Source: Escherichia phage vB_EcoS-22664B1. From it: 45,019 nucleotides of DNA. Every line of letters begins with the position of its first letter. Within the stretch, counting starts at the first letter, position 1. Made by a program: the position numbers and the translations under genes. The notes beneath the pieces were generated by a model that worked only from the letters and a program-made list of their open reading frames with translations, was not told where the DNA came from and made no database searches. The stretch is from sequence record MZ234008.1, one strand, 5' to 3'. This document shows, one piece after another, positions 1 to 45,019 of this stretch.

Positions 1-74
1 ATGGTGAGTGAAAAATGCAGTTTGCAGTTACAGCAGATAGGGATCGGCTTTTTCATACGCATGATTAATATTGG

Positions 75-103
75 TTGCATTCAGCCTAGCACCCTGCTAG
101 ATT
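75..103 (+). promoter_or_regulatory. putative sigma70-like promoter for left-end genes (-35 TTGCAT, 17-nt spacer, -10 TAGATT) flanked by two TTGGTTGCA copies
   Basis: Motif copies at 71-79 and 102-110; hexamers read directly. Confidence 0.35.
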
Positions 104-131
104 GGTTGCACACCAACATGAGGACTGAACA

Positions 132-437
132 ATGAGAGCATTAATCTGGAAATACTCACGGGCAATAGCGAAGCTGGACGAAGCGAAAAACACAAACGGC
201 AACGTAGACTATGCGCGCCAGTTTGCGGCACGGGCACACCAACACATCATGAGTGCGCTCGACGATATGGACGCCAGCATGGATGACCTGGGTCCGCTGC
301 GTAAGGCTATCCATGAATACGCGCTGGCATTCTCCCGTGAGCGCCTGGCCTATCGCTTCGGTATTGGCGATAAGGCAGTGACAAACGTCGCCCGGATTAA
401 AGCACAGCGCGAACTATTCGCCCAGCTTGCGAAATAA
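132..437 (+). CDS. hypothetical protein (101 aa)
   Basis: Intact ORF with GAGGA RBS-like sequence upstream of ATG; downstream of putative promoter at 75-103. No recognisable motif. Confidence 0.55.
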   Translation: MRALIWKYSRAIAKLDEAKNTNGNVDYARQFAARAHQHIMSALDDMDASMDDLGPLRKAIHEYALAFSRERLAYRFGIGDKAVTNVARIKAQRELFAQLAK

Positions 438-446
438 GGGGCCAAA

Positions 447-716
447 ATGGGCCGTAGACGAGCTAATCAGCTTTCTTGGCATATTCCCCTGCATTGCATA
501 CGAATATGGGCTAAGAACGCGATTGAGGGCGATTCCGTGTACTGGTGCTATCGCGACGATGTGAAGCCACTTACGCAGACTCGCTACTTGCACCAGTTCG
601 CAGCACAACATGGATTCTATGTGCGGACTTCCTTGCAACCAATGGGAATACGTATTACATTACGCCGGAAGCCCGCCGTTGAGCGGGTAGGCAAACACTG
701 GAGACTGCGCAAATGA
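447..716 (+). CDS. hypothetical protein, paralog family member 1 (C-terminal ERVGKHWRLRK)
   Basis: ORF with AAGGGG RBS-like sequence; C-terminus resembles C-terminus of next gene (YTRVGRNATWRLRK); stop overlaps next start (ATGA). Confidence 0.45.
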   Translation: MGRRRANQLSWHIPLHCIRIWAKNAIEGDSVYWCYRDDVKPLTQTRYLHQFAAQHGFYVRTSLQPMGIRITLRRKPAVERVGKHWRLRK

Positions 717-1057
717 TTCGAGTAACCGCACGCCACGAACAATCGGGGGCCACTTACGATGTAATCGACGTTCGCGGCGCGTTCGTCATCTTCGGACGGG
801 GTGACGACCGGCTGGCGCTGCCGATCGGTATGCTGAGCACATACGACTATTTCAAGCATAACGTCCGGTGTGGCGATGTGCTGCGCGATAAGCGCACCGG
901 TGAGCTATGGACGGTGGCGAGTATTTGGGTGAAAGATAAACGGCAGCACACGTTATTGCTCGCCCGCCCGGATTGCAAACAGCAAACTATTAACACTATT
1001 GGCCTGGTGGACTACACCCGCGTAGGCCGTAACGCTACCTGGAGACTGAGAAAATGA
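713..1057 (+). CDS. hypothetical protein, paralog family member 2
   Basis: Shares GDVLRD-R-G-LW-V and RVGR motifs with 1054..1578; ATGA overlap with both neighbours. Confidence 0.55.
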   Translation: MIRVTARHEQSGATYDVIDVRGAFVIFGRGDDRLALPIGMLSTYDYFKHNVRCGDVLRDKRTGELWTVASIWVKDKRQHTLLLARPDCKQQTINTIGLVDYTRVGRNATWRLRK

Positions 1058-1578
1058 AATTACTATTCCGCCGTAAATCAGATGGCTATATCCTGAAGCC
1101 GATCCAGACCTTATCGAACTGGGTACGCCTCCACCACGTTGCAAGCGATAAAGTCTGGTGGGCGACTAAGGCAAAGCTGCCGGAGTACTACGAAATCCTC
1201 ACACACGATATCGAGCGCGGCGATGTGCTGCGGGATATTCGCGACGGGCAATTGTGGGTCGTGGAATACGTGGGTCGGCACGGCCTGCGTATGAAGTCCT
1301 GCAAGGATGTCGTAGCGGGCAACATGGTCACGGGCATGACGTACTTCGGGCTAATCCACTACGAACGAGTGGGCCGCAAATCCCAGCCAGCGTATGCGAC
1401 CTACGACGCCCGCCAGGTGCAGGCCAGACTTAACAAGGCCACGCATGAGATAATTAATCACGTTGATGCCGTGACGAATGCGCAGCGCATGGCCCGCGAA
1501 TACGGCGTAGGATTCATCCGTGTCGAGCAAGACGGCAGCATGTCCGCTATAGACCCGCGCTCGGTAATACTGAAATGA
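1054..1578 (+). CDS. hypothetical protein, paralog family member 3
   Basis: Contains GDVLRDIRDGQLWVV and HYERVGRK segments paralogous to 713..1057. Confidence 0.55.
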   Translation: MKLLFRRKSDGYILKPIQTLSNWVRLHHVASDKVWWATKAKLPEYYEILTHDIERGDVLRDIRDGQLWVVEYVGRHGLRMKSCKDVVAGNMVTGMTYFGLIHYERVGRKSQPAYATYDARQVQARLNKATHEIINHVDAVTNAQRMAREYGVGFIRVEQDGSMSAIDPRSVILK

Positions 1579-1718
1579 GCGCGACTATCCGTGATATGCT
1601 TATGCATAACCGCTTTGAGATAGGCGGGCGAGTATTCTGCAATTACTTCGTGGCGCGTGCTTGGGCGCGCCATATCGGAAAACCAGTAGGGGCAATACGA
1701 TGCTACACGATTTGATAT
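1575..1718 (+). CDS. small hypothetical ORF (47 aa)
   Basis: ATG overlapping stop of preceding gene; short, overlaps next gene start; weak support. Confidence 0.25.
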
Positions 1719-1987
1719 TTTGGTTTGGTTTGGGGTGTGCGTCACTCTTTGTTGTGGTGCTGGCGCTGTTGGTATGGCTATTCCTGGTATGGCCCGCGGT
1801 GGAAGCTGCCAGCATTACCCGCATGACGTTCCAGATATACAAGCGCCGTGGCATAACGGAACACCCGACCAGGTTGCGCATGTGGTGGCTATGGTATCTG
1901 GATATGCTTGGAGGTCGGAGGTTTGAGGCCGTCCGGTCATCCGGGTGGGAATGGAAAGGCGTAGGCAAGTGGTCCATTTTCGATTAA
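1700..1987 (+). CDS. small membrane protein
   Basis: Start MLHDL with AGGGG RBS-like sequence 8 nt upstream; long hydrophobic stretch FWFGLGCASLFVVVLALLVWLFLVW; followed by terminator. Confidence 0.5.
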   Translation: MLHDLIFWFGLGCASLFVVVLALLVWLFLVWPAVEAASITRMTFQIYKRRGITEHPTRLRMWWLWYLDMLGGRRFEAVRSSGWEWKGVGKWSIFD

Positions 1988-2004
1988 ATATGCAAGCGTG
2001 ATAT

Positions 2005-2039
2005 AGTCCCAGTGAGCTAAAACTTACTGGGACTTTTTT
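2005..2039 (+). terminator. rho-independent terminator (agtcccagt...actgggact + T-run)
   Basis: 9-bp inverted repeat followed by TTTTTT directly read from sequence. Confidence 0.6.
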
Positions 2040-2330
2040 ATGGATAAGCTAAACGAGTGGTTATTCGCCCTCGCGTGTCTTGCAGGTGGCTTCGTTGGCG
2101 CTCGCATTCACGGTGAGGCAACGAAAGGGCCACTAAACTTTGTGCTGTTTATCGTGGTCGGCTTCTTGTGTGCCGTGTTCGGTGCACCTGCTATTGCTGA
2201 GTGGTTTAATCTAACCGGACCGAGAACTGTTGCCGGGCTTGGCTTCGTTACTGCCATCTTCTGGATGCCGGTAGCTGCCAGAATCCGTGAAGCAATTTCC
2301 TCGTTCCGTCTGCCGGGGAATGCAAAATGA
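2040..2330 (+). CDS. holin-like small membrane protein
   Basis: 96 aa, two to three hydrophobic helices, immediately upstream of endolysin; function by position. Confidence 0.5.
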   Translation: MDKLNEWLFALACLAGGFVGARIHGEATKGPLNFVLFIVVGFLCAVFGAPAIAEWFNLTGPRTVAGLGFVTAIFWMPVAARIREAISSFRLPGNAK

Positions 2331-2566
2331 TTATCGCCATCCTGTTATTAGTGATCGGGGCTTCGTCGCTGTATAACGTATACGCGCCATCCGTCCAGGA
2401 TGGCATTTGCGGACGGGTGCTCTACCTGCTTACAGCAATGACCTGTATTATTGGCCTGATGCAAACGGGGGACGTATCGAATACAGTCTGGTCCGTGCTA
2501 ATCTGGCTATTCGCATTACGCACACTGCGTAATGCTGTTTTAAATGGGGTAAAACATGCGATTTAG
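2327..2566 (+). CDS. holin/antiholin-like small membrane protein
   Basis: 79 aa, two hydrophobic helices, ATGA overlap with previous gene and overlap with endolysin start. Confidence 0.5.
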   Translation: MIIAILLLVIGASSLYNVYAPSVQDGICGRVLYLLTAMTCIIGLMQTGDVSNTVWSVLIWLFALRTLRNAVLNGVKHAI

Positions 2567-3047
2567 TGACAACGGTCTAAGATTTACGGCAGCGTGGGAG
2601 TCGTTCAGCCCAGTGCCGTATTTCGCGACTAAGAAGGAGCAGGCCCGCGGCTTGTACACCTGGGGCTACGGTCATACTGGCACTAATCCGCCACAGAGCA
2701 TTACCCGCGCGGAAGCGCTGGAGCTACTCAAGCGTGATGTGGCGTATGCCGAGAACTGGGTGAACAAGTACGCACACCCGAGCATCAATCAGGCGCAATT
2801 CGACGCGCTGGTGGATCTGGTAATCAATGCCGGTCAAGGTCCGATCGTACCGGATAACATTGCCAATGACTTCGATGACGCGGTGCGCCTGGGTGATTGG
2901 GCCAAAGTCCGTGCTACGCTGCCGCAGTTCCGCAAGCAAGGCGGTGAAGTGCTCAAGGGCCTGGTACGTCGTGCAATCGGCAGACAGGCGCTATTCGATG
3001 GTAAGCAGTGGGACGTTGCCGAGAAAATCGGTCGTAACGCGGCATAA
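2556..3047 (+). CDS. endolysin, lysozyme-like (GH24/T4-lysozyme-type muramidase)
   Basis: Motif ...WESF...GLYTWGYGHTG... resembles phage lysozyme catalytic region (E ... GYGHTG); located after holin candidates. Confidence 0.75.
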   Translation: MRFSDNGLRFTAAWESFSPVPYFATKKEQARGLYTWGYGHTGTNPPQSITRAEALELLKRDVAYAENWVNKYAHPSINQAQFDALVDLVINAGQGPIVPDNIANDFDDAVRLGDWAKVRATLPQFRKQGGEVLKGLVRRAIGRQALFDGKQWDVAEKIGRNAA

Positions 3048-3063
3048 TAAGAGGAAACACAGT

Positions 3064-3231
3064 ATGTTAAAAAGTATTCTTGATCATAACGCGGACGCGC
3101 TTGCCGCACTGGCTAAAACGGAAGACCCAGGCGCGCGCGCCATTATCGCGGACACTATCAGTCATGCGGGTGTCTTTGACGTGAAGCTGCCAAGCCCGCC
3201 ACCGCCGGAAGAACCAGGCCCAGCGGCATAA
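3064..3231 (+). CDS. hypothetical protein (55 aa, proline-rich C-terminus)
   Basis: AAGAGGA RBS-like sequence before ATG; followed by terminator at 3237-3262. Confidence 0.4.
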   Translation: MLKSILDHNADALAALAKTEDPGARAIIADTISHAGVFDVKLPSPPPPEEPGPAA

Positions 3232-3236
3232 ACACG

Positions 3237-3262
3237 AAGCCCGGTTAATTCCGGGCTTTTTA
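3237..3262 (+). terminator. rho-independent terminator (aagcccgg ttaatt ccgggctt ttttt)
   Basis: Perfect stem-loop plus T-run. Confidence 0.65.
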
Positions 3263-3265
3263 TTG

Positions 3266-3295
3266 CTTGACTTGCAACCAACATAAGGGCCATAC
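3266..3295 (+). promoter_or_regulatory. putative sigma70-like promoter (-35 TTGACT, 18-nt spacer containing TGCAACCAA, -10 CATACT)
   Basis: Hexamer matches read from sequence; spacer carries the recurrent GCAACCAA motif, with a second copy just downstream. Confidence 0.35.
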
Positions 3296-3327
3296 TGCAA
3301 CCAATCAACGAGAAGGAGTAATACACT

Positions 3328-3408
3328 ATGACACGCAATGATATTTATGTACTGGCAATCTGGTCCGCCGCCGCATTCATCGGTATGGCTATTTGCGAAT
3401 TGCTATAG
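3328..3408 (+). CDS. small hydrophobic peptide (26 aa, MTRNDIYVLAIWSAAAFIGMAICELL)
   Basis: Strong RBS-like GAGAAGGAG 8 nt upstream of ATG; not in ORF track because under 60 aa. Confidence 0.3.
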   Translation: MTRNDIYVLAIWSAAAFIGMAICELL

Positions 3409-3470
3409 CCCGCCGCCATAGGGACCGTGGTATATTGTCCTCGGTCCTCTCAATCAGGAAGTAAATTAAT

Positions 3471-4668
3471 ATGCACCCGCAAACTAAAATTACCGACGAG
3501 CAATTGATCGCTGAATTGCAATCTGGCACTACCTCGAAAGATATTGCGAAGAAATACGGCATTGCCCTTCGAAATGTCTATATGCGCAAAGCCCGCCTGT
3601 CGAAGAAAGGCATTGGTCACGGTAACGATGCCGTAATCCGTAAGCGCGTTGCCGATGGCTTCGGCGTTAAGCGTGTATCAGCCCTGGTGCGCGGCAATGG
3701 CGAAGAGGTCATGTCCTGGGTCATCACCGAGCAAGACAAGGAGCGCCAGCTTGAAGCAATGCGCGCCGTTGTCGAGGGCATGAATAGCGAAATCACACCG
3801 GCAGCACCAGTGAGCGCTCCGCCAGTCCCGATCCAGGCGCTTGACCTGCTTAACCTGTATACCGTGTCGGACTTCCACCTGGGAATGTTGGCGTGGGGCG
3901 AGGAGACTGGCGAGGACTGGGATATGGCAATCGCTGAAGACCTGTTCTACCGCTGGTTTGTCGAAGCCTTCGCCCGCGCACCGGACGCTGGAAGACCTGT
4001 TCTACCGCTGGTTTGTCGAAGCCTTCGCCCGCGCACCGGACGCTGGCACTGCCGTAATCAATATTCTCGGTGATATGGCGCATTTTGACAGCCTCGACGC
4101 CGTCACGCCAGCCAGTGGTCACGTACTGGACGCAGATACCCGCTACCAGAAACTGGTCCGCTACATGATTCGCATGGTGCGCAACGTGGTTGAACTGGCG
4201 CTGCAAAAACACCATAAGGTCAAACTGTTAATCGTCCAGGGTAATCATGATGAGTCCGGTATGATTTGGCTGGCTGAGATGTTCAATACCCTGTACGAGA
4301 ACGAGCCGCGCGTTGATGTGGACACGTCCCCGGACGTTTACAAAATGGTGCAGCACGGTAAAACAACGCTGTTCTTCCACCACGGACACAAAGCACGCTT
4401 TGACGCCATCGAACCGGTCATGATTTCTAAATTCAGACAGGCTTTCGGGTCCAGTGAGTACAGCTACGCGCACGTGGGCCACTTGCACCACCAGAAGATT
4501 GTTGAATCCCGCAACATGATTGTTGAACAGCACCGGACCCTTGCCGCGAAAGACGCATATGCGAGCCGCGGCGGTTGGATGTCTGGTCGTAGTGCTAACG
4601 TCATCACCTATAGCGCCAACTACGGCGAAGTAGCGCGCTTAACCATTAGCCCGGAAATGTTGAAATGA
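3471..4668 (+). pseudogene. HTH domain + calcineurin-like metallophosphoesterase gene, split by a 55-bp tandem duplication (frameshift)
   Basis: N-terminal HTH-like segment; metallophosphoesterase motifs SDFHLG, GDMAHFD, GNHDE, HHGH, GHLHH. ORFs 3471..4073 and 3841..4668 are the same gene in two frames; removing one 55-bp copy (3936-3990 or 3991-4045) restores one ORF of about 380 aa. Confidence 0.6.
3936..4045. repeat. perfect tandem duplication, 2 x 55 bp
   Basis: Unit gaagacctgttctaccgctggtttgtcgaagccttcgcccgcgcaccggacgctg occurs twice in tandem; cgctg microhomology at the junction. Confidence 0.9.
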
Positions 4669-4877
4669 TTAGACAAGTATTCATGAGCACGCAGGCCACC
4701 CGCCTGAAAGAGCTTCGCAAACAGCTTGAAGGCTTGCGCCGATTCGAACGAACGGCAGCGGCAATAGGCATGTCTATCAGTGAGCGGATCGAGATACTAT
4801 CGCAGATACGCTACACAGAAGGCGCTATAAGCGAAGTAGAAAGCATGTTGACCAGATACTACGGTCGAGCCGTTTAA
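4665..4877 (+). CDS. hypothetical protein (70 aa)
   Basis: ORF overlapping previous stop (ATGA); followed by terminator. Confidence 0.45.
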   Translation: MIRQVFMSTQATRLKELRKQLEGLRRFERTAAAIGMSISERIEILSQIRYTEGAISEVESMLTRYYGRAV

Positions 4878-4884
4878 CCCTCCC

Positions 4885-4910
4885 AGCCCGCCGATTTGGT
4901 GGGCTTTTTT
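4885..4910 (+). terminator. rho-independent terminator
   Basis: agcccgcc / ggtgggct stem (one G-U) followed by TTTTTT. Confidence 0.5.
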
Positions 4911-4994
4911 GTGCCTGTTATAATCCCCCTTAGATGGCTGGGCCGTCTCCTATGTTGCCGATGGTCGGCGCATATGCATAAAAGGGCTTATATC

Positions 4995-5546
4995 ATGGCA
5001 GAAATCAAAGTTAAGGGCCGTCGTGCCAAACTGGACGGACGAGTAGCAGTTACCCCGCGCCGTAAACCAGGCGAGCAAACAGAACACACCAATCTTGGAC
5101 CAGAGATCGAATACGGCAAGCGTCGTAAAGGCGGCAAATGCGGACGCCCGACCGACTACCGCACCGTGTATTGTGACCAGCTTCGTCGCTATTTCGCCGA
5201 TGCCGTAGCCTGGCAGATCAACTACTCCGACAAGGGCGCTGCGCAAGTCATCCCTCGAAACATGATGCCGACTCTCGGTCGATTCGCTGCAAATATTGGT
5301 GTAGGCATCGCCTGCCTGTATCGCTGGGCGCGCGCACATGAGGAGTTCGCCGAAGCGATGGCGGACGCTATGGAGTTGCAGAAAACTTTCCTGATGGAAG
5401 CTGGCGGCGTGACCATCGCGGCGGGCTTCGCTACGTTCCTGCTTAAAGCCAACCACGGCATTCGTGACGATGCGCCGCTGGATGACGACGAAGATGATAA
5501 CGGCGACGTCGTTGTGGAACCTACCGGCAAAGGCCAGGGTGAGTAA
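4995..5546 (+). CDS. terminase small subunit (putative)
   Basis: Position immediately upstream of TerL with overlapping stop/start; basic N-terminal region, acidic C-terminus; assignment mainly by synteny. Confidence 0.5.
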   Translation: MAEIKVKGRRAKLDGRVAVTPRRKPGEQTEHTNLGPEIEYGKRRKGGKCGRPTDYRTVYCDQLRRYFADAVAWQINYSDKGAAQVIPRNMMPTLGRFAANIGVGIACLYRWARAHEEFAEAMADAMELQKTFLMEAGGVTIAAGFATFLLKANHGIRDDAPLDDDEDDNGDVVVEPTGKGQGE

Positions 5547-6931
5547 TGCGTAACTATGCGGCAGAACACCGCGCACTTGAACGCGCGATCGCAAAGCGCA
5601 ACCGACCGCCACGCCCTACGCGCGTTGCGCAGGCCGTCCGCCTGTATCAGCCTGATTGCCTTCCGCACCAGGTAGAACTGCTGCGCGACACGAAGACTAA
5701 AATCCTCGGCCTTTGCTCCGGCTTCGGTGGCGGAAAGTCGTGGGTAGCGGCGCGTAAGGTCATCCAGCTTCTCACACTTAACCCCGGTCATGATGGCATC
5801 GTTACAGAACCGACTATTCCACTCCTGGTTAAAATCATGTACCCGGAGCTTGAGAAGGCATTCGACGAGGCTGGATTCCGGTGGAAGTTCAACAAGCAAG
5901 ACAAGATTTATAGCGTGCTGGTGAAAGGCAAATGGACCCGCGTTATTTGTGAGTCAATGGAGAACTACACCCGCCTGATCGGGGTTAACGCCGCGTGGAT
6001 TGTTGCCGATGAGTTCGACACCACTAAGCAAGACGTAGCTATGGCGGCATATCACAAATTGCTTGGTCGTCTGCGTGCGGGCCTGGTGCGCCAGTTCGTC
6101 ATCGTATCCACGCCTGAAGGCTTCCGGGCGATGTACCAGATTTTCGAAGTGGAGAAGGATAGCCAGAAACGTTTGATCAGGGCGAAGACTACCGATAATC
6201 ACCACTTACCGGCAGACTTTATCGACACGCTGCGGAGCCAGTACCCGGCAAACCTGATTGATGCATACCTGAACGGCCTGTTTGTCAACCTTACGTCTGG
6301 CGCGGTCTACAAGATGTTTAACCGCGAAGAGAACGCCAGCACCGAGGAAGTGCAACCGGATGATACGCTGATTATCGGTATGGACTTTAACGTAACGAAA
6401 ATGGCGGCGGTTGTGTACGTCAGACGGCAGCACACTACCGAGAACAAGGAGTTCCGCGACGAGATTCACGCAGTGGATGAATTCGTGGACCTGTTTGATA
6501 CCCCGGCTATGATTGAGGCGATCGAGGAGCGCTACCCCGATCATTGTGCTGCCGGTCGGGTCGTCGTTTACCCGGATAGCAGTGGCAAGTCTCGTAAGAC
6601 TGTTAACGCATCGTCGTCCGATATCGCGCAACTGGAAGACGCTGGCTTCGAGGTGGAGTATGACAGCGTCAACCCGCCTGTAAAAGACAGATTGATCGCG
6701 ATGAATACGATGATGTGCAACTCGAAGGGCGTGCGCCAGTATTTTGTCAACATGGATAAATGCCCTACACTAGCGAAATGTCTGGAACAGCAGGTTTATG
6801 ACCTGAAGAAAGGCGAGCCGGATAAAACCGCCGGTGTGGACCACATGAACGATGCCGCAGGCTACCCTGTTGCGCACCTGTTCCCAGTGATTCGTCCAAT
6901 CGCCGTTGTTCCAACTGTAGACTTCTACTAA
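5546..6931 (+). CDS. terminase large subunit
   Basis: Walker A-like LCSGFGGGKS and Walker B-like IVADEFD ATPase motifs plus C-terminal nuclease-sized domain; 461 aa. Confidence 0.85.
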   Translation: MRNYAAEHRALERAIAKRNRPPRPTRVAQAVRLYQPDCLPHQVELLRDTKTKILGLCSGFGGGKSWVAARKVIQLLTLNPGHDGIVTEPTIPLLVKIMYPELEKAFDEAGFRWKFNKQDKIYSVLVKGKWTRVICESMENYTRLIGVNAAWIVADEFDTTKQDVAMAAYHKLLGRLRAGLVRQFVIVSTPEGFRAMYQIFEVEKDSQKRLIRAKTTDNHHLPADFIDTLRSQYPANLIDAYLNGLFVNLTSGAVYKMFNREENASTEEVQPDDTLIIGMDFNVTKMAAVVYVRRQHTTENKEFRDEIHAVDEFVDLFDTPAMIEAIEERYPDHCAAGRVVVYPDSSGKSRKTVNASSSDIAQLEDAGFEVEYDSVNPPVKDRLIAMNTMMCNSKGVRQYFVNMDKCPTLAKCLEQQVYDLKKGEPDKTAGVDHMNDAAGYPVAHLFPVIRPIAVVPTVDFY

Positions 6932-6941
6932 GGAAACGACC

Positions 6942-8462
6942 ATGACCGTTAACGTTGACAACCAGCACCCACTCTATGCGCGCATCGCGCAGGAATGGAA
7001 AATGATCCGGGATTGCGTAGCAGGGGAGCGCGCCGTGAAGGCGTGCGGCCCCTTATACCTGCCACACCCAGCCAGTGGCGACAATACCGACCCGAAAGCA
7101 CGGGCGCGATATAAGGCATATAAGCAACGTGCTGTATTCCTGAACGCCACCGCACGTACACTTAACGCGCTGTTAGGCGTTGCCTTCGCTAAGCCGGTTA
7201 GCGTGGACCTTACCGGGGCGATGGCTGACCTGATTGATGACGTAGACGGCAGCGGGATGCCACTGGCGCAACTCCTGCGCGGTGCTATGTCTGAAGTGCT
7301 GCAATCTGGCCGCGCGGGCTTTATGGTGGACTACGACCGCCAGGCTAACTTTGATGAACTGGGTAACGTAGTGCCGCAGACCGCCGCCGAGATGGCGACG
7401 CATCGCCCGCTTATCCGCCTGTATACGGCAGAACAGATCATCAACTGGCGGCAGACCCACGGTGTTGATACGCTAATCGTGCTGAAGGAGACGGACGAAA
7501 TCAGCACCGAAGACCCGGACGACTTTGCAAACCACGAAGTAACGATCTGGACCGAGCTTCGCATGGTTGACGGCAAGGCACACGCCCGCCGCTGGTTTTA
7601 CAACGCGGACACGTCCGAGGTGCAAATGGACTTGCCGCGCGGATTCACCCGCACCGACCTTGTACCTTTGGTAGATGCTGCCGGTCGGGCGCTTACTCAA
7701 CTGCCATTTTGCTGGTGTGGTGCAGTGGACAACAACGCCACGCCGGACGCCGCGCCGCTGGCGGATATTGCATCCATCAACATTAAGCACTACAACGCTG
7801 AGGCGGACGTCGCCGAGATTGCGCACATCGTGGGCCAGCCTACCCTGGTTGCCACGGGCTTGACTCAATCATGGGCCGACAAAAACCTGAAGGGTGGCAT
7901 CGCTCTCGGTGCGACTAAGGGCGTTATCCTGGGCCAGAACATGGACGCTAAACTGATTCAGGCCGAGGAGCGCAACTTGTCTGTTGCACTTTGTGAGCGC
8001 CGCGAATTGCAGATGGCTAAACTGGGCGCGGCCCTGGTTGAGAAGGGGACCGCACCGAAGACGGCAACCGAAGCGGCCTACGATGCGCAGACTGATAACA
8101 GTATCTTGTCGCTCATTGCCGGTAACGTTGAGAAGGCTTTCAACCGTGCGCTGCAAATCGTCCAGCTATTCACCGGTGACACCGCAGTGCAGCAAGTCAC
8201 GTTGAACAAGTTCTACACCGAAATCACGGTTGACGCGCAGCTTATGACCGCAATGATGTCAGGTGTGCAGACTGGCACGGTCCGACTGGCTGACTTTATC
8301 AAGTGGATGATGGCGCAGGGCGTTATCGACGACTCGCAAACCGTCGAGCAGGTGGAAGACGAATTGCGAAATCAGAATCCATTGCCTCAAATGTCCCCTG
8401 ATGCGGTAGAATCTACCGAAGAAGACCCGGACAAGGTAACGGACAATGGCGAGAACAATTAA
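6942..8462 (+). CDS. portal protein
   Basis: 506-aa ORF immediately after TerL with acidic C-terminus; size and synteny typical of portal. Confidence 0.75.
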   Translation: MTVNVDNQHPLYARIAQEWKMIRDCVAGERAVKACGPLYLPHPASGDNTDPKARARYKAYKQRAVFLNATARTLNALLGVAFAKPVSVDLTGAMADLIDDVDGSGMPLAQLLRGAMSEVLQSGRAGFMVDYDRQANFDELGNVVPQTAAEMATHRPLIRLYTAEQIINWRQTHGVDTLIVLKETDEISTEDPDDFANHEVTIWTELRMVDGKAHARRWFYNADTSEVQMDLPRGFTRTDLVPLVDAAGRALTQLPFCWCGAVDNNATPDAAPLADIASINIKHYNAEADVAEIAHIVGQPTLVATGLTQSWADKNLKGGIALGATKGVILGQNMDAKLIQAEERNLSVALCERRELQMAKLGAALVEKGTAPKTATEAAYDAQTDNSILSLIAGNVEKAFNRALQIVQLFTGDTAVQQVTLNKFYTEITVDAQLMTAMMSGVQTGTVRLADFIKWMMAQGVIDDSQTVEQVEDELRNQNPLPQMSPDAVESTEEDPDKVTDNGENN

Positions 8463-9549
8463 TCAACATATGGCGGATCGTATGATTCGCCGTCACATCT
8501 TCACCCAGCGCCTGAGCAATGACCAGGCGCGAAGGGTGCTGACTATGTGGGAGAAGTTCCGGCCCACGTTACTTGGTAAGCTGACCGAGTTACTTGATGG
8601 CAAAAAGTCCATGAATAACAAGGCACTGACCACACTGTTAACGCAAATCGACAAGACCGTCAAAACGGAACTGCGCACCGAGTTTAAGGCGCTGGCTGAA
8701 AGCCTTCAGGAGTTCGCCGACACGGAGGCTGATTATCTTGCCGATACATTAACGGCAGCGATCCAGCCAGCGGTCGCCGTACCGGCTGTTGAGGTTGTTG
8801 GCGTAGTGACTGGCGCGCAGATCGCAGCGACGGCTATGAAAAACCCATTCCAGGGTAACACCATGATGCAATGGCCCGATTCACTTTCGGAGTGGACCAG
8901 GACGCAGATCGGTAATCAGGTGCGCGCTGGATTCATCCAGGGCAAGCCGACTATGGAAATTATCGCGGACGTAAGGCGCGCTCTCGGCGGTCGTAGTGCG
9001 CAGGCAATCTCAAGCGTTGTTAAGTCCGCAGTAAACCACTATGCGGCGACCGCCCGCGAATTAATGGTAAAAGCTAATGACGATATTCTCGAAGGTCGCC
9101 AATGGTTGGCTACATTGGATACGCATACTTCTCCCATGTGCCAGCTACGCGATCGCCTGTTTTATCCAGTTGATGTTACTCCCGACACCAAAGGAAAGCG
9201 CGGCGGGAAAGTGGTGGCTGGGTCACAATATGGCGCTGGTCCGGGCAAGCTGCATTATTGCTGCCGGTCTACGGAGACGTGGAAAGTCAAAGGCATGGAA
9301 GATTGGCCCAGTGGTAAGCGTCCGGCACTGAAGGCTGACGCGGGTCGATTGCTGAGTGAGCAGGTCGACGCGCAGACTGATTTCTTCTCATGGGTGCAGC
9401 GCCAGCCGCGCTATATTCTGGAGGAATTATATGGGGTGCAGCGCGCAGACCAGATTATGCGCGGCGTGAAAGTGCCGAATATGTTCACCGATACTGGCGA
9501 ACTAATGACTATCGCACAGCTTAAAAACCGGGGGTTATGGCGTGATTAA
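8446..9549 (+). CDS. head morphogenesis / minor capsid protein (Mu F / SPP1 gp7-like, putative)
   Basis: 367-aa ORF directly downstream of portal, overlapping its end; assignment by synteny. Confidence 0.5.
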   Translation: MARTINQHMADRMIRRHIFTQRLSNDQARRVLTMWEKFRPTLLGKLTELLDGKKSMNNKALTTLLTQIDKTVKTELRTEFKALAESLQEFADTEADYLADTLTAAIQPAVAVPAVEVVGVVTGAQIAATAMKNPFQGNTMMQWPDSLSEWTRTQIGNQVRAGFIQGKPTMEIIADVRRALGGRSAQAISSVVKSAVNHYAATARELMVKANDDILEGRQWLATLDTHTSPMCQLRDRLFYPVDVTPDTKGKRGGKVVAGSQYGAGPGKLHYCCRSTETWKVKGMEDWPSGKRPALKADAGRLLSEQVDAQTDFFSWVQRQPRYILEELYGVQRADQIMRGVKVPNMFTDTGELMTIAQLKNRGLWRD

Positions 9550-9850
9550 ATATGCAGCGATTGGACTGGTTATCGGTCTGGCGGTTGGATTCTGGCAGGG
9601 TGATTCCTACCGCACTGGCGTTGTGGCGAAAGCGGCGCAAGAAGCGCAAGCCGAAGCCCAACGGCAGCAAACTAAGGTTGTTGAGGGGTCGGTGAAGGCT
9701 GAGCAAGCCCGCGACGTGGAATACCGGACTATCACGAAAGAGGTTGTAAAATATGTTACGCGTCCTAACCGTCCTGATTGTAGTTTTGATGCTGAGCGCG
9801 TGCGGATCAAGCAAAGCGCCATCGACGCCGCTAACCGAGTCGGTCTATAG
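9542..9850 (+). CDS. i-spanin (Rz-like) candidate
   Basis: N-terminal TM helix (YAAIGLVIGLAVGFW) followed by charged coiled-coil-like region AKAAQEAQAEAQRQQ; contains an embedded +1 frame lipoprotein gene. Confidence 0.5.
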   Translation: MIKYAAIGLVIGLAVGFWQGDSYRTGVVAKAAQEAQAEAQRQQTKVVEGSVKAEQARDVEYRTITKEVVKYVTRPNRPDCSFDAERVRIKQSAIDAANRVGL

Positions 9851-9983
9851 ACCGCCTTGCACCTTTGAGAATGCCTCGGCAGATCCAGACGAGGACTTGC
9901 TTGTTGATGTTAAAAATATGGAATGCGGGGCTAAGCTGAGGGCGCAAGTGCTGGAGTTGCAGAAAATAATTCGGGGGCCGTAA
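9753..9983 (+). CDS. o-spanin (Rz1-like outer-membrane lipoprotein) candidate
   Basis: Signal peptide with lipobox LSAC (MLRVLTVLIVVLMLSAC), proline-containing mature part; starts inside the i-spanin gene in another frame and extends past its stop. Confidence 0.55.
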   Translation: MLRVLTVLIVVLMLSACGSSKAPSTPLTESVYRPPCTFENASADPDEDLLVDVKNMECGAKLRAQVLELQKIIRGP

Positions 9984-9996
9984 TGGCCCCCTTTTT
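9973..9996. terminator. bidirectional rho-independent terminator (gggggcc gtaat ggccccc + T-run)
   Basis: Stem-loop with T5 on + strand; lies between convergent genes 9753..9983 (+) and 9998..10762 (-). Confidence 0.65.
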
Positions 9997-9997
9997 G

Positions 9998-10762
9998 TTA
10001 GCGCGGAATACCGCAAATCTCGTTTAACGTCTTCACGTCCAGCGCTACTGCCGTTGACTTCGGCTTGTCCGGGTATGGAATGAACTGTTCAACTTCAGGC
10101 CACGCCGCGATCAGCTTCTTGTCAGTATTGTGCATATCCAGCACGCCGGTAACAGTTAGTTTGAACGCGTCATACTTCGCACGCAATTCACGGCGGGCCT
10201 TGTCGTTGCGGTCCAGGCGCTTGCAGAAATCATGATCTGCCGGGTAGTCTACGCGACCGCGCGGGAGATATATCGGCAGCGCGGCCCCGTTCTCGTCCAC
10301 TTCACACACTGACGCGAGCATAACTTCCTCGTACCCCGGTACTATATCGCTGAGATCCGGCGCGAGCGTATTCATATATTTCTCTTCCCAGTATCCGCGG
10401 TGCTGGCGGTAGCGGTATCCGTCGCCGCTCATATGCAGGGTACGGATGTTACCGCCTGCGTTGATTTCGAAAGTGGAGCAGTAAACGCGTCCAATGCCTT
10501 TCGTCCGGTCCTTGTTATAGCTGTACGACGCTTTCTCGGTGTAAACGCTGACGCCGTACATCTGCGACTGGTTATCGCGGATTTCTGCGATATATGCGCG
10601 TAGCTCGGCGAACGTGTGAATGCCTTTTGGCATACAGTGCAACGTAATGTCATACGCCAGGTCGCGAGAGTCCATCATGATTTTTTTGGCTTCAGTCGCG
10701 ATTTCGTGGTCGCGCAGGATGTTAGCCAGAATCTGGTTTTTAATGTCTTTTGTCAGTCTCAT
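9998..10762 (-). CDS. hypothetical protein (254 aa), opposite-strand gene island in structural module
   Basis: Intact ORF; start MRLTKD with GAGGA RBS-like sequence; own putative promoter at 10792-10821; no motif recognised. Confidence 0.6.
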   Translation of the reverse strand: MRLTKDIKNQILANILRDHEIATEAKKIMMDSRDLAYDITLHCMPKGIHTFAELRAYIAEIRDNQSQMYGVSVYTEKASYSYNKDRTKGIGRVYCSTFEINAGGNIRTLHMSGDGYRYRQHRGYWEEKYMNTLAPDLSDIVPGYEEVMLASVCEVDENGAALPIYLPRGRVDYPADHDFCKRLDRNDKARRELRAKYDAFKLTVTGVLDMHNTDKKLIAAWPEVEQFIPYPDKPKSTAVALDVKTLNEICGIPR

Positions 10763-10791
10763 TTGTGTGTCCTCATTGTTGGTGTGCAACC

Positions 10792-10821
10792 AATATAGTG
10801 CAACCAATACCTGGATTGCAA
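10792..10821 (-). promoter_or_regulatory. putative sigma70-like promoter (-35 TTGCAA, 18-nt spacer with TTGGTTGCA, -10 TATATT) for 9998..10762
   Basis: Read on - strand; same architecture as promoter at 30187-30216 (shared block tatagtgcaaccaa ... ttgcaag ... aattttgc). Confidence 0.4.
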
Positions 10822-10911
10822 GCGAATTTTGCGATTATTTTTATCGCTGATAATATTAGAGGCGTGAAGTCGAGCGGGTGGCCCGCTCTGCCACAATCCC
10901 AGGGGGATAGC

Positions 10912-11616
10912 ATGAAACTTACTAAAGCAGAATATGACGCGTTGCCGGAAAGTATGAAGGCGCTCTTTGTTGCCGATGGCGACGGGTATAAATCAACATT
11001 TATGTCCGCTGACGAAGTACAGGCGGAAATCAAGGGTCTGAAAGACAACAACGCAAAGCTGGTGAGCGAGAAGAAAGCAGAAGCTGAACGCCGCGCCGAA
11101 GCCGAGCGCCTTGCGAAAGAGAAAGAGGAAGCCGCCGCGCGCAAAAATGGCGACCTCGAAGCGATCGATAAGTCCTGGAAGGATAAGTTTGCAAAACACG
11201 AAGCAGACACATCGGGGAAAATCGAATCCTATCGCAAGCAGATCCATGACCTTACTATCGGCAGCGCTGCCAAAGACCTGGCCTCGAAGCTATTCGGTAA
11301 GAATGCTGGCATCATGCAACGCCACGTAATGGAGCGCCTCGCGCTGGAAGACGGCGAAGACGGCAGCTTGAAAGTGCGTGTCTTGCAGGATGGCAAACCG
11401 TCCGCGTTGACTATGGACGAGCTTGAAAAAGAGTTCCGTAATAACGCTGATTTTGCATCCGTCCTGGCTGGCACGCCAGCCGGTGGCGCACCGAGCAAAC
11501 CGACACAGGTTATCGAAGATGCGAAGTCTAAAATCACGATGGGCCATAGCTTCGGTATCACCGACCTGACGAAACAGGCAGGGGATATCATCGCTAAGAT
11601 GGGCGACGACGAGTAA
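10912..11616 (+). CDS. scaffolding protein (putative)
   Basis: 234-aa ORF rich in charged/helical segments (AEAERRAEAERLAKEKEEAAARK) immediately upstream of major capsid gene; AGGGGGA RBS-like sequence. Confidence 0.55.
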   Translation: MKLTKAEYDALPESMKALFVADGDGYKSTFMSADEVQAEIKGLKDNNAKLVSEKKAEAERRAEAERLAKEKEEAAARKNGDLEAIDKSWKDKFAKHEADTSGKIESYRKQIHDLTIGSAAKDLASKLFGKNAGIMQRHVMERLALEDGEDGSLKVRVLQDGKPSALTMDELEKEFRNNADFASVLAGTPAGGAPSKPTQVIEDAKSKITMGHSFGITDLTKQAGDIIAKMGDDE

Positions 11617-11620
11617 GCAG

Positions 11621-11646
11621 ATCGCCCGCGAAAGCGGGCGATTTTG
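11621..11646 (+). terminator. rho-independent terminator (atcgcccgc gaaa gcgggcgat tttg)
   Basis: 9-bp perfect stem, GAAA tetraloop, short T-run. Confidence 0.5.
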
Positions 11647-11713
11647 CGAGCGCGTAAATCTAAGGTAACATTAACGTCACTGGGCGAATGCTCACAACTC
11701 AAAGGATTTCGAT

Positions 11714-12814
11714 ATGTCTTTAACAGTGTTCCAGCGTAAACTCGTTACCGCGGTTACGCAGATGATTCCCGACAACCTGAACGTGTTCAACGCTGCCGCT
11801 AACGGCGCTGTTGTTCTCGGTACAGGTGAAGTGCTGAAGGACGTTGTAGAAAAAATGTCCGTAGGCTTGATCGCCAACCTCGTTACTGACCGTAACGCCT
11901 ACGCCCCTGTTGGTACTCCGGCAACCGCTAAAGTGCTGGCGCGTATGCTGACCAACTCGGTTAACCTCTCCGCGAAAGTGGGTCCGGTAGCAATCACCAA
12001 GGCTATGATGGCTAAGATCGAAACCAACGTTAACAGCGTTGCGGCTGAGATTGCGGCACAGGCTACTCAAGCGATTATGCTGCATTACCTGAAGGCCGGT
12101 ATCGGTGCAAGTAAAGCGGCGATCGAGAGCAACGCAGCGGCAGCATACACCCAACCGGCGCGCGTTGATGGCGTTGGCGGTCGTACCTTCCCGACCCTGG
12201 CAGACTTCCCGCTGGCGGCTTCTAAGTTCGGCGATCAGGCGTCTTTGATTAAGTCCTGGTTTATGGACGGCGTTACCTGGGCTAACTTCATTGCCTATCA
12301 GGCACTGCCTTCTGCGGAGCAGGTATTCGCTATCGGCGATCTGCAAGTAATGGGTGATGGCCTGGGCCGTCGTTTCATTATCTCCGATGCCGCTGCCGAT
12401 GCTATGGGCGCTGGCAAAATGCTGGGTCTGGTCCCTGGCGCGGTTGCAGTTACCACCAACGGCCTCGATATGCTGGCGCAGGAAAAAGGCGGTAACGAGA
12501 ACATCGAGCGCTGGTGGCAGGGTGAGTTCGACTTCAACGTGGCTGTTAAAGGCTACCGTCTGAAGGCGTCCGCTCGTACCCCGATCGAAGGCGTCCGCTC
12601 TTTTGCCCTGGGTGATATCACCACTAAGGACAACTGGGAACTGGATCAGGGCCAGGTTGACAACGCTCCGGCAACCGTCCAGGACGTTGGCGCGCAGGAC
12701 GGTAGCGGGTCACTCGGTCGTCGTAAGAAGCAGGCTGAACAGACCGCACCTACCCGTAACATCAAGGAAACGGCTGGCGTACTGGTTACGCTGACTGCTA
12801 CCAGCGCGTCTTAA
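11714..12814 (+). CDS. major capsid protein
   Basis: 366-aa ORF after scaffold, AAAGGA RBS-like sequence, terminator downstream; position and size typical of major capsid protein. Confidence 0.75.
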   Translation: MSLTVFQRKLVTAVTQMIPDNLNVFNAAANGAVVLGTGEVLKDVVEKMSVGLIANLVTDRNAYAPVGTPATAKVLARMLTNSVNLSAKVGPVAITKAMMAKIETNVNSVAAEIAAQATQAIMLHYLKAGIGASKAAIESNAAAAYTQPARVDGVGGRTFPTLADFPLAASKFGDQASLIKSWFMDGVTWANFIAYQALPSAEQVFAIGDLQVMGDGLGRRFIISDAAADAMGAGKMLGLVPGAVAVTTNGLDMLAQEKGGNENIERWWQGEFDFNVAVKGYRLKASARTPIEGVRSFALGDITTKDNWELDQGQVDNAPATVQDVGAQDGSGSLGRRKKQAEQTAPTRNIKETAGVLVTLTATSAS

Positions 12815-12830
12815 TCGGCGCACATCCCAA

Positions 12831-12858
12831 AGGGGCGGGCTTATGCCCGCCTTTTTTA
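12831..12858 (+). terminator. rho-independent terminator (ggggcgggc ttat gcccgcc TTTTTT)
   Basis: Stem-loop and T6 run read from sequence. Confidence 0.65.
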
Positions 12859-12872
12859 TAGGAGCGAATAAA

Positions 12873-13373
12873 ATGTATGGCGACCCGCAAACCTTTACTG
12901 ATTATGCCGCAGCGCGTGGCGTTGAAATTACGCTGGGCGATGCAACGCGACACCTTACCATCGTTAATGACTTCCTCAACGGCCTCAACTGGATCGGCGA
13001 ACAAGCAGACCAGACCGGAATCGACGCATGGCCCCGCATTAATTACCCGTCAGACGGTAAGCCGGTGCGAGACACGCTCACTGAAGTTGTGGCGGTAGTG
13101 CCTGCCGGGCAAATCGTAGACTTCGCATCAATCCCCGTTGCCGTTGAGCAAGCCGTTTACCGGCTGGCGCTGTTGGTGGCGGACGATATTGATATTTCGC
13201 CGATCGGCGGTGGCAAGGAGACTATCCGCGAAACTGTTGGCCCGATTACGATGGAATATGACCCCGCTACAATTGGCGGATACGTGGCGTTCCCGTGGTG
13301 GGATGGCTTGCTGGGCTACTGGGTGAACGTAGACGGCAACGCTTCAGGTAACTTTGACGTATACAGGGGCTAA
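12873..13373 (+). CDS. head-tail connector / head completion protein (putative)
   Basis: Start MYGD with AGGAG RBS-like sequence; position between capsid and tail genes. Confidence 0.45.
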   Translation: MYGDPQTFTDYAAARGVEITLGDATRHLTIVNDFLNGLNWIGEQADQTGIDAWPRINYPSDGKPVRDTLTEVVAVVPAGQIVDFASIPVAVEQAVYRLALLVADDIDISPIGGGKETIRETVGPITMEYDPATIGGYVAFPWWDGLLGYWVNVDGNASGNFDVYRG

Positions 13374-13374
13374 T

Positions 13375-13488
13375 ATGAATCCGGCTGTTATTGCAGCGTT
13401 GCTGGCAGCGCTGGCGACGAAAGAGAAAGAGGAAGAACCAGTACCTCCGGAAGCACCGGCGCGGGAGGAAGACGATGGCGGGCTTTGA
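13375..13488 (+). CDS. small hypothetical ORF (37 aa, Ala/Glu-rich)
   Basis: AGGGG RBS-like sequence; overlaps start of next gene; weak. Confidence 0.3.
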   Translation: MNPAVIAALLAALATKEKEEEPVPPEAPAREEDDGGL

Positions 13489-13828
13489 CTACGCGGGCTT
13501 AAAGCGGAAAGTTAATCCGCTGATTAAAAAATTCGGCATGACAGTTACCGTGACGCGTCCCGGATCTGTTGACCGCGTTAACGGCGACGAAGTGGTAATC
13601 CCGCCGACCTCGTTTGATATCATCGGACTGCGTGAGGAGTACAAGCCACGCGAGATCGACGGTACCCGGGTCATTGCCGGTGATGTTAAATTCTTATGCC
13701 AGGCGGTGGAGCAATTGCAGGTAGGCGATCTGGTTAACCTGAATAACACAGACTACCGGGTCGTTAATACTAACCCCCTGCAACCGGCGGGCACGACCAT
13801 GCTGTTTCAATTACAGCTAAGGGGGTAA
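13475..13828 (+). CDS. head-tail joining protein (putative)
   Basis: Start MAGFDYAG; 117 aa; position in connector module. Confidence 0.45.
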   Translation: MAGFDYAGLKRKVNPLIKKFGMTVTVTRPGSVDRVNGDEVVIPPTSFDIIGLREEYKPREIDGTRVIAGDVKFLCQAVEQLQVGDLVNLNNTDYRVVNTNPLQPAGTTMLFQLQLRG

Positions 13829-13829
13829 C

Positions 13830-14423
13830 GTGGCTGAGGTCTACTCGTTCGCCGCTACCATTGCAACATGGGTAGATAAGACGAAGGAGAACAACGACAA
13901 GGCGGTGCGGGCGACCGGTATGCAAATACTCGGACGCCTGATTGAGATCTCCCCGGTGGGCGACCCCCGCCGGTGGAAGATTAACAAGGCTTATGCGATG
14001 GCCCGCCAGCACGCGAACAAGGTGAACGCCGCACAGCGCCGCAAGAATGGCGGCAAACTGAAGCGCGGGCAGAAGAAGCACGCCAGTGTGCTAGTATCGT
14101 TCAAGACTAAAAACGGCAACGTCACGTTCCGCCAGCGTGGCTGGGCCGCGAAGAATTACACCGGCGGGCGCTTCCGGGGAAACTGGCAGGTGTCTTTCGA
14201 CCGTCCGGCTGTTGGCGCTGTTGACCGGGTGGACAAGGCCGGAACGGCAACATTGGCGGCGGGGCGTGACGTGCTGGCGCATTACGATTCTGGCGAATAC
14301 GGGTCGATCTGGTTTACTAACAATGTGCCATATGCGCAGCGGCTTGAGTATGGCTGGAGTAAACAAGCGCCCGCGGGGATTGTTCGCGTCGTAGCGGCAG
14401 AAATCAATTCGAAGGTGAAATAA
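13830..14423 (+). CDS. neck/tail component, HK97 gp10-like (putative)
   Basis: C-terminal motif NNVPYAQRLEYGWSKQAP resembles the HK97 gp10 family; position in connector module. Confidence 0.5.
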   Translation: MAEVYSFAATIATWVDKTKENNDKAVRATGMQILGRLIEISPVGDPRRWKINKAYAMARQHANKVNAAQRRKNGGKLKRGQKKHASVLVSFKTKNGNVTFRQRGWAAKNYTGGRFRGNWQVSFDRPAVGAVDRVDKAGTATLAAGRDVLAHYDSGEYGSIWFTNNVPYAQRLEYGWSKQAPAGIVRVVAAEINSKVK

Positions 14424-14845
14424 TGAGCAATACTCTAATCCGCAAGGCGCTTAACAGCGTAGTTGAAGAATTATCGGTAAGCCTGAGCACTAACCAGCGC
14501 CCGATCAAGGTTAACTGGGAGAACGTGAAGGGCGACCACGCTATCGGCAATGGCGTGTACCTGGAGCCGTACTTGCTTCCGGCACCGACCCAGTTTGTTG
14601 GCATTCAGCAGAAGGGCCGGATCTACGCAGGCGTGTATCAGGTTGCCGTAGTGTTCCCCGCGGGCACTGGCACACAGTATGCGAGCGAACTGGCGGACGC
14701 CATCGCGACGTCAGACAAATGGCAGGGCGTAAAGATTACCGGCGCTACCTTCCAGCTTCAGGACGCGCCCTACACCAGTTCGGTGATTGAAGATATCGAC
14801 CGCGCCCGCATCGTGGTATCGGTCCTGTATAACTGTTGCGCCTGA
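14423..14845 (+). CDS. tail terminator / tail completion protein (putative)
   Basis: 140-aa ORF immediately upstream of major tail gene; by synteny. Confidence 0.4.
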   Translation: MSNTLIRKALNSVVEELSVSLSTNQRPIKVNWENVKGDHAIGNGVYLEPYLLPAPTQFVGIQQKGRIYAGVYQVAVVFPAGTGTQYASELADAIATSDKWQGVKITGATFQLQDAPYTSSVIEDIDRARIVVSVLYNCCA

Positions 14846-14906
14846 TTTGGCGCAATTCTGCGCGTGCTGTATCATTAATCCGTATATCTAAACAGGAGCT
14901 TTCATT

Positions 14907-15632
14907 ATGGGTTATCAACTTCCTAACGGGTCTAGCGTCCAGATTGGGTCCGTACTGGGCGACGGCATCGCTGTTACGGCAGCTACCAACGCCACCGCGT
15001 CGATCTCTGACCTCGCTACCGGTTGCGTTATTACCTGCGCGGAATCTCATGGTCTGGTTGTTGGTGATGTGGTTATGTTCACTAAAACCCCGTGGGTCCG
15101 TGCGCTAAACCGCGCGTTTATCGTTGGCGCAGTGTCTACCAACGATGTGACGCTGGCGCGCTTCGACTCCTCGGACGTCACCAAATATCCTACCGGTGCT
15201 TTTGCAGTAGGCACTCCGGGTGAAGTGGTGAAGGTGTCGAGCTTTATCGACTTCCCGTTTATCACCAACGTTGCCGTGTCGGGTGGCGACCAGCAGACGA
15301 CTACCTTCCAGCCGTTGCAGGTTAACACCGCGATCAGCCTGAACACCACGAAAAACCCGTTGGTCCAGACTTACACCTTCACCCACGACGAAGAAGACCC
15401 GATCCGCCCAATCCTGGAAGACCTGGACGACACGCAGAAGACCACCGTGATCAAGTTCACTAACCCAGCGGCAGCAAGCGGCAAAGGTGAAATTCGTATT
15501 TACCCGGCTAAGGTATCTTTCCAGAAGATTCCGTCCGCTGAAGTAAACAACGTTGAAACGGTACAATCCACTCTGACCATGCAGTCTGATATGGTTATCT
15601 ACCGTAAGGATCTGGTCGAGGCATTGTCTTGA
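14907..15632 (+). CDS. major tail protein
   Basis: 241-aa ORF with good RBS-like sequence, followed by terminator and then the G/GT chaperone pair and tape measure. Confidence 0.65.
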   Translation: MGYQLPNGSSVQIGSVLGDGIAVTAATNATASISDLATGCVITCAESHGLVVGDVVMFTKTPWVRALNRAFIVGAVSTNDVTLARFDSSDVTKYPTGAFAVGTPGEVVKVSSFIDFPFITNVAVSGGDQQTTTFQPLQVNTAISLNTTKNPLVQTYTFTHDEEDPIRPILEDLDDTQKTTVIKFTNPAAASGKGEIRIYPAKVSFQKIPSAEVNNVETVQSTLTMQSDMVIYRKDLVEALS

Positions 15633-15662
15633 TTTGGTCGCTTAAATAGCGAGTGTTAATAT

Positions 15663-15686
15663 GGGGCCAGCACGGCCCCTTTTTTA
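15663..15686 (+). terminator. rho-independent terminator (ggggcc agcac ggcccc + T-run)
   Basis: Member of a near-identical terminator family (also at 9973, 25641, 28981). Confidence 0.65.
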
Positions 15687-16064
15687 TTGGAGAATATTAC
15701 AATGGCGAAAGCACCACTCTTCACACTTGACCCTAAGCCGACCTTTAAGCTGCCGATTGAGATCCCGCGCCCTGGTGAGAACGAGCCGGGCAAGATGACC
15801 TTTACCGTCCGCCACCGCCCGATCGACGAGTTTTCGCAGACCATGCAGGACACCGAGCGCAAGCTGTCGGAATATGACGACAATGACCCGGACGGCTTTA
15901 ACGTTATGGTTGAGGCCATCATGCACGTCGCTGAAGGCTGGAATCTGCCAGACCAATTTAACGCTGAGAACGTCCGCCGCCTGGTAGTCAACTACCCCCG
16001 TGCGTTCGGCGTGTTCCACACCTCGTACTATCTCGAACTGATGGGATTGCGTGAAAAAAACTGA
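15687..16064 (+). CDS. tail assembly chaperone (lambda G-like)
   Basis: 125-aa ORF between major tail and tape measure; ends one codon after the slippery heptamer. Confidence 0.7.
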   Translation: MENITMAKAPLFTLDPKPTFKLPIEIPRPGENEPGKMTFTVRHRPIDEFSQTMQDTERKLSEYDDNDPDGFNVMVEAIMHVAEGWNLPDQFNAENVRRLVVNYPRAFGVFHTSYYLELMGLREKN

Positions 16065-16378
16065 TTGAGGCGGCGCGACGCTTTTATGGCCCGCCGCCAC
16101 CCTCCGAAGATTTAGCCGCTAGTTTATGGGGTGCGGCCCCCGAGGATGTTTGTCCACCTGTTGCGCTATGGCCCGACAACGCGAAGATAGTCGCCGTATT
16201 CACAGATTGCTCTACGCAATGGCGCACCGGATTCGGTGGGGCATACGGCATCGACTACGGCGTTCTGGAGTGGCTATTTAAGATGCACGGCATCGAAAAC
16301 GAGCAACGTGCATTTAAAGATATCAAGCTAATGGAGCGAATCGCGCTTGATGAAATGGCGCAACAAAACCCCGCATAA
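15687..16378 (+). CDS. tail assembly chaperone frameshift product (lambda GT-like), via -1 frameshift at 16055-16061
   Basis: The -1 frame is open from 16055 to TAA at 16376-16378 (107 codons, translated manually); slippery heptamer A AAA AAC sits at the end of the G ORF. Confidence 0.6.
16055..16061 (+). promoter_or_regulatory. -1 programmed ribosomal frameshift slippery heptamer A_AAA_AAC
   Basis: Heptamer in correct phase (zero-frame codons AAA AAC) immediately before the G stop codon. Confidence 0.6.
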
Positions 16379-16720
16379 TGAAGCGGGACAAAACGGGACG
16401 TCCCGCTTTGTCCCGTTTTGTCCCGCCACCTGCAAAACTGCATACCTACTCACTTTCATTGCATAAACTCAAAGCGGGACGAGCGGGACGTCCCGATCCG
16501 TCCCGCCCCCTAAATGTGCATACCTATTCAGATTTCGTGCATAAAACAAACGGGACAGAAAGCGGGACAAACATGGGGCGGGACAAAGCGGGACAGCACC
16601 CCGTCCCCGTCAGTGCTGCCGCGGGTTTCAGCCGATCGGGACAAGCGGGACAAACCCCAGTCTTTCAGACTAGACGGGGGTCAATGGCCCCCCTCGTCTG
16701 AGACTGAATAAGGTTTGTTT
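16378..16720. repeat. non-coding repeat region A: GGGAC palindromes, GCGGGACA iterons, TGCATA(A) repeats and conserved GC hairpin
   Basis: GCGGGACA at 16383, 16562, 16578, 16588, 16645; palindrome centred on GGGACGTCCC near 16397; about 165 bp (16548-16710) is about 85% identical to 44770-44937. Confidence 0.85.
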
Positions 16721-16774
16721 GAAATTCGCTGATACAATGTCAATCGGCAACTGCATAAAAAAGGGGACTGCATA

Positions 16775-19420
16775 ATGGCAGATCAAGCAGCAGGCATCAC
16801 GCTAAAGGCGGATGTTGCACAAATCAGAACGGCGAATACGGTGCTGGACTCATTCGCGCAGAAGTCCGAGAACACCGAAAACAAGGTTAAGAAATTAAAC
16901 GACACACTCGGCAACACGAAAAAGGTGACGGGTGACGCCGCGGGCGGAATGGGGAAGCTGGCAACTGAATCGCAGCGCGCCGCAGATGGCATGACGAAGC
17001 AGGAGCGACTTGCCAACCGCTTAGGCATGTCAACCAAAAACCTCGGCTTTGCCTCACGTAACGCCGCATTTCAGTTACAAGATATTGCGGTCACGCTAGA
17101 GATGGGTATGCCGGTGCACCGCGTCATGATTCAGCAGCTACCGCAGTTAACCGGGGCATTCGGAGGACTGGGTAATACGCTGCGTTATGTTGCTGGCTTT
17201 CTCGGTCCGGTAGGGATCGGCCTTGCTGCGGTAACGGCGACGTTAGGTGTAGGCGTGGCGATTACGTCCCGCGCAGAAAACCAGGTAGCGGCGCTGAATA
17301 AGACGCTGGCGCTATCCGGTAATATCTCTGGCCTCACCGCTAACCAGATCCTGGTGCTGTCGGAGAACGCCGAACGCATGGGCGGATCATTCAGCAAGAC
17401 GCGTGACACAATTCAGGCACTGGCGGCAGCAGGTGTGAAAGCTGGTGCTGACTTTGGCGCGCTGGCGAAAGTGGTGAACGACTTCGCGAAGGTGTCTAAT
17501 CAGCCGATCGCTGACGTGGTGGAGTCCATCTCCAAATTATCCAACGACCCGGTGGGCGGCTTGCGCGCACTGGCAGACAAGTATCACGTCGTTACCGAGG
17601 CGCAGATCCAGCAGGTGCGGTCACTGGTTACGACGGGTCGCGAAACCGAAGCGGTGGCGCTGGCTAACAAAACAGCCGCGGCGTCGTTCACCAGCATGAC
17701 CAACGAGATCAAGTCCAACATGGGTACGCTTGAGCGGTCAATGAACGTCGTCACATCGGCAGCTAAATCTATGTGGGATGCCATCCTGGATGTGGGCCGC
17801 GCGCAGTCCTCGAATGAGTCCGAGATGAAAGCGCGTGAGTCCTTGCAGCGCATGACAACGGCTTACTATGCCGAGATGAAAGCGGTAAACGCTGCCGGTG
17901 GGGTAATGACCGAGGCGCAGAAAGCACGAATTAACATGCTTTATAGCGAACTGGTCGCCCAGGAGAAGGTCGTAGCGTCACTCACCCTGCGCAACCGTGC
18001 TGAGCGCGACAACGCCAGCGCCGCGGACAAATCAGCGAAGGCGAACGAGGAGGCCAACCGCACCGCCCGCGACCGCGCCGCGTTCGAGAAGGAATTTGCC
18101 ACCAACGCGCAGAAGCGCGCCGACGAGATCGCCCGCCTCAATTTGCTGAATAAGCGCGGTGTGATTAACGAGAAAGAACTAGCCGAGGCGGTGAAGCAGG
18201 TCAACGAGCGCTACAAAGACCCCGCACCGAAGAAGGCGGCGGCTATTCGCGTGGATGCCGGTGTCAAAATGCTGGAGGTCGCACGGAGCGAACTGGCACA
18301 GCTTAAGGAGTCCGGCAAGCAGATCGAGGCCAATGCAACAACGCAGACCCGCACGCAGCGCGCACAGGCCGCGTTGAATAAGCTGGTGGCGGATAATGAG
18401 CAGATGGTCGCCGCAAGCAAGGAGCGCACTCTAACGGCAGCAGAAAAGCAGCAAATGGCGGAGTTCGAGGCGGTTAAAGCGGTACGCGAGCAGATCGTCG
18501 AAGAAGCCAAATTGCTGGACGCGAAAGAGAAGCAGATCAAGGCACACGCCCAGGTCGAGGCATTCATCAAGAACCAGAACGCTGAGCTAAGGGCCACCGC
18601 TGCGGGCTATGCGCTTTCCACTCGCGAAGCGGCTAACCTGCGCGAAGAATTACAGCTAATTGACCGCCTTCAGCGTGTCGGCGCTAACGATACTGATATT
18701 GACAACGCGGTGTCTAAGCTGCGCGAAGTGCAGGAAGCACAGACCGGTGCTAACGCCTCGTTGTGGGATGGCTTCAGCCGCGGGCTTAAGGATAGCGTGG
18801 ATGAAATGGGTAACGGCTACACGCAGATGACGTCACTCACAAAATTCACGTTCGGCGCTATGCAGGACACGATGAACAAGTTTTTCGAGACGGGCAAGCT
18901 GAGCGCGAAGGATATGGTTAAGTCCATCCTGAGCGAATTAATCAAGCTGGCTACCTCGCAGGCGTTCAAATCCATCGTTAGCGCTTTCGGCGGTGACGGC
19001 GGCAAAAACGGATTGTTCGGCGCTATCTTCTCGGGCCTCACTAAGAACGCAGACGGCGGAGCGTACGCAGGAGGCAATCTAGCGGCCTATTCCGGGCAAG
19101 TGGTAAGCCAGCCTACCTTTTTCAGTTATGGCGTTCAGGCGTTCGCTAAGGGCGCTGGATTGATGGGTGAGGCCGGACCCGAGGCCATCATGCCACTGAA
19201 GCGCGGGCCGGACGGGAAACTGGGCGTTGCCGCTGCCGGTGCTGGTGGGGGTGGGATGATTGTAACGACCAACGTGAACATGGGGACCGGTAAAACGGAC
19301 ACCAGTGTGAGCGGACCGGACCCACGCACCGCGCAGGCGTTCGGAAAGCAAATCACCGAGTCGGTCAAGGCCGAGATCGTGAAAGCGACGAAACCGGGTG
19401 GAGTACTTTACAAACGATGA
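16775..19420 (+). CDS. tail tape measure protein
   Basis: 881-aa ORF, Ala/Gln-rich coiled-coil-like sequence, C-terminal Gly-rich segment; directly after G/GT. Confidence 0.85.
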   Translation: MADQAAGITLKADVAQIRTANTVLDSFAQKSENTENKVKKLNDTLGNTKKVTGDAAGGMGKLATESQRAADGMTKQERLANRLGMSTKNLGFASRNAAFQLQDIAVTLEMGMPVHRVMIQQLPQLTGAFGGLGNTLRYVAGFLGPVGIGLAAVTATLGVGVAITSRAENQVAALNKTLALSGNISGLTANQILVLSENAERMGGSFSKTRDTIQALAAAGVKAGADFGALAKVVNDFAKVSNQPIADVVESISKLSNDPVGGLRALADKYHVVTEAQIQQVRSLVTTGRETEAVALANKTAAASFTSMTNEIKSNMGTLERSMNVVTSAAKSMWDAILDVGRAQSSNESEMKARESLQRMTTAYYAEMKAVNAAGGVMTEAQKARINMLYSELVAQEKVVASLTLRNRAERDNASAADKSAKANEEANRTARDRAAFEKEFATNAQKRADEIARLNLLNKRGVINEKELAEAVKQVNERYKDPAPKKAAAIRVDAGVKMLEVARSELAQLKESGKQIEANATTQTRTQRAQAALNKLVADNEQMVAASKERTLTAAEKQQMAEFEAVKAVREQIVEEAKLLDAKEKQIKAHAQVEAFIKNQNAELRATAAGYALSTREAANLREELQLIDRLQRVGANDTDIDNAVSKLREVQEAQTGANASLWDGFSRGLKDSVDEMGNGYTQMTSLTKFTFGAMQDTMNKFFETGKLSAKDMVKSILSELIKLATSQAFKSIVSAFGGDGGKNGLFGAIFSGLTKNADGGAYAGGNLAAYSGQVVSQPTFFSYGVQAFAKGAGLMGEAGPEAIMPLKRGPDGKLGVAAAGAGGGGMIVTTNVNMGTGKTDTSVSGPDPRTAQAFGKQITESVKAEIVKATKPGGVLYKR

Positions 19421-19427
19421 TAAAATG

Positions 19428-19456
19428 GCCCTCACATACAACGTGGGGGCTTTTTT
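19428..19456 (+). terminator. rho-independent terminator / attenuator
   Basis: gccctcac / gtgggggc stem followed by TTTTTT; T-run abuts the ATG of the next gene. Confidence 0.45.
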
Positions 19457-20056
19457 ATGGCGCAAGGTACAATCACACTAACGAACGGAAGTAAGACCGT
19501 CACGGGCGCGGGAACGGCGTTCCTGAGCGAGATCGGGAAGGTCCGCGTATTTGCCCGCATCGACGGCAACGACTACACCGGTAAAATCACAGCATTCAAC
19601 TCTGACACCGTCATCACCCTGGTGGATAACTGGGCCGGACCGACAAAAGCCGGTGCCGCCTACGAGCTAATCGAAGCGCACGACCCGCGATCAAACGAAT
19701 GGCCCTATTACTGGCACATGCAATTGCAGGGCGGCGGCGACGTGCAATTGGCTTTCCGGTCGGAGGAATTGCAATTCGGTAACGGCTACGGGCAGAACAT
19801 CGCGGACGGCCCGAACGCTGAGACGAAACAGTTCCCCGTGCAATTCATCGGACTGACTACGGACAAGTGGTGTGACCCTAAACTGGTGTACAACTTCCTT
19901 CGCGGGCACTTCGTCAAGCCGTTTGTCGTCACCGCGCCGGATGGCGAAACAGGTTTATTCGTGGTCGAGCGTTCGAGCTTGTCGTACACTGACAACGGAC
20001 ACTACACGGCAACTGTATCAGCCACCCTTAAGACTGCTATTGGATTCGTAAGATGA
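19457..20056 (+). CDS. minor tail protein (lambda M-like position)
   Basis: 199-aa ORF directly after tape measure; by synteny. Confidence 0.5.
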   Translation: MAQGTITLTNGSKTVTGAGTAFLSEIGKVRVFARIDGNDYTGKITAFNSDTVITLVDNWAGPTKAGAAYELIEAHDPRSNEWPYYWHMQLQGGGDVQLAFRSEELQFGNGYGQNIADGPNAETKQFPVQFIGLTTDKWCDPKLVYNFLRGHFVKPFVVTAPDGETGLFVVERSSLSYTDNGHYTATVSATLKTAIGFVR

Positions 20057-20841
20057 ATAAACTATATCGCGAGGCGACGCGCTTTGACCCATCGGGCCGC
20101 GTTCGCCTGATTCACATTGACGCGCAGGACGTGGAGCCGGGCGACGGCGCGATCGGCGCGGGCCACCACTATTTTCATTACTGCTTTATTCCGCATACTG
20201 CCGAAGATATTGCTGCCGCTGGTGGAGACGAGGACAAGCTGAAGCCAAAATCTATCTTCTTTGGCGGGCAGGAGTTCGAATTTTGGCCCTTCGATTTGTC
20301 CGGCCTCAACTTCTCCACATCAACGGCAGCAGAACCGCAGCTAACTATCGTCGATATTGGCGGGATTATCACCCGGCTATCCCTGAATCACGACCAGCTA
20401 CTGGGCGCGAAGGTTGAAATCATAGACACGTTTGCGAAGTTCCTGGACAACGGGCCTGATCCAGACCCAACGCAAAAACGTGTACAGGAGTTTTACATCG
20501 ACTCACAGGTCGGTCGCAATCCGGGCAAACAAATCACCTTCGCATTATCCTCGCCCGCGGATATGGAGGGGCAAGTAGTCCCGCGCCGCCAAATCATGAA
20601 TATGTGCGAATGGGCGCTCAATGGGAAGTATGCCAGCGGGGACGGGTGCACCTGGAACCTTGCACAGCCTGGCATCAAGTATTATGACGAGCGAGGCAAT
20701 GAAGTCATCGCGATGGATATGGACCGATGTGGCGGCTGTTTGTCCGACTGTTATCTTCGTTTCGGACAAGGGCTTGCAGATCCGAAAGCGGCGGTGCTGG
20801 ACTATGGCGGCTTTCCGGGGTCCAGATTAATTAAGGGGTAG
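20053..20841 (+). CDS. minor tail protein (lambda L-like position)
   Basis: 262 aa, Cys cluster near C-terminus (CGGCLSDC); by synteny. Confidence 0.55.
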   Translation: MNKLYREATRFDPSGRVRLIHIDAQDVEPGDGAIGAGHHYFHYCFIPHTAEDIAAAGGDEDKLKPKSIFFGGQEFEFWPFDLSGLNFSTSTAAEPQLTIVDIGGIITRLSLNHDQLLGAKVEIIDTFAKFLDNGPDPDPTQKRVQEFYIDSQVGRNPGKQITFALSSPADMEGQVVPRRQIMNMCEWALNGKYASGDGCTWNLAQPGIKYYDERGNEVIAMDMDRCGGCLSDCYLRFGQGLADPKAAVLDYGGFPGSRLIKG

Positions 20842-20843
20842 TC

Positions 20844-21584
20844 ATGTTAACGAAGAAGGTTAAGAGCGATATCGCCGCGCACGTTGCGGCATGTCTGCCA
20901 GAAGAAGCCTGCGGCCTGGTCGTCATGGTGGGCCGCAAACAAGTATTTATCCCGTGCCTGAACGTATTCGAAGACCCGACCGGCGCGCGATCGCGTAAGG
21001 ACGCGTTTACAATTAGTGATATGGCATGGATGGACGCCGAGGATATTGGCGACGTCGTGCGCGTAGTCCACTCACATCCAGGTCAGCGGGAGTTAACCCC
21101 ATCATTGGGCGACGTTAACGGATGCAACGGCAGCGGCATAGTGTGGACCATTACCAACGAGTACGGCGACTTTATCGAGATCGACCCTGAAGACCCACCA
21201 CTGGTAGGTCGCCGATTTGTTCTCGGAATTACGGATTGCTATGGCCTCGTCATGGACTGGCACAAAAAGCAGGGCGTGAATCTGCCTGACTTCCGCGTGC
21301 CGTACAACTGGTGGGAGATGGGCGAAAGCCTGTACATGGATAACTGGTATGATGCGGGATTCAGGGAGTGCGCGGAGAATACGCCGGGGGCAATGGTCAT
21401 CATGCAGATTAGCGCACCAGTGCCAAACCATGCTGGGATCTTCCTTCCGGGCAACCAACTACTACACCATATCTACGGCAGCCTGTCGAGCGTGGTCCCC
21501 TTCCGGGCAGGATTTTTCCGCGACAATGTGGTTAAATGGGTACGTCATAAAGACTTACCTAGGGAAATCACAGAATGGCAATGA
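20844..21584 (+). CDS. tail assembly protein, lambda K-like (JAB/MPN + NlpC/P60-type)
   Basis: JAMM-like motif VVHSHPGQRELTPSLGD (HxH...S..D); position between L-like and I-like genes. Confidence 0.65.
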   Translation: MLTKKVKSDIAAHVAACLPEEACGLVVMVGRKQVFIPCLNVFEDPTGARSRKDAFTISDMAWMDAEDIGDVVRVVHSHPGQRELTPSLGDVNGCNGSGIVWTITNEYGDFIEIDPEDPPLVGRRFVLGITDCYGLVMDWHKKQGVNLPDFRVPYNWWEMGESLYMDNWYDAGFRECAENTPGAMVIMQISAPVPNHAGIFLPGNQLLHHIYGSLSSVVPFRAGFFRDNVVKWVRHKDLPREITEWQ

Positions 21585-22192
21585 CCACATTTAAATTGTA
21601 CGGCGTCTTAGGACGTCGTTTTGGTAAAGTGCATAAGCTGGACTGCTTCACACCTGGCGAGGGTATCACCGGCCTATGCGTGAAGTTGCCAGGCTTACAG
21701 GACTTTCTAATGTCGGCCCACCTGGAAAACATGATGTTCAAGGTGCGCAAGGGTAATCACACAATGACCGGCTACGACGAGTTGGGTGAGTTCCACGGCG
21801 ACCGCGTAGTTACCATCGCGCCGGTTATGACTGGTGCTAAAAGCGGACTTGGACAATTGCTGGCTGGCGTAGCTATCGTGGTGGCGTCGTTCTACACTGG
21901 CGGGCTTGCCGCTTCCGCTTTCGGGGCTTCCGCTGCGACCGCCGCCGCTATCGGAACGGCGACGTTTTCGTTCGGTATGTCGCTTGCGCTGGGCGGCGCT
22001 ATGCAATTGTTGTCACCGCAACCGAAAGGATTGCAGACACGGCAGGACGTGGATAACAAGGCGTCGTATGCGTTTGGCGGGCCTGTAAACACGACCGCGC
22101 AAGGTACGGCACTTGGTGTATTATGGGGCGAGCGTGAGATCGGCGGCGCTATTATTTCAGCCGGAATTGTAACCGAGGATTTGAACGAATGA
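21575..22192 (+). CDS. tail assembly protein, lambda I-like
   Basis: 205 aa with Gly/Ala-rich hydrophobic C-terminal half; located just before the J-like gene. Confidence 0.6.
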   Translation: MAMTTFKLYGVLGRRFGKVHKLDCFTPGEGITGLCVKLPGLQDFLMSAHLENMMFKVRKGNHTMTGYDELGEFHGDRVVTIAPVMTGAKSGLGQLLAGVAIVVASFYTGGLAASAFGASAATAAAIGTATFSFGMSLALGGAMQLLSPQPKGLQTRQDVDNKASYAFGGPVNTTAQGTALGVLWGEREIGGAIISAGIVTEDLNE

Positions 22193-25100
22193 CGATTGTA
22201 TACGACGTCACGGGTCATAAAGGCGGCGGTGGCAAACAGCACACCCCACAGGAGACGCCTGATAGCCTGCATTCGCTGGCTAAAATCCGCATCTTGCTCG
22301 CACTGGGCGAGGGCGAATTTGAAGGCATTCCCGACCCTAACGAATTACGGCAGCGTGTATACCTGGACGGCACACCGATCCAGAACGCCGACCTGTCGGA
22401 TAACTTCCCCGGCGCGCGTGTGGAGTTCCGCCCCGGCACGCAGCACCAGGATGTGATTCACGGTTTTTCAGCGGTGGAAAGCGAGCAAACAGTAGGCGTA
22501 AAACTGGAGAACGGCGCGCCGTGGGTGCGCCAGATTTCGGACACCAGTTTGGACGCCGTGCGCATTCGAATCGGTATTCCGGCCCTGTACACCAACGAAG
22601 ATAACGGCGACCTGGTGGGCGGGCGCATCGACTATAAAATCGTTGTGTATACAGATAACGCCGATCCGCGCGAGTTCACATTCGCTGCCGTTGGTAAAAC
22701 AATGTCGCTGTACGAGCGAGATCACCGCATCGAATTACCGTCTAACGTTAACACCGGCTGGCGCGTGGAGGTGATCCGCACAACGGCAGACTCCACATCG
22801 GCGAAAGTGGTCAACGATATCCAGGTACAATCCATTACTGAGATTATCGACGCCCGCCTGCGATACCCGCTAACCGCGCTGTTGTTCGTGGAGTTCGATG
22901 CTAAGGCGTTCCAGAACATCCCGCGTGTGTCCATCAAGTGCAAAGGCCGCAAAGTGCTGGTCCCGAACAACTATGACCCCGTGAATCATACCTATTCTGG
23001 TAACTGGGACGGCACATTTAAACGCGCCTGGACGGATAACCCTGCGTGGCACTGGTACGATATTTGTATTACTGAGCGCTTCGGCCTCGGTCGTCGTGTC
23101 AAACCACAAATGCTAAACCGTTACGCGCTCTACCAGATTGCGCAGCGCTGCGACCAGATGGTCAGTGACGGCAACGGCGGTCAGGAAATCCGATTTAAGA
23201 ATGATATGTACATTCAATCGCAGACCGACGCCTGGACCGTGCTGAAGGATTTAGCGGCTATCTTTGCTGGGATGACCTGGTGGGGCAACCAGATGCTGAA
23301 TATTGTCAGTGACCAGCCGGTCGCAGCGGTATCGCATACTATCACCAACGCCTCGGTTATTGATGGTCGATTCGACTACGCATCGGGAAGCCAGAAAACT
23401 CGGTATTCCACGTTCTCGGTAGCCTACGGCAACCCGAAAAACCATTACGAGGACGCCATCGCAACGGGCCAGCGTGTCGAACTGGTGCGCCGCCATAAGA
23501 TTAACCGCCTTGATATTACGGCGATCGGCTGTACGCGTGAATCTGAAGCGCAACGCCGCGGACACTGGGCGCTAATCTCCAACCAGCTTGATCAGCAAGT
23601 TAGCTTTAAGGTTGGCATGGAGGGGTTATTCTTTATTCCGGGGAGCGTAGTCGCGATCGCAGATACTAACATTTCTGGCGGCTTCGAGACACGCGGCGGA
23701 CGTCTGTTGTCAGATCCGGGCACGCGCACCGTGCTGAACACGGACAGCGAAATCACGTTCCGCCCTGGCGATAAATTCCTGGTGCGCACCGATAGCGGTA
23801 ATGTGGAGACTCGCGAGATTGCCAGCGTCAACGGCAACCAGGTCACGCTAAAAACCGCACTGGACGCCGACCCAATTCCTGATCAGCCGTTTTGCGTTGA
23901 TGGCGATGATATCCAGTTGCAGAAGTTCCGCATCACCGACCTGGAATATGACGACGCTACCAGCACTTTCTCGGTGCGCGGGATTGAGTACAATGACAGC
24001 AAATATGATGCCGTTGATAATGGCGCGCGTCTTGATCCGGGTATCTTCACGCAAGTGCCGGACGGTGTAATGAAGGGGCCAGAATCCGTTACCATCACCC
24101 CGTCGCAGATCTCATCACAAGGCCAGCTAATCACCAACGTGGATATTGTTTTTCCGCCGGTGAAGGATGCCGTTGTGTACGAAATCCAGTGGCGACGTAC
24201 CAGCTTGCAGAATCTGGAAATCCAGTGGGGCAACGACTGGGTTAACATCCCCCGCACGGCGTCGAATGGTGCGCATATCCCGAACGTGTTTTCTGGTAAC
24301 TACCAGGCACGCGTCCGCGCTATCGGTATGGGCGAGATTTCATCCCCGTGGGTGTCATCCGCCATCACGCCGGTGGAGGGTCGTCTTGGTGGGCTTAACG
24401 CGCCTATCATCACCAACGCGATTTCGGGCCTTCACCAAATTTTGTGGAAGTGGAATCACAACAACGCCGCAACGGATATTTCGTATACCGAGCTTGAAGT
24501 ACGCAAGCTGGGCGAAACGGAATGGAAATTCCTAACCAACGTCCCATATCCGGGGTCGGACTATGCGCAAACGTCGCTGGAGTTCGGGATCTACCAGCAG
24601 TTGCGCGCACGCGTAGCGGATAAAATCGGCAACCTGTCAGACTGGTCCGATCCGTTCGACGGGCAGGTGAGTGACAAAGTTGACGAGTACATGCAGGGGC
24701 TTGATGACGAGTTCTTGACTTCCGAGGACGGTAAACACTTCCAGGAAGCAATCGACACCATTCCGCAAGGCATCTATGAGTCAATGCTTACGGACGCCCA
24801 GCAGTTATTCAACGCCCGCGCCGAGTATAAAGGGATTTATGCAGAAATTACGGTGGCGTATAACGTGGCGGCGGACGCTCACGAAGCCGTAGCGCAACTG
24901 GAAACGTTAATCGGCACGCGCCTTGACGACGCCGAAGCGTCAATCCACACGTTGCAGACCGCGCAAAGCACGCATGAGCAAGCATTCGCCCAGTACCAAC
25001 AAACTGTTGCCGCTAAGTTCGGGGAGCAGGAAGCTGCCATCCAGCAGGTACAAACGGCAACGGCAGACGTAGCGGGCGCGCTGGCGGAGTATAAGACCCA

Positions 25101-25635
25101 GGTCGCGGCACAGTTCGGTCAGCAGTCCGCAGCTATCGAGCAGAAGATGACGTCCTCGTTTAACCATGCTGGCGGTAGCGCCACATACAGCCTTAAGGCT
25201 GGCGTGACGTATAACGGGACTTACTATGATGCCGGTATGCAGCTTTCCGTCGTGGCGGAAGGTGGCGCGGTTAAATCACGCATCGCGTTCAAGGCGGACC
25301 AGTTCTACATCATGCACCCATCTAACGGGTCGCTCTCGTCCGCGTTTATCGTTGACGGCGGGCAGGTGTATATTGACACGGCACGCATCAAGAACGCGTC
25401 TATTAACTTCGCGCAGATCACGGACACGCTGCAATCCAATAACTGGAATCCAGGTAACAGCGGCTGGCGTATCGCGAAGGATGGCGGGGCGGAGTTCAAC
25501 AACGTTACGGTACGCGGCAACTTGTTCGCAACTACGGGTAACTTTGGATTCTCCGGCGGGTCAGTGACTATCGACGCAACGGGCGTCAACGTGCCATTAC
25601 CTGGAGGGGGCAGGGTGAAAGTCGGGACGTGGTAA
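22189..25635 (+). CDS. tail tip / host specificity protein (lambda J-like central fibre)
   Basis: 1148-aa ORF after K/I-like genes; size and position typical of J-like proteins. Confidence 0.8.
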   Translation: MTIVYDVTGHKGGGGKQHTPQETPDSLHSLAKIRILLALGEGEFEGIPDPNELRQRVYLDGTPIQNADLSDNFPGARVEFRPGTQHQDVIHGFSAVESEQTVGVKLENGAPWVRQISDTSLDAVRIRIGIPALYTNEDNGDLVGGRIDYKIVVYTDNADPREFTFAAVGKTMSLYERDHRIELPSNVNTGWRVEVIRTTADSTSAKVVNDIQVQSITEIIDARLRYPLTALLFVEFDAKAFQNIPRVSIKCKGRKVLVPNNYDPVNHTYSGNWDGTFKRAWTDNPAWHWYDICITERFGLGRRVKPQMLNRYALYQIAQRCDQMVSDGNGGQEIRFKNDMYIQSQTDAWTVLKDLAAIFAGMTWWGNQMLNIVSDQPVAAVSHTITNASVIDGRFDYASGSQKTRYSTFSVAYGNPKNHYEDAIATGQRVELVRRHKINRLDITAIGCTRESEAQRRGHWALISNQLDQQVSFKVGMEGLFFIPGSVVAIADTNISGGFETRGGRLLSDPGTRTVLNTDSEITFRPGDKFLVRTDSGNVETREIASVNGNQVTLKTALDADPIPDQPFCVDGDDIQLQKFRITDLEYDDATSTFSVRGIEYNDSKYDAVDNGARLDPGIFTQVPDGVMKGPESVTITPSQISSQGQLITNVDIVFPPVKDAVVYEIQWRRTSLQNLEIQWGNDWVNIPRTASNGAHIPNVFSGNYQARVRAIGMGEISSPWVSSAITPVEGRLGGLNAPIITNAISGLHQILWKWNHNNAATDISYTELEVRKLGETEWKFLTNVPYPGSDYAQTSLEFGIYQQLRARVADKIGNLSDWSDPFDGQVSDKVDEYMQGLDDEFLTSEDGKHFQEAIDTIPQGIYESMLTDAQQLFNARAEYKGIYAEITVAYNVAADAHEAVAQLETLIGTRLDDAEASIHTLQTAQSTHEQAFAQYQQTVAAKFGEQEAAIQQVQTATADVAGALAEYKTQVAAQFGQQSAAIEQKMTSSFNHAGGSATYSLKAGVTYNGTYYDAGMQLSVVAEGGAVKSRIAFKADQFYIMHPSNGSLSSAFIVDGGQVYIDTARIKNASINFAQITDTLQSNNWNPGNSGWRIAKDGGAEFNNVTVRGNLFATTGNFGFSGGSVTIDATGVNVPLPGGGRVKVGTW

Positions 25636-25640
25636 ATGAG

Positions 25641-25665
25641 AAGGGGCCATCCGGCCCCTTTTTTA
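25641..25665. terminator. rho-independent terminator (aggggcc atcc ggcccct + T-run), between convergent genes
   Basis: Stem-loop with T6 on + strand; the - strand gene 25663..26637 ends right beside it. Confidence 0.65.
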
Positions 25666-26637
25666 ATAGATATTAGGAATGACGAGTAACGGGGTGGGTA
25701 CGGCAATATTTTTGCCCGGCATTTGGAATTGCTGCCGTGAGTAGTTGCCAATGACGCGGTTTTTGGCGATGCGCACATTATTACCCGCCATTCGTATCCC
25801 GTTCATGCGCACATGGTTATAGCCGCTGTTGTTCTCAATGAGCGCACCGGTATATGAAAGCTGGATCAGACTATTACCGATGTGCTGGTCGCCGCCACCG
25901 ATATTAATCGTGCGGTCGTAGACAAACGGCTTGTTTACCGTCGAGAACGTGACCTGCCCCTGGTTGTTAGTCATGGTGATACCGGTCCCCGGTGAGGGCG
26001 GCGTATTGTTGAATATCACCAGGTCCATATCAACGGCAGCGCCTACGTCGTCAATCCCGCCATAGGACGCATTACGGACAATGATACTTCCGCCATCGAA
26101 GCCAACCGATACGTTGCCGTCGTCCCAGCGCGCGAACGGGACACCGCCGACGGGAAGCGGCATACTTCCGTTTACATGCACGCGCTGCGCATATCGGCAG
26201 GTCATTAGCCGTGCGACGTTGGATATTGCGGTGAAGTCCGTTGAGTTAGCTACCAGTAAGCCCGCATTGCGTGACCCCACCGGCAGCACTTCCATAATCA
26301 CCCCGCCCCATGTTGGAAGCCCGCTGTATGCGTTATAGGCATCCTCACCGCGCAAGGTGATTCCGCCATCCCCGTTACGTTGTATCGACGTCACATAAAA
26401 CGGGTCTGGCAAGACCAGGGTCTGGTCGAATACTTCCATCACTTCTACCGGATTAGTTAGGGCAACGACCAGTTCGGACCCCGGTGTCAGCGGTGTGTTA
26501 ATGGTCAGCGTCTTGTCAGACTGACAGCGCTGATTAAAGGTAGTGCAGAACGACGGAGCGCGAAGGCCCGCGGTTATCTCCATGACAGGTCTACCGTCGT
26601 TGTAGTCGATAAGTATTCCAGCACCCATTATTACCAC
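25663..26637 (-). CDS. hypothetical protein (324 aa), possible tail/receptor-binding-associated protein
   Basis: Intact - strand ORF between J-like gene and tail fibre; Gly/Asn/Thr-rich, beta-rich composition; function unknown. Confidence 0.5.
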   Translation of the reverse strand: MVIMGAGILIDYNDGRPVMEITAGLRAPSFCTTFNQRCQSDKTLTINTPLTPGSELVVALTNPVEVMEVFDQTLVLPDPFYVTSIQRNGDGGITLRGEDAYNAYSGLPTWGGVIMEVLPVGSRNAGLLVANSTDFTAISNVARLMTCRYAQRVHVNGSMPLPVGGVPFARWDDGNVSVGFDGGSIIVRNASYGGIDDVGAAVDMDLVIFNNTPPSPGTGITMTNNQGQVTFSTVNKPFVYDRTINIGGGDQHIGNSLIQLSYTGALIENNSGYNHVRMNGIRMAGNNVRIAKNRVIGNYSRQQFQMPGKNIAVPTPLLVIPNIY

Positions 26638-26852
26638 TCCCGTGATTTAACTGATACAGTACCTGAGAAATTGCCGTCGCTATCGGCAGATAGGCCAGTG
26701 AAGCGCATGTCCACGTCTCCGGCAGGGACTTTTTGCCCGTCAACATAACGCAACATGCAGCTTCCGTAAGCCACCGTAATGCAATCACCGTTGTTGCGTT
26801 CTACGGCACAACCGGACAAAAGAACAGCACAAATCATAATTAAAGTTTTCAT
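26631..26852 (-). CDS. small lipoprotein (73 aa; possible superinfection-exclusion lipoprotein)
   Basis: Start MKTLIMICAVLLSGC with lipobox LSGC and AGGAG RBS-like sequence; first gene of the two-gene - strand cassette. Confidence 0.6.
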   Translation of the reverse strand: MKTLIMICAVLLSGCAVERNNGDCITVAYGSCMLRYVDGQKVPAGDVDMRFTGLSADSDGNFSGTVSVKSREW

Positions 26853-26932
26853 GTTATCATCTCCTATATTTGGTTGAGTTTTAGTATTACACCGCTCGAT
26901 CAAGAATGCAACCAATTTATGAGGATTCAGCT

Positions 26933-28975
26933 ATGGCAGCGGGTACACTATCCGTAACGAATAACAGCACCGCGGTGACTGGAGACGGCACAACGCTTAC
27001 CGCGCTGAAGGCTGGCGACTTCCTGTCGCTGGTAGTAGGGCAAGTCCCTTACACTATTGCTATTGCATCCATTGAGAGCGACACCGCGCTTACACTGGCG
27101 CTGCCGTTCGATGGCCCAACGGCAACCGGCCTCGCATGGGATAGCGTGGCGCGCGATACCATGTCCCTTGCAACGATGGGCGTAACCGTCCAGGCGCAGA
27201 AAGCACTACGCTTGATGATCGCGGATGAAAACAACTGGCGTGCAATCTTCGGCGACGCTGAAGAAGTCACGGTAACGCTGCCAAACGGGCAAGTTATGCA
27301 GGGAATGTCATGGGGCTACCTGTCATCCTTGTTGAAGGAAGTAGACCCCGTCGAAATGCGCGACCTGCAACAACAAGCCGCCGCATCGGAAGCCGCCGCG
27401 CTGGTGTCGCGCAATGAGGCCGAAGGCTTCAAGAACGATGCCAATGCCATCAAGACGCAGACCGACCAAATCAAGACTGACACGCAGGCAATCCACGACG
27501 CCACCAATACGATCAAGACGCAGACCGACCAGATTAAGACCGATACGCAGTCTATCAAGGACCAGACCGACCAGATTAAGACGGATACTGGCGTTATTCG
27601 CGATGAAGCCAATACTGCGAAGACTGACGCGCAAGCCGCCAGCACTGCCGCGCAGGGATTTCGCGATCAGGCCGAAGAATGGGCGCAAAGCGTAAACGCG
27701 GATAATCTGCTAACTAAATCCGGCAACCTTGCAGGCGTTGCCGATGTGCAGACGTCGCGCACCAACCTCGAACTGGGGGAGGGTAACGAGCCTATTTTTA
27801 AGGGTGCTCTCGCTGTTAAATCAGCCCCCGACACCGTATCGGCACAGGGCGGAATGTTCCAGTCTAAGCTAAAGAATAGCAACGGTGAGGACGTGGTAAC
27901 GACGCAAAGCTACGCAGAAACACAACTAGGGACCGGAAAGCACACGATCGGCGTAATCACGCCTTCGGGGGCACATTACTATCAACTCGACGTCGAAGGT
28001 AACTTTAACGGATTCAAGCGCCTGTCGTCTGCGCAGGGTGGCGAATTACTTCTGAACGGCGTCGATAGTAACACCGTGCAGCTACTGTCGCTTAACCCAC
28101 CAAAGCCGAACGACTATACCGGATTCACGCGGTATAACTGGCAAAATAGCGCGGTGTTTACCGGGCCGATTCGTCAGGGAGGGACGGGGCTTGAAGCCTA
28201 TGAGGTCTACGTCCTGAATGCTGGCGTGGCGGAATGGCGCTACCGGTTTAGACCCGATGGAAAGATGTCCGCCAGACGACTTATCGCCGAAGGTTTCCAG
28301 ACCGGCTGGGACCAGCCTAACAACTACGGGGACAGCGGTGTGTGGCTATCTGACGTCGGAAATAACGACGGCGGCTGGGTTCCTGCAATCTCCTGGCAGT
28401 CCCAATCAACCGGCGGTTACCCTATCCGCGCCACGTGGGGGCTTATCTCTCAGGGCACGGCGAACTGGCCCCGTGCGGCATTGCGATGCCGAGGGGATGG
28501 CGAAAACTGGACAAACTTCGAGTTCGTCGTTAACAGTTGCGATATCCAGGTCAGCGGTACATTCGGCGCGTACACATTTTCCAAAGCGCCTACGTCCGAC
28601 CGTGACCTGAAGCACGATATTAAGTACACGGAAGGGAAAGAAAGCTACGATCGAGTGATGCAGTGGCTTCCCACAATGTTTAAGTATAAAGGGTCGGAAA
28701 TCCAGCGCTATGGCCTTATCGCGCAGGACCTGGTGAAAATCGATCCGCAATACGTGAAGATTATCCCCGGCGCACTTAAAAACCCGGACCTCGTAGGGAC
28801 TGAAGGATTCAAAGCCGAAGACGGCGACTACTACGACGACACGCTGGCACTTGACAGCAACGTCATGTTAACAGATATGGCGTGCGCGATGGTCTTCATG
28901 GGGCGTAAAGTGGAAGATATGCAGAAAGAACTGGAGGAATTGAAAGCTGCCGTAGCGGCACTGACCAAAGCATAA
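26933..28975 (+). CDS. tail fibre with C-terminal intramolecular chaperone (peptidase S74-like) domain
   Basis: C-terminus SDRDLKHDIKY...YGLIAQDLVKIDPQYV matches the auto-cleaving chaperone domain seen in T5 L-shaped fibres and endosialidases; central TDQIKTDTQ repeats; start MAAGTLSV with GAGGA RBS-like sequence. Confidence 0.8.
   Translation: MAAGTLSVTNNSTAVTGDGTTLTALKAGDFLSLVVGQVPYTIAIASIESDTALTLALPFDGPTATGLAWDSVARDTMSLATMGVTVQAQKALRLMIADENNWRAIFGDAEEVTVTLPNGQVMQGMSWGYLSSLLKEVDPVEMRDLQQQAAASEAAALVSRNEAEGFKNDANAIKTQTDQIKTDTQAIHDATNTIKTQTDQIKTDTQSIKDQTDQIKTDTGVIRDEANTAKTDAQAASTAAQGFRDQAEEWAQSVNADNLLTKSGNLAGVADVQTSRTNLELGEGNEPIFKGALAVKSAPDTVSAQGGMFQSKLKNSNGEDVVTTQSYAETQLGTGKHTIGVITPSGAHYYQLDVEGNFNGFKRLSSAQGGELLLNGVDSNTVQLLSLNPPKPNDYTGFTRYNWQNSAVFTGPIRQGGTGLEAYEVYVLNAGVAEWRYRFRPDGKMSARRLIAEGFQTGWDQPNNYGDSGVWLSDVGNNDGGWVPAISWQSQSTGGYPIRATWGLISQGTANWPRAALRCRGDGENWTNFEFVVNSCDIQVSGTFGAYTFSKAPTSDRDLKHDIKYTEGKESYDRVMQWLPTMFKYKGSEIQRYGLIAQDLVKIDPQYVKIIPGALKNPDLVGTEGFKAEDGDYYDDTLALDSNVMLTDMACAMVFMGRKVEDMQKELEELKAAVAALTKA
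27447..27590. repeat. imperfect tandem repeats inside tail fibre gene (cagaccgaccagattaagaccgatacg units)
   Basis: Three to four nucleotide repeats encoding (A/T)IKTQTDQIKTDTQ. Confidence 0.7.
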
Positions 28976-28980
28976 TTAGA

Positions 28981-29004
28981 AGGGGCCGTACGGCCCCTTT
29001 TTTA
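28981..29004 (+). terminator. rho-independent terminator (aggggccg ta cggcccct + T-run)
   Basis: Perfect stem-loop plus T6; the - strand gene 29002..29577 ends here. Confidence 0.7.
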
Positions 29005-29577
29005 GTTTGAGTTTTCCCAATCCATTTTGCGCCGCACCAGCGGACTCTCATAATATTCCTTGCCTTCTACTTCCACCAACGGCCAATCGTTCACGATTAC
29101 GTACGGTTCCGCAATATCCTCAATCACGCCGTGCGCGCTATGTTGTCCGAACGATACACCCACCAGGATAACACCGGCAACTCGACGGGTTAGATACTCG
29201 CGAGCGCAACGGGCTTCTACCAGTCCGCGACGGATGCCGCTGGTGGCTTTGACCTCGTAGGTCCAGACGGCGTCAATCATGTGCTCACGGAAGTCGGGGC
29301 CGGACTTAACCTTGCGCTTACCGACCATTATAATATCGCCGCGGTCGATAGTATTGGCGCTAAACAGGCCGGTACGCATAAGTAAGCCTTGCGGAATACA
29401 ACTGCGTCCGCCTGCCTGCCCTTCAAGGTACATGCCCGCAAACATCTCGCCCAGCACACCGACAAGACGGCTTTGCTTGCACGCGTCAGACTTTAAGCGC
29501 CACTGGTCAAACTCGACGCTTGCTAACATTGCCGCGATGTGGAATTGTTTACCGGTTATTTCGTATTCGCCGTACAT
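29002..29577 (-). CDS. hypothetical protein (191 aa)
   Basis: Intact ORF, last gene of leftward operon; no motif recognised. Confidence 0.5.
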   Translation of the reverse strand: MYGEYEITGKQFHIAAMLASVEFDQWRLKSDACKQSRLVGVLGEMFAGMYLEGQAGGRSCIPQGLLMRTGLFSANTIDRGDIIMVGKRKVKSGPDFREHMIDAVWTYEVKATSGIRRGLVEARCAREYLTRRVAGVILVGVSFGQHSAHGVIEDIAEPYVIVNDWPLVEVEGKEYYESPLVRRKMDWENSN

Positions 29578-29619
29578 TGTGAAGTCCTCATTGCTGCGGG
29601 CCGAAGCCCGCTATTAGAA

Positions 29620-30142
29620 TTATTTAAGTGCGCTAGTCACCAGTGTTTTTTCCATGTTGCGGAAGTCTTCCGGCGTCATGAGAATTTTGGACCCATCCTC
29701 GCCAGTGAGCACGACCATAGGCTGGACTTCTTGATCTACCACACCGAAATTGGCGGCGTTAACCATCTTGCCAGCAGATGACGAAGGATGCCACGCACCG
29801 GCAATGTCAAGGGGCCAACCCTTGAGGCTGTCGAATTGCGCTGCCGTTGTATCGATCTGAATCTCATCATGCACGGTCATGTGCGACTCACCCAGTAGTG
29901 CGGCATACGCAACCAGGTCAACAATATTGTCTTCCTGGTGCTTACGGTGCTGGCGCACCAGCTTCAGGCAGATCAGGAAGGTCCAGGCTTCTTGCTCTGT
30001 AAGGTCGCGACCGGTAAGCGCGTTAAACACGGCAGCGATTTGCTTCGCGCTGCGTTCTTCTTTCGCGTTATCATAGCCGTTCTCTTTCCCGCGCTGTTCC
30101 ATAGTGGTGGCGGCGTTCTTGCAGTATTCAAATGCTTTCATG
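29620..30142 (-). CDS. hypothetical protein (174 aa)
   Basis: Start MKAFEY with AAAAGGAAAA upstream; preceded by putative promoter 30187-30216. Confidence 0.5.
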
Positions 30143-30186
30143 ATGTTTTCCTTTTTAGTGGGGGCCGGATTGCCCCCGACGAGATA

Positions 30187-30216
30187 ACTATAGTGCAACC
30201 AACCTATTGGTTGCAA
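30187..30216 (-). promoter_or_regulatory. putative sigma70-like promoter (-35 TTGCAA, 18-nt spacer, -10 TATAGT) overlapping palindrome TGCAACCAA-ccta-TTGGTTGCA
   Basis: Read on - strand; perfect 9-bp inverted repeat at 30194-30216 inside the spacer region. Confidence 0.4.
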
Positions 30217-30674
30217 GTAAATTTTGCTACGTTTATAGAATAAATTTTAGGGACCAGATCGCTGCACGCCCGACGGATGGCTTCGATATTCTTCGGGCAG
30301 TCTTCAATGATGACCAGTTCCGACACGTCCGCATAGCACACCATTTTGAACACAGCGCACGCCTTAAACTCTGGCGGAGGGGTGTCGTCCAGCATGTGGC
30401 GCATGAACAACCGGCCCGTCGGGAATACTTCCAATTGCTTGGCGGTCGTGTCCCAGCATTCGCGCTGCCGGTTAGTCAGATACGCTATCTCGAAGCCTTG
30501 CTCTTTGTACATGCGCAGCAGCGGCAGCATATCCATGTTAAGGTCTTCGCGTACGTGTGCTTTGTGCCACTTCGCCCAAAAGGTTGATTTGGTTTTTATG
30601 CCGGGCACCAGGTCAGCACGCGCATCACTTGAACCATTAATAACGCCATCCAGATCACAAATCAGTAGTTTCAT
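30204..30674 (-). CDS. HAD-superfamily phosphatase-like protein
   Basis: N-terminal motif LICDLDGVIN (DxDG), later LTNR and C-terminal Asp-containing segments typical of HAD phosphatases/nucleotidases. Confidence 0.5.
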   Translation of the reverse strand: MKLLICDLDGVINGSSDARADLVPGIKTKSTFWAKWHKAHVREDLNMDMLPLLRMYKEQGFEIAYLTNRQRECWDTTAKQLEVFPTGRLFMRHMLDDTPPPEFKACAVFKMVCYADVSELVIIEDCPKNIEAIRRACSDLVPKIYSINVAKFTCNQ

Positions 30675-30895
30675 TTTAAGCTCTCAATAAGGGTGTAGCG
30701 GGCGCTTCGCGCAGTAACGGAGTTGCATACAAAATGGCAACGCTTGGTTATGACAAGCCAGCCGGTGAGGTCCAGGCCCAGGATGTATTCCGGGCGGCTG
30801 GCGCGCATCACTCGGTCGCGGCGCGGGTCAATGATGAAGTCCCTTTGCATTTGGTCCACTACCGCGGGGTCGCGGTCAACGATTAAGATATTCAT
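30671..30895 (-). CDS. hypothetical protein (74 aa)
   Basis: ORF with overlapping stop/start couplings to both neighbours. Confidence 0.4.
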   Translation of the reverse strand: MNILIVDRDPAVVDQMQRDFIIDPRRDRVMRASRPEYILGLDLTGWLVITKRCHFVCNSVTARSARYTLIESLK

Positions 30896-31361
30896 GTAGT
30901 TCTCTCTCGCTCATTATTTCAATTTGTGCGCTGCCGATGGGCGGCGCTTCGTCAAATATTATCAATTGCTGGCACTTGTTATTGCTCGGCCCAACTTCGC
31001 CGGTCACAGCATGGATAAATCGCACACGCCAGTCCAGAAGAATTATCATATTGGCAGTCTTCCGGGCCAGCTTCGCCCACTTCGTTGACGTGTCCTGATT
31101 CAGTAGCATGACAGTACGGCGTCCGTGCGCAGCGCACTCGACCCACGGCAGCGGATCGGAGTACGGCGGGTTGCACCACTTCCACCCTTTCAACTCTGAC
31201 CAGTCCGCATCAAGCGCGCTATGCTCTGCCGTGAAGTAGCGCGGTAGCAGGTGATTGGCGTCGCTTGCAGCCATATCGTAACGAAATCGGTACTTACGGC
31301 GCAGCGGTTTAAATAAAGCTGGCGGAGTGCGCCAGCTATCCTTTTGCTCACTCTTCTGCAT
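30876..31361 (-). CDS. DNA N6-adenine methyltransferase (phage Dam-like)
   Basis: Motifs WRTPP.LF, RF.YDMAAS..N, YFT and CNPPYS match the phage N6-adenine methyltransferase family (motif IV NPPY). Confidence 0.75.
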   Translation of the reverse strand: MQKSEQKDSWRTPPALFKPLRRKYRFRYDMAASDANHLLPRYFTAEHSALDADWSELKGWKWCNPPYSDPLPWVECAAHGRRTVMLLNQDTSTKWAKLARKTANMIILLDWRVRFIHAVTGEVGPSNNKCQQLIIFDEAPPIGSAQIEIMSERELHEYLNR

Positions 31362-31812
31362 GGTCGGTGTCTATCGCGTAAAGGGCAATCTTTTCCCCTT
31401 TCTTCAGGATTCGCTGCAATCGCTGCGTCTCCGACACCCCCAAAGGGCGCGCGTCCGGGTAGAAGTTGCCGTTTGTTGGGTGTCGCCACGCCATAAGCAC
31501 CAGGTCTTTACGGGCGACCGCGGACTGGCGGCCCTTCGGACGCACGTACGCCTCGGCACGTTTGCAATGCTCACGCAGACCTTCAGCCGTCATGCGATTA
31601 AGCACCGCGGTGGTTGTGTATCCGGTGCGCTGCATAATCCCCATCAGTTCGAACAGCAGTTCGAAGCGCTCCTCTAACTCCTTGCGCACCTTCTCCTCAC
31701 CTTCATAGCTCGCAAGGTAGGTGTCTGCCAGCGCGTTCGCGCGTTCGGCCTGTTCGCGGGCTTCGAGGCACTGCGCGGCCCAGTAATTTTTCTCTTCTTG
31801 TAAAATTTTCAT
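31348..31812 (-). CDS. hypothetical protein (154 aa, coiled-coil-like N-terminus)
   Basis: Intact ORF in operon. Confidence 0.45.
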   Translation of the reverse strand: MKILQEEKNYWAAQCLEAREQAERANALADTYLASYEGEEKVRKELEERFELLFELMGIMQRTGYTTTAVLNRMTAEGLREHCKRAEAYVRPKGRQSAVARKDLVLMAWRHPTNGNFYPDARPLGVSETQRLQRILKKGEKIALYAIDTDHAEE

Positions 31813-32055
31813 TTATTTAAGCTCCGTAGTGCGGATTTCATCGCGTGGGATAAATTTGCCGTCCATCTCTACCCAGCAAACACCGTAGCGCCATTGGGTA
31901 TTACGGCCTGTTTGCTCGGCGTACACGGTCTGGCATTCGTAGCGGTCGACGTAGTAAATAGCCGTAGAAGGGATACCAATACAACCGGCAAACATGAGGG
32001 TTAGTATTACCCAAAATCGAAGGTCGCCATCGTAGTCGAAAAACAATGATTTCAT
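31813..32055 (-). CDS. small membrane protein (80 aa)
   Basis: Start MKSLFF with GGAGAC RBS-like sequence; hydrophobic helix FWVILTLMFAGCIGI. Confidence 0.45.
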   Translation of the reverse strand: MKSLFFDYDGDLRFWVILTLMFAGCIGIPSTAIYYVDRYECQTVYAEQTGRNTQWRYGVCWVEMDGKFIPRDEIRTTELK

Positions 32056-32073
32056 CGTAATGTCTCCAGGTAT

Positions 32074-32101
32074 TAAAAAGGGCGTCCAACCGGACACCCT
32101 T
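32074..32101 (-). terminator. putative - strand terminator/attenuator hairpin (gggtgtcc ggtt ggacgccc + U-run)
   Basis: Hairpin followed by T-run when read on - strand; lies between genes 32136..32459 and 31813..32055. Confidence 0.35.
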
Positions 32102-32135
32102 AAGATAATGCAACCAATCTAATTACGCAACCAAT

Positions 32136-32459
32136 TTATTCATAAAAATTTGGGTCGCGCGCTACGTCTACCAGATACAAGTTGCTCATGCGGTTGCCGT
32201 AGTGCCCTGGCGTGCGCTGGCGGCACACAACGGCGAAACCTGGAGGGATTGTATTGCCCGTCTCGATAATCCACGCCACGCGCGCGCCAGACAGCGTCTT
32301 GCCGTTGCATTCGATACGCGTACCGCCATCGGCAGTGTTAAGGTTGCCAATCTTGCAGCCGGTAGACTTCAGACGGATGACGCCGGTCTTACTGTCGTAG
32401 GTGAATAGTTGGTTAGTCATTGCTACCGAGAAGTCGATGGCTTCGAATGTAGTATTCAT
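32136..32459 (-). CDS. HNH-like endonuclease (putative)
   Basis: Motif ...ARVAWIIETGNTIPPGFAVV...GNRMSNLYLV resembles the HNH/AP2-type homing endonuclease pattern (G..IP.G..V.H.DG...NN...NL.LV) but lacks a clear His-Asp pair. Confidence 0.35.
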   Translation of the reverse strand: MNTTFEAIDFSVAMTNQLFTYDSKTGVIRLKSTGCKIGNLNTADGGTRIECNGKTLSGARVAWIIETGNTIPPGFAVVCRQRTPGHYGNRMSNLYLVDVARDPNFYE

Positions 32460-33151
32460 TTTAAATTTTCCTCATTGACTGCAATTGCGAAGCCGCGCGG
32501 AGTGAGCGACCGGATTAATTTGGTGCGGGCAGATTTGCCACCGAGGCGACTATACTGCTTCGAGTACCCTTTTTCAACGAATACCGGCTTTTTCTCCGGC
32601 ATACGAAAGCCATTGCCGGTCCATAAACAGGTCAGCTTTGGATATGAATCGCGGTCGTTGATGTATTCCGGGAACAACGGATGTACGTCATCCTCCGGCA
32701 GATAGCCGCCATACTCCCACGGATCAAACGAGTGGTCTGGCTTGCGCCACTGGGTGGATAGCACACTGCGCGGATTCTCAATCATATATGGCACTTCAAA
32801 GAAGTCACCCAGGTAAGCGGCAATCTTCGCGGTGCGCACTGCCTTAAGCTGAAAGGCGGGGTCTTTCGCACGCTTGCACGGGAAAGCTGTCGCACCGCTC
32901 ACCGCCAGATCCGTACACGGCGGAAACGCGTAGATAATATCCGGCGTGCCGAAATCGCCATTCATCGCGCGGTCCACGAAGTCCAGATCGATAAACTCGT
33001 TACGATAGCGGATACCGCGACCATAAATCCGGTAGTCAAGGTAAGACCCGTGATCGGCTTCCGAGTAGTTGAAACAGTAGCATTTATGCCCCATCTCGGC
33101 AGCGCGCTCTATCATCAAGCCGCTGCCGTCAAATAATGACCAGATAATCAC
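32456..33151 (-). CDS. DNA cytosine-C5 methyltransferase-like protein (putative, short)
   Basis: Motif I-like SLFDGSG, motif IV-like FPPC, motif VI-like ENP; only 231 aa, so domain completeness is uncertain. Confidence 0.4.
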   Translation of the reverse strand: MIIWSLFDGSGLMIERAAEMGHKCYCFNYSEADHGSYLDYRIYGRGIRYRNEFIDLDFVDRAMNGDFGTPDIIYAFPPCTDLAVSGATAFPCKRAKDPAFQLKAVRTAKIAAYLGDFFEVPYMIENPRSVLSTQWRKPDHSFDPWEYGGYLPEDDVHPLFPEYINDRDSYPKLTCLWTGNGFRMPEKKPVFVEKGYSKQYSRLGGKSARTKLIRSLTPRGFAIAVNEENLK

Positions 33152-34572
33152 TTGCGCACCTTCTTAGCTTTCATGTATTCCATCAAGTCGTCCTGGATGT
33201 CGCGCTTACCATCGCGGCGGTCCGCCACCAGTTCGTCCAGTGTCCCGCGTGCCTGGATAATATAGACGAATACCGGTCGAGGGTGCCCGGCTTGCATCTG
33301 GCGAACTGGCCCGATACGCTCCACGATCTGCGCAAAGTGCTCATAGTTCCACGTATCCGAGAAGATAGCCAGGTGATGACCGCCGTCCTGCAAGTTAAGG
33401 CCGTGACCAGCCGATGCCGGGTGTGCGAACATGATGGGAATCTCTCCCCTGTTCCACGCTTCCATATCCTTATTGCCCTGCTTACCCTTACCCATCGCAA
33501 CGCCGTGGGGAAACTTCTTCTTCAGACGTGCCAGGTCGTGCTTGTACTGGTACGCAACGAGCAACGGCGCTCCGTTCAACTCCTCTACGATACTTTCCAG
33601 CGCGTCCAGCTTGGCGTCGTGAATCTTCTCCCACTCGTCGGTCCGCTCTCCGTCTTCGTCCACCTTATACACGGCACCGGATGCAAGCTGAAGGCACTTG
33701 ATGGTCTTAGCCGCAGCGTTCGCCGCTTCCACTGTTCCGCTTTCCAGTTCGGCAAATAGCTCACTCTCAAACTGGTCATAAATCTTGCGGGCTTTCTTCG
33801 GCAGGTCCACGACAACCGGCGTGTAGATTGGCTTGTCACATCCGAAGTATTCAGCCGCGTCCACGGTAAGGGATACATCGGACAGGCGCTGTTGGATCTC
33901 CTTCTCGGAGTTCTTTAGCGGGGCGTGCTGCATAGTGAAGCTGCCTGGCTTAACAGGCTTGCTAATAAACCAGCGATCGGTGAATGCCTTATAGCTACTG
34001 CCGAGTCGTTCGCCACCGTCGACAAACCACGTCTGGCCCCATAGGTCTTTCAGTCCGTTTGGTGCTGGTGTGCCGGTCAGGTTAATCCAGCGCCTGACGT
34101 GCTTATGTGCGATCGCCGCCAGTGCGCGTGCGCGCTTACTGCCTTGCTTGCTGCGATAGCCTTTCAGCTTAGTGGATTCATCGGCAACAACGACCGTAAA
34201 AGGCCACTCGTCGCCGCAATACTCGACAAGCCACTCAACAACATCGTAGTTGACACAAACCACGTTAGCGTTGCTCTCAAGCGCCGCAATGCGGTCCTTC
34301 TCTGGCCCGGTGCCGTCTACTACCAGCAGGGCGGGGAATCTCCATTTTTCTTGTTCCGGGGGCCACGTACCGGACGCAACGCGCAGCGGGGCCAGCACCA
34401 GTACGCGGTCCTCCTGGTTGGACAGGATGCCAGTCTGGAACATTTTGTTTAGCGCCCACATAGTCGCGCCGGTTTTACCGGACCCCATTGTCGCCCAAAT
34501 ATTGCAGCGCTCATGCTTGAGAATAAACGCGGTTATCAATTTCTGATATTCGCGACGTCGGAATCGTGCCAT
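33148..34572 (-). CDS. SNF2/SF2-family helicase (ATPase)
   Basis: Walker A ATMGSGKTG, DExx-like VVADESTKLKG, C-terminal helicase motifs HGLNLQ and QIVERIGPVRQ; start taken as MARFRRREYQ. Confidence 0.8.
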   Translation of the reverse strand: MARFRRREYQKLITAFILKHERCNIWATMGSGKTGATMWALNKMFQTGILSNQEDRVLVLAPLRVASGTWPPEQEKWRFPALLVVDGTGPEKDRIAALESNANVVCVNYDVVEWLVEYCGDEWPFTVVVADESTKLKGYRSKQGSKRARALAAIAHKHVRRWINLTGTPAPNGLKDLWGQTWFVDGGERLGSSYKAFTDRWFISKPVKPGSFTMQHAPLKNSEKEIQQRLSDVSLTVDAAEYFGCDKPIYTPVVVDLPKKARKIYDQFESELFAELESGTVEAANAAAKTIKCLQLASGAVYKVDEDGERTDEWEKIHDAKLDALESIVEELNGAPLLVAYQYKHDLARLKKKFPHGVAMGKGKQGNKDMEAWNRGEIPIMFAHPASAGHGLNLQDGGHHLAIFSDTWNYEHFAQIVERIGPVRQMQAGHPRPVFVYIIQARGTLDELVADRRDGKRDIQDDLMEYMKAKKVRK

Positions 34573-34576
34573 ATCT

Positions 34577-34801
34577 TTATTCCGCCTTTTTCCAGACTTC
34601 GGTTTCACTGTTCCAATTCCTCTTTGTGGCGTCGTAGTTGGTGGCGTGTCCAATGTGCACACCGGTCGCGCGGAAGCTCTTAAACTTCTGCCAGCACACT
34701 GTCAACGGCAGCGGGTAATTCATGCCTGCGATAAACCATACGCGATCGCCAGGTTTGCACTCGCCCAGCTTGGTGAGTCGGTAATGTTCTTTCATCGTCA
34801 T
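34577..34801 (-). CDS. hypothetical protein (74 aa)
   Basis: Intact ORF in operon. Confidence 0.4.
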   Translation of the reverse strand: MTMKEHYRLTKLGECKPGDRVWFIAGMNYPLPLTVCWQKFKSFRATGVHIGHATNYDATKRNWNSETEVWKKAE

Positions 34802-34837
34802 GCCTCCAAAAATGGCGGGACAAGCCCGCCGTATTGA

Positions 34838-35011
34838 TTATTCTTGTTCTGCGCGATAGCGGCGCTGCCGTTCACGTTCTTTCTTATTGCGGCACGATTT
34901 GCACTCGGCCCGATGCCCGTCTGGACTGCGCGCAGTCTTTCCGGTGTATTTGTGGAACTGGGATAGCGGCTTGATGCATCCGCAATTACTACAACGTTTT
35001 TCTTCAATCAT
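34838..35011 (-). CDS. small zinc-ribbon-like protein (CxxC...CxxC)
   Basis: Start MIEEKRCSNCGC...; two Cys pairs (CSNCGC and CKSCRN) and basic C-terminus. Confidence 0.4.
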   Translation of the reverse strand: MIEEKRCSNCGCIKPLSQFHKYTGKTARSPDGHRAECKSCRNKKERERQRRYRAEQE

Positions 35012-35051
35012 TTCTAAAATCCTCGATAGGGCTAACCGGCACACTATACCG

Positions 35052-35330
35052 CTACGCGACCAATTCAGCAACCAATAAATCGCAGTCGGCTATGTTGTCA
35101 ATAACGCGAACGTCAGCACCGCGGCGGGCCATTCGCTCATGTTCTCGCACCTGGTGCGGCTTCGGTTTTCCTCCGGGGCGCTTCACTTCGACGAATACTA
35201 TGATGCCGTTGATGATAATAATCAGGTCGGGCGCACCTGCGCGCCCCTCCCATGCCAGCTTGCGGCAGAATCCGCCAACCTCTTTCACCCGTCGCATCAG
35301 GTGACTTTGAATCTTGCCTTCTGGTGTCAT
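35052..35330 (-). CDS. VRR-NUC domain nuclease
   Basis: Motif GAPDLIIIINGIIVFVEVKRPGGKPKPHQ matches the VRR-NUC signature (PDL ... E.K ... Q). Confidence 0.6.
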   Translation of the reverse strand: MTPEGKIQSHLMRRVKEVGGFCRKLAWEGRAGAPDLIIIINGIIVFVEVKRPGGKPKPHQVREHERMARRGADVRVIDNIADCDLLVAELVA

Positions 35331-35518
35331 TTGGTTTGCAACTCCACGTTACGCAGACGTAGATCTACCGGTATGTCAGATCTACCGGTTAGCGCCAGCG
35401 CCAGGTTTTCAGGCGTGACAAGTGCCGTGATGGTCTTGCCACGTTCCAGTCTAAGGACGATGCGAATCTCGTCATCGTCCGTCGCGCCAGCGCGCATTAT
35501 GCTTAATTCTGCTTTCAT
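35327..35518 (-). CDS. hypothetical protein (63 aa)
   Basis: Start MKAELSIM with AGGAAGT RBS-like sequence; between DNA polymerase and VRR-NUC. Confidence 0.4.
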   Translation of the reverse strand: MKAELSIMRAGATDDDEIRIVLRLERGKTITALVTPENLALALTGRSDIPVDLRLRNVELQTK

Positions 35519-35522
35519 AATC

Positions 35523-37814
35523 TTACTTCCTATACCGATACATGATGTCGCCTTCGGCGGCAAGTGGGAAACCTTTCGCCCATATAGGCAGGTCACACAT
35601 CAGCGCGCAAAGCTCCTCGGTCGTGTAATCGTCGGTGTCCGGCACTTCGGTGATCAATTCATCGTGCACTGACAGGACGATTTCATAGCCCGCAGCTTCA
35701 ACACCAGGCATGGACCATGCGAGAATATCGCGGCACAACGCCTGTACGATGTTCTCCGTAAGTTTGCCGCCGTAGGTGTACTGGAATCCCCACTGGCGCG
35801 TCGTCTGATTCTCGCCCTGGTATTTGATGCGGGTACTGGTGCGCTTCTTGCCGGTGTCTTCGTCAATCTCGGTAGTGACAGACAGCGCGATTCCGGGGTA
35901 GCTCATGATTCGCCCTGACGGCAACTCAACCTTCAGCCACCAGCCCGCGGCGTTCGGGTCGTCGCGTTCCTCGTCAAAGGTGGGGTCGTGCTTCGCCTTC
36001 GTGCGCACAATCTTGAGCGCTTTCTTGCCATCCGGGCGAACGTTCGCGCCAGCCCAGTATGCCTTACCTGGATTGCGTATCGCACATAACACCGCCTCCT
36101 CAAGCTCGGCCCAAAAGGCTACGGTCTTCGGGTGAGATTCACGCCACATACGTTTGATCGCGTCGCAGGTCAACCACACGTTTTTAGGCAGTATGTAAGT
36201 CGGGCGCTCGTCTTTCTTGCCGGGCTTCGGCGGGCGCTTCGCTTCGTTGATGCGGGCAAACTCATAACCGCGTTTAGCCGCCGCCCAAATATGATCGGGG
36301 AATGTTCCCTTCATGACGTCAGCCATTGCGTACAGGTCGAGGCCCAGGTTTTTAGCAAACTGCAAGAACGCCGCGACGCCGCCACCATAGCCCAGTCCCA
36401 ATTCACACGCCTTACCAATCTGGCGTAGGTCTTTGCGGTTGGCTTTGATGTAGTCCGGGTCAAGGCCAAACATCTTACCGGCAGTTTCACAATAGATATC
36501 GCGTCCGGCCTTAAACACCATAAGCGCGGTTTTCTCGCCAGCGATCCAGGCAAGGCCACGCCCTTCCACGTTGGAGTAGTCCGCTACAACAAACTTCTTG
36601 CCCTTAGCCGGGATAATGCACCCGCGAACGGTCGAGGCGGTTAGCTTCGATATGTCATACGCCCAGTGCGCGGTCCCGCGTAACAGGGAGTTGATGCCGT
36701 TGGTGAGCATGTGCGACCGTACCCAAAACGAGACGTCGCTCTCACCTTCGCGGCGCTTAATCTTCCCTTCGTGGTCATCACTGTACTCGCCACGTGCCAG
36801 GTTTTGAGGCTGAAAGCCTTTACCGGCCCAGCGTAGTGTGCGCTTTGCCCCACCATACTGAAGACAACCACGGCGGCGACCATCGGCAGAAAGACCATTG
36901 ACGAGCGGATTGTATTTAGTCGATGCCGTTGATGACGCGCCGAGGCGCATTTCAATAAGCACTTTGCCCTCGTCGGGGAAGTCTGGATCTTCCAGCAAAT
37001 CATTCAGCGTGGATTTCTGCGCGTTGTGAATGGTGAACGCCGGGGCAATATCACGCAGGATTGGCAGGAAGTCATTACCGGTCAGTTTACCGCCGAACAG
37101 TTCCCAGGCTTCTTCCTTCAATTCTTCTTTGTGCACCTGCACCGCCTTGATCGCGGCGTTCGCCAGGTCAACGTCCACATAGAAGCCACGGTCGTTAATC
37201 AACTGGTCGATACGCAGGATTTCATCTTCCTTCGGTGAGTTGCCCCAGTCCGGTATTCGCCAGTAGACTTCACGCATTGCGATAATATCCAGCGCGGCAT
37301 AGCGCAGGAATTTAGCCCATTCTTCAGGGTGAGTCTCGCGCGTGTAGCGGCGGATTTTGTAGGTCTTAGGGGTCGGCTTACAAAATCGCTTAATCAGCGC
37401 CTTGCCTGCCTTATCCTTCGCGTGCTCTGCGTCAACGCCCAGCACCTGGCATTGCATATCGAGGCCACCCGGCAGCGCGTGACGAAAGGCCATAATCATC
37501 GTATCTTCGATCTGGCTTACCGGCAGGTCGATGCCCCACTTTTCACGGATAACCAGGCGGTCAAACAGGAGGCCGTTAGCCATCACTATTTTTGCTTTCT
37601 TGCGGGTTACCTGGCGTAGCGCCTTGCGCAGTTCACGCGGCATCGTGGGGGATTCAGTGGCGTCCCATGTCTGCACGCGGCCCTCGTCGATGGCGTAGGT
37701 GCAAATCATAATCTCGGTGGATGGGTGTTCTGCATAGGCATACGCACCTGCTTTCTTCAGGTCCACCCCGCTATATGTCTCGGTGTCAAGAAACAGGCGT
37801 TCGAAGTCTTTCAT
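35523..37814 (-). CDS. DNA polymerase, family A (Pol I-like) with 3'-5' exonuclease domain
   Basis: Exo motif FLDTETYS; polymerase motif A VVADYSNVEGR, motif B K...LGLGYGGG, motif C LSVHDEL; 763 aa. Confidence 0.9.
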   Translation of the reverse strand: MKDFERLFLDTETYSGVDLKKAGAYAYAEHPSTEIMICTYAIDEGRVQTWDATESPTMPRELRKALRQVTRKKAKIVMANGLLFDRLVIREKWGIDLPVSQIEDTMIMAFRHALPGGLDMQCQVLGVDAEHAKDKAGKALIKRFCKPTPKTYKIRRYTRETHPEEWAKFLRYAALDIIAMREVYWRIPDWGNSPKEDEILRIDQLINDRGFYVDVDLANAAIKAVQVHKEELKEEAWELFGGKLTGNDFLPILRDIAPAFTIHNAQKSTLNDLLEDPDFPDEGKVLIEMRLGASSTASTKYNPLVNGLSADGRRRGCLQYGGAKRTLRWAGKGFQPQNLARGEYSDDHEGKIKRREGESDVSFWVRSHMLTNGINSLLRGTAHWAYDISKLTASTVRGCIIPAKGKKFVVADYSNVEGRGLAWIAGEKTALMVFKAGRDIYCETAGKMFGLDPDYIKANRKDLRQIGKACELGLGYGGGVAAFLQFAKNLGLDLYAMADVMKGTFPDHIWAAAKRGYEFARINEAKRPPKPGKKDERPTYILPKNVWLTCDAIKRMWRESHPKTVAFWAELEEAVLCAIRNPGKAYWAGANVRPDGKKALKIVRTKAKHDPTFDEERDDPNAAGWWLKVELPSGRIMSYPGIALSVTTEIDEDTGKKRTSTRIKYQGENQTTRQWGFQYTYGGKLTENIVQALCRDILAWSMPGVEAAGYEIVLSVHDELITEVPDTDDYTTEELCALMCDLPIWAKGFPLAAEGDIMYRYRK

Positions 37815-37981
37815 TGCTTTATCCTCACTACTGCGTCAGCGCTGCCGATCATGGAGAAGATACCATCCGACAAGGCAATCTCTTCGCCGTTGTTGCGAAT
37901 CTCGGCAACGGTAAAATACTCGCCCAGCAATTTGGACCATACACGCATTCCGACTTTTACTTCACTGGCTTTAATACGCAT
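37811..37981 (-). CDS. small hypothetical protein (56 aa), translationally coupled to DNA polymerase
   Basis: ATG with AGGA upstream; its TGA overlaps the polymerase ATG (ATGA). Not in ORF track (<60 aa). Confidence 0.35.
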   Translation of the reverse strand: MRIKASEVKVGMRVWSKLLGEYFTVAEIRNNGEEIALSDGIFSMIGSADAVVRIKQ

Positions 37982-37993
37982 TTTTCATTGTCC

Positions 37994-38020
37994 TAATAAA
38001 AAGCCCGCAATAAGCGGGCT
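37994..38020 (-). terminator. rho-independent terminator on - strand (agcccgc ... gcgggct + U-run)
   Basis: On - strand the hairpin is followed by TTTTATT; sits directly after the in-frame stop of the SSB tail frame (38040-38042). Confidence 0.55.
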
Positions 38021-38039
38021 TGAATAGTGGGCTTTGCCC

Positions 38040-38773
38040 TTAACGGCGGCGACGTTTACGTGGTGCTTCGTCTTCGTCGTCGTCGTCCTCGTCTTCGTCA
38101 TCACGACGTTTGGACTTCTTAGCCTTGCGCGGTGCTTCATCTTCGTCATCGTCATCACGACGTTTGGACTTCTTAGCCTTGCGCGGTGCTTCATCTTCGT
38201 CATCGCGTCGCCCAGGTCGTCATCGGAACAAGAAGACCCGCCGCCACCGAAGGAGTCACCATCGTCACGGAAGCGAAGACCCATCAAACCCGCACCTAGA
38301 CCTTTGCCGTTGGTGTTGTTCCACGCCCAAATATCCAGGGACACGTTGCAATAACAACCGGAATAGATTTCCTGGCCTTCGATCTCGTCGCCGTCGATAG
38401 TCAGACCCTGTTCGGTCTGCTTCTCGCCCAGTGACGTTTGGATGTTAGGCTGTTTGAACGATTTGGCGTTGATGTACAACATTCCTTCGAATTCTTCGGT
38501 TACTTCGTCGCGCTCGTCACCGTCGCGAACTGCGCATTCCTTAGAATCCTGGGCGTAGTGGCGGTCCATCCACTTATCGGCGTTCTTCTCGGATTTCAGC
38601 TTGTCGGTAAGCACTGCGCGCGCTGCCGCTTCCACTTTGTCCACCTGCGGATCTTCTTTATCAAGAAGAATCACGGCACGGTATGCCGGTTTTTGTCCAT
38701 CCTGTTTAGGGGTATCACGTTCCCAAATTTTCAGGAAGCATACGCGTACATTTTTCAGGTTGACTTTAGCCAT
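38040..38773 (-). CDS. ssDNA-binding-protein-like (T7 gp2.5 / DUF2815-like) with charged repeat tail; -1 frame discontinuity near 38200-38219
   Basis: Body (start MAKVNLKNVRV, GAGGA RBS-like) is in the ORF-track frame. The C-terminal tail (DDEDEAPRKAKKSKRR x2 then DDEDEDDDDEDEAPRKRRRR) is in another frame ending at TAA 38040-38042; its third module differs from the first two only by synonymous changes in that frame. Confidence 0.5.
38098..38205. repeat. perfect tandem duplication, 2 x 54 bp, inside SSB-like tail
   Basis: Unit tcatcacgacgtttggacttcttagccttgcgcggtgcttcatcttcgtcatcg repeated head-to-tail; a degenerate third copy lies at about 38044-38097. Confidence 0.9.
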
Positions 38774-38836
38774 TTTCATTTCCTCATTTCGCATGTATCG
38801 GGGTTATTGTGAGCCACCCCGTTCGGCTTGGTTGCT

Positions 38837-38865
38837 AATTTACTTGGTTGCGCCTAAGCGGTCAA
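38837..38865 (-). promoter_or_regulatory. putative sigma70-like promoter (-35 TTGACC, 17-nt spacer with GCAACCAAG, -10 TAAATT) upstream of SSB-like gene
   Basis: Read on - strand; a second GCAACCAAG copy lies just downstream of the -10. Confidence 0.4.
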
Positions 38866-39104
38866 GCACTTTTATTAAAAAGATTTCGTGTCACGTAGTT
38901 GGTGGCGTTCTCGATCCAGCTTAACGGCGGGCGGTCGATGTGCTTCTCAACCCAGTCGACGGCGACGTCGCTATATCCGTCGTCCAGCCAGCGGGATGGA
39001 TGGCGAATCATCCAGGCCAACATTAACACGCCTTGCACGCAATGCAGGATAAATCCCAGCGCGCCGAGCATAATCATCAATACGAATGCGAATACCTTAT
39101 TCAT
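38862..39104 (-). CDS. small membrane protein (80 aa)
   Basis: Hydrophobic N-terminus VFAFVLMIMLGALGFILHCVQGVLMLAWMI; overlaps end of upstream nuclease gene. Confidence 0.45.
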   Translation of the reverse strand: MNKVFAFVLMIMLGALGFILHCVQGVLMLAWMIRHPSRWLDDGYSDVAVDWVEKHIDRPPLSWIENATNYVTRNLFNKSA

Positions 39105-40527
39105 TGCTTAAGTCCTCGTCAGTAGCTTCAGACCACGCGGGGCGCGGGTCGTCGATTGGTGCCAATACCGGTTTAGCCGGTGCGCGCGTGATTTTATCAC
39201 ACAATTTAGCCCACACTTTCGGTTTCTCGTCCTTCAATACCTTCTCGGCATCGGTAGGACTGAGCAATGTTTCTTTGTACATTACATCGCGCTTGATCCG
39301 GGCCTTCGTGAAGATTTCAATCACTTCGCTCTCATCCGCCCACTTGCGATTACCTTCCTTACCGGCAACCATCTTGAGGCCCAGCGATTCGCCATCACCC
39401 GCCATCACCGCCTTGAATACTGCGGACTCGATAGCCTTGATGTGCTGACGCATTGCGTCGAGGCCTTCGTATGCATTACGCAGTTCCGCCGCGCTCATAG
39501 CGCCATTGGATTCTTCCTTATAGCCGCGCTTCGCACGTCGTGCCGCTTTCCGGGCTTCGCGGGCTGTATTGCGGTCGTGGTTGGCGCATTCTTCTTCTGT
39601 CGCCACGCTCACGTCGTCCGCCAGGTCGTCGTCTGTTGCCGTTGGTGGGGTCATCGTGTCGACGGCGGCCTTAGCGCGGGCACTACACTGATCCGCAAAT
39701 CGGCACCACTGACAGGCGTCAACGCTCGGTCGGAAGTCGGCACGGGTAAGTCCCTTCTTGCCTCGGGAATACGCGTCCAGTGCCGCGACCGCTCGCTTGG
39801 ACGCAAACTTAGCGAATATCTCCAGCGCTCCCACTGTAATATCCCACTCCGACGCCCCGCCGCAATACGGCTGGAAGATTACCAGGCGAACGGTCGTAAT
39901 GTCGTACATGGTTTGCAGCTTGCGCAGCAGGCCCAGCGCGTACAACATAAGCTGTTTGTTTTCTTTCGCCTCGACCTTATGTCGCCCGGTCTTCAGGTCG
40001 CCAACAATAAGCATGTACGTGCCGTCGGTCTTCTTCATGACCATGACCATATCGGCAGTTCCGAACGTCTTCACCTTGTTGCCGTCTATCTCGAAGCCAG
40101 GGTGCAAGATGCGGGTGAGATCGGCGCGCATTTCAAGCTGAACAAACTCCGCCACTTCAAGGAGCGGTCGCCAGTGGTCGATGTATGCATCGCACTGTTT
40201 CACCATATCGTCGTTGACCAGTACGCCGCCTTTCGGTGCTTTCGGGTGGGCCTTTACCGGTCCCTTACCTTCGTTCTCGACGTAGCACCCTTTGTACGTC
40301 TTCGCGGATAGCTTCTTCTCACCGGCAATGATGCGGTTTAACACGACCTCTGATACGGTGTGCATACTCGTACCGTTAATCGCAGCTTGCCCGGATTCGT
40401 TCGGGATACCTTTTTCGACTACCAGGGCGGCAGGACACCCCATCCATTTTTTAGATCCCGATGGTCCGAGTAATGAGTGTTCCGTATTGCTACCGGATTG
40501 CGTTTTGCGCTTCGGTTTAATAGCCAT
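39097..40527 (-). CDS. PD-(D/E)XK / Cas4-like exonuclease (DUF2800-like, RecB-family nuclease with Cys cluster)
   Basis: 476 aa; conserved-looking core with Cys cluster DACQWCRFADQC typical of Cas4/RecB-like nucleases; co-located with SSB-like gene and PolA. Confidence 0.55.
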   Translation of the reverse strand: MAIKPKRKTQSGSNTEHSLLGPSGSKKWMGCPAALVVEKGIPNESGQAAINGTSMHTVSEVVLNRIIAGEKKLSAKTYKGCYVENEGKGPVKAHPKAPKGGVLVNDDMVKQCDAYIDHWRPLLEVAEFVQLEMRADLTRILHPGFEIDGNKVKTFGTADMVMVMKKTDGTYMLIVGDLKTGRHKVEAKENKQLMLYALGLLRKLQTMYDITTVRLVIFQPYCGGASEWDITVGALEIFAKFASKRAVAALDAYSRGKKGLTRADFRPSVDACQWCRFADQCSARAKAAVDTMTPPTATDDDLADDVSVATEEECANHDRNTAREARKAARRAKRGYKEESNGAMSAAELRNAYEGLDAMRQHIKAIESAVFKAVMAGDGESLGLKMVAGKEGNRKWADESEVIEIFTKARIKRDVMYKETLLSPTDAEKVLKDEKPKVWAKLCDKITRAPAKPVLAPIDDPRPAWSEATDEDLSNE

Positions 40528-40715
40528 TATTCCACCCTTGAAAATTGAGCAATGTAATAATCGTGTTTAACATTGGCGCGCTTCGCGGCTTCGTTCATGG
40601 TTGATGCCAGTCCGCGGGCTTGCGTCCAGCAACAATTCCAGTTTTGATTCATAACAATTTCTGGTTGCTCGTCGCCGGTAATACGGCAGCGAAATAAAAC
40701 AAAGAATATAGTCAT
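40527..40715 (-). CDS. hypothetical protein (62 aa)
   Basis: Start MTIFFVLF overlapping upstream stop (TAATG); weak RBS. Confidence 0.35.
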   Translation of the reverse strand: MTIFFVLFRCRITGDEQPEIVMNQNWNCCWTQARGLASTMNEAAKRANVKHDYYIAQFSRVE

Positions 40716-40966
40716 TATTTTGTTTCCCAACGGTCAATTACTTTTTCTTCCGACGATACGGCAAAGCGAACATATTCCAGATTGGAGTCCGCCCAAATAT
40801 AGAAGTCGGGGTTAGTAAGTGTGGTGCGCTTAATTTGCGCGGGGTTATCGCGGCGTTTATCTATTACGGCAACGCGTGATTTAAAGTTGCCGATGCGTTC
40901 GAATAGCCAATAATAAGGGCGCTGGTTGCGTGAATCCACCGCCTCGATTAGCGTGAAGCGTGCCAT
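40715..40966 (-). CDS. hypothetical protein (83 aa)
   Basis: Start MARFTL with GAGGACGAGA RBS-like sequence; preceded by terminator hairpin. Confidence 0.5.
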   Translation of the reverse strand: MARFTLIEAVDSRNQRPYYWLFERIGNFKSRVAVIDKRRDNPAQIKRTTLTNPDFYIWADSNLEYVRFAVSSEEKVIDRWETK

Positions 40967-40980
40967 TGTCTCGTCCTCTA

Positions 40981-41006
40981 AAAATAGGCCCGCAGATTAG
41001 CGGGCC
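40981..41006 (-). terminator. rho-independent terminator on - strand (ggcccgc agatta gcgggcc + U-run)
   Basis: Perfect 7-bp stem; on - strand followed by TATTTTTAG. Confidence 0.5.
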
Positions 41007-41014
41007 GGATAATA

Positions 41015-41128
41015 TTAATCTTCACCGCCGAGTTGTCTATAAACCTCGTCCGGGTCGTCGCCTCTTTCTTCGCAGAAGGCGGTGAATGCCGCCCAATTTT
41101 CTGCTATGAAATCGAGCGTGATTCTCAT
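41015..41128 (-). CDS. small hypothetical ORF (37 aa)
   Basis: ATG..TAA ORF between charged-repeat gene and terminator; not in ORF track; weak. Confidence 0.25.
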   Translation of the reverse strand: MRITLDFIAENWAAFTAFCEERGDDPDEVYRQLGGED

Positions 41129-41144
41129 TTCATAGTCCATTATA

Positions 41145-41663
41145 TTAATCTTCTAATTCGAAATAAGTTTCGACGATTGCTTTTAATTCCTGGTGGAACT
41201 CTTCCACGTCGTCATCTTCCAGCTTGGCAACGGATTTAATTTCGAATTCTTCCAGCAGGTCGTCAAATTCGTCGTTTGCGTCGTCGTCATCACCGCCAGC
41301 AATAATAGCGGCATACTGCTTGATTTCGTCGCGCATCTCTTTCAGCGGATCGGCATCTTTCTTGCCTTTACCTTTCGCCGGTGCTTTCTTAGATTTCGCC
41401 GGGGCTTCTTCTTCGTCGTCCGCGTCGTCTTCTTCTACGGCTTCTTTCTTAGCCTTGCCCTTTGCTGGCGCTTTTTTTGTCTTAGCCGGTGCTTCGTCTT
41501 CAGCGTCGTCATCTTCGACTACTTCTTCTTTTGCCTTGCCCTTAGCCGGGGCTTTCTTCGCTTCCTGTTTACCAACGGCAGCGCCAGCAGTTTCATAATG
41601 CTTAGCGATGGTTTCCAGTGCTACTACGCCGCGTGTGATCAGGTTTACGATTTGCTCAAACAT
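41145..41663 (-). CDS. charged-repeat protein (172 aa; repeated DEAPAK-KKAPAKGKAKK modules), first gene of leftward early operon
   Basis: Start MFEQIVNLITRG with GGAGA RBS-like sequence; internal nucleotide repeats 41363-41550 encode alternating acidic/basic modules. Confidence 0.55.
   Translation of the reverse strand: MFEQIVNLITRGVVALETIAKHYETAGAAVGKQEAKKAPAKGKAKEEVVEDDDAEDEAPAKTKKAPAKGKAKKEAVEEDDADDEEEAPAKSKKAPAKGKGKKDADPLKEMRDEIKQYAAIIAGGDDDDANDEFDDLLEEFEIKSVAKLEDDDVEEFHQELKAIVETYFELED
41363..41550. repeat. imperfect tandem repeats (about 66-bp unit, about 2.5 copies) within charged-repeat gene
   Basis: Units containing cttagccggtgcttcgtcttc...gtcgtcatcttc recur; they encode the charged protein repeats. 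Confidence 0.7.
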
Positions 41664-41859
41664 TGTATATCTCCGATTGGTTAAGTTTAGGTGTCGGCAG
41701 TCAACTTCGTCGGTGGCCTTAACATAGTGCCAGGTTACGCGTTCTCCCTTTCGGGTAGTGGACCTGGTTATATAATCACGGTTGGGAATCCTGACACTTC
41801 GATCCGGCCCCTGCGTTGCCCCTCTCCAGTTTGCGTCCTGCATCCTGTCGACGGAGTGA

Positions 41860-41910
41860 ATAATAGATTGGTTGCAGGTGGGGTGTCAACAACTAATTTC
41901 AAAAAAAAAA
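41860..41910 (-). promoter_or_regulatory. putative strong early promoter for leftward operon (-10 TATTAT, 18-nt spacer with TGCAACCAA, -35 TTGACA, upstream A/T tract as UP-like element)
   Basis: On - strand: T10 tract (plus 41901-41910), TTGACA (41889-41884), spacer, TATTAT (41865-41860). Confidence 0.5.
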
Positions 41911-42006
41911 GCGCCGAGGCAAAATGCGACGGCGCTAACCAATAAGAGACAATGAGACGTGATTATTATTACACGCGTGCGCGCCCGTTTCAATATACAA
42001 AAGGAG

Positions 42007-42035
42007 TTGACACCCTGCAATTTTAGGTGTAGTTT
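42007..42035 (+). promoter_or_regulatory. putative sigma70-like promoter (-35 TTGACA, 17-nt spacer, -10 TAGTTT) for HTH regulator and primase-helicase
   Basis: Consensus -35 with 17-nt spacing, divergent from the leftward promoter. Confidence 0.5.
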
Positions 42036-42066
42036 CGTTGGTCATTAACCAATAGGAGACAGAACA

Positions 42067-42396
42067 ATGCATATCAACGACGCAATCGAAATGTTAACTA
42101 AGACCGTTAGTTGTGAGACAAGCCGGTCCTGGGCTTATACCGATGCCGTTGGTGCGGCGTTATTTGAAATCGAACGCCTGCGCAGTGTCGAAAAAGAATT
42201 GCGCGCCAAGCTGGAATTACTCAACGGTACGGCAGCAAGCAAGCTGCAAAAACACAATGAAGAAATGGAAGAATACAAAAAGCAGGTTATCCGTTTACGC
42301 GACGAGGGCAAGTCCTGGGCGATGATTGCCGAGTTGACCGGAATTAATCAGAGCACCGTGCGCTCCTGGGTACGCAATAATAAAACTTCTAAGTAA
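42067..42396 (+). CDS. HTH DNA-binding protein (putative transcriptional regulator)
   Basis: C-terminal helix-turn-helix-like segment SWAMIAELTGINQSTVRSWVRN; coiled-coil-like middle; AGGAGA RBS-like sequence. Confidence 0.55.
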   Translation: MHINDAIEMLTKTVSCETSRSWAYTDAVGAALFEIERLRSVEKELRAKLELLNGTAASKLQKHNEEMEEYKKQVIRLRDEGKSWAMIAELTGINQSTVRSWVRNNKTSK

Positions 42397-42406
42397 GGCA
42401 ACGGCA

Positions 42407-44671
42407 ATGAGCTTAATTAAATTCGCAGTAACAAGACCCGCTAAAAAAGGCGAAAAAGCCAGGGCGGAAAACTTCGAGATGACCACTGATGAGTTTTTCG
42501 AATTTATCAATGATGCGAAAGAAATCTCCTCGGTGCACATCAACAAGACTGAAGATAAAGCCGAGTATGCGCGCCGCAAGCGTAAGGCCGATGGCATCGT
42601 GGCCTATACCAATGATGGGTTACGCCGCAAGACCAGTGCGGTCGACCGCTCGATCCTGTTCTTCGATATTGACCGCACCGACACCCGCACATTACGCCGC
42701 TGCCGTAAAGCGTTCACCGACGCTGGTCTGGAGCATGTATTCCACACCACGACCGGCGACCGTCACCCACTGAAAGGCGGCACACGTTGCGCCCGTTTCC
42801 TGGTGCTCACTGACAAGCCTGTACCGGCTGAAGACCTGGGCCGCGTCCAGTATGCGCTATTAGACCAACTGGGCCTGTCAGATGTGGACTTCGACGATTG
42901 TACGAAAGACACCAACCGCCTTATGTACCTGCCTCACCAGCAGTCTGTCATAAAGTGCCACTATGGAAAGCGCGCCCGTGTCCGTCGTCTGCTTCGCCTG
43001 GCTGACAAGCTGGGAGTGGAGAAAGAGGAAGTGCGCCGCGAACTGACCCAGGGCGCCGATGGCGTGGCGGACGGCATTCTGGATTGGTGCTTCCAGGCTG
43101 GCTTTGAACCACTGTCATCCGGTCGCGGTTATGAAGTGCCTTGCCCGAACGAGCACCTGCATAGCGGCGGCGGGTCGACGGCTATCATGGTTAAGGATGG
43201 CGAGATCCGTTTCAAGTGTATGCACACCGGCAACGAATGCTGTTCCGAACTGAATAAACACCAGCACCTGGCGTTACGTCTGATTGGTATCCCGGACCAC
43301 TTGAACGTCGAGCCACACAACATGTCACGCAAGCAAATCGCCGCCATCCTTCCGGGACTGGACGACGAGGAAGTGGAATCGTGCTATGAACATATTGTTG
43401 ATGCGGTCGGAGACGGCGACGAGTACGGCGAATGCACCGACGCTGACCTGGACAACGAGCCGGTCGCTCTGTTCAGTAAGCACGACCCGATTATCGAAGG
43501 CCTGGTCAACTTCAAATCTACCTGGTATATGGCGGGTGAGTCGAACATTGGTAAGTCGTTCTACGTGCTGGGCCAGATGGGCGCTGTTGCCGCGGGGATT
43601 CCGTTCGGTGGCGCGAAGGTCGTCCAGTCGCATTGCTTCTATTTCGATGCGGAAGGTGGCGAAGCCTCCAACCAGCGTAAGGAAGCATTGCAGATTAAAT
43701 ACGAGCACGACCTCGACAAGCTGCACATTATCGACCTGCAATCACGCGGCTGGGATATTACCAGCAAGTCAGGCTTGCGCGAGGTTATCAGCTTTATCAA
43801 CCGCACCGCTAACGGGGAGCCGGTTGGCCTGGTGGCCTTCGACTCACTCAACCAGACTGTAGCGCTGCGGTCCGCTGATGCCAAACCGTTCGACGAGAAC
43901 AACGCAAGCGATATGGGTGAAGTGGTCAAAGCGCTGAAGTCCATTGCGGAAAATACAGGCGGCAGTGCGGGCGTCATCCATCACCCGGCTAAGGGTGCAA
44001 ACGGCAGCAGATCCCCACGCGGGTCCGGCGCGCTTCATGGTGCTGTCGATTCTGCGTTCTTCCTGGAACAGCCGGACGATAATCAGCCAGGCCAACTCAA
44101 CCTGTATCACGAAAAATCCCGTAACGGCATCAAGCAAGCGCCGCGTGGCTTCGTCCTGCTCAAGTGCAAGGTTAAGGTGGATCTCCGCAAGTCTGATGCG
44201 TTCGAAGCCCACCAATCCACCAGCACCGGGCCAGACTTCGGTGATGTGGTTGCCGGTTGGGACGTCAAGCCAATTGCATCTACACCACGCGACGAGACTC
44301 TTTACCTCGTACCGGTCGCCCTGGCACCGTTCGCTATCGAACAGGCTAAGGCAGCAGGCAAGGCAGCAGTTAAGGAAGAGAACACCGCCGGACCGCGCAA
44401 CGAGAAAGAGAAGGTGCTTTATGCGGCACTGGAAAAACTGATGGAAGATAACCCGGACCATACTGGATTCAGTAAATCGGCAATTGTCCGCCAGGCTGGA
44501 CTTGCGAAAGGTGGCACATCGACGAAGGCAATTGACGATATGGTGGAGCGCGGCGTGCTCGGGTTTTATACAGATCCACACACCGGGGCCATCTATGGGT
44601 CGTCGAATCTGGTCATCAAATCGGATATACCCATCACGCTTTCAGCGACCGATGATGACTTAAAAGATTAA
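42407..44671 (+). CDS. DNA primase/helicase (N-terminal primase-like domain, C-terminal RecA/DnaB-like ATPase)
   Basis: N-terminal acidic motif LFFDIDRTD; C-terminal Walker A GESNIGKS and Walker B-like LVAFDSLN, plus HHPAKG; 754 aa. Confidence 0.75.
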   Translation: MSLIKFAVTRPAKKGEKARAENFEMTTDEFFEFINDAKEISSVHINKTEDKAEYARRKRKADGIVAYTNDGLRRKTSAVDRSILFFDIDRTDTRTLRRCRKAFTDAGLEHVFHTTTGDRHPLKGGTRCARFLVLTDKPVPAEDLGRVQYALLDQLGLSDVDFDDCTKDTNRLMYLPHQQSVIKCHYGKRARVRRLLRLADKLGVEKEEVRRELTQGADGVADGILDWCFQAGFEPLSSGRGYEVPCPNEHLHSGGGSTAIMVKDGEIRFKCMHTGNECCSELNKHQHLALRLIGIPDHLNVEPHNMSRKQIAAILPGLDDEEVESCYEHIVDAVGDGDEYGECTDADLDNEPVALFSKHDPIIEGLVNFKSTWYMAGESNIGKSFYVLGQMGAVAAGIPFGGAKVVQSHCFYFDAEGGEASNQRKEALQIKYEHDLDKLHIIDLQSRGWDITSKSGLREVISFINRTANGEPVGLVAFDSLNQTVALRSADAKPFDENNASDMGEVVKALKSIAENTGGSAGVIHHPAKGANGSRSPRGSGALHGAVDSAFFLEQPDDNQPGQLNLYHEKSRNGIKQAPRGFVLLKCKVKVDLRKSDAFEAHQSTSTGPDFGDVVAGWDVKPIASTPRDETLYLVPVALAPFAIEQAKAAGKAAVKEENTAGPRNEKEKVLYAALEKLMEDNPDHTGFSKSAIVRQAGLAKGGTSTKAIDDMVERGVLGFYTDPHTGAIYGSSNLVIKSDIPITLSATDDDLKD

Positions 44672-44759
44672 ATTTTGCGCGCATTGGTTGCCATTTTGAG
44701 TGTTTTTAGCTGGTCGCATTGGTTGCCGTGTAGTGTAAATATAGTGAATAGTTATGCAG

Positions 44760-44940
44760 TTTTATTGCATAAAGTAAGCGGGACAAAAAGCGGGACAGAC
44801 AGGGGGCGGGACAAGGCGGGACAGCACCCCCGTCCCGCCCCGGATTACGCGGCTTGCGGGGGAGCGGGACAGGCGGGACAAACCCCAGTCTTTCAGACTA
44901 GACGGGGGTCAGTTGGCCCCCTCGTCTGAGACTGCATAAA
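44760..44940. repeat. non-coding repeat region B: GCGGGACA iterons, inverted GGGAC and conserved GC hairpin (homologous to 16548-16710)
   Basis: GCGGGACA at 44778, 44789, 44806, 44816, 44864, 44873; the 3' 60 nt is nearly identical to region A. Confidence 0.85.
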
Positions 44941-45019
44941 ATCCGGGATTGCATAATACACGGCAACATGATGTGAATTGCGGTCGTTGATGAACTAGGC
45001 AACCAATGCGAGTTGTATT

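What the first reader, a model, noticed from the sequence alone, without database searches (positions are those of the whole stretch)
38040..38230. SSB-like gene: 54-bp in-frame tandem duplication plus a -1 frame break between body and charged tail
The body is in the ORF-track frame, but that frame continues through a terminator hairpin to a stop at 37985. The -1 frame between 38219 and 38040 encodes DDEDEAPRKAKKSKRR, DDDDEDEAPRKAKKSKRR and DDEDEDDDDEDEAPRKRRRR, then TAA, then the terminator. The third module differs from the first two by synonymous third-position changes only in this frame (gat/gac, ccg/cca, cgc/cgt, aag/aaa), so this is the selected coding frame. Joining body to tail needs a -1 shift within about 20 nt (38200-38219), where there is no canonical slippery heptamer; a 1-nt indel or sequencing error is most likely. 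The 2 x 54-bp duplication (38098-38205) is a recent expansion of the tail modules.
Basis: seen in the sequence. Interest (0 to 1): 0.65.

Follow-up and report, generated by a model that had tools for sequence, protein, structure and literature searches.

The report
Frame-broken SSB gene with repeat tail

Summary
The window is Escherichia phage vB_EcoS-22664B1 (MZ234008). The minus-strand gene starting at ATG 38773 is a Gp2.5-like / Enc34-type SSB (PF10991, PHROG 112).

In about 100 relatives the OB-fold body and a modular acidic/basic tail ending in ...APRKRRRR* lie in one frame. Here one extra CG (CGCG, 38204-38207) puts the tail in the -1 frame. The annotated ORF therefore reads a 73-aa basic out-of-frame extension through the terminator to TGA at 37987-37985.

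Nothing supports programmed frameshifting. There is no usable slippery site, and no relative has a two-frame arrangement.

The sister phage 101114B2 is 99.97% identical and lacks the CG. It carries a different 8-nt duplication 110 nt downstream. The two lesions sit exactly at the two outer edges of the perfect 54-nt-period repeat that only these two records share. The window also carries an untrimmed 55-bp assembler-overlap duplication elsewhere.

I slightly favour a finishing or consensus artefact (about 0.5) over a genuine slippage mutation (about 0.4). Only raw reads or PCR can decide.

The 54-bp repeat is real. Relatives have one to four tail modules. The polybasic-ended tail departs from canonical acidic SSB tails. 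Overall the finding is ordinary.

The parts
38207..38773 (-). OB-fold body of the Gp2.5-like / Enc34-type SSB, codons 1-189: MAKVNLKNV...FGGGGSSCSDDDLGD. It includes the Gly linker and the short acidic SDDDLGD segment.
   Evidence: PF10991 scores 108.4 bits over residues 3-186. PHROG 112 matches at E=1.4e-51 on the intact homologue. PDB DUF2815 4KLK matches at E=8.6e-13 and Enc34 ORF6 5ODJ at E=3.5e-10. All relatives start at MAKVNLKNV.
38204..38207 (-). The lesion: CGCG where every relative has a single CG. This 2-nt tandem duplication shifts everything downstream by +2, so the tail lies in the -1 frame relative to the body.
   Evidence: Alignment A1. BLAST against 101114B2 and against WFI.
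38157..38204 (-). Tail module 1 in the conserved frame: DDEDEAPRKAKKSKRR.
   Evidence: Translation. The same module is in frame with the body in relatives.
38103..38156 (-). Tail module 2: DDDDEDEAPRKAKKSKRR. It is an exact DNA copy of module 1 plus GATGAC.
   Evidence: Relatives carry a diverged module here, DDDDEDDKPRKSKKSKRR.
38040..38102 (-). Terminal tail module DDEDEDDDDEDEAPRKRRRR and its TAA stop (38042-38040). This is the normal end of the gene.
   Evidence: Of 63 distinct intact tails, 46 end in RKRRRR.
38095..38205 (-). Perfect repeat: a 57-nt segment present twice, 54 nt apart (38205-38149 = 38151-38095). Its 5' edge coincides with the CG insertion. Its 3' edge coincides with the 8-nt duplication in sister phage 101114B2.
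   Evidence: TRF, sequence reading, genome comparison.
37985..38206 (-). Out-of-frame extension as written in the record: 73 aa, AMTKMKHRARLRSPNVV...HYSSPLIAGFLLGQ, net charge +16, followed by TGA at 37987-37985.
   Evidence: GenBank annotates exactly this 269-aa product (P0001, 22664B1_061).
37996..38021 (-). Intrinsic-terminator-like hairpin AAGCCCGC-TTATT-GCGGGCTT plus a T-run. It lies between the normal SSB stop and the 56-aa gene, and inside the frameshifted ORF.
   Evidence: WFI annotates the same site as a terminator. SECphi4 Borvo escapers map to it.
37811..37981 (-). Downstream 56-aa gene (gp40). Its ATG starts 4 nt after the frameshifted ORF's stop ends, and its own stop overlaps the DNA polymerase start.

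Best explanation
The gene is the ordinary replication/recombination SSB of a Dhillonvirus. Its normal product is one polypeptide: an OB-fold body, a Gly linker, a short acidic segment, and then one to four charged modules (an acidic block followed by a PRK..KRR basic block) ending in APRKRRRR.

In this record one extra CG at 38204-38207 disconnects the tail. This is not a recoding signal.

I think it most likely that the extra CG is an error of assembly finishing or consensus calling at the edge of a perfect 57-nt repeat that is just longer than the assembler's k of 55. On that reading the phage really makes the intact 243-aa protein ...SDDDLGDDDEDEAPRKAKKSKRRDDDDEDEAPRKAKKSKRRDDEDEDDDDEDEAPRKRRRR.

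Shown: the insertion, its uniqueness, its position at the repeat edge, and the pipeline's other artefacts.
Inferred: that the insertion is absent from the phage DNA.
For: - Every other relative examined has a single frame, apart from three that carry their own separate frameshifts: 101114B2, Ioannina and a Logan contig. The single-frame set comprises 15 IMG/VR loci (a 16th, L018, stops at a contig end inside the tail); GenBank loci L002-L004, L021-L028 and L043; 9 further contigs plus one with a gap of Ns inside the tail; and about 40 unique GenBank records whose anchor-to-anchor span is 1 mod 3.
- The window and 101114B2 are 99.97% identical over 45 kb, with only six differences. Two of those are frameshifting micro-duplications in the SSB tail.
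- The window's CG sits at the 5' edge of the perfect repeat (38205/38206) and 101114B2's GATGACGA sits at its 3' edge (38095/38094). A process that operates on repeats, such as assembly or read mapping, explains both placements. Two independent mutations would land there with a chance of roughly 0.5% or less.
- The same record carries a perfect 55-bp tandem duplication at 3932-4046. It is absent from 101114B2 and WFI and breaks a 380-aa gene.
- A third genome from the same study, 101114BS4, still has a 127-nt terminal direct repeat. So SPAdes k-mer overlaps were left untrimmed, and k was 55 for this genome.
- The methods were Nextera/MiSeq, SPAdes, then Geneious map-to-reference and Prokka (PMC8614997).
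- Metagenome assemblies also break inside this tail: an N-gap in L035 and an adaptor-terminated contig in L018.
- The tail is conserved down to about 45% identity. C-terminal tails are essential in the well-studied SSBs (T7 gp2.5, as cited). A viable tail-less phage is therefore a priori unlikely.
Against: - I could not derive a concrete artefact mechanism. De Bruijn mis-joins at a 54-nt-period repeat can only change the length by multiples of 54. My overlap-trimming models did not reproduce a 2-nt or an 8-nt insertion cleanly.
- Illumina consensus rarely invents non-homopolymer indels.
- Both lesions are tandem micro-duplications, which is the classic signature of replication slippage.
- Away from the repeat and the 55-bp duplication, the record shows no unpaired frameshifting indel in conserved coding sequence relative to WFI, so it is otherwise accurate.
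- Independent frameshifts in the same gene segment occur in records from other sources: Ioannina against its 99.6% sibling LM40P1, and Logan run ERR1097471.
Confidence: 0.5

Rival explanations
1. Genuine mutation. The phage DNA really carries the CG duplication, arising from replication slippage or imprecise template switching in a GAY-rich, repeat-laden tail. The virus then makes an SSB whose polyampholyte tail (net charge -4) is replaced by a 73-aa strongly basic extension (net +16). The tail would be dispensable for plaque formation, and the variant was fixed by a plaque-purification bottleneck or by selection on the ST131 isolation hosts. A predicted side effect is that ribosomes run through the terminator hairpin to a stop that ends 4 nt before the 56-aa gene's ATG, which should weaken termination and couple translation into the 56-aa/DNA-polymerase operon.
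For: - Both lesions are tandem micro-duplications.
- The data are Illumina, and the record is otherwise clean.
- Two of six genome-wide differences between the sister phages fall in about 180 nt. The chance of that is about 2e-4 if differences were spread evenly (my arithmetic).
- A third difference lies in the tail-fibre gene (27899). That pattern is typical of adaptive change.
- Four independent frameshifts are known in this gene segment (window, 101114B2, Ioannina, ERR1097471). All are of the class that reads through to the same stop.
- Both frameshifted phages were viable and had the widest plaquing host range of the six Dhillonviruses in their study: 41% and 38% against 1-27%.
- The terminator/56-aa junction is a proven target of selection. 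SECphi4 Borvo escapers map there.
Against: - The placement of both lesions at the repeat edges is unexplained by simple slippage.
- The tail is strongly conserved.
- All experimentally selected escape mutations in the homologous SECphi4 and SECphi18 SSBs are OB-fold missense changes or promoter changes. None is in the tail.
- Deleting the T7 C-tail does not affect Retron-Eco8 activation.
- The host-range similarity of the two phages is expected from their 99.97% identity alone.
- The bias towards one frameshift class may be an ascertainment effect, because my query contained the out-of-frame tail.
- The inferred intact allele has never been observed, so its existence is only an inference.
Confidence: 0.4
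2. Programmed -1 ribosomal frameshifting or transcriptional slippage joins the body and the tail in this phage.
For: The tail lies in the -1 frame, the overlap window is short (38219-38204), and the gene is likely highly expressed. There is no positive evidence.
Against: - The only canonical X_XXY_YYZ heptamer in the body frame, G_GGT_TTG at 38291, lies upstream of two stops in the -1 frame (38258-38256 and 38222-38220).
- There is no homopolymer of 5 nt or more in 38300-38040.
- No relative has a two-frame arrangement.
- The state differs from a 99.97% identical sister by a simple 2-nt insertion.
Confidence: 0.02
3. Contingency locus. The repeat tail would be a hypermutable on/off switch, in which reversible micro-duplications toggle the tail (and the read-through of the terminator) within phage populations. 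This is a special case of the genuine-mutation rival.
For: Module number varies from one to four among relatives. Frameshifts recur in near-identical pairs. Tandem duplications revert easily (established knowledge).
Against: Only 3 of roughly 110 unique GenBank genomes are affected. There are no population data. Each case could equally be an error. No defence system is known to sense the tail.
Confidence: 0.05

Closest known systems
Enterobacter/Hafnia phage Enc34 ORF6 SSB (founder of Pfam PF10991, PDB 5ODJ/5ODK/5ODL)
   Same: It shares the same Pfam family (108 bits) and detectable sequence homology to the solved chain. It has an OB-fold body followed by an unstructured C-terminal segment, and it lies in a phage replication module.
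   Different: The Enc34 tail is short and purely acidic, with 16 of its last 29 residues D or E (PMC5686142). The Dhillonvirus clade appends one to four acidic-then-basic modules and ends in RKRRRR. In this record the tail is out of frame.
Bacteriophage T7 gp2.5
   Same: It has the same fold class and the same role (ssDNA binding and annealing); PHROG 112 is named after it. An AlphaFold model of the SECphi4 homologue was reported to superpose on 1JE5. Its tail is flexible and mediates autoinhibition and partner binding.
   Different: There is no detectable sequence match here. The T7 tail is acidic and ends in an aromatic residue (...EADEDGDF) that is essential for growth. This tail is a blocky polyampholyte with a polybasic end.
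SECphi4 / SECphi18 SSB (QJI52528.1), a Dhillonvirus orthologue shown to trigger Retron-Eco8 and implicated in ShosTA escape
   Same: It is an orthologue at about 85-90% DNA identity with the same modular tail.
   Different: Its tail is in frame. All of its selected escape mutations are OB-fold missense changes (T56P, N152H, F106V, T21P, F95L) or promoter changes, not tail frameshifts.
vB_EcoS-101114B2 gp 060 (QZI79050.1) and phage Ioannina SSB (WFD55461.1)
   Same: Both are isolate-specific frameshifts in the same gene segment, entering the same alternative frame and ending ...HYSSPL(I/Y)AGF(L/F)(L/I)GQ.
   Different: The lesions differ: an 8-nt duplication after module 2 in 101114B2, and a 1-nt G deletion in the GGC-repeat linker in Ioannina.

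Membership tests
Gp2.5-like / Enc34-type phage SSB (Pfam PF10991, PHROG 112) | Significant match to the family profile | tested here: met
   PF10991 scores 108.4 bits (cut-off 26) over residues 3-186 of the window protein. In an intact homologue the match covers residues 3-193. PHROG 112 matches at E=1.4e-51.
Gp2.5-like / Enc34-type phage SSB (Pfam PF10991, PHROG 112) | Homology to solved family members with the variant OB fold | tested here: met
   phmmer against the PDB gives 4KLK (DUF2815) at 8.6e-13, 4JG2 at 1.4e-11 and 5ODJ (Enc34 SSB) at 3.5e-10. The fold itself was not modelled here.
Gp2.5-like / Enc34-type phage SSB (Pfam PF10991, PHROG 112) | Acidic, unstructured C-terminal tail ending in a hydrophobic or aromatic residue | tested here: not met
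   Distant PF10991 members end in ...DDDFLN...ADDLV or ...DDDIFG. The Dhillonvirus clade keeps an internal SDDDLGD segment but continues with acidic/basic modules and ends in RKRRRR. The window's annotated product ends in ...AGFLLGQ after a basic out-of-frame stretch.
Gp2.5-like / Enc34-type phage SSB (Pfam PF10991, PHROG 112) | Location in a phage replication/recombination module | tested here: met
   A DUF2800 / PD-(D/E)XK exonuclease lies upstream, and the 56-aa gene plus a family A DNA polymerase lie downstream.
Gp2.5-like / Enc34-type phage SSB (Pfam PF10991, PHROG 112) | Preferential ssDNA binding | not testable with these tools
   This needs biochemistry. The SECphi4 orthologue acts as an SSB-type trigger of Retron-Eco8.
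Programmed -1 ribosomal frameshift site | Slippery heptamer X_XXY_YYZ in the zero frame within the overlap of the two frames | tested here: not met
   The only heptamer, G_GGT_TTG at 38291, precedes two stops in the -1 frame. There is none in 38219-38040.
Programmed -1 ribosomal frameshift site | Two-frame arrangement conserved in homologues | tested here: not met
   All other relatives encode body and tail in one frame, apart from three isolate-specific frameshifts of their own.
Programmed -1 ribosomal frameshift site | Downstream stimulatory RNA structure | not tested
   This was made irrelevant by the two failed features above.
Phase-variable (contingency) repeat locus | Repeat tract inside the coding sequence, with frame-changing length differences between near-identical genomes | tested here: inconclusive
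   Repeats are present, and there are frame-changing differences in two sibling pairs. Each could be an error in the record.
Phase-variable (contingency) repeat locus | Reversible switching within a population, with a phenotype | not testable with these tools
   This needs deep sequencing of lysates and fitness assays.
Untrimmed assembler-overlap artefact | Perfect tandem or terminal duplication whose length equals an assembler k, absent from siblings | tested here: not met
   The feature is met by the 55-bp duplication at 3932-4046 and by the 127-nt terminal repeat of 101114BS4. It is not met by the 2-nt CG insertion itself. The 54-nt period is the natural module length, seen at 88% identity in WFI and 101114BS4.

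The most novel reading that the evidence does not exclude
The repeat tail of Dhillonvirus SSBs would be a slip-prone switch. Recurrent, independent frameshifts of one class (four cases so far) would swap the conserved polyampholyte tail for a basic extension. They would also drive ribosomes through the terminator that gates the 56-aa/DNA-polymerase operon. Phage populations would then hold tail-off variants with altered replication-gene expression and altered visibility to host defences. The same junction is where SECphi4 escapes Borvo.
Probability: 0.06. Interest if true: 0.7.

Novelty: already known. Interest (0 to 1): 0.25.

Why it matters
In practical terms, the GenBank product 22664B1_061 (269 aa, annotated 'hypothetical protein') and its sister 101114B2_060 are mis-described. 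The gene is the phage SSB, and its 3' end should be flagged as a frameshift and checked against the reads. These phages were characterised as candidates for urinary-tract-infection therapy.

In biological terms, the survey shows that this clade of T7-type SSBs does not have the textbook acidic tail. Instead it has a copy-number-variable array of acidic and basic blocks with a polybasic end, and I found no paper describing this.

If the frameshifts turned out to be real, they would show that an SSB C-terminal tail is dispensable for phage growth. That would contradict the T7, T4 and E. coli paradigm. It would also link tail loss to read-through of a terminator known to be under selection by a defence system.

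Tried and rejected
1. Programmed frameshift or transcriptional slippage. Rejected for the reasons given under that rival explanation.

2. Defence escape through the tail. I read the escaper tables of Stokar-Avihail et al. All Dhillonvirus SSB escape mutations for Retron-Eco8 and ShosTA are OB-fold missense or promoter changes. Deleting the T7 tail does not affect Retron-Eco8. There is therefore no support, and the idea is kept only as speculation.

3. De Bruijn-graph arithmetic to derive the 2-nt and 8-nt insertions from k=55 overlaps. Mis-joins give only multiples of 54. Trimming models gave deletions, 4-nt duplications or a wrong period. One model reproduces the window sequence only if the overlap is 57 nt, which I could not justify. 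The artefact mechanism is therefore unproven.

4. The idea that the 54-bp repeat is itself a k-1 artefact. Rejected, because relatives from other assemblies have the same 54-nt period at 88% identity.

5. Exact look-up of the reconstructed intact proteins (243, 250 and 225 aa) among 15 billion sequences. None was found, so there is no independent sighting of the intact allele.

6. A search for the phage's own reads in Logan. P0001 is known only from NCBI.

7. An odd span for P-GXEC-L2P5 in the mod-3 survey. This turned out to be a triplicated segment downstream; the CDS itself is intact.

8. Failed or wasted calls. The first Pfam call was rejected over coordinates. My regex-based module count over-counted, so module numbers are given from explicit examples only. 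PMC13210406 is not held. One search fetched only 300 bases by mistake.

Full report
**Identity of the window and the gene.**
The annotated 269-aa product of the ORF at 37985-38794 is an exact match to 'hypothetical protein 22664B1_061' of Escherichia phage vB_EcoS-22664B1, on a 45,019-bp contig. This phage is a wastewater Dhillonvirus isolated on the ST131 strain DSM22664. It was sequenced with Nextera/MiSeq, assembled with SPAdes, checked with Geneious map-to-reference and annotated with Prokka (PMC8614997).

The gene lies on the minus strand between a DUF2800/PD-(D/E)XK exonuclease on one side and a 56-aa gene plus a family A DNA polymerase on the other. It scores 108 bits against Pfam PF10991 (Enc34_ssDNA-bd, cut-off 26). 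It matches PHROG 112, 'Gp2.5-like ssDNA binding and annealing protein'. It also matches the solved DUF2815 and Enc34 ORF6 chains. The conserved start is ATG 38773 (MAKVNLKNV), as in all relatives. The Prokka start at 38794 is an upstream in-frame ATG.

**Check of the observation.**
- The body frame runs through a terminator-like hairpin (38021-38001) to TGA at 37987-37985.
- The -1 frame is open from 38219 and encodes three charged modules and then TAA at 38042-38040.
- TRF reports a 54-nt period with 2.2 copies at 38089-38205. A 57-nt segment is present twice without a mismatch.
- The core DDEDEAPRK of the last module differs from the first two only at five synonymous third-codon positions.

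**What relatives show.**
About 150 phage genomes match this region. In every one that I could read, body and tail form a single ORF...FGGGGSSCSD(D/E)DL(G/D)(D/N)DDEDE(A/S)PRK(A/S)KKSKRR...DEAPRKRRRR*. The exceptions are discussed below. The evidence comes from four sets.
- 15 IMG/VR loci. A 16th locus, L018, stops at a contig end inside the tail.
- GenBank loci L002-L004, L021-L028 and L043.
- 9 further contigs found through the neighbouring 56-aa protein, plus one with a gap of Ns inside the tail.
- About 40 unique GenBank records for which I used the length between two conserved anchors. It is 1 mod 3 in all of them, 0 mod 3 in the window and in 101114B2, and 2 mod 3 in P-GXEC-L2P5. The P-GXEC-L2P5 value comes from a triplicated segment downstream of an intact CDS.

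The same kind of tail persists in homologues down to about 45% identity. Examples run from one module (phage welsh, 202 aa) through two (EP23) and three (CHD5UKE2) to four (Haito_Bas83). More distant PF10991 proteins have the canonical short acidic tail ending in a hydrophobic residue. The tail frame is therefore the selected one.

**The lesion.**
Against every relative, the window has one extra CG: ggcgaCGCGatgac instead of ggcgaCGatgac, at 38204-38207. Removing it restores ...SDDDLGDDDEDEAPRK....

**Programmed recoding is excluded for practical purposes.**
- The only canonical slippery heptamer in the body frame (38291) lies upstream of two stops in the -1 frame.
- There is no homopolymer run in the zone.
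- No relative has a two-frame arrangement.

**The sister genome.**
Phage 101114B2 (MZ234014) comes from the same study and differs from the window at only six places in 45 kb:
1. a 55-bp tandem duplication in the window (3932-4046);
2. a SNP at 10658;
3. a SNP at 27899;
4. a 1-nt indel at 41900;
5. the window's CG insertion;
6. an 8-nt duplication (GATGACGA) in 101114B2 at window position 38094/38095.

The 8-nt duplication also shifts the tail by +2, but after module 2. So two of the six differences are frameshifts inside about 180 nt of one gene.

The two lesions lie exactly at the two outer edges of the perfect repeat, at 38205/38206 and at 38095/38094. Only these two records have the perfect repeat. 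In WFI and 101114BS4 the corresponding modules are 88% alike, with the same 54-nt period.

**Artefact or mutation?**

In favour of an artefact:
- The edge placement of both lesions fits a process that operates on repeats.
- The 55-bp duplication is absent from 101114B2 and WFI, and it breaks a conserved gene.
- A 127-nt terminal repeat is left in a third genome of the same study. This shows that SPAdes k-mer overlaps were not trimmed and that k was 55 for this genome. That is just shorter than the 57-nt repeat.
- Other assemblies break inside this tail.
- The tail is strongly conserved, and C-terminal tails are essential in the classical SSBs.

In favour of a real mutation:
- Both lesions are tandem micro-duplications.
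- The data are Illumina.
- The record is otherwise free of unpaired frameshifts relative to WFI.
- I could not derive either insertion from graph or trimming models.
- Two further independent frameshifts exist in the same segment. Ioannina has a 1-nt deletion in the GGC-repeat linker relative to its 99.6% sibling LM40P1. A Logan contig also carries one.

I put the artefact at about 0.5 and a genuine mutation at about 0.4. The reconstructed intact protein is not in the 15-billion-sequence collection, and the reads are not in Logan, so this cannot be settled here.

**Consequences if the lesion is real.**
The product would be 262 aa. The tail's net charge would change from -4 (24 D/E, 20 K/R) to +16, and the whole-protein pI from 4.7 to 8.7.

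The alternative frame is stop-free only because the charged tail has no codons with T at the second position. The third frame is full of TGA stops. So its openness is compositional and does not indicate an overlapping gene.

Translation would continue through the terminator to a stop that ends 4 nt before the ATG of the 56-aa gene. By inference, this should weaken termination and couple translation into the 56-aa/DNA-polymerase operon.

That junction matters. In SECphi4, escapers of the Borvo system, whose trigger is the DNA polymerase, carry changes at the base and in the loop of this same hairpin, as well as a frameshift in the 56-aa gene.

The experimentally selected escape mutations in the orthologous SSB for Retron-Eco8 and ShosTA are all OB-fold missense or promoter changes. 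T7 tail deletion does not affect Retron-Eco8. A defence-escape role for tail loss therefore has no direct support.

**Comparison with what is known, and verdict.**
The gene is a member of the T7 gp2.5 / Enc34 ORF6 family by sequence. Its clade departs from the family's canonical feature of an acidic tail with a hydrophobic end. Instead it has a copy-number-variable polyampholyte array with a polybasic end. I found no paper describing this.

The frame break itself is an isolate-specific or record-specific lesion. Interest is low. The residual interest lies in the possibility that tail-off variants are real and recurrent.

Noticed in passing
window 3932-4046: There is a perfect 55-bp tandem duplication (TRF period 55, 2.1 copies). 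It is absent from the 99.97% identical 101114B2 and from WFI, and it frameshifts the homologue of the 380-aa gene WFI_00011 / 101114B2_012. The length equals a default SPAdes k. Another genome of the same study (101114BS4, L046) still has identical first and last 127 nt. It is very probably an untrimmed circular-contig overlap left in after the genome was rotated.
   Followed up: yes
window 37811-38021 (terminator hairpin 38001-38021 and 56-aa gene 37811-37981): In SECphi4, escapers of the Borvo defence system carry +AA and C>A at the base of this terminator stem, an inverted loop, and an E21 frameshift in the orthologous 56-aa gene (positions 8292-8305 of MT331608, mapped on L044). The SSB/56-aa/DNA-polymerase junction is thus an expression control point under selection by a defence system.
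   Followed up: partly
L042 (OQ589852, phage Ioannina) 620-760 against L043 (OZ035746, LM40P1): The Ioannina SSB (WFD55461.1, 284 aa) is also frameshifted into the same alternative frame. The cause is a 1-nt G deletion in the GGTGGCGGCGGCGGT Gly linker relative to a 99.6% identical sibling. Its neighbouring gene is annotated 'mature oligodendrocyte transmembrane protein', which suggests automatic annotation.
   Followed up: yes
L027 (PQ843332, P-GXEC-L2P5) about 960-1175: The end of the SSB tail plus the terminator (…DDDEDEAPRKRRRR*GQSPLFKPA…) is present three times in a row downstream of an intact 224-aa SSB. The record is 88.6 kb, about twice a Dhillonvirus genome. This is probably a concatenated or mis-assembled record.
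   Followed up: partly
L035 (ENA scaffold) tail region; L018 (IMG/VR contig end): One metagenome scaffold has a run of Ns inside the SSB tail. One IMG/VR contig stops inside the tail and ends in Nextera adaptor sequence (translated as ...VSYTHLRAHET). The tail repeats are a recurrent assembly break point.
   Followed up: no
window 38771-38794: Prokka started the SSB at the upstream in-frame ATG at 38794 (MRNEEMK-MAKV). Relatives start at MAKV (38773), which has a GAGGA Shine-Dalgarno 9 nt upstream. WFI has a 1-nt difference at about 38775 that puts the upstream ATG out of frame.
   Followed up: partly
window 41351-41558 and 27449-27583: There are two further tandem repeats: 87-nt period x 2.5 copies (75% identity) and 63-nt period x 2.1 copies (77% identity). 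Both are conserved in 101114B2, WFI and 101114BS4. The first lies in the region upstream of the gam-like and primase-helicase genes and could hold iterons of a replication origin. The second is inside the tail-fibre gene.
   Followed up: no
window 27899, 10658, 41900: These are the only other differences from 101114B2: an A/G SNP in the putative tail-fibre gene, a C/A SNP in a hypothetical gene, and a 1-nt A indel. At 41900 the window agrees with WFI.
   Followed up: partly
window 37979-37990; L021 1268-1444: A five-codon mini-ORF (ATG AAA AAT GCG TAT TAA) overlaps the start of the 56-aa gene. 101114BS4 has one A fewer, which fuses that ATG in frame and gives an annotated 58-aa product.
   Followed up: no

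What the first reader, a model, noticed from the sequence alone, without database searches (positions are those of the whole stretch)
41145..41663. Charged-repeat protein as first gene of the leftward early operon, with modules resembling the SSB tail
The first gene after the strong leftward promoter encodes a small protein whose middle is made of tandem modules (APAKGKAKEEVVEDDDAEDE, APAKTKKAPAKGKAKKEAVEEDDADDEEE, APAKSKKAPAKGKGKKDAD) encoded by imperfect nucleotide repeats at about 41363-41550. The alternating Lys/Ala-Pro and Asp/Glu blocks resemble the SSB tail (DEAPRKAKKSK). Position and composition suggest an early host-takeover, DNA-mimic or histone-like protein. The repeats could serve as a copy-number-variable region.
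Basis: partly seen in the sequence, partly recalled or inferred. Interest (0 to 1): 0.5.

Follow-up and report, generated by a model that had tools for sequence, protein, structure and literature searches.

The report
Charged-repeat protein heading phage replication operon
A real, conserved but uncharacterised phage gene: a small acidic protein whose two helical end-domains are joined by a charge-balanced repeat linker that changes length between close relatives. It always sits first in the phage's DNA replication/recombination operon, and its function is still unknown.

Summary
The minus strand at 41663..41145 encodes a 172-aa protein whose middle is 2.5 imperfect tandem modules (87-nt period); the quoted peptides are exact.

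The window is an E. coli Dhillonvirus. The protein belongs to PHROG 3127 (function unknown) and has no Pfam or PDB relative.

It has three parts:
- a conserved N-terminal amphipathic helix;
- a disordered, net-neutral, blocky K/A/P and D/E linker;
- a confident, very acidic three-helix C-domain (-20 over 68 aa).

Among 97 Dhillonvirus variants the end-domains are 95-97% identical, while the linker runs from 17 to 81 aa. The predicted copy-number variation is therefore confirmed. Repeat copies differ mostly at synonymous sites, so selection acts on the peptide, not the DNA.

In nine phage lineages including the window (Enc34 only by position and architecture) the gene is first in the DUF2800 exonuclease / gp2.5-like SSB / PolA operon. 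In eight of them it is seen opposite a small divergent gene (a confirmed HTH in five). The SSB tail carries related acid/base modules.

Most likely it is a tethered accessory factor of this module. A Gam/gp5.9-like host-nuclease decoy is the main rival. "Histone-like" fails on charge.

Its 5' leader holds a covarying 153-nt RNA with no Rfam family, arguably the more novel item.

The parts
41860..41889 (-). Sigma-70-type promoter TTGACA-18-TATTAT of the leftward operon
   Evidence: 11 of 12 matches. Conserved in phage welsh.
41701..41855 (-). Conserved structured RNA element in the 5' leader of the gene (153-position model, 26 base pairs)
   Evidence: About 98% identical to welsh, although the locus overall is 90% identical. 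Covariance model R1 scores 160 bits here and finds 24 copies in Dhillonvirus and several other siphophage groups. All 598 cells form pairs, and 8 pairs show compensatory changes. No Rfam hit.
41671..41674 (-). Shine-Dalgarno GGAG, 7 nt before the ATG
   Evidence: Read directly from the sequence.
41145..41663 (-). Coding sequence of the 172-aa protein (PHROG 3127), stop codon included
   Evidence: PHROG 3127 at E = 2.3e-50 over the full length. 228 homologues found.
41574..41663 (-). Residues 1-30: conserved N-terminal amphipathic helix (MFEQIVNLITRGVVALETIAKHYE...)
   Evidence: AlphaFold2 helix at residues 2-23. Eight invariant positions across relatives down to 44% identity. 97% mean pairwise identity within the genus.
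41352..41573 (-). Residues 31-104: disordered polyampholyte linker. Module A is 41493-41573, module B 41406-41492, module C (partial) 41352-41405.
   Evidence: Tandem repeat. pLDDT below 50 for residues 23-101. Charge statistics, coordinates, length variation.
41148..41351 (-). Residues 105-172: conserved, very acidic three-helix C-terminal domain
   Evidence: AlphaFold2 helices at 106-123, 127-139 and 150-168, pLDDT about 90. Net charge -20, pI 4.05.
41015..41140 (-). 41-aa ORF (PHROG 15754) that follows immediately; probably co-transcribed
40987..41006 (-). Terminator-like GC hairpin followed by a T-run, after the 41-aa ORF
   Evidence: Annotated as a terminator in phage WFI.
39097..40527 (-). 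DUF2800 / PD-(D/E)XK exonuclease, the conserved downstream partner gene
   Evidence: Pfam PF10926 at E = 2.3e-66. Same synteny.
37985..38794 (-). gp2.5-like SSB / annealing protein. Its tail repeats (about 38040-38225) are related to the linker modules. The tail is frame-shifted in this window.
42067..42396 (+). Divergently transcribed small HTH protein; a small divergent gene sits in this position in every lineage where the upstream side is held (HTH signal confirmed in five)
   Evidence: Pfam HTH_23, HTH_28 and Sigma70_r4_2. Divergent small genes with an HTH signal or annotation; divergent small genes without one.

Best explanation
This is a real, conserved phage gene. It encodes a three-part protein: a short conserved N-terminal amphipathic helix, an intrinsically disordered linker, and a conserved, strongly acidic three-helix C-terminal domain. 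The linker is charge-balanced and made of blocks of opposite charge, built from tandem (APAKxKK)n plus D/E-rich modules.

It is the leading gene of the 'DUF2800 exonuclease / gp2.5-like SSB-annealase / DNA polymerase A' replication-recombination operon.

The most likely role is an accessory, adaptor-type factor of that module. In this model the two conserved end-domains are the specific binding surfaces. One would serve self-association or anchoring. The other, the acidic bundle, would bind a basic partner such as the Arg-rich tip or basic blocks of the phage SSB tail, or the exonuclease. The linker would be a flexible electrostatic tether. Its composition and charge pattern are selected, but its length is free to change by slippage or unequal recombination between the repeats.

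Shown: the anatomy, the conservation pattern, the synteny and the repeat dynamics. Inferred: the partners and the biochemical role.
For: Anatomy. The helix / disorder / three-helix-bundle layout appears in two independent AlphaFold2 runs. C-domain pLDDT is 84-93. The N-helix does not dock on the C-domain even with a 17-aa linker. This fits two separate binding modules.

Conservation. Across relatives down to 44% identity, invariant residues cluster in the N-helix and the C-domain. Within the genus the N-domain is 97% and the C-domain 95% identical, while the linker runs from 17 to 81 aa. 158 pairs have identical end-domains but different linker lengths.

Linker constraint. Linker net charge stays near zero (median +1, range -6 to +8). 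Kappa is 0.50 against 0.14 in shuffles.

Peptide-level selection. Among the five APAKxKx heptads, 35 codon pairs differ synonymously, 20 are identical and 15 are non-synonymous.

Synteny. X, then 0-3 small ORFs, then the DUF2800 exonuclease, occurs in every informative context: the window, L003/L004, L005, Jerseyvirus Ent1, L009, L008, L012, eiAU and, by position and architecture, Enc34 ORF3. The gp2.5-like SSB and PolA follow wherever the contig extends far enough, except that no SSB was called in L012. A small divergent gene lies upstream in all eight lineages where that side is held; it carries an HTH signal or annotation in five.

Literature. The duf2800-gp2.5-polA module is a described unit (PMC8093625).

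Link to the SSB. All seven lineages with this protein whose SSB could be read also have an SSB tail of alternating acid/base modules with Arg-rich basic blocks, ending in an Arg-rich tip in six of seven. Enc34 has a canonical acidic tail and a short basic-only linker. The two repeat sets are similar at the DNA level.
Against: - No interaction was tested, and no partner could be predicted with the tools at hand.
- There is no homology to any characterised protein.
- The acidity of the C-domain is not universal. The remote homologue P0171 is only -1 over its last 65 residues.
- The co-occurrence with SSB-tail modules rests on about seven related lineages and one contrast, so it is phylogenetically weak.
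- The position upstream of the exonuclease and the strong acidity fit a host-directed decoy equally well.
Confidence: 0.4

Rival explanations
1. Host-directed acidic decoy. The C-domain would mimic nucleic acid and inhibit a host DNA-end nuclease (RecBCD). This would be a functional analogue of lambda Gam or T7 gp5.9. It would protect the linear phage DNA so that the phage's own exonuclease, gp2.5-like protein and polymerase can carry out recombination-dependent replication.
For: - The C-domain carries -20 over 68 aa, pI 4.05.
- It is the first gene after a consensus sigma-70 promoter.
- It sits shortly upstream of the phage exonuclease, separated by three small ORFs. Lambda gam and T7 5.9 likewise lie upstream of their exonuclease genes (own knowledge of those genome maps).
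- P2 OLD, which is activated by RecBCD inhibition, robustly blocks Dhillonvirus phages (bioRxiv 10.64898/2026.07.10.737580).
- No gp5.9 equivalent has been recognised in Dhillonvirus (PMC13434337).
- The neighbouring gene that some records label 'nuclease inhibitor gamma' is only an HTH protein.
Against: - No sequence or fold similarity to Gam, gp5.9, Abc2, Ocr or ArdA.
- Remote homologues keep the architecture and synteny but lose the acidity (P0171).
- The same preprint says OLD can also be triggered by hairpins in a replication origin, so OLD sensitivity does not prove a RecBCD inhibitor.
- It is a core gene with highly conserved domains. That is not diagnostic either way.
Confidence: 0.27
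2. Histone H1-like or nucleoid-associated DNA binder. The Lys/Ala/Pro repeats would bind and compact or mark DNA, for host takeover or organisation of phage DNA. The acidic blocks would act as an auto-inhibitory or chaperone-like element.
For: - Five APAKxK(K/A/G) heptads resemble the PAKK/AKKA repeats of the histone H1 C-terminal domain, mycobacterial HupB and AlgP (own knowledge; heptads).
- The weak PDB profile hit to the nucleoplasmin tail reflects the same alternation of acidic and basic stretches (E = 1.5, not significant).
Against: - Each basic block is matched by an acidic block. Linker net charge per residue is -0.01, the whole protein is -22 with pI 4.5.
- Some natural variants have almost no linker (17-26 aa, metagenome assemblies only) yet keep both end-domains.
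- The conserved parts of the protein are the end-domains, not the repeats.
Confidence: 0.1
3. The linker and the SSB tail are complementary blocky polyampholytes that co-assemble by multivalent electrostatics, giving a condensate-like replication/recombination hub. Linker length would tune the assembly.
For: - High kappa of 0.50 at a charged fraction of 0.55.
- Related modules occur in two proteins of the same operon in seven lineages.
- Both repeat arrays vary in copy number.
Against: Purely inferential. Such sequences can equally be inert spacers. No experimental or structural support is available here.
Confidence: 0.1
4. The repeats work at the DNA level, for example as replication-origin iterons inside the first gene of the replication operon, as ori-lambda lies within gene O. 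The peptide repeats would then be a by-product.
For: Tandem DNA repeats next to the primase-helicase and polymerase genes. There is precedent for origins inside linker-coding parts of initiator genes (own knowledge of lambda O and SPP1 gene 38).
Against: - Repeat copies are only 61-81% identical.
- They differ mostly at synonymous positions while the peptide is kept: 35 synonymous against 20 identical codon pairs.
- Copy number varies from about 0 to 3 among otherwise near-identical phages.
- No DNA-binding domain is present in the protein.
Confidence: 0.03
5. A late or structural protein, as the inherited database name '13.88 kDa late protein' suggests.
For: UniProt Q9T1Z8 of Salmonella phage MB78 carries this name. 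It is a structural and sequence relative (E = 4e-4), and the name has spread to Jerseyvirus records. One genome paper lists it among structural proteins by name only (PMC9787291).
Against: - No experimental basis for the name could be found.
- In every genome examined the gene lies in the replication operon, far from the structural genes.
- It is preceded by a sigma-70 consensus promoter.
Confidence: 0.03

Closest known systems
PHROG 3127 (uncharacterised phage protein family; includes Jerseyvirus Ent1 gp41, Edwardsiella phage eiAU gp46 and the '13.88 kDa late protein' of Salmonella phage MB78)
   Same: Full-length profile match at E = 2.3e-50. Same three-part architecture and same position in the genome.
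   Different: Nothing differs; it is a member. The family has no known function. The Dhillonvirus branch is distinguished by the regular APAKxKK / acidic tandem modules.
T7 gp5.9 and lambda Gam (RecBCD inhibitors encoded just upstream of the phage exonuclease)
   Same: Small, helical and very acidic. An early-operon gene upstream of the recombination exonuclease.
   Different: No sequence or fold similarity. X also has an N-terminal helix and a long disordered linker, and three small ORFs separate it from the exonuclease. The activity was not tested.
T7 Ocr (gp0.3), the first early gene and a DNA-mimic anti-restriction protein
   Same: First gene behind an early host-type promoter; high density of negative charge.
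   Different: Ocr is a compact dimer with no disordered repeat region and is an accessory gene. X is a core gene, syntenic with the replication module. No homology.
Disordered tails of single-strand DNA-binding proteins, in particular this phage group's own gp2.5-like SSB tail
   Same: Disordered, tandemly modular and variable in copy number. Shares the motif DEAP(R/A)K.KK and shows DNA-level similarity: 80% over 41 nt, and a local score of 49 against 24 +/- 4.
   Different: X has no OB fold and is all-helical. Its modules use Lys only, while the SSB tail is rich in Arg and usually ends in an Arg-rich tip.
Histone H1 C-terminal domain, mycobacterial HupB tail and AlgP (PAKK/KPAA repeats)
   Same: Lys/Ala/Pro heptads of the APAKxKK type.
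   Different: Those proteins are strongly basic. Here every basic block is neutralised by an acidic block and the whole protein is acidic.
Lambda Red-beta C-terminal three-helix bundle (binds lambda Exo and host SSB)
   Same: A small three-helix domain encoded in a phage recombination operon next to an exonuclease. This is an analogy drawn from my own knowledge.
   Different: No significant structural or sequence match was obtained. The only recombinase-related hits are weak ones to entry 8qe9, the 80-alpha Sak/Stl complex (Foldseek E = 0.77, HMM E = 0.29).

Membership tests
PHROG 3127 | Significant full-length match to the family profile | tested here: met
   E = 2.3e-50; residues 1-172 against profile positions 1-178 of 178.
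DNA-mimic proteins (Ocr, ArdA, Gam, gp5.9) | High density of negative charge, low pI | tested here: met
   C-domain: 26 acidic and 6 basic residues in 68 aa, pI 4.05. Whole protein pI 4.48.
DNA-mimic proteins (Ocr, ArdA, Gam, gp5.9) | Sequence or fold homology to a known mimic family | tested here: not met
   No Pfam hit above threshold. No PDB sequence hit. No Foldseek PDB hit with E <= 0.001.
DNA-mimic proteins (Ocr, ArdA, Gam, gp5.9) | Carboxylates arranged like a DNA backbone; binds and inhibits a DNA-binding enzyme | not testable with these tools
   Needs a complex structure or biochemistry.
Histone H1-like / HupB-tail / AlgP basic repeat proteins | Tandem Lys/Ala/Pro repeats | tested here: met
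   Five APAKxKx heptads at residues 38, 58, 65, 87 and 94.
Histone H1-like / HupB-tail / AlgP basic repeat proteins | Strong net positive charge of the repeat region | tested here: not met
   Linker has 20 K against 21 D/E, net charge per residue -0.01.
SSB proteins (OB fold plus disordered tail) | OB-fold ssDNA-binding core | tested here: not met
   The AlphaFold2 model is helices plus disorder only. No PF10991 or SSB Pfam hit.
Initiator gene carrying an internal origin (lambda O type) | DNA-level conserved iterons within the gene | tested here: not met
   Copies are 61-81% identical. Synonymous differences dominate. Copy number is not conserved.
duf2800-gp2.5-polA replication/recombination module (as an accessory gene) | Conserved position immediately upstream of the module, across lineages | tested here: met
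   Window plus eight further lineages, L003/L004, L005, L006, L008, L009, L012, L016 and L041. Enc34 (L016) is included on position and architecture only.
duf2800-gp2.5-polA replication/recombination module (as an accessory gene) | Physical or functional interaction with module proteins | not testable with these tools
   No multimer prediction or experiment was available.

The most novel reading that the evidence does not exclude
The protein and the phage's gp2.5-like SSB form a two-component electrostatic system. Both carry exchangeable, copy-number-variable blocks of alternating acidic and basic residues. The very acidic three-helix domain of X caps or competes with the unusual Arg-rich SSB tail. 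Together they would organise, possibly as a condensate, the replication/recombination machinery, or gate its access to DNA ends.

As a bonus, expression of the operon would be governed by a previously undescribed 153-nt structured leader RNA shared with unrelated siphophages.
Probability: 0.12. Interest if true: 0.7.

Novelty: new variant of a known kind. Interest (0 to 1): 0.4.

Why it matters
The duf2800-gp2.5-polA module is one of the most widespread replication/recombination cassettes of tailed phages. Its leading gene has never been characterised.

This analysis gives that gene a defined architecture, a conserved genomic context and a natural series of linker lengths. Together these make concrete tests possible:
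- Is it the missing RecBCD-directed factor that would explain why OLD blocks Dhillonvirus?
- Or is it a partner of the unusual SSB tail, which carries Arg-rich basic blocks?

The linker is also a clean natural example of a blocky polyampholyte. Its charge pattern is conserved while its length changes faster than point substitutions accumulate.

The covarying leader RNA found next to the gene may be a new class of cis-regulatory RNA in coliphages.

Tried and rejected
1. Pfam scan of the protein gave only sub-threshold low-complexity hits: BUD22, DUF6669 and DUF740.

2. PDB profile searches, with the whole protein and with a 34-sequence C-domain profile, gave nothing significant. The hits were ribosomal S20, the nucleoplasmin tail and protein A three-helix repeats.

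3. Foldseek against PDB had its best hit at E = 0.25, a helical subdomain of pyruvate phosphate dikinase. Foldseek against BFVD returned only uncharacterised phage proteins.

4. A second word-indexed protein search with the C-domain profile returned only 4 close relatives and added nothing.

5. The published Dhillonvirus anti-Tmn protein is a different gene, ORF35, which has a beta-sheet C-domain.

6. The gene mutated in Retron-Eco7 escapers of a Dhillonvirus could not be identified. No supplements were held.

7. The origin of the name '13.88 kDa late protein' could not be traced beyond the UniProt entry for phage MB78.

8. The 232-aa extended ORF was rejected:
   - it has a poor ribosome-binding site;
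   - 3 of the 4 substitutions against welsh are non-synonymous;
   - distant relatives have a different upstream sequence or none;
   - the region is a covarying RNA.

9. The idea of origin iterons was rejected on codon-level evidence.

10. The annotation 'DNA recombination nuclease inhibitor gamma' on the neighbouring gene was rejected. That gene is HTH_23 / Sigma70_r4-like with no Gam signal.

11. I tested whether the N-helix packs on the C-domain, using the natural 17-aa-linker variant. There was no confident docking; N-helix pLDDT was about 40.

12. Enc34 ORF3 as a homologue has positional and architectural support only. hhalign was not significant (E = 0.064, 13 columns), with a weak shared link to PHROG 18562.
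Full report
**What the window is.** The 1.2 kb around the finding is 99.9% identical to Escherichia phage vB_EcoS-101114B2. It is 88-90% identical to many other members of the genus Dhillonvirus (HK578-like E. coli siphophages); 200 phage records match.

**Check of the observation**
- The minus-strand ORF starts at ATG 41663. It is preceded by GGAG at 41674-41671 and ends at stop 41147-41145, giving 172 aa.
- Tandem Repeats Finder reports one array at 41351-41558: period 87 nt, 2.5 copies, 75% matches, score 210. The gap-free repeat finder gives three 67-nt copies at 61-81% identity.
- A near-consensus sigma-70 promoter (TTGACA-18-TATTAT, 11 of 12 matches) lies at 41889-41860. No ORF with a credible start lies between it and this gene.
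- Some GenBank records extend the ORF to ATG 41843, giving 232 aa. I reject that start for five reasons:
  - the AGGA overlaps the ATG, so the ribosome-binding site is poor;
  - 3 of the 4 differences from phage welsh in the extension are non-synonymous;
  - a diverged Dhillonvirus has a different 'extension' that reads through the promoter (P0063);
  - more distant relatives start at the equivalent of MFEQ or MLEK;
  - the region is a covarying RNA structure (see 'The leader RNA' below).

**Anatomy of the protein**
- AlphaFold2 with a 31-sequence alignment gives a helix at residues 2-23 (pLDDT about 58) and disorder over residues 23-101 (pLDDT below 50). It also gives a confident three-helix bundle at 106-168, with block pLDDT 86-93 over residues 111-170.
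- A second run on a natural variant with only a 17-aa linker gives the same bundle. The N-helix does not dock on it; its pLDDT is about 40.
- The N-helix is amphipathic, not a membrane segment.
- The linker (residues 31-104) has 20 Lys, 0 Arg, 21 Asp/Glu, 17 Ala and 5 Pro. Its charged fraction is 0.55 and its net charge per residue -0.01.
- The linker's charges are strongly segregated into blocks. Kappa is 0.50, against 0.14 +/- 0.05 in 1000 shuffles, none of which reached it.
- The C-domain has 26 acidic and 6 basic residues in 68 aa, pI 4.05. The whole protein is -22, pI 4.5.

**What the repeats are selected for**
- The five APAKxKx heptads give 70 codon-pair comparisons: 20 identical, 35 synonymous and 15 non-synonymous. 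All the non-synonymous ones fall at the two variable positions.
- The peptide is therefore maintained while the DNA drifts. This argues for a constraint at the protein level. It argues against a function of the DNA repeats (such as iterons) and against a very recent duplication.

**Copy-number variation**
- A search of 5.8 billion proteins gave 228 hits. Of the hits whose sequences were retrieved, 97 are Dhillonvirus-type cluster representatives.
- In those 97 the linker is 17-81 aa long. The distribution has modes near 45 aa (one acidic block) and near 69 aa (two acidic blocks).
- The N-domain averages 97% pairwise identity and the C-domain 95%.
- 158 pairs have identical N- and C-domains but different linker lengths, for example 75 against 44-46 aa.
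- Indels correspond to whole modules (about 27-29 aa) or to single APAKxKK heptads.
- Sequenced isolates range from 142 to 172 aa: jat, SM_S22, TheodorHerzl, EK99P-1, CS16, 011D5, AV129 and this window.
- The extreme short forms (115-124 aa) come only from metagenome assemblies, where collapse of repeats cannot be excluded.
- Linker net charge stays near zero: median +1, range -6 to +8.

**The family**
- The protein matches PHROG 3127 (unknown function) over its full length, E = 2.3e-50. Pfam has nothing.
- An exhaustive profile search of 1.84 billion cluster representatives found only 63 clusters with E <= 0.001. The family is narrow.
- Members share three features: the N-helix motif (..L(I/L)(T/E)R(G/F)VVA(L/H)E.IA..), a K/R/P and D/E linker, and one C-domain. 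In three cases there are two tandem C-domains.
- The family occurs in Dhillonvirus, Guernseyvirinae (Jerseyvirus Ent1 gp41; Kagunavirus), Enterobacter phage phiEap-2, Edwardsiella phage eiAU gp46 and metagenomic phages.
- The label '13.88 kDa late protein' on some Jerseyvirus records traces to UniProt Q9T1Z8 of Salmonella phage MB78. I found no experimental basis for it.
- The remotest members (P0171, P0173; PHROG 18196) keep an almost identical N-helix. Their C-domain is non-acidic and resembles PHROGs 408 and 18562, both also uncharacterised.

**Genomic context.** In all nine lineages (L003 and L004 counted as one, Enc34 included on position and architecture only) the gene is the first gene of an operon that continues with 0-3 small ORFs and then a DUF2800 / PD-(D/E)XK exonuclease. 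The gp2.5-like SSB/annealing protein (PF10991) and a family-A DNA polymerase follow wherever the contig extends far enough, except that no SSB was called in L012. On the other side, in the eight lineages where the upstream region is held, a small gene is transcribed divergently, usually next to a primase-helicase. It carries an HTH signal or annotation in five of them (window, L003/L004, Ent1, L009, Enc34); the small divergent genes of L008 and eiAU gave none.
- Window: the exonuclease is 39097-40527 (PF10926, E = 2e-66) and the HTH protein is 42067-42396.
- Metagenomic loci: L003/L004, L005 and L009.
- Jerseyvirus Ent1.
- The remote L008, which has a Prim-Pol primase, and the remote L012.
- Edwardsiella phage eiAU.
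- Enc34 (Casjensviridae): ORF3 has the same position and the same helix / basic linker / helical domain layout. Sequence support for homology is weak: hhalign E = 0.064, plus a shared weak link to PHROG 18562.

The duf2800-gp2.5-polA unit is described in the literature (PMC8093625). This leading gene is not mentioned in the passages I read.

**The SSB tail**
- In HK578 and WFI the gp2.5-like SSB ends in in-frame modules such as DDEDEAPRKAKKSKRR. There are 2.5 to 3.5 copies, so this array also varies in copy number. The tail finishes in ...DEAPRKRRRR.
- In this window a 2-nt insertion (GACG[CG]ATGACG, about 38206) puts the whole tail out of frame. The near-identical 101114B2 has a different frameshift further downstream.
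- The resemblance is more than compositional:
  - a repeat search of the whole window groups the two arrays together; 38062-38102 against 41488-41528 is 80% identical over 41 nt;
  - a local DNA alignment scores 49, against 24 +/- 4 (maximum 42) for 300 codon shuffles. That null model destroys the block order, so the score shows a shared module layout, not proven common descent.
- All seven lineages with a PHROG 3127-type protein whose SSB could be read have SSB tails of alternating acid/base modules with Arg-rich basic blocks. Six of the seven end in an Arg-rich tip; the eiAU tail ends ...RRRSRDDD. Enc34 has a canonical acidic tail (...DEDEWDEDEV) and a short, purely basic linker in ORF3.
- This co-occurrence is suggestive but phylogenetically shallow.

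**Function**
- Homology gives nothing: Pfam, PDB sequence profiles, Foldseek against PDB and Foldseek against BFVD.
- The data do show two short, strongly conserved modules that do not pack on each other. They are joined by a linker with conserved composition and pattern but unconstrained length. The gene is core and fixed at the head of the replication/recombination operon over large evolutionary distances.
- I therefore favour an adaptor or tethered accessory factor of that module (confidence 0.4). Likely partners of the acidic domain are the basic SSB tail or the exonuclease.
- The main rival (0.27) is a host-directed acidic decoy analogous to Gam or gp5.9:
  - those genes also lie upstream of their exonuclease genes (own knowledge);
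  - P2 OLD, which senses RecBCD inhibition, blocks Dhillonvirus phages (preprint);
  - no gp5.9 equivalent is recognised in Dhillonvirus;
  - the 'Gam' label on the neighbouring gene is unfounded.
- Against the rival: no similarity to any known inhibitor, and remote homologues lose the acidity.
- 'Histone-like' fails because the repeat region is net neutral. Iterons fail on codon evidence. 'Late protein' is only a name.

**The leader RNA (outside the finding, but part of this gene's expression unit)**
- The 190-nt leader is about 98% identical between this phage and welsh, although the locus overall is 90% identical.
- Part of it matches intergenic regions of unrelated siphophages: Warwickvirus tunus, Sortsnevirus sortkaff, Bas97 and Klebsiella phage KMI8. 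There it always has the orientation of the flanking genes, follows a -10-like box, and lies upstream of unrelated genes.
- A covariance model (153 positions, 26 base pairs) finds 24 copies at 150-180 bits. The window copy is at 41855-41701.
- The model finds none in the X-bearing Jerseyvirus, Enc34 or metagenomic loci, so the RNA is independent of the protein family.
- On the model-fitted alignment all 598 cells are standard pairs, and 8 pairs show compensatory changes. All four pairs of one helix have 3-4 pair types each. Controls with the partner slid by 1-3 columns give 30-51% pairing. The fit to the model inflates these numbers somewhat.
- The compensatory changes are also visible in the plain MAFFT alignment:
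  - within Dhillonvirus, CCAGGU/ACCUGG against CCUGGU/ACCAGG against CCCGGU/ACCGGG;
  - in the other groups, CUAUC/GAUAG, CGCAC/GUGCG and AUUGG/CCAAU.
- Rfam 15 has no match at E <= 1 in the window or in four other loci.
- The minimum-free-energy fold of the single sequence is unremarkable, z = -0.7.
- Its role is unknown. Candidates are a processive antiterminator, a riboswitch or another cis-regulator.

**Verdict**
The copy-number variation and the resemblance to the SSB tail hold. The histone-like idea does not. The DNA-mimic and host-takeover ideas are undecided.
- The gene belongs to a sequenced but uncharacterised family and has a newly defined architecture and context.
- Interest is moderate (0.4). 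The neighbouring RNA motif may deserve its own follow-up.

Noticed in passing
window 41701-41855 (- strand); also L017:1472-1626, L018:1487-1639, L019:1487-1640, L020:1474-1628: A roughly 153-nt structured RNA element lies in the 5' leader of the gene. It is shared with unrelated siphophage genera (Warwickvirus, Sortsnevirus, Bas97, Klebsiella KMI8), always intergenic, in sense orientation and after a -10-like box. There are 24 copies, all model pairs are kept, 8 pairs show compensatory changes, and Rfam 15 has no match. It is a candidate new cis-regulatory RNA (antiterminator or riboswitch).
   Followed up: partly
window 37985-38794 (- strand), indel near 38206: The gp2.5-like SSB gene carries a 2-nt insertion (GACG[CG]ATGACG) compared with WFI and HK578. 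This throws its whole acid/base repeat tail out of frame. The 99.9%-identical phage 101114B2 has a different frameshift in the same tail. Either these are sequencing or assembly errors in a repeat, or the changes are real.
   Followed up: partly
window 38040-38225 (- strand) and relatives L013, L014, L009: The SSB tail is itself a copy-number-variable tandem array: 2.5 modules in HK578 and the window, 3.5 in WFI and L009. In most lineages it ends in an Arg-rich tip instead of the canonical acidic SSB tip.
   Followed up: partly
window 3936-4045 (+ strand): A perfect 55-nt tandem duplication sits inside a gene annotated 'DNA repair exonuclease' in Bas83 and Bas85. All eight top-listed relatives, including the otherwise closest phage 101114B2, carry a single copy (226 nt against 281 nt). 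The duplication is not a multiple of 3, so it shifts the reading frame.
   Followed up: partly
window 41903-41993 (- strand): Just upstream of the main promoter lie a second promoter-like site (TTGAAA-17-AATAAT with TG, 41993-41965) and a GC hairpin followed by T10 (about 41935-41903). Together they could give a transcript of about 55 nt. The hairpin gave only a weak terminator-type hit to Rfam ncS54, E = 0.2.
   Followed up: no
window about 42036-42056 and 41930-41950 (- strand): A direct repeat of the motif TGTCTC(C/T)TATTGGTTA occurs in the divergent intergenic region between the HTH gene and this operon. These may be operator sites for the HTH protein (seen by eye).
   Followed up: no
window 42067-42396 (+ strand): This small gene is annotated in several GenBank records as 'DNA recombination nuclease inhibitor gamma', and in others as transposase or resolvase. 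Here it shows only HTH_23, HTH_28 and Sigma70_r4 signals and no Gam signal, so the Gam label looks like an annotation error.
   Followed up: yes
window 16516-16711 and 44744-44939 (+ strand): A 196-nt direct repeat at 82% identity, with copies 28 kb apart. Not examined.
   Followed up: no
P0121, P0125, P0136 (metagenomic homologues): Three family members carry two tandem copies of the C-terminal three-helix domain. This hints that the single-domain proteins may work as dimers.
   Followed up: no

What the first reader, a model, noticed from the sequence alone, without database searches (positions are those of the whole stretch)
41860..42035. Divergent early promoter pair separating the leftward replication operon from the rightward regulator/primase operon
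Within about 180 bp lie a consensus-like leftward promoter (TTGACA, 18-nt spacer, TATTAT, preceded by a T10 tract acting as a possible UP element) and a rightward promoter (TTGACA, 17-nt spacer, TAGTTT). A 6-bp GC hairpin (41911-41935) sits between them and a motif copy is inside the leftward spacer. This is the likely early control region and a natural target for the downstream HTH protein.
Basis: seen in the sequence. Interest (0 to 1): 0.4.

Follow-up and report, generated by a model that had tools for sequence, protein, structure and literature searches.

The report
Phage early promoters plus hidden small RNA
The flagged stretch is the genuine, already-annotated early control region of a Dhillonvirus coliphage, but it holds three promoters rather than two: the "hairpin + T10" looks like the terminator of a probable ~56-nt small RNA, and the leftward promoter drives a conserved, undescribed structured leader RNA.

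Summary
The window is a Dhillonvirus (HK578/SO-1-like) genome.

- **PL** (41889-41860, minus strand; TTGACA-18-TATTAT) is the best sigma-70 match in the whole window.
- **PR** (42007-42035; TTGACA-17-TAGTTT) has a weak -10. Its hexamers and 17-nt spacing are kept in 18 relatives while the spacer sequence drifts.
- **A third promoter, Ps**, was missed (41993-41965, minus strand; TTGAAA-17-TGT-AATAAT). It fires into the hairpin.
- **The hairpin plus T10**, read on the minus strand, is an intrinsic terminator. It has two compensatory pair swaps, and two substitutions that give G.U on the minus strand but A.C on the plus strand.

Ps plus this terminator define a candidate ~56-nt sRNA. Its invariant 5' tail is complementary to the ribosome-binding regions of the first gene of both divergent operons. 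This is inferred, not shown.

The "motif copy" in the PL spacer is GCAACCAAT. It is one of 15 exact copies, and 13 of 13 mappable copies are kept in a genome only 80% identical.

PL transcribes a ~160-nt structured leader RNA with no Rfam match. It is shared by several phage genera and has strong covariation.

The promoters are ordinary and already annotated in the HK578 GenBank record. The sRNA and leader RNA are new leads.

The parts
41860..41889 (-). PL, the leftward early sigma-70 promoter: -35 TTGACA at 41889-41884, 18-nt spacer, -10 TATTAT at 41865-41860. Predicted start is near G41852.
   Evidence: 11/12, the best match in the window. In relatives the -35 is TTGAC(A/T), the -10 is TATTAT, TAATAT or TATCAT, and the spacer is 17-18 nt. 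Annotated as 'promoter' in the HK578 record.
41867..41875 (-). GCAACCAAT motif copy filling positions about -13 to -21 of PL. Candidate operator.
   Evidence: Invariant in 18 relatives. One of 15 exact copies in the window. 13 of 13 mappable copies are retained in LM40P1, which is about 80% identical genome-wide.
41901..41910 (-). T10 tract. It is the U-tail of the minus-strand terminator and lies at about -47 to -56 of PL, so an UP-like side role is possible.
   Evidence: The only T run of 8 or more in the window. Its length varies from 8 to 14 in relatives.
41910..41936 (-). Terminator hairpin: a 7-bp outer stem AGCGCCG/CGGCGCU, a 2x2 internal loop, a 3-bp inner stem and a UUU loop.
   Evidence: Fold of -17 kcal/mol, z = -4.0. 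160/160 cells paired in 16 distinct sequences. Two pairs are swapped on both sides (G-C to U-A; G-C to C-G) and one A-U becomes G.U. On the plus strand that last change would be A.C.
41901..41958 (-). Candidate small RNA (about 56-58 nt): 5'-GUCUCAUUGUCUCUUAUUGGUUA, then the terminator hairpin, then the U-tail.
   Evidence: Promoter plus terminator anatomy. The invariant block starts exactly at the predicted +1, 7 nt after the -10, while the stretch between -10 and +1 is variable and carries indels. No Rfam family matches.
41965..41993 (-). Ps, the promoter of the candidate sRNA: -35 TTGAAA at 41993-41988, 17-nt spacer, TGT-AATAAT at 41970-41965 (extended -10).
   Evidence: 10/12 with TG. The hexamers are invariant or nearly so in 28 variants. 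Annotated as 'promoter' in the HK578 record.
41952..42026 (+). Small plus-strand ORF (24 codons) behind the middle TAACCAAT-AAGAGACA box. Judged not to be a gene.
   Evidence: Among relatives its middle is read in two different frames (YYYTRARPFQY vs LLLHACAPVSI) and its ends and length differ from 19 to 31 aa. No plus-strand promoter lies upstream.
42007..42035 (+). PR, the rightward early promoter: TTGACA, 17-nt spacer, TAGTTT. Predicted start is about 42041-42044.
   Evidence: 9/12. The -35 is invariant. The -10 is TAGTTT, or TAGTAT in HK578 and CHD5UKE2. The spacer is always 17 nt while its sequence varies, and conservation ends right after the -10 in HK578-type phages. Annotated in the HK578 record.
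42038..42052 (.). Palindrome TTGGT-N5-ACCAA across the PR start site. Candidate operator. It overlaps the ribosome-site box of the HTH gene.
   Evidence: Three exact copies in the window (102, 10779, 42038), where a 10-base palindrome is expected about 0.04 times. It is GTTGGT-N5-ACCAAC in most relatives and absent in HK578-type phages.
42046..42061 (+). Ribosome-site box TAACCAATAGGAGACA of the HTH gene (ATG at 42067). Best predicted trans target of the sRNA tail.
   Evidence: Three boxes in the window against 0.02 expected. Duplex energy of -23.1 kcal/mol, the best of 61 start regions and the best non-self site in the whole window.
42067..42396 (+). 109-aa protein with a coiled-coil N-terminus and a C-terminal HTH. 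First gene of the rightward operon. The primase-helicase starts at 42407.
   Evidence: Pfam HTH_23, HTH_28 and Sigma70_r4_2. phrog_9366. HK578 carries a diverged homologue with the same HTH.
41670..41853 (-). Structured 5' leader RNA of the PL transcript (core about 41852-41693) with its tail ACC-N-UUAACCAAU-SD.
   Evidence: Covariance model R1 scores 199 bits, with a single copy in the window. 96.8-99.5% of cells are paired against 25-49% in slid controls, and 10-11 pairs are changed on both sides. No Rfam hit at E<=10.
41668..41683 (-). Ribosome-site box TAACCAATCGGAGATA of the first leftward gene (ATG at 41663-41661). Second predicted sRNA target.
   Evidence: Duplex energy of -17.9 kcal/mol, rank 5 of 61. 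The box is conserved in long- and short-leader Dhillonviruses.

Best explanation
This is the host-RNA-polymerase (sigma-70) early control region of a Dhillonvirus. It holds three transcription units.

1. PR (start about 42042) transcribes the HTH regulator and the primase-helicase rightward.
2. Ps (start about 41958) lies back-to-back with PR and fires leftward. It makes a ~56-nt RNA that ends at the hairpin plus U10 intrinsic terminator at 41936-41901.
3. PL (start about 41852) lies immediately downstream of that terminator. It transcribes a ~160-nt structured leader RNA and then the leftward DNA-metabolism operon.

Shown by sequence and comparison: the three promoter-like sites, the terminator structure with its strand preference, the non-coding nature of the middle segment, the leader RNA structure, and the selected GCAACCAAT motif.

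Inferred: the short RNA is a regulator. Its single-stranded, invariant 5' tail (an anti-Shine-Dalgarno CUCU plus AUUGGUUA) would pair with the UUAACCAAU-N-GGAGA ribosome sites of the first gene of each operon. That would damp their translation as the RNA accumulates.

Also inferred: a phage DNA-binding protein, most simply the HTH protein, binds GCAACCAAT in the PL spacer and the TTGGT-N5-ACCAA palindrome at the PR start to shut early transcription down.
For: Promoters:
- Searches give the rank of the sites within the window.
- Searches show hexamers and spacing conserved while spacers drift.
- One search shows the same three sites annotated as promoters in HK578.
- Searches show the same divergent layout in distant primase relatives.

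Terminator and sRNA:
- One search gives the fold (z = -4): a 5' single-stranded tail, a hairpin and a U10.
- One search shows 100% pairing and two double swaps.
- Searches show two substitutions that give G.U on the minus strand but A.C on the plus strand (the L013 clade inner stem; Opt212 and Lh1M).
- One search shows this is the only T run of 8 or more in the window, and that the plus-strand ORF is frame-shifted among relatives.
- One search shows the invariant block beginning at the predicted +1.
- One search shows the cassette in all 154 Dhillonvirus records matched.

Targets:
- One search shows three boxes against 0.02 expected.
- One search shows the HTH start region is the best of 61 (-23.1 against a mean of -12.2, sd 3.8), and at most 4 of 2000 shuffled tails do as well.
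- One search shows -16 to -22 kcal/mol in relatives.

Operators:
-.
Against: - There are no transcript data for any Dhillonvirus in the searchable literature, so no start site or RNA has been observed.
- The hairpin covariation comes from essentially one diverged clade, so it represents few independent events.
- The sRNA-target pairing shows no compensatory co-variation.
- In most relatives the HTH ribosome site has drifted. Perfect pairing is seen only in the window/WFI type.
- HK578-type phages keep the sRNA but have a different rightward ribosome site (-14 to -16 kcal/mol).
- The L013 clade pairs more weakly with its own leftward site (-13.4).
- Any CUCU-containing RNA pairs with Shine-Dalgarno sequences to some degree.
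- PR has a poor -10 (3/6).
- Nothing links the HTH protein to the DNA motifs. HK578-type phages keep GCAACCAAT at PL but lack the PR palindrome.
Confidence: 0.6

Rival explanations
1. Plain two-promoter reading. PL and PR are the only relevant promoters. The T10 is an UP element for PL. The hairpin and the sequence up to PR are spacer or operator DNA with no RNA product.
For: - PL and PR are real by conservation.
- The T tract sits at about -47 to -56 of PL, where the distal UP subsite lies. This rests on established knowledge of UP elements, not on a test here.
- The segment GAAATTAGTTG between the T tract and the -35 is invariant.
Against: - It ignores a 10/12 promoter with an extended -10, with invariant hexamers, that points into the hairpin.
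- It does not explain the compensatory stem changes or the minus-strand-specific G.U changes.
- It does not explain why the 23 nt between the hairpin and the Ps start are invariant while the Ps discriminator region is free to vary.
Confidence: 0.12
2. Ps is an upstream second promoter of the leftward operon, and the hairpin plus U10 is a regulated attenuator, as in a lambda PL-nutL-tL1-like arrangement. The short RNA would then be only the terminated leader, and read-through would be controlled by a phage or host factor. The tail contains GUCUCUUA, which resembles the boxA core GCUCUUA.
For: - Ps and PL are arranged in tandem.
- The leftward operon has several predicted internal terminators in the WFI annotation.
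- The boxA resemblance is seen directly in the sequence.
- boxA recognition by NusB-NusE is described in PMC3177189 (listed; only its abstract was read).
Against: - The strongest promoter of the genome, PL, lies directly after the terminator, which makes a read-through route redundant.
- A 7-bp GC stem with 8-14 U is a strong terminator.
- The boxA match is 6-7 nt with one mismatch, and no boxB-like hairpin separate from the terminator exists.
- No N-like protein was identified.
Confidence: 0.13
3. The middle box plus ATG (41936-41954) starts a translated 24-codon leader peptide on the plus strand. Its translation would regulate the rightward operon.
For: The same extended ribosome-site box precedes an ATG three times, and the ORF is open in all relatives at 19-31 codons.
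Against: - Among relatives the central 11 codons are read in two different frames, and the C-termini differ.
- No plus-strand promoter scoring 9/12 or better lies upstream.
- The conserved DNA under the ORF is exactly the Ps promoter.
Confidence: 0.04

Closest known systems
Divergent early promoters with an adjacent small regulator gene in lambdoid and other temperate or virulent phages (lambda PL/PR-cro type layout)
   Same: Host sigma-70 promoters fire in opposite directions from one short intergenic region. The first rightward gene is a small HTH protein, and replication genes lie downstream. Distant relatives of this phage (primase 37-45% identical) have a compact back-to-back pair with a Cro-like gene.
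   Different: There is no repressor gene, no tripartite operators and no immunity function, and the phage is virulent. The candidate operators (GCAACCAAT; TTGGT-N5-ACCAA) are dispersed over about 15 sites in the genome rather than confined to this region.
Small phage antisense RNAs that mask a ribosome site: P22 sar and lambda OOP (from own knowledge), and the P1/P4/N15 C4-type RNAs (Rfam C4)
   Same: A short (~56-70 nt) untranslated RNA with its own constitutive-looking promoter and an intrinsic terminator. It lies inside an early control region and carries a stretch complementary to a Shine-Dalgarno region.
   Different: - sar and OOP are cis-antisense to an overlapping mRNA. Here no plus-strand transcript is predicted across the gene, so action would be in trans on two similar sites 90 and 270 nt away.
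- There is no Rfam C4 match or any other Rfam match.
- No experimental evidence exists.
HK022 put RNA, a cis-acting, protein-independent antitermination RNA (PMC9378689)
   Same: The PL leader RNA, like putL, begins within a few nucleotides of the start of an early promoter. It sits at the head of a long operon with internal terminators, and it is conserved independently of the downstream gene.
   Different: put is about 70 nt with two stem-loops. This RNA is about 160 nt with five helices and shows no sequence similarity. An antitermination function is a guess. Some Dhillonviruses lack the element.
Dispersed intergenic repeats of T1-like phages (the TLS 21-nt repeat, compared by its authors to L5 'stoperators'; PMC11447400)
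   Same: A short phage-specific motif is repeated 15-20 times, mostly between genes, with no known binding protein.
   Different: The sequence is different (GCAACCAAT). It occurs in both orientations relative to transcription and often as pairs 14-35 bp apart. TLS repeats are co-oriented with transcription and lie about 76 nt upstream of start codons.

Membership tests
Sigma-70 promoter (PL, Ps, PR) | -35 and -10 hexamers close to TTGACA/TATAAT with a 16-18 nt spacer | tested here: met
   PL 11/12 (spacer 18), Ps 10/12 with TG (spacer 17), PR 9/12 (spacer 17, -10 only 3/6).
Sigma-70 promoter (PL, Ps, PR) | Hexamers and spacing conserved among relatives while spacer and flanks vary | tested here: met
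   Alignments A1, A2 and A6.
Sigma-70 promoter (PL, Ps, PR) | Transcription actually starts 6-8 nt downstream of the -10 | not testable with these tools
   No transcript data. No Dhillonvirus transcriptome was found.
Intrinsic (Rho-independent) terminator, minus strand | GC-rich stem-loop directly followed by a U tract on the transcribed strand | tested here: met
   A 7-bp stem (6 G-C) plus an inner stem, then U10 on the minus strand. The plus strand has no T tract after the stem. The tool's scan missed it because of the internal loop.
Intrinsic (Rho-independent) terminator, minus strand | Pairing maintained by compensatory change | tested here: met
   160/160 cells paired and 2 pairs changed on both sides, but from one clade only.
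UP element of PL | A/T-rich tract at -40 to -60 that raises promoter activity through the alpha-CTD | tested here: inconclusive
   The position and composition fit (T10 at about -47 to -56). The activity cannot be tested, and the tract is also the terminator tail.
Rfam C4 antisense RNA and all other Rfam 15 families | Match to the family covariance model | tested here: not met
   Nothing reaches the gathering score in the window. At E<=10 there are only sub-threshold hits that pick up the terminator.
Trans-acting anti-Shine-Dalgarno sRNA | Single-stranded seed complementary to the target ribosome sites | tested here: met
   The 5' 22 nt are unpaired in the fold. Seed pairing is 16/16 (one G.U) with the HTH site and 15/16 (two G.U) with the leftward site. 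Ranks are 1 and 5 of 61.
Trans-acting anti-Shine-Dalgarno sRNA | Seed-target complementarity preserved or co-varying in relatives | tested here: inconclusive
   Energies stay above background (-16 to -22 kcal/mol), but there are no compensatory changes and pairing is weaker in the L013 and HK578 types.
Trans-acting anti-Shine-Dalgarno sRNA | The RNA exists and changes target expression | not testable with these tools
   Needs a Northern blot or RNA-seq, and reporter fusions.
HK022 put-type antitermination RNA (for the PL leader) | About 70 nt, two stem-loops, sequence similarity to putL/putR | tested here: not met
   The leader is about 160 nt with five helices. The put description comes from PMC9378689.
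HK022 put-type antitermination RNA (for the PL leader) | Suppresses downstream terminators in cis | not testable with these tools
   Only positional evidence: the element is promoter-proximal at the head of long operons.
Protein-coding small ORF (41952-42026) | Reading frame and peptide conserved | tested here: not met
   Two frames are used across relatives and the ends vary.

The most novel reading that the evidence does not exclude
The region encodes two undescribed regulatory RNAs that work together.

1. A promoter-proximal ~160-nt leader RNA shared by several phage genera. It would act in cis on RNA polymerase or the transcript (put-like antitermination or stabilisation) and would end in a conserved UUAACCAA-SD tail.
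2. A Dhillonvirus-specific ~56-nt trans-acting RNA. Its invariant tail would mask that tail and the matching ribosome site of the HTH regulator, giving an RNA-based timer for both early operons of a virulent phage.
Probability: 0.15. Interest if true: 0.7.

Novelty: new member of a known kind. Interest (0 to 1): 0.45.

Why it matters
The promoters themselves are textbook. They were already marked in the HK578 GenBank record, so the finding as written adds little.

The region becomes more useful once the hairpin is read on the correct strand. That gives a concrete, cheaply testable candidate small RNA that is conserved in every Dhillonvirus examined. Small RNAs of virulent coliphages are very poorly known.

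The region also leads to a covariation-supported structured RNA with no Rfam match. It sits at the very start of early or late operons in at least six phage genera. A third lead is a 15-site DNA motif under clear selection.

Dhillonviruses are widely used: they are in the BASEL collection, in defence-system studies such as SECphi4/18, and among therapy candidates. A map of their early control signals therefore has practical value for engineering and for interpreting infection time courses.

Tried and rejected
- **Rfam.** The whole window at gathering score and the region at E<=10 gave no family. The sub-threshold hits only recognise a generic terminator.
- **Small plus-strand ORF.** Rejected as a gene.
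- **Literature.** No Dhillonvirus transcriptome, promoter mapping or sRNA was found. The element sequences do not occur in any held paper. One search was badly framed and uninformative. The KpAvs2/Ksap1 paper concerns a different locus.
- **Genome-contig scan with a 16-mer of the leader RNA.** This returned 120+ hits. The covariance model showed that 79 of the 80 loci tested were chance matches. Only L140 was real, and it is a 42.7-kb, probably phage, contig binned as a Cereibacter MAG. The scan was poorly chosen.
- **PDB sequence search with the HTH protein.** Only generic HTH similarity.
- **GenBank label 'DNA recombination nuclease inhibitor gamma'.** Relatives attach it to either flanking gene, but Pfam and PHROGs give no support.
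- **GCAACCAAT as a fixed promoter element.** Rejected. There is no consistent -10 at a fixed distance, and both orientations occur relative to transcription.
- **Host targets of the sRNA.** Not searched. Matches of 11-12 nt in a 5-Mb genome are expected by chance.
- **boxA/nut reading of the sRNA tail.** Kept only as a minor rival.

Full report
**Identity and context**

The window is a near-complete Dhillonvirus genome of the HK578/SO-1 group. The 1-kb stretch around the finding is 99.9% identical to Escherichia phage vB_EcoS-101114B2, 99.6% to vB_EcoS_WFI and about 92% to Sodalis phage SO-1.

The gene layout comes from the WFI annotation (mapped) and from Pfam and PHROGs.

- **Leftward operon.** It starts at the ATG at 41663 on the minus strand and runs to about 28950. 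It encodes an acidic protein of unknown function (phrog_3127), a DUF2800/PD-(D/E)XK nuclease, an Enc34-type ssDNA-binding protein, DNA polymerase I, an SNF2-type helicase and a methylase.
- **Rightward operon.** It starts with a 109-aa protein at 42067-42396. This protein has a coiled-coil N-terminus and a C-terminal HTH (HTH_23, HTH_28, Sigma70_r4_2). The primase-helicase follows 10 nt later, at 42407-44671.

**Check of the observation**

Every element is present at or within a base or two of the stated coordinates.

- PL is TTGACA (41889-41884), an 18-nt spacer and TATTAT (41865-41860) on the minus strand. It matches 11/12 and is the best site in the whole window on either strand. Only five sites reach 10/12.
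- PR is TTGACA (42007-42012), a 17-nt spacer and TAGTTT (42030-42035). It matches 9/12 with only 3/6 in the -10, so it fell below the tool's listing rule.
- Both -35 boxes lie in a perfect 10-nt inverted repeat, GTTGACACCC. Its 9-mer occurs nowhere else in the window.
- The A/T run is 10 bases (41901-41910) and is the only run of 8 or more in the window.
- The hairpin is as described, but it extends to 41910-41936 with an inner 3-bp stem.

**Comparative evidence for the promoters**

The 196-bp core is found in 154 phage records, all Dhillonvirus-like, at 84% identity or more. I aligned 16, 18 and 28 distinct versions drawn from IMG/VR, GenBank and metagenomes.

- **PL.** The -35 is TTGAC(A/T). 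The -10 is TATTAT, TAATAT or TATCAT. The spacer is 17 or 18 nt, and its promoter-distal half is variable.
- **PR.** The -35 is invariant. The -10 is TAGTTT, or TAGTAT in HK578 and CHD5UKE2. The spacer is always 17 nt although its sequence changes. In HK578-type phages homology stops just after the -10.

This is the conservation signature of real promoters. The HK578 GenBank record already annotates three 'promoter' features that map onto 41862-41888 (-), 41964-41992 (-) and 42005-42031 (+) of the window. The promoter pair is therefore not new.

Distant relatives whose primase is only 37-45% identical have the same leftward gene, divergent promoters, small HTH gene and primase layout. Their version is compact, with no insert between the promoters.

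**The third promoter and the terminator**

The scan also finds TTGAAA (41993-41988), a 17-nt spacer and TGT-AATAAT (41970-41965) on the minus strand. It scores 10/12 and is the only strong site with an extended -10. It points at the hairpin.

On the minus strand the hairpin is followed by U10. That is the anatomy of an intrinsic terminator. On the plus strand no T tract follows the stem.

The predicted transcript runs from about 41958 to 41901. It folds into a 22-nt unpaired 5' tail, the hairpin and the U tail, at -17 kcal/mol with z = -4.0.

Across 16 distinct versions all 160 stem cells are paired.

- The L013/LM40P1 clade changes two pairs on both sides (G-C to U-A; G-C to C-G).
- The same clade turns an inner A-U into G.U.
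- Opt212 and Lh1M carry a change that adds a G.U on the minus strand.

On the plus strand these last two changes would be A.C mismatches, so the RNA strand that matters is the minus strand. The caveat is that the double changes come from one clade.

The segment between the -10 and the predicted +1 is the most variable part of the region and contains indels. Invariance begins exactly at G41958, 7 nt after the -10.

The plus-strand 24-codon ORF that starts behind the middle box is not a gene. Its centre is read in two different frames in different phages, and its ends vary.

Ps plus the terminator are therefore best read as a small RNA gene. No Rfam family matches it.

**What the RNA might do (inference)**

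The box TAACCAAT-R-GAGACA occurs three times in the window against 0.02 expected. One copy is antisense to the RNA's own tail. One lies at the ribosome site of the HTH gene (42046-42061). A third, with two mismatches, lies at the ribosome site of the first leftward gene (41683-41668).

- Against 61 annotated start regions, the tail pairs best with the HTH gene (-23.1 kcal/mol). The leftward gene ranks fifth (-17.9). The mean is -12.2 with sd 3.8.
- The HTH site is also the best non-self site anywhere in the window.
- At most 4 of 2000 shuffled tails do as well.
- In relatives the energies remain at -16 to -22 kcal/mol.

Against this, there is no compensatory co-variation. HK578-type phages have a different rightward site, and the L013 clade pairs more weakly. 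I therefore rate production of the RNA at about 0.7 and the proposed targets at about 0.35.

An attenuator reading is a minor rival: Ps as an upstream operon promoter, with a boxA-like GUCUCUUA in the tail.

**The T tract**

Its position, about -47 to -56 of PL, is compatible with an UP-like role, and the 11 nt between it and the -35 are invariant. The two roles are not exclusive. Only the terminator role has comparative support here.

**The DNA motif**

The 'motif copy' in the PL spacer is GCAACCAAT (41875-41867). The window has 15 exact copies, mostly between genes. They occur in both orientations, often as pairs 14-35 bp apart, and five lie in the 480-bp gap after the primase gene.

In LM40P1, which is about 80% identical genome-wide, 13 of 13 mappable copies are retained. 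Chance retention is about 13% per site. An unrelated phage has none.

A TTGGT-N5-ACCAA palindrome occurs exactly three times, and one copy spans the PR start at 42038-42052. These positions, within a promoter spacer and at +1, are typical for repressor sites.

The HTH protein is the obvious candidate, and its HTH is conserved even in the diverged HK578 homologue. Nothing ties it to the motif, however. HK578-type phages lack the PR palindrome.

The nearest published analogy is the set of dispersed 21-nt repeats of phage TLS and other T1-like phages, whose function is also unknown (PMC11447400).

**The PL leader RNA**

PL does not sit next to its gene. A 190-nt leader intervenes.

Its core (41852-41693) matches intergenic DNA of unrelated genera at 73-86% identity: Warwickvirus, Changchunvirus, Murrayvirus, Sortsnevirus, Jilinvirus-like phages and another Drexlerviridae member.

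Read on the transcribed strand, it has invariant blocks such as CAGGAUUCCCAACCGUGA and GAGGCUACCGACGAAG, and five helices.

- On a MAFFT alignment 96.8% of cells pair, against 25-49% when partners are slid. Eleven pairs change on both sides.
- On a model-fitted alignment of 21 viral hits the figure is 99.5%.
- Many pairs alternate between G-C and G.U, which fixes the strand.
- One hairpin is capped by GAAA or GCAA loops.

There is one copy in the window. There is no Rfam match and no mention in the held literature.

In every genus the element lies just after a -10-like sequence, at the start of a transcription unit. In IME279 it heads the 22-kb structural operon. The downstream genes are unrelated between genera. 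It is followed by ACC-N3-5-UUAACCAA and a Shine-Dalgarno sequence, so the leftward ribosome-site box belongs to this shared module.

Some Dhillonviruses (L001, L004, L008, L013) lack the core and keep only its two ends.

Its position suggests a cis-acting role such as put-like antitermination (PMC9378689) or 5' stabilisation. It does not resemble put in size or structure, and its function is open.

**Verdict**

It mis-assigns the hairpin and T10 and misses the third promoter.

The promoters are ordinary and already annotated. The added value lies in three leads:

- a genus-wide candidate small RNA;
- a selected 15-site DNA motif that touches PL, with a related palindrome at the PR start;
- an undescribed structured leader RNA family.

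Noticed in passing
window 41670-41853 (minus strand); also L046-L054, L059, L060, L063, L069, L071, L076, L140: A ~160-nt structured RNA at the 5' end of the PL transcript. It has no Rfam match and is shared by at least six phage genera. Covariation is strong (11 pairs changed on both sides), and it is always promoter-proximal with unrelated downstream genes. Its function is unknown; a put-like or stabilising role is a guess.
   Followed up: partly
window 70-109, 635, 3297, 10786-10808, 26908, 30206, 32110-32135, 35068, 41867, 44683-44726, 44999: GCAACCAAT occurs 15 times exactly, mostly between genes and often in pairs. Five copies lie in the gap between the primase gene and the next gene. 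13 of 13 mappable copies are conserved in a genome only 80% identical. The binding protein and the function are unknown.
   Followed up: partly
L017 2884-2975 (and L018, L019, L023, L025 at the equivalent place): Distant relatives have a minus-strand intrinsic terminator (8-bp stem plus T8-9) between the Cro-like gene and the primase gene. A possible TTGCAT-16-GATAAT promoter lies inside the first primase codons. Together these would give a ~70-nt RNA antisense to the primase ribosome site, a possible parallel to the Dhillonvirus small RNA.
   Followed up: partly
window 44744-44939 and 16538-16711: A repeat of about 175-195 bp, roughly 83% identical through WFI. One copy lies in the non-coding stretch after the primase gene. 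The other lies between the tail chaperone and tape-measure genes.
   Followed up: no
window 41145-41663 and 42067-42396 (annotations of relatives): GenBank records of relatives label one or the other of these genes 'DNA recombination nuclease inhibitor gamma', 'transposase' or 'resolvase'. Pfam and PHROGs support only an HTH domain for the 109-aa protein and nothing for the 172-aa acidic, KKAPAKGK-repeat protein.
   Followed up: partly
window 41690-41852 compared with L001, L004, L008, L013: Short-leader Dhillonviruses keep the first 9 nt or so and the last 20 nt or so of the leader and replace the core with a 13-nt GC hairpin. This looks like a clean deletion, or insertion, of the RNA element within one genus.
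   Followed up: no

What the first reader, a model, noticed from the sequence alone, without database searches (positions are those of the whole stretch)
44760..44940. Second copy of the GGGACA-iteron element, next to the primase-helicase gene and at the window end
Six GCGGGACA iterons within 100 bp plus the conserved hairpin lie immediately downstream of the primase-helicase gene, an arrangement compatible with an origin next to its initiator. If the genome is circularly permuted or concatemeric, this element would also sit just upstream of the left-end promoter at 75-103, so it may double as an upstream control region for the left arm.
Basis: partly seen in the sequence, partly recalled or inferred. 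Interest (0 to 1): 0.7.

Follow-up and report, generated by a model that had tools for sequence, protein, structure and literature searches.

The report
Iteron replication origin beside phage primase-helicase
The repeat cluster just after the primase-helicase gene of this E. coli phage (genus Dhillonvirus) is most likely the phage's replication origin, read by a DNA-binding domain at the end of that same protein; this is a known kind of origin, seen here in a phage group where it has not been described.

Summary
Six GCGGGACA words lie at 44778-44880, with a seventh inverted copy at 44832-44839 and a conserved hairpin at 44886-44934. They start 107 nt after the primase-helicase stop codon. The window is a complete, circularly permuted Dhillonvirus genome, so its end does join position 1.

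The key evidence is comparative. Phages whose primase-helicase is 43-68% identical carry an element of the same layout at the same place: an AT-rich box region, direct iterons, inverted iterons, two more iterons, then a hairpin. The iteron word differs by lineage (GGGACA, GGGAGA, GGGATA, GGGATG, CGGACA, CCGACA).

The word tracks only the C-terminal winged-helix domain of the primase-helicase. Proteins 94-99% identical elsewhere drop to 45-49% in that domain exactly when the word changes. DNA homology breaks at the start of the domain and resumes just after the hairpin.

The protein is an AEP primase, a zinc finger, a RepA-type helicase and a winged helix. The best reading is an iteron origin bound by its own self-loading initiator, like SaPI Rep-ori or P4 alpha-ori.

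This copy is the ancestral one. The copy at 16383-16711 is a Dhillonvirus-specific addition. No experiment supports origin activity. The repeat regions themselves were already flagged in the GenBank record of Sodalis phage SO-1.

The parts
42067..42396 (+). Small HTH protein gene (109 aa) upstream of the primase-helicase. It is a candidate repressor of the replication operon, not the iteron reader.
   Evidence: Pfam HTH_23 and Sigma70_r4_2. In relatives the upstream HTH protein is 93-100% identical across three different iteron classes.
42407..44671 (+). Primase-helicase (754 aa): an AEP primase (about residues 1-200), a Cys/His zinc finger (about 246-290), a RepA/DnaB-type helicase (357-600), a linker, a winged helix (about 666-738) and an acidic tail (DDDLKD).
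44402..44620 (+). Coding region of the C-terminal winged-helix domain, the proposed iteron reader.
44681..44731 (+). Two CGCATTGGTTGCC boxes (TTGGTTGC at 44684 and 44719). They belong to a box family found at 12 or more intergenic sites and are probable operator or promoter elements.
   Evidence: Motif scan.
44728..44777 (.). AT-rich box region: GTGAATAGTTAT (44744-44755), the palindrome TTATGCA-N7-TGCATAA (44752-44772), and (G/T)TG(A/C)ATA boxes phased 21 bp apart. It is a candidate DNA-unwinding element.
   Evidence: Third least stable 50-bp window of the genome, 26% GC. The GTGAATAGTTAT boxes are kept in relatives at the same place.
44778..44823 (+). Four direct iterons GCGGGACA (44778, 44790, 44806, 44816).
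   Evidence: The cores are invariant and the spacers variable in 19 orthologous copies.
44832..44839 (-). One inverted iteron (GTCCCGCC). It forms a palindrome with iteron 3.
   Evidence: Relatives have one or two inverted iterons at this position.
44864..44880 (+). Two further direct iterons (44864, 44873).
44886..44934 (.). Conserved three-tier imperfect hairpin. It includes the mini-hairpin AGTCT-TTC-AGACT.
   Evidence: The arms are invariant and the loop variable within Dhillonvirus. Other lineages have different arm sequences that stay complementary.
44999..45011 (-). Inverted ATTGGTTGCC box. It closes the intergenic region before the join to window position 1.
70..110 (+). Two ATTGGTTGCA boxes that bracket the promoter-like TTGCAT-N17-TAGATT of the left arm. 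They are contiguous with the element across the permutation point.
   Evidence: The site does not pass the sigma-70 consensus scan.
16383..16711 (+). Region A, the paralogous larger cluster, between the tail chaperone genes and the tape-measure gene. It holds 16 iterons (10 direct, 6 inverted) in three modules, and the last module carries the same hairpin.
   Evidence: It is conserved as its own orthologous lineage (A-A 94.6%, A-B 85%).

Best explanation
The element at about 44728-44934 is the phage's iteron-type replication origin, sitting directly downstream of the gene for its initiator. The 754-aa primase-helicase is a single-polypeptide initiator made of an AEP primase, a zinc finger, a RepA/DnaB-type hexameric helicase and a C-terminal winged helix.

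Proposed mechanism:
- The winged-helix domains of the oligomer bind the seven GGGACA iterons (inferred from co-variation).
- This distorts and opens the adjacent AT-rich box region at 44728-44777 (inferred).
- The helicase loads itself on the exposed strand (inferred by analogy with SaPI Rep and P4 alpha).
- The AEP domain lays down the first primer, possibly at the conserved hairpin, which would act like a single-strand initiation signal (speculative).
- The phage's family-A polymerase and gp2.5-like SSB then take over.

The larger cluster in the tail operon (region A, 16383-16711) is a second binding region for the same protein. It could be a second origin, a looping partner like P4 crr, or a fork-arrest site like SPP1 oriR. 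Which of these applies cannot be told.

Shown: the anatomy, the conservation, the domain folds and the modular co-variation. Inferred: binding, melting, loading and priming.
For: - Enrichment and conservation. There are 14 GCGGGACA against 2.35 expected. Iteron cores and hairpin arms are invariant while spacers and the loop vary in 19 B and 17 A copies, with no codon periodicity.
- Same layout in other lineages. An element of the same layout follows the primase-helicase stop codon in phages whose protein is 43-68% identical, each with its own iteron word: GGGACA, GGGAGA, GGGATA, GGGATG, CGGACA or CCGACA.
- Cassette swaps. L196 (GGGAGA) and L185 (CGGACA) are 95, 96, 97 and 94% identical in the primase, zinc-finger, helicase and linker parts but 45% in the winged helix. 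L192 (CGGACA) and L194 (CCGACA) are 99, 99, 98 and 92% against 49%. Pairs with the same word on different backbones keep the winged helix (L186-L203 84%).
- Break points. Nucleotide homology stops at residue about 665 and resumes just after the hairpin.
- Other candidate readers excluded. The upstream HTH protein is 93-100% identical across three iteron classes, and no other gene lies in the swapped segment.
- AT-rich tract. The tract abutting the iterons is the third least stable 50-bp window of the genome.
- Precedents. SaPI Rep/PriRep read 6-12 penta- or hexanucleotide iterons immediately downstream of rep through a C-terminal winged helix (PMC9371898). P4 alpha and pRN1 ORF904 are similar cases (PMC4234260). 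SPP1 has two origin-like regions, one of them inside the late genes (PMC6316719).
Against: - There is no experimental evidence of binding or origin activity for any member.
- The winged-helix coding segment and the iterons are physically adjacent, so part of their co-inheritance could be plain linkage.
- One pair of winged helices is 70% identical yet goes with different words (L187 GGGATA against L186 CCGACA). Specificity would then rest on a few residues.
- Iteron spacing varies from 8 to 12 bp between strains, so there is no strict helical phasing.
- In Dhillonvirus the AT-rich tract lies at one edge of the iterons, not between them as in SaPI.
- Four relatives (L181, L182, L188, L190) have the winged helix but no such element downstream.
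- The cumulative GC-skew minimum is at about 41.9 kb, the divergent promoter region, not at the element. Skew here follows transcription direction.
- Winged-helix folds are generic; RPA32C, for example, is a protein-binding one.
Confidence: 0.6

Rival explanations
1. The element acts as RNA. It would be a structured, cis-acting or small RNA transcribed with or after the primase-helicase mRNA. The repeated GGGA-containing words would bind an RNA-binding protein (a sponge or regulator), and the hairpin would act as a processing, stabilising or termination signal.
For: All direct iterons are on the sense strand in both copies and in all lineages. The region folds better than shuffles as RNA (z = -3.9 for B, -2.2 for A). 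Every iteron word keeps a GGA- or GGGA-like core. The hairpin is kept by complementary changes between lineages. The variable 8-12 nt spacing would suit a reader of single-stranded RNA.
Against: There is no Rfam match even at E = 1 for region B, and only chance miRNA hits far below threshold for region A. The hairpin folds as well or better on the minus strand in 7 of 11 cases, so there is no sign of sense-strand G-U wobble. No U-tract follows the hairpin and no consensus promoter precedes it. The iteron word co-varies with a winged-helix domain of a replication protein, which an RNA-only role does not explain. Sense-strand orientation is fixed by synteny and so carries no information.
Confidence: 0.1
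2. The element is a transcriptional control region only. The iterons would be operators through which the primase-helicase, or another factor, blocks read-through from the early replication operon or regulates the left-arm promoter. Region A would do the same in front of the tape-measure gene. There would be no origin function.
For: The element lies between two transcription units and is flanked by ATTGGTTGC boxes that recur at 12 or more intergenic or promoter sites. Region A lies shortly after an intrinsic terminator at 15664-15686 and before the tape-measure gene. In a Kagunavirus the GTGAATAGT boxes overlap a good sigma-70 promoter next to a Cro-like gene. Iteron-binding initiators often autoregulate (general knowledge).
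Against: The iterons lie downstream of the initiator gene, not at its promoter. The layout of AT-rich tract, iterons in both orientations and initiator gene alongside is the classic origin layout (PMC9371898). The upstream HTH regulators do not track the iteron class. Regulation and origin function are not exclusive.
Confidence: 0.15
3. The region encodes a small protein, as several GenBank records annotate it: an 84-aa ORF at 44675-44929 and a 107-aa ORF at 16378-16701.
For: One frame is free of stop codons across the iteron-hairpin segment in all 38 copies examined. Records such as MZ234014 and Bas85 annotate 'hypothetical protein' here.
Against: There are no Pfam or PHROG hits. Variation falls in blocks (spacers and loop), not at third codon positions. 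Length variants of 167, 168, 169 and 170 nt are not multiples of three. An open frame is expected in GC-rich repeats. Many records annotate nothing here, and SO-1 annotates a repeat region.
Confidence: 0.03
4. The element is a packaging (pac) recognition site or a selfish mobile repeat that has copied itself to two places.
For: There are two copies per genome. Repeat arrays occur in some pac sites (P1 and SPP1; general knowledge). Packaging is headful with a preferred pac site (PMC13348001).
Against: The terminase genes are at 4896-6931, far from both copies. Both copies are at fixed orthologous positions in all genomes examined, and A-A and B-B identity (94.6% and 91%) exceed A-B identity (85%). 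This means an old duplication without spread or gene conversion. The element is absent from 5,426 E. coli genomes. Its linkage to the primase-helicase across genera argues for a replication role.
Confidence: 0.04

Closest known systems
SaPI (Staphylococcus aureus pathogenicity island) Rep / PriRep with its ori
   Same: The initiator is a helicase with a C-terminal winged helix that reads short penta- or hexanucleotide iterons. Six to twelve iterons lie immediately downstream of the initiator ORF, an AT-rich stretch is part of the origin, and iterons occur in both orientations. In SaPI5 the primase and helicase are fused. Specificity differs between elements (PMC9371898). Here there are seven 5-8 nt iterons starting 107 nt after the stop codon, a fused primase-helicase with a winged helix, and lineage-specific words.
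   Different: The helicase here is RecA-type (Pfam AAA_25, the RepA/DnaB kind), not the SF3/AAA+ kind. In Dhillonvirus the AT-rich tract is at the edge of the array rather than its centre. A conserved long hairpin follows the iterons. The host is a virulent enterobacterial siphovirus. A second, larger cluster exists elsewhere in the genome.
Phage P4 alpha protein with ori and crr
   Same: One polypeptide combines primase, helicase and a C-terminal winged-helix origin-binding domain. Octamer iterons occur in two separate regions of the genome, ori and crr (general knowledge; the winged helix and repeats are cited in PMC4234260).
   Different: The P4 primase is of the TOPRIM type and its helicase is SF3. 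Here the primase is AEP and the helicase is AAA_25. The two regions are 28 kb apart (16.8 kb the other way round the circle), against 4.5 kb in P4. Whether region A is needed in cis is unknown.
Bacillus phage SPP1 oriL / oriR
   Same: It is a 44-kb pac-type siphovirus with two origin-like regions of direct repeats plus AT-rich DNA. One lies at the initiator gene. The other interrupts the late structural genes and is proposed to stall forks and trigger the switch to concatemer synthesis (PMC6316719). Region B and region A here have that same distribution.
   Different: The SPP1 initiator gp38 is a separate origin-binding protein that works with a loader and a DnaB-type helicase. oriL lies inside gene 38, not after it. 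There is no sequence or protein homology.
Plasmid RSF1010 oriV with RepA, RepB' and RepC
   Different: In RSF1010 there are three separate proteins, and the iteron reader is RepC. Here one polypeptide would do all three jobs. Priming at the hairpin is only a guess here.
Archaeal plasmid pRN1 orf56 / orf904 replicon
   Same: The gene order is a small repressor gene, then a multifunctional AEP primase-helicase-winged-helix protein, then a stem-loop of about 100 nt downstream that is required for replication (PMC4234260).
   Different: pRN1 has an SF3 helicase and no iterons.
'Region A' and 'region B' repeat_region features of Sodalis phage SO-1 (GQ502199)
   Same: They are the same two loci, annotated in the SO-1 GenBank record as consisting of direct, inverted and palindromic repeats with mutual similarity.
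   Different: It is an annotation note only, and its last words were cut off in the output I saw. I found no analysis of what reads the repeats, and no paper in the searched library discusses them.

Membership tests
Iteron origin next to a self-loading initiator helicase with a C-terminal winged helix (SaPI Rep-ori type) | The initiator carries a helicase domain and a C-terminal winged-helix domain. | tested here: met
Iteron origin next to a self-loading initiator helicase with a C-terminal winged helix (SaPI Rep-ori type) | Six to twelve short (5-6 nt) iterons lie immediately downstream of the initiator ORF. | tested here: met
   Seven GGGAC(A) iterons at 44778-44880; the stop codon ends at 44671.
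Iteron origin next to a self-loading initiator helicase with a C-terminal winged helix (SaPI Rep-ori type) | An AT-rich region lies in the centre, with at least two iterons on each side pointing in opposite directions. | tested here: inconclusive
   An AT-rich tract is present and very unstable, but it lies at the 5' edge of the array in the window. Relatives L196, L203 and L185 do have iterons on both sides of it. Only one inverted iteron is present in region B.
Iteron origin next to a self-loading initiator helicase with a C-terminal winged helix (SaPI Rep-ori type) | Each initiator is specific for its own iterons, and the specificity lies in the winged helix. | tested here: met
   This was tested in silico only. 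Six iteron classes track winged-helix identity and not the rest of the protein, and the swap borders lie at the start of the domain and the end of the hairpin. The HTH proteins do not track the classes. Physical binding was not testable.
Iteron origin next to a self-loading initiator helicase with a C-terminal winged helix (SaPI Rep-ori type) | The helicase belongs to the SF3/AAA+ class. | tested here: not met
   The only Pfam hit is AAA_25 (the RecA-type RepA/DnaB family). PHROG links are to DnaB-like and primase/helicase families.
Iteron origin next to a self-loading initiator helicase with a C-terminal winged helix (SaPI Rep-ori type) | The fragment supports initiator-dependent replication. 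| not testable with these tools
   This needs a plasmid origin assay or marker-frequency analysis.
P4 alpha / ori / crr | A TOPRIM primase fused to an SF3 helicase and a winged helix. | tested here: not met
P4 alpha / ori / crr | The same iterons occur in two separate cis regions. | tested here: met
   CGGGAC clusters occur only at 16.4-16.7 kb (13 in 250 nt) and at 44.8 kb (7) in the window and in four other Dhillonvirus genomes.
P4 alpha / ori / crr | The second region is required in cis for replication. | not testable with these tools
   This needs deletion genetics.
SPP1-type dual origin (oriL / oriR) | There are two repeat-plus-AT-rich regions, one at the initiator gene and one inside the late gene cluster. 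| tested here: met
   Region B follows the initiator gene. Region A lies between the tail chaperone genes and the tape-measure gene.
SPP1-type dual origin (oriL / oriR) | A separate origin-binding protein works with a helicase loader and a DnaB-type helicase. | tested here: not met
   A single fused primase-helicase-winged-helix protein is present, and relatives annotate no loader gene.
Known RNA families (Rfam 15) | A match to a covariance model at or near its gathering score. | tested here: not met
   There is no hit at gathering score in the whole window and none at E <= 1 in 44600-45019. Region A gives only miRNA models at 18-22 bits against thresholds of 77-103.

The most novel reading that the evidence does not exclude
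A widespread group of enterobacterial siphoviruses (Dhillonvirus plus Cornellvirus- and Kagunavirus-like Guernseyvirinae) may replicate from an origin read by a single self-loading polypeptide of a type not yet described: an AEP primase, a zinc finger, an SF4/RepA-type helicase and a winged helix. Its specificity would be carried by an exchangeable cassette of winged helix, iterons and hairpin that recombines between phages. This could let co-infecting relatives keep replication private, or escape defences that target the origin or the initiator. In Dhillonvirus the cassette's DNA half was duplicated and expanded to 16 iterons inside the tail operon, where it could act as an SPP1-oriR-like switch from theta to concatemer replication.
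Probability: 0.35. Interest if true: 0.6.

Novelty: new member of a known kind. Interest (0 to 1): 0.45.

Why it matters
Dhillonviruses and their Guernseyvirinae relatives are common coliphages and Salmonella phages. They are used in phage collections such as BASEL, in defence-system studies and in therapy candidates, yet I found no paper in the searched library that describes their origin of replication.

A defined origin with a cognate reader domain would allow several things. Minimal replicons and engineered phages could be designed. It could explain incompatibility or interference between co-infecting relatives. It could also be checked whether defence systems sense the initiator.

The cassette swaps are a clear natural example of co-evolving protein-DNA specificity, comparable to the lambdoid O/ori and SaPI Rep/ori modules. 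They offer six ready-made pairs for studying how a winged helix changes its target word.

The finding also corrects database annotation. The 'hypothetical protein' ORFs drawn over both repeat regions are almost certainly not genes.

Tried and rejected
- Rfam at gathering score on the whole window and at E <= 1 on both regions gave nothing meaningful.
- The sigma-70 promoter and intrinsic terminator scans around both copies and at the window start stayed at shuffle level.
- GC skew simply follows transcription direction, with a minimum at about 41.9 kb and a maximum at about 29 kb. It cannot locate an origin here.
- The test for concerted evolution between copies A and B was not significant (85.2% within genomes, 84.6% between, p = 0.06).
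- The coding reading of the overlapping ORFs was rejected.
- The upstream HTH protein as iteron reader was rejected. It has no homologue in GRNsp27, and in other lineages an identical HTH goes with three different iteron words. An extra 81-aa ORF in L194 is unique to that locus.
- RNAalifold on a MAFFT alignment of hairpins from different lineages failed because the arms are too different to align by sequence. I used per-lineage folds instead.
- The IMG/VR scan for GCGGGACA-N(1-6)-GCGGGACA returned mostly unrelated GC-rich contigs.
- The sequence-only PDB search with the whole protein gave nothing. Low-threshold Pfam on the N- and C-terminal parts also gave nothing.
- The plasmid search found only a Kagunavirus-like 44-kb record filed as a plasmid. 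E. coli genomes gave no match.
- Literature searches found no paper that discusses these repeats.

Full report
**What the window is.** The last 720 bases are 100% identical to Escherichia phage vB_EcoS-101114B2. About 150 Dhillonvirus records match them at 85-98%. The window is a whole genome of this genus of HK578/SO-1-like virulent E. coli siphoviruses. In the circular record of phage Bas85 the window's last 1500 bases and first 132 bases align as one uninterrupted stretch (95.8%). Published PhageTerm analyses report headful packaging for the genus (PMC9022532, PMC13348001). The window ends are therefore arbitrary, and position 45019 is followed by position 1.

**The observation.**
- GCGGGACA occurs 14 times against 2.35 expected. 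Six copies are on the + strand at 44778-44880.
- A seventh copy is inverted (GTCCCGCC, 44832-44839).
- A 49-nt imperfect hairpin follows at 44886-44934.
- A 196-nt stretch (44744-44939) is 82% identical to 16516-16711. There the last seven iterons have the same spacing as here: 12, 16, 10, 13, 35 and 9 nt against 12, 16, 10, 14, 34 and 9.
- That other region (A, 16383-16711) is larger. It has 16 iterons in three modules and lies between the tail chaperone genes and the tape-measure gene.
- Immediately upstream of the region-B iterons is an AT-rich segment (44728-44777, 26% GC). It is the third least stable 50-bp window of the genome. It contains GTGAATAGTTAT, a 21-bp palindrome TTATGCA-N7-TGCATAA, and (G/T)TG(A/C)ATA boxes 21 bp apart.

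**It is not a gene and not a known RNA.** Several records annotate 'hypothetical protein' ORFs over both regions. These ORFs have no Pfam or PHROG match. Across 19 B and 17 A orthologous copies the iteron cores and hairpin arms never vary, while spacers and the loop do. There is no codon periodicity, and length variants are not multiples of three. Rfam finds nothing in region B even at E = 1. In region A it gives only chance miRNA hits far below threshold. The GenBank record of Sodalis phage SO-1 already marks both loci as repeat regions A and B. I found no paper that analyses them.

**The neighbouring protein.** The 754-aa 'primase-helicase' (42407-44671) has four recognisable parts:
- A RepA/DnaB-type AAA_25 core at residues 357-531.
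- A conserved acidic tail, DDDLxD.

**The decisive comparison.** I collected loci that encode relatives of this protein. A homologous non-coding element follows the stop codon in most of them.
- The order of parts is the same: operator-like boxes, GTGAATAGTTAT boxes in AT-rich DNA, three or four direct iterons, one or two inverted iterons, a linker containing GGGTTT...GCCGA, two more direct iterons, then a long three-tier hairpin.
- The iteron word is lineage-specific. It is GCGGGACA in Dhillonvirus and in a 68%-identical lineage. It is GGGGAGA in Salmonella phage GRNsp27 and loci L180 and L196, and CGGACAA in L185, L192 and L193. It is CCGACA in L186, L194 and L203, GGGATAA in L187 and GGGATGA in L204.
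- The hairpin arms also differ by lineage but stay complementary. Examples are CAGTCT/AGACTG, AGTCTTAG/CTAAGACT, ATCATCTA/TAGATGAT and ATCCTC/GAGGAT. All fold better than shuffles (DNA z from -2.2 to -5.0). In several lineages the hairpin loop carries an inverted iteron.

**What tracks the iteron word.** Domain-by-domain identities show clean cassette swaps.
- L196 (GGGAGA) and L185 (CGGACA) are 95, 96, 97 and 94% identical in the primase, zinc-finger, helicase and linker parts, but 45% in the winged helix.
- L192 (CGGACA) and L194 (CCGACA) are 99, 99, 98 and 92% identical, against 49% in the winged helix.
- Phages with the same word on different backbones keep the winged helix (L186-L203 84%, L185-L192 66%).
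- At the DNA level, homology between L192 and L194 ends at locus position 4495, which is residue about 665 and the start of the winged helix. It resumes at about 5058-5077, just after the hairpin. L196 against L185 behaves the same way.
- The swapped segment holds no other gene.
- The HTH protein encoded just upstream is 93-100% identical in phages with three different words (L194, L204, L192). It diverges among phages that share a word. In Dhillonvirus it belongs to a different HTH family altogether.
- Each iteron class has its own signature at the start of the predicted recognition helix, for example KGGT-(S/N)T(K/T)A for GGGACA and KGGD-RYKI for GGGAGA.

**Interpretation.** The simplest account is that the winged helix of the primase-helicase reads the iterons, and that the element is the origin at which this protein assembles, opens the AT-rich tract, loads itself and primes. 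This is the logic established for three systems:
- SaPI Rep/PriRep: a C-terminal winged helix and 6-12 penta- or hexanucleotide iterons immediately downstream of rep, with an AT-rich stretch (PMC9371898).
- P4 alpha: a winged helix that binds origin repeats (PMC4234260).
- pRN1: a repressor gene, then an AEP primase-helicase-winged-helix gene, then a required stem-loop downstream.

The hairpin may be a single-strand initiation signal in the manner of RSF1010 ssiA with RepB'. That step is a guess.

**Which copy came first.** The complete genome of GRNsp27 has a single iteron cluster, the one after the primase-helicase. The 68%-identical lineage showed a single hairpin-core match in its contig. 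So region B is ancestral, and region A is a Dhillonvirus-specific, expanded duplicate. A and B do not homogenise each other: identity is 85.2% within genomes and 84.6% between, p = 0.06. Each is conserved as its own lineage (A-A 94.6%, B-B 91.0%). Both copies therefore look as if they are under selection. The distribution, with one copy at the initiator gene and one inside the late genes, matches SPP1 oriL and oriR. In SPP1 the second site is thought to stall forks and trigger the switch to concatemer synthesis (PMC6316719). It also recalls P4 ori and crr. I cannot tell which role region A plays.

**Caveats.**
- Nothing here has been tested at the bench.
- The winged-helix coding DNA and the iterons are neighbours, so linkage contributes to their co-inheritance. 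The coincidence of the break points with the domain border and the hairpin end is what argues for a functional unit, together with the re-assortment on different backbones.
- One winged-helix pair is 70% identical yet goes with different words (L187 and L186).
- Iteron spacing varies from 8 to 12 bp between strains.
- Four relatives have the winged helix but no element downstream (L181, L182, L188, L190).
- GC skew is uninformative.

**The RNA reading.** It is not excluded, but it is weakened in three ways. The hairpin folds as well or better on the antisense strand in 7 of 11 cases. No terminator tail follows the hairpin and no promoter consensus precedes it. The iteron word co-varies with a replication protein domain.

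**Verdict.** The origin reading is supported in silico. The 'upstream control region' idea remains untested. In kind this is a new member of the iteron-origin, self-loading-initiator class, with an unusual protein architecture (AEP primase plus RecA-type helicase plus winged helix) and a neat modular specificity cassette.

Noticed in passing
window 3936-4045: A perfect 55-nt tandem duplication lies inside a gene that is intact in relatives (Bas85_0070, 1143 nt, annotated 'DNA repair exonuclease'). In the window the gene is split into ORFs 3471-4073 and 3841-4668. The total span is 1198 nt, which is 1143 + 55. This is either a frameshifting duplication or an assembly artefact.
   Followed up: partly
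window 70-110, 3281-3311, 10793-10814, 26915, 30202-30214, 32117-32141, 35075, 38828-38851, 41868, 44684, 44719, 45006: ATTGGTTGC(A/C) boxes, often in pairs, recur at intergenic and promoter regions on both strands. The box ATTGGTTGCACACCAACA(A)TGAGGAC forms a shared leader at positions 101 and 10793. They are probably the operators or promoter elements of the early genes. Relatives have different box words at the same places (ATGTTGGCTG, TTGCGAGT).
   Followed up: partly
window 44752-44772, and the same site in relatives: The 7-nt spacer of the palindrome TTATGCA-N7-TGCATAA is GTTTTAT in some strains and its exact reverse complement ATAAAAC in others. This is a small flip of the kind produced at hairpin loops.
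   Followed up: no
window 9975-9997, 15664-15686, 25643-25665, 28982-29004: This is a family of near-identical intrinsic terminators (GGGCC-N4-GGCCCC followed by a T-run). They lie after the head-morphogenesis block, the major tail protein, the tail-tip protein and the tail fibre gene.
   Followed up: no
window 16383-16511: The upstream part of region A consists of two near-perfect iteron palindromes (2 direct plus 3 inverted, then 2 direct plus 2 inverted GGGAC). Each is followed by GTGCATA boxes phased 21 bp apart. Region A is therefore three tandem, degenerate origin-like modules, and only the last carries the hairpin.
   Followed up: partly
loci L181, L182, L188, L190 (IMG/VR; primase-helicase 43-44% identical): These relatives keep the winged helix but lack the iteron-hairpin element. 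A terminator and genes on the opposite strand follow the primase-helicase. Their origin, if it is of the same type, must lie elsewhere.
   Followed up: no
loci L131, L174, L175 (primase-helicase 49% identical): The region downstream of the primase-helicase carries six or more TTGCGAGT/ACTCGCAA words in both orientations, and a different hairpin instead of GGGA-type iterons. It is unclear whether these are iterons or operators.
   Followed up: no
window 44654-44668 (last residues of the primase-helicase) and all relatives: The acidic C-terminal tail (D/E)DDL(x)(D/E/N) is conserved in all relatives. It recalls the acidic tail of T7 gp4 that contacts the polymerase. The phage also encodes a gp2.5-like SSB and a family-A polymerase.
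   Followed up: no
PLSDB record CP088689.1 (E. coli, 44,086 bp): This record is filed as a plasmid but encodes a Kagunavirus-type primase-helicase (34% identity over 97% of the query). By size and content it is probably a phage genome.
   Followed up: no
window 38053-38210 and 41176-41558 (minus-strand ORFs 37985-38794 and 41145-41843): Tandem 54-87-nt repeats are rich in GTC/TTC on the + strand. On the minus strand they would encode acidic and lysine-rich repeats in two early proteins, one of them the gp2.5-like SSB region.
   Followed up: no
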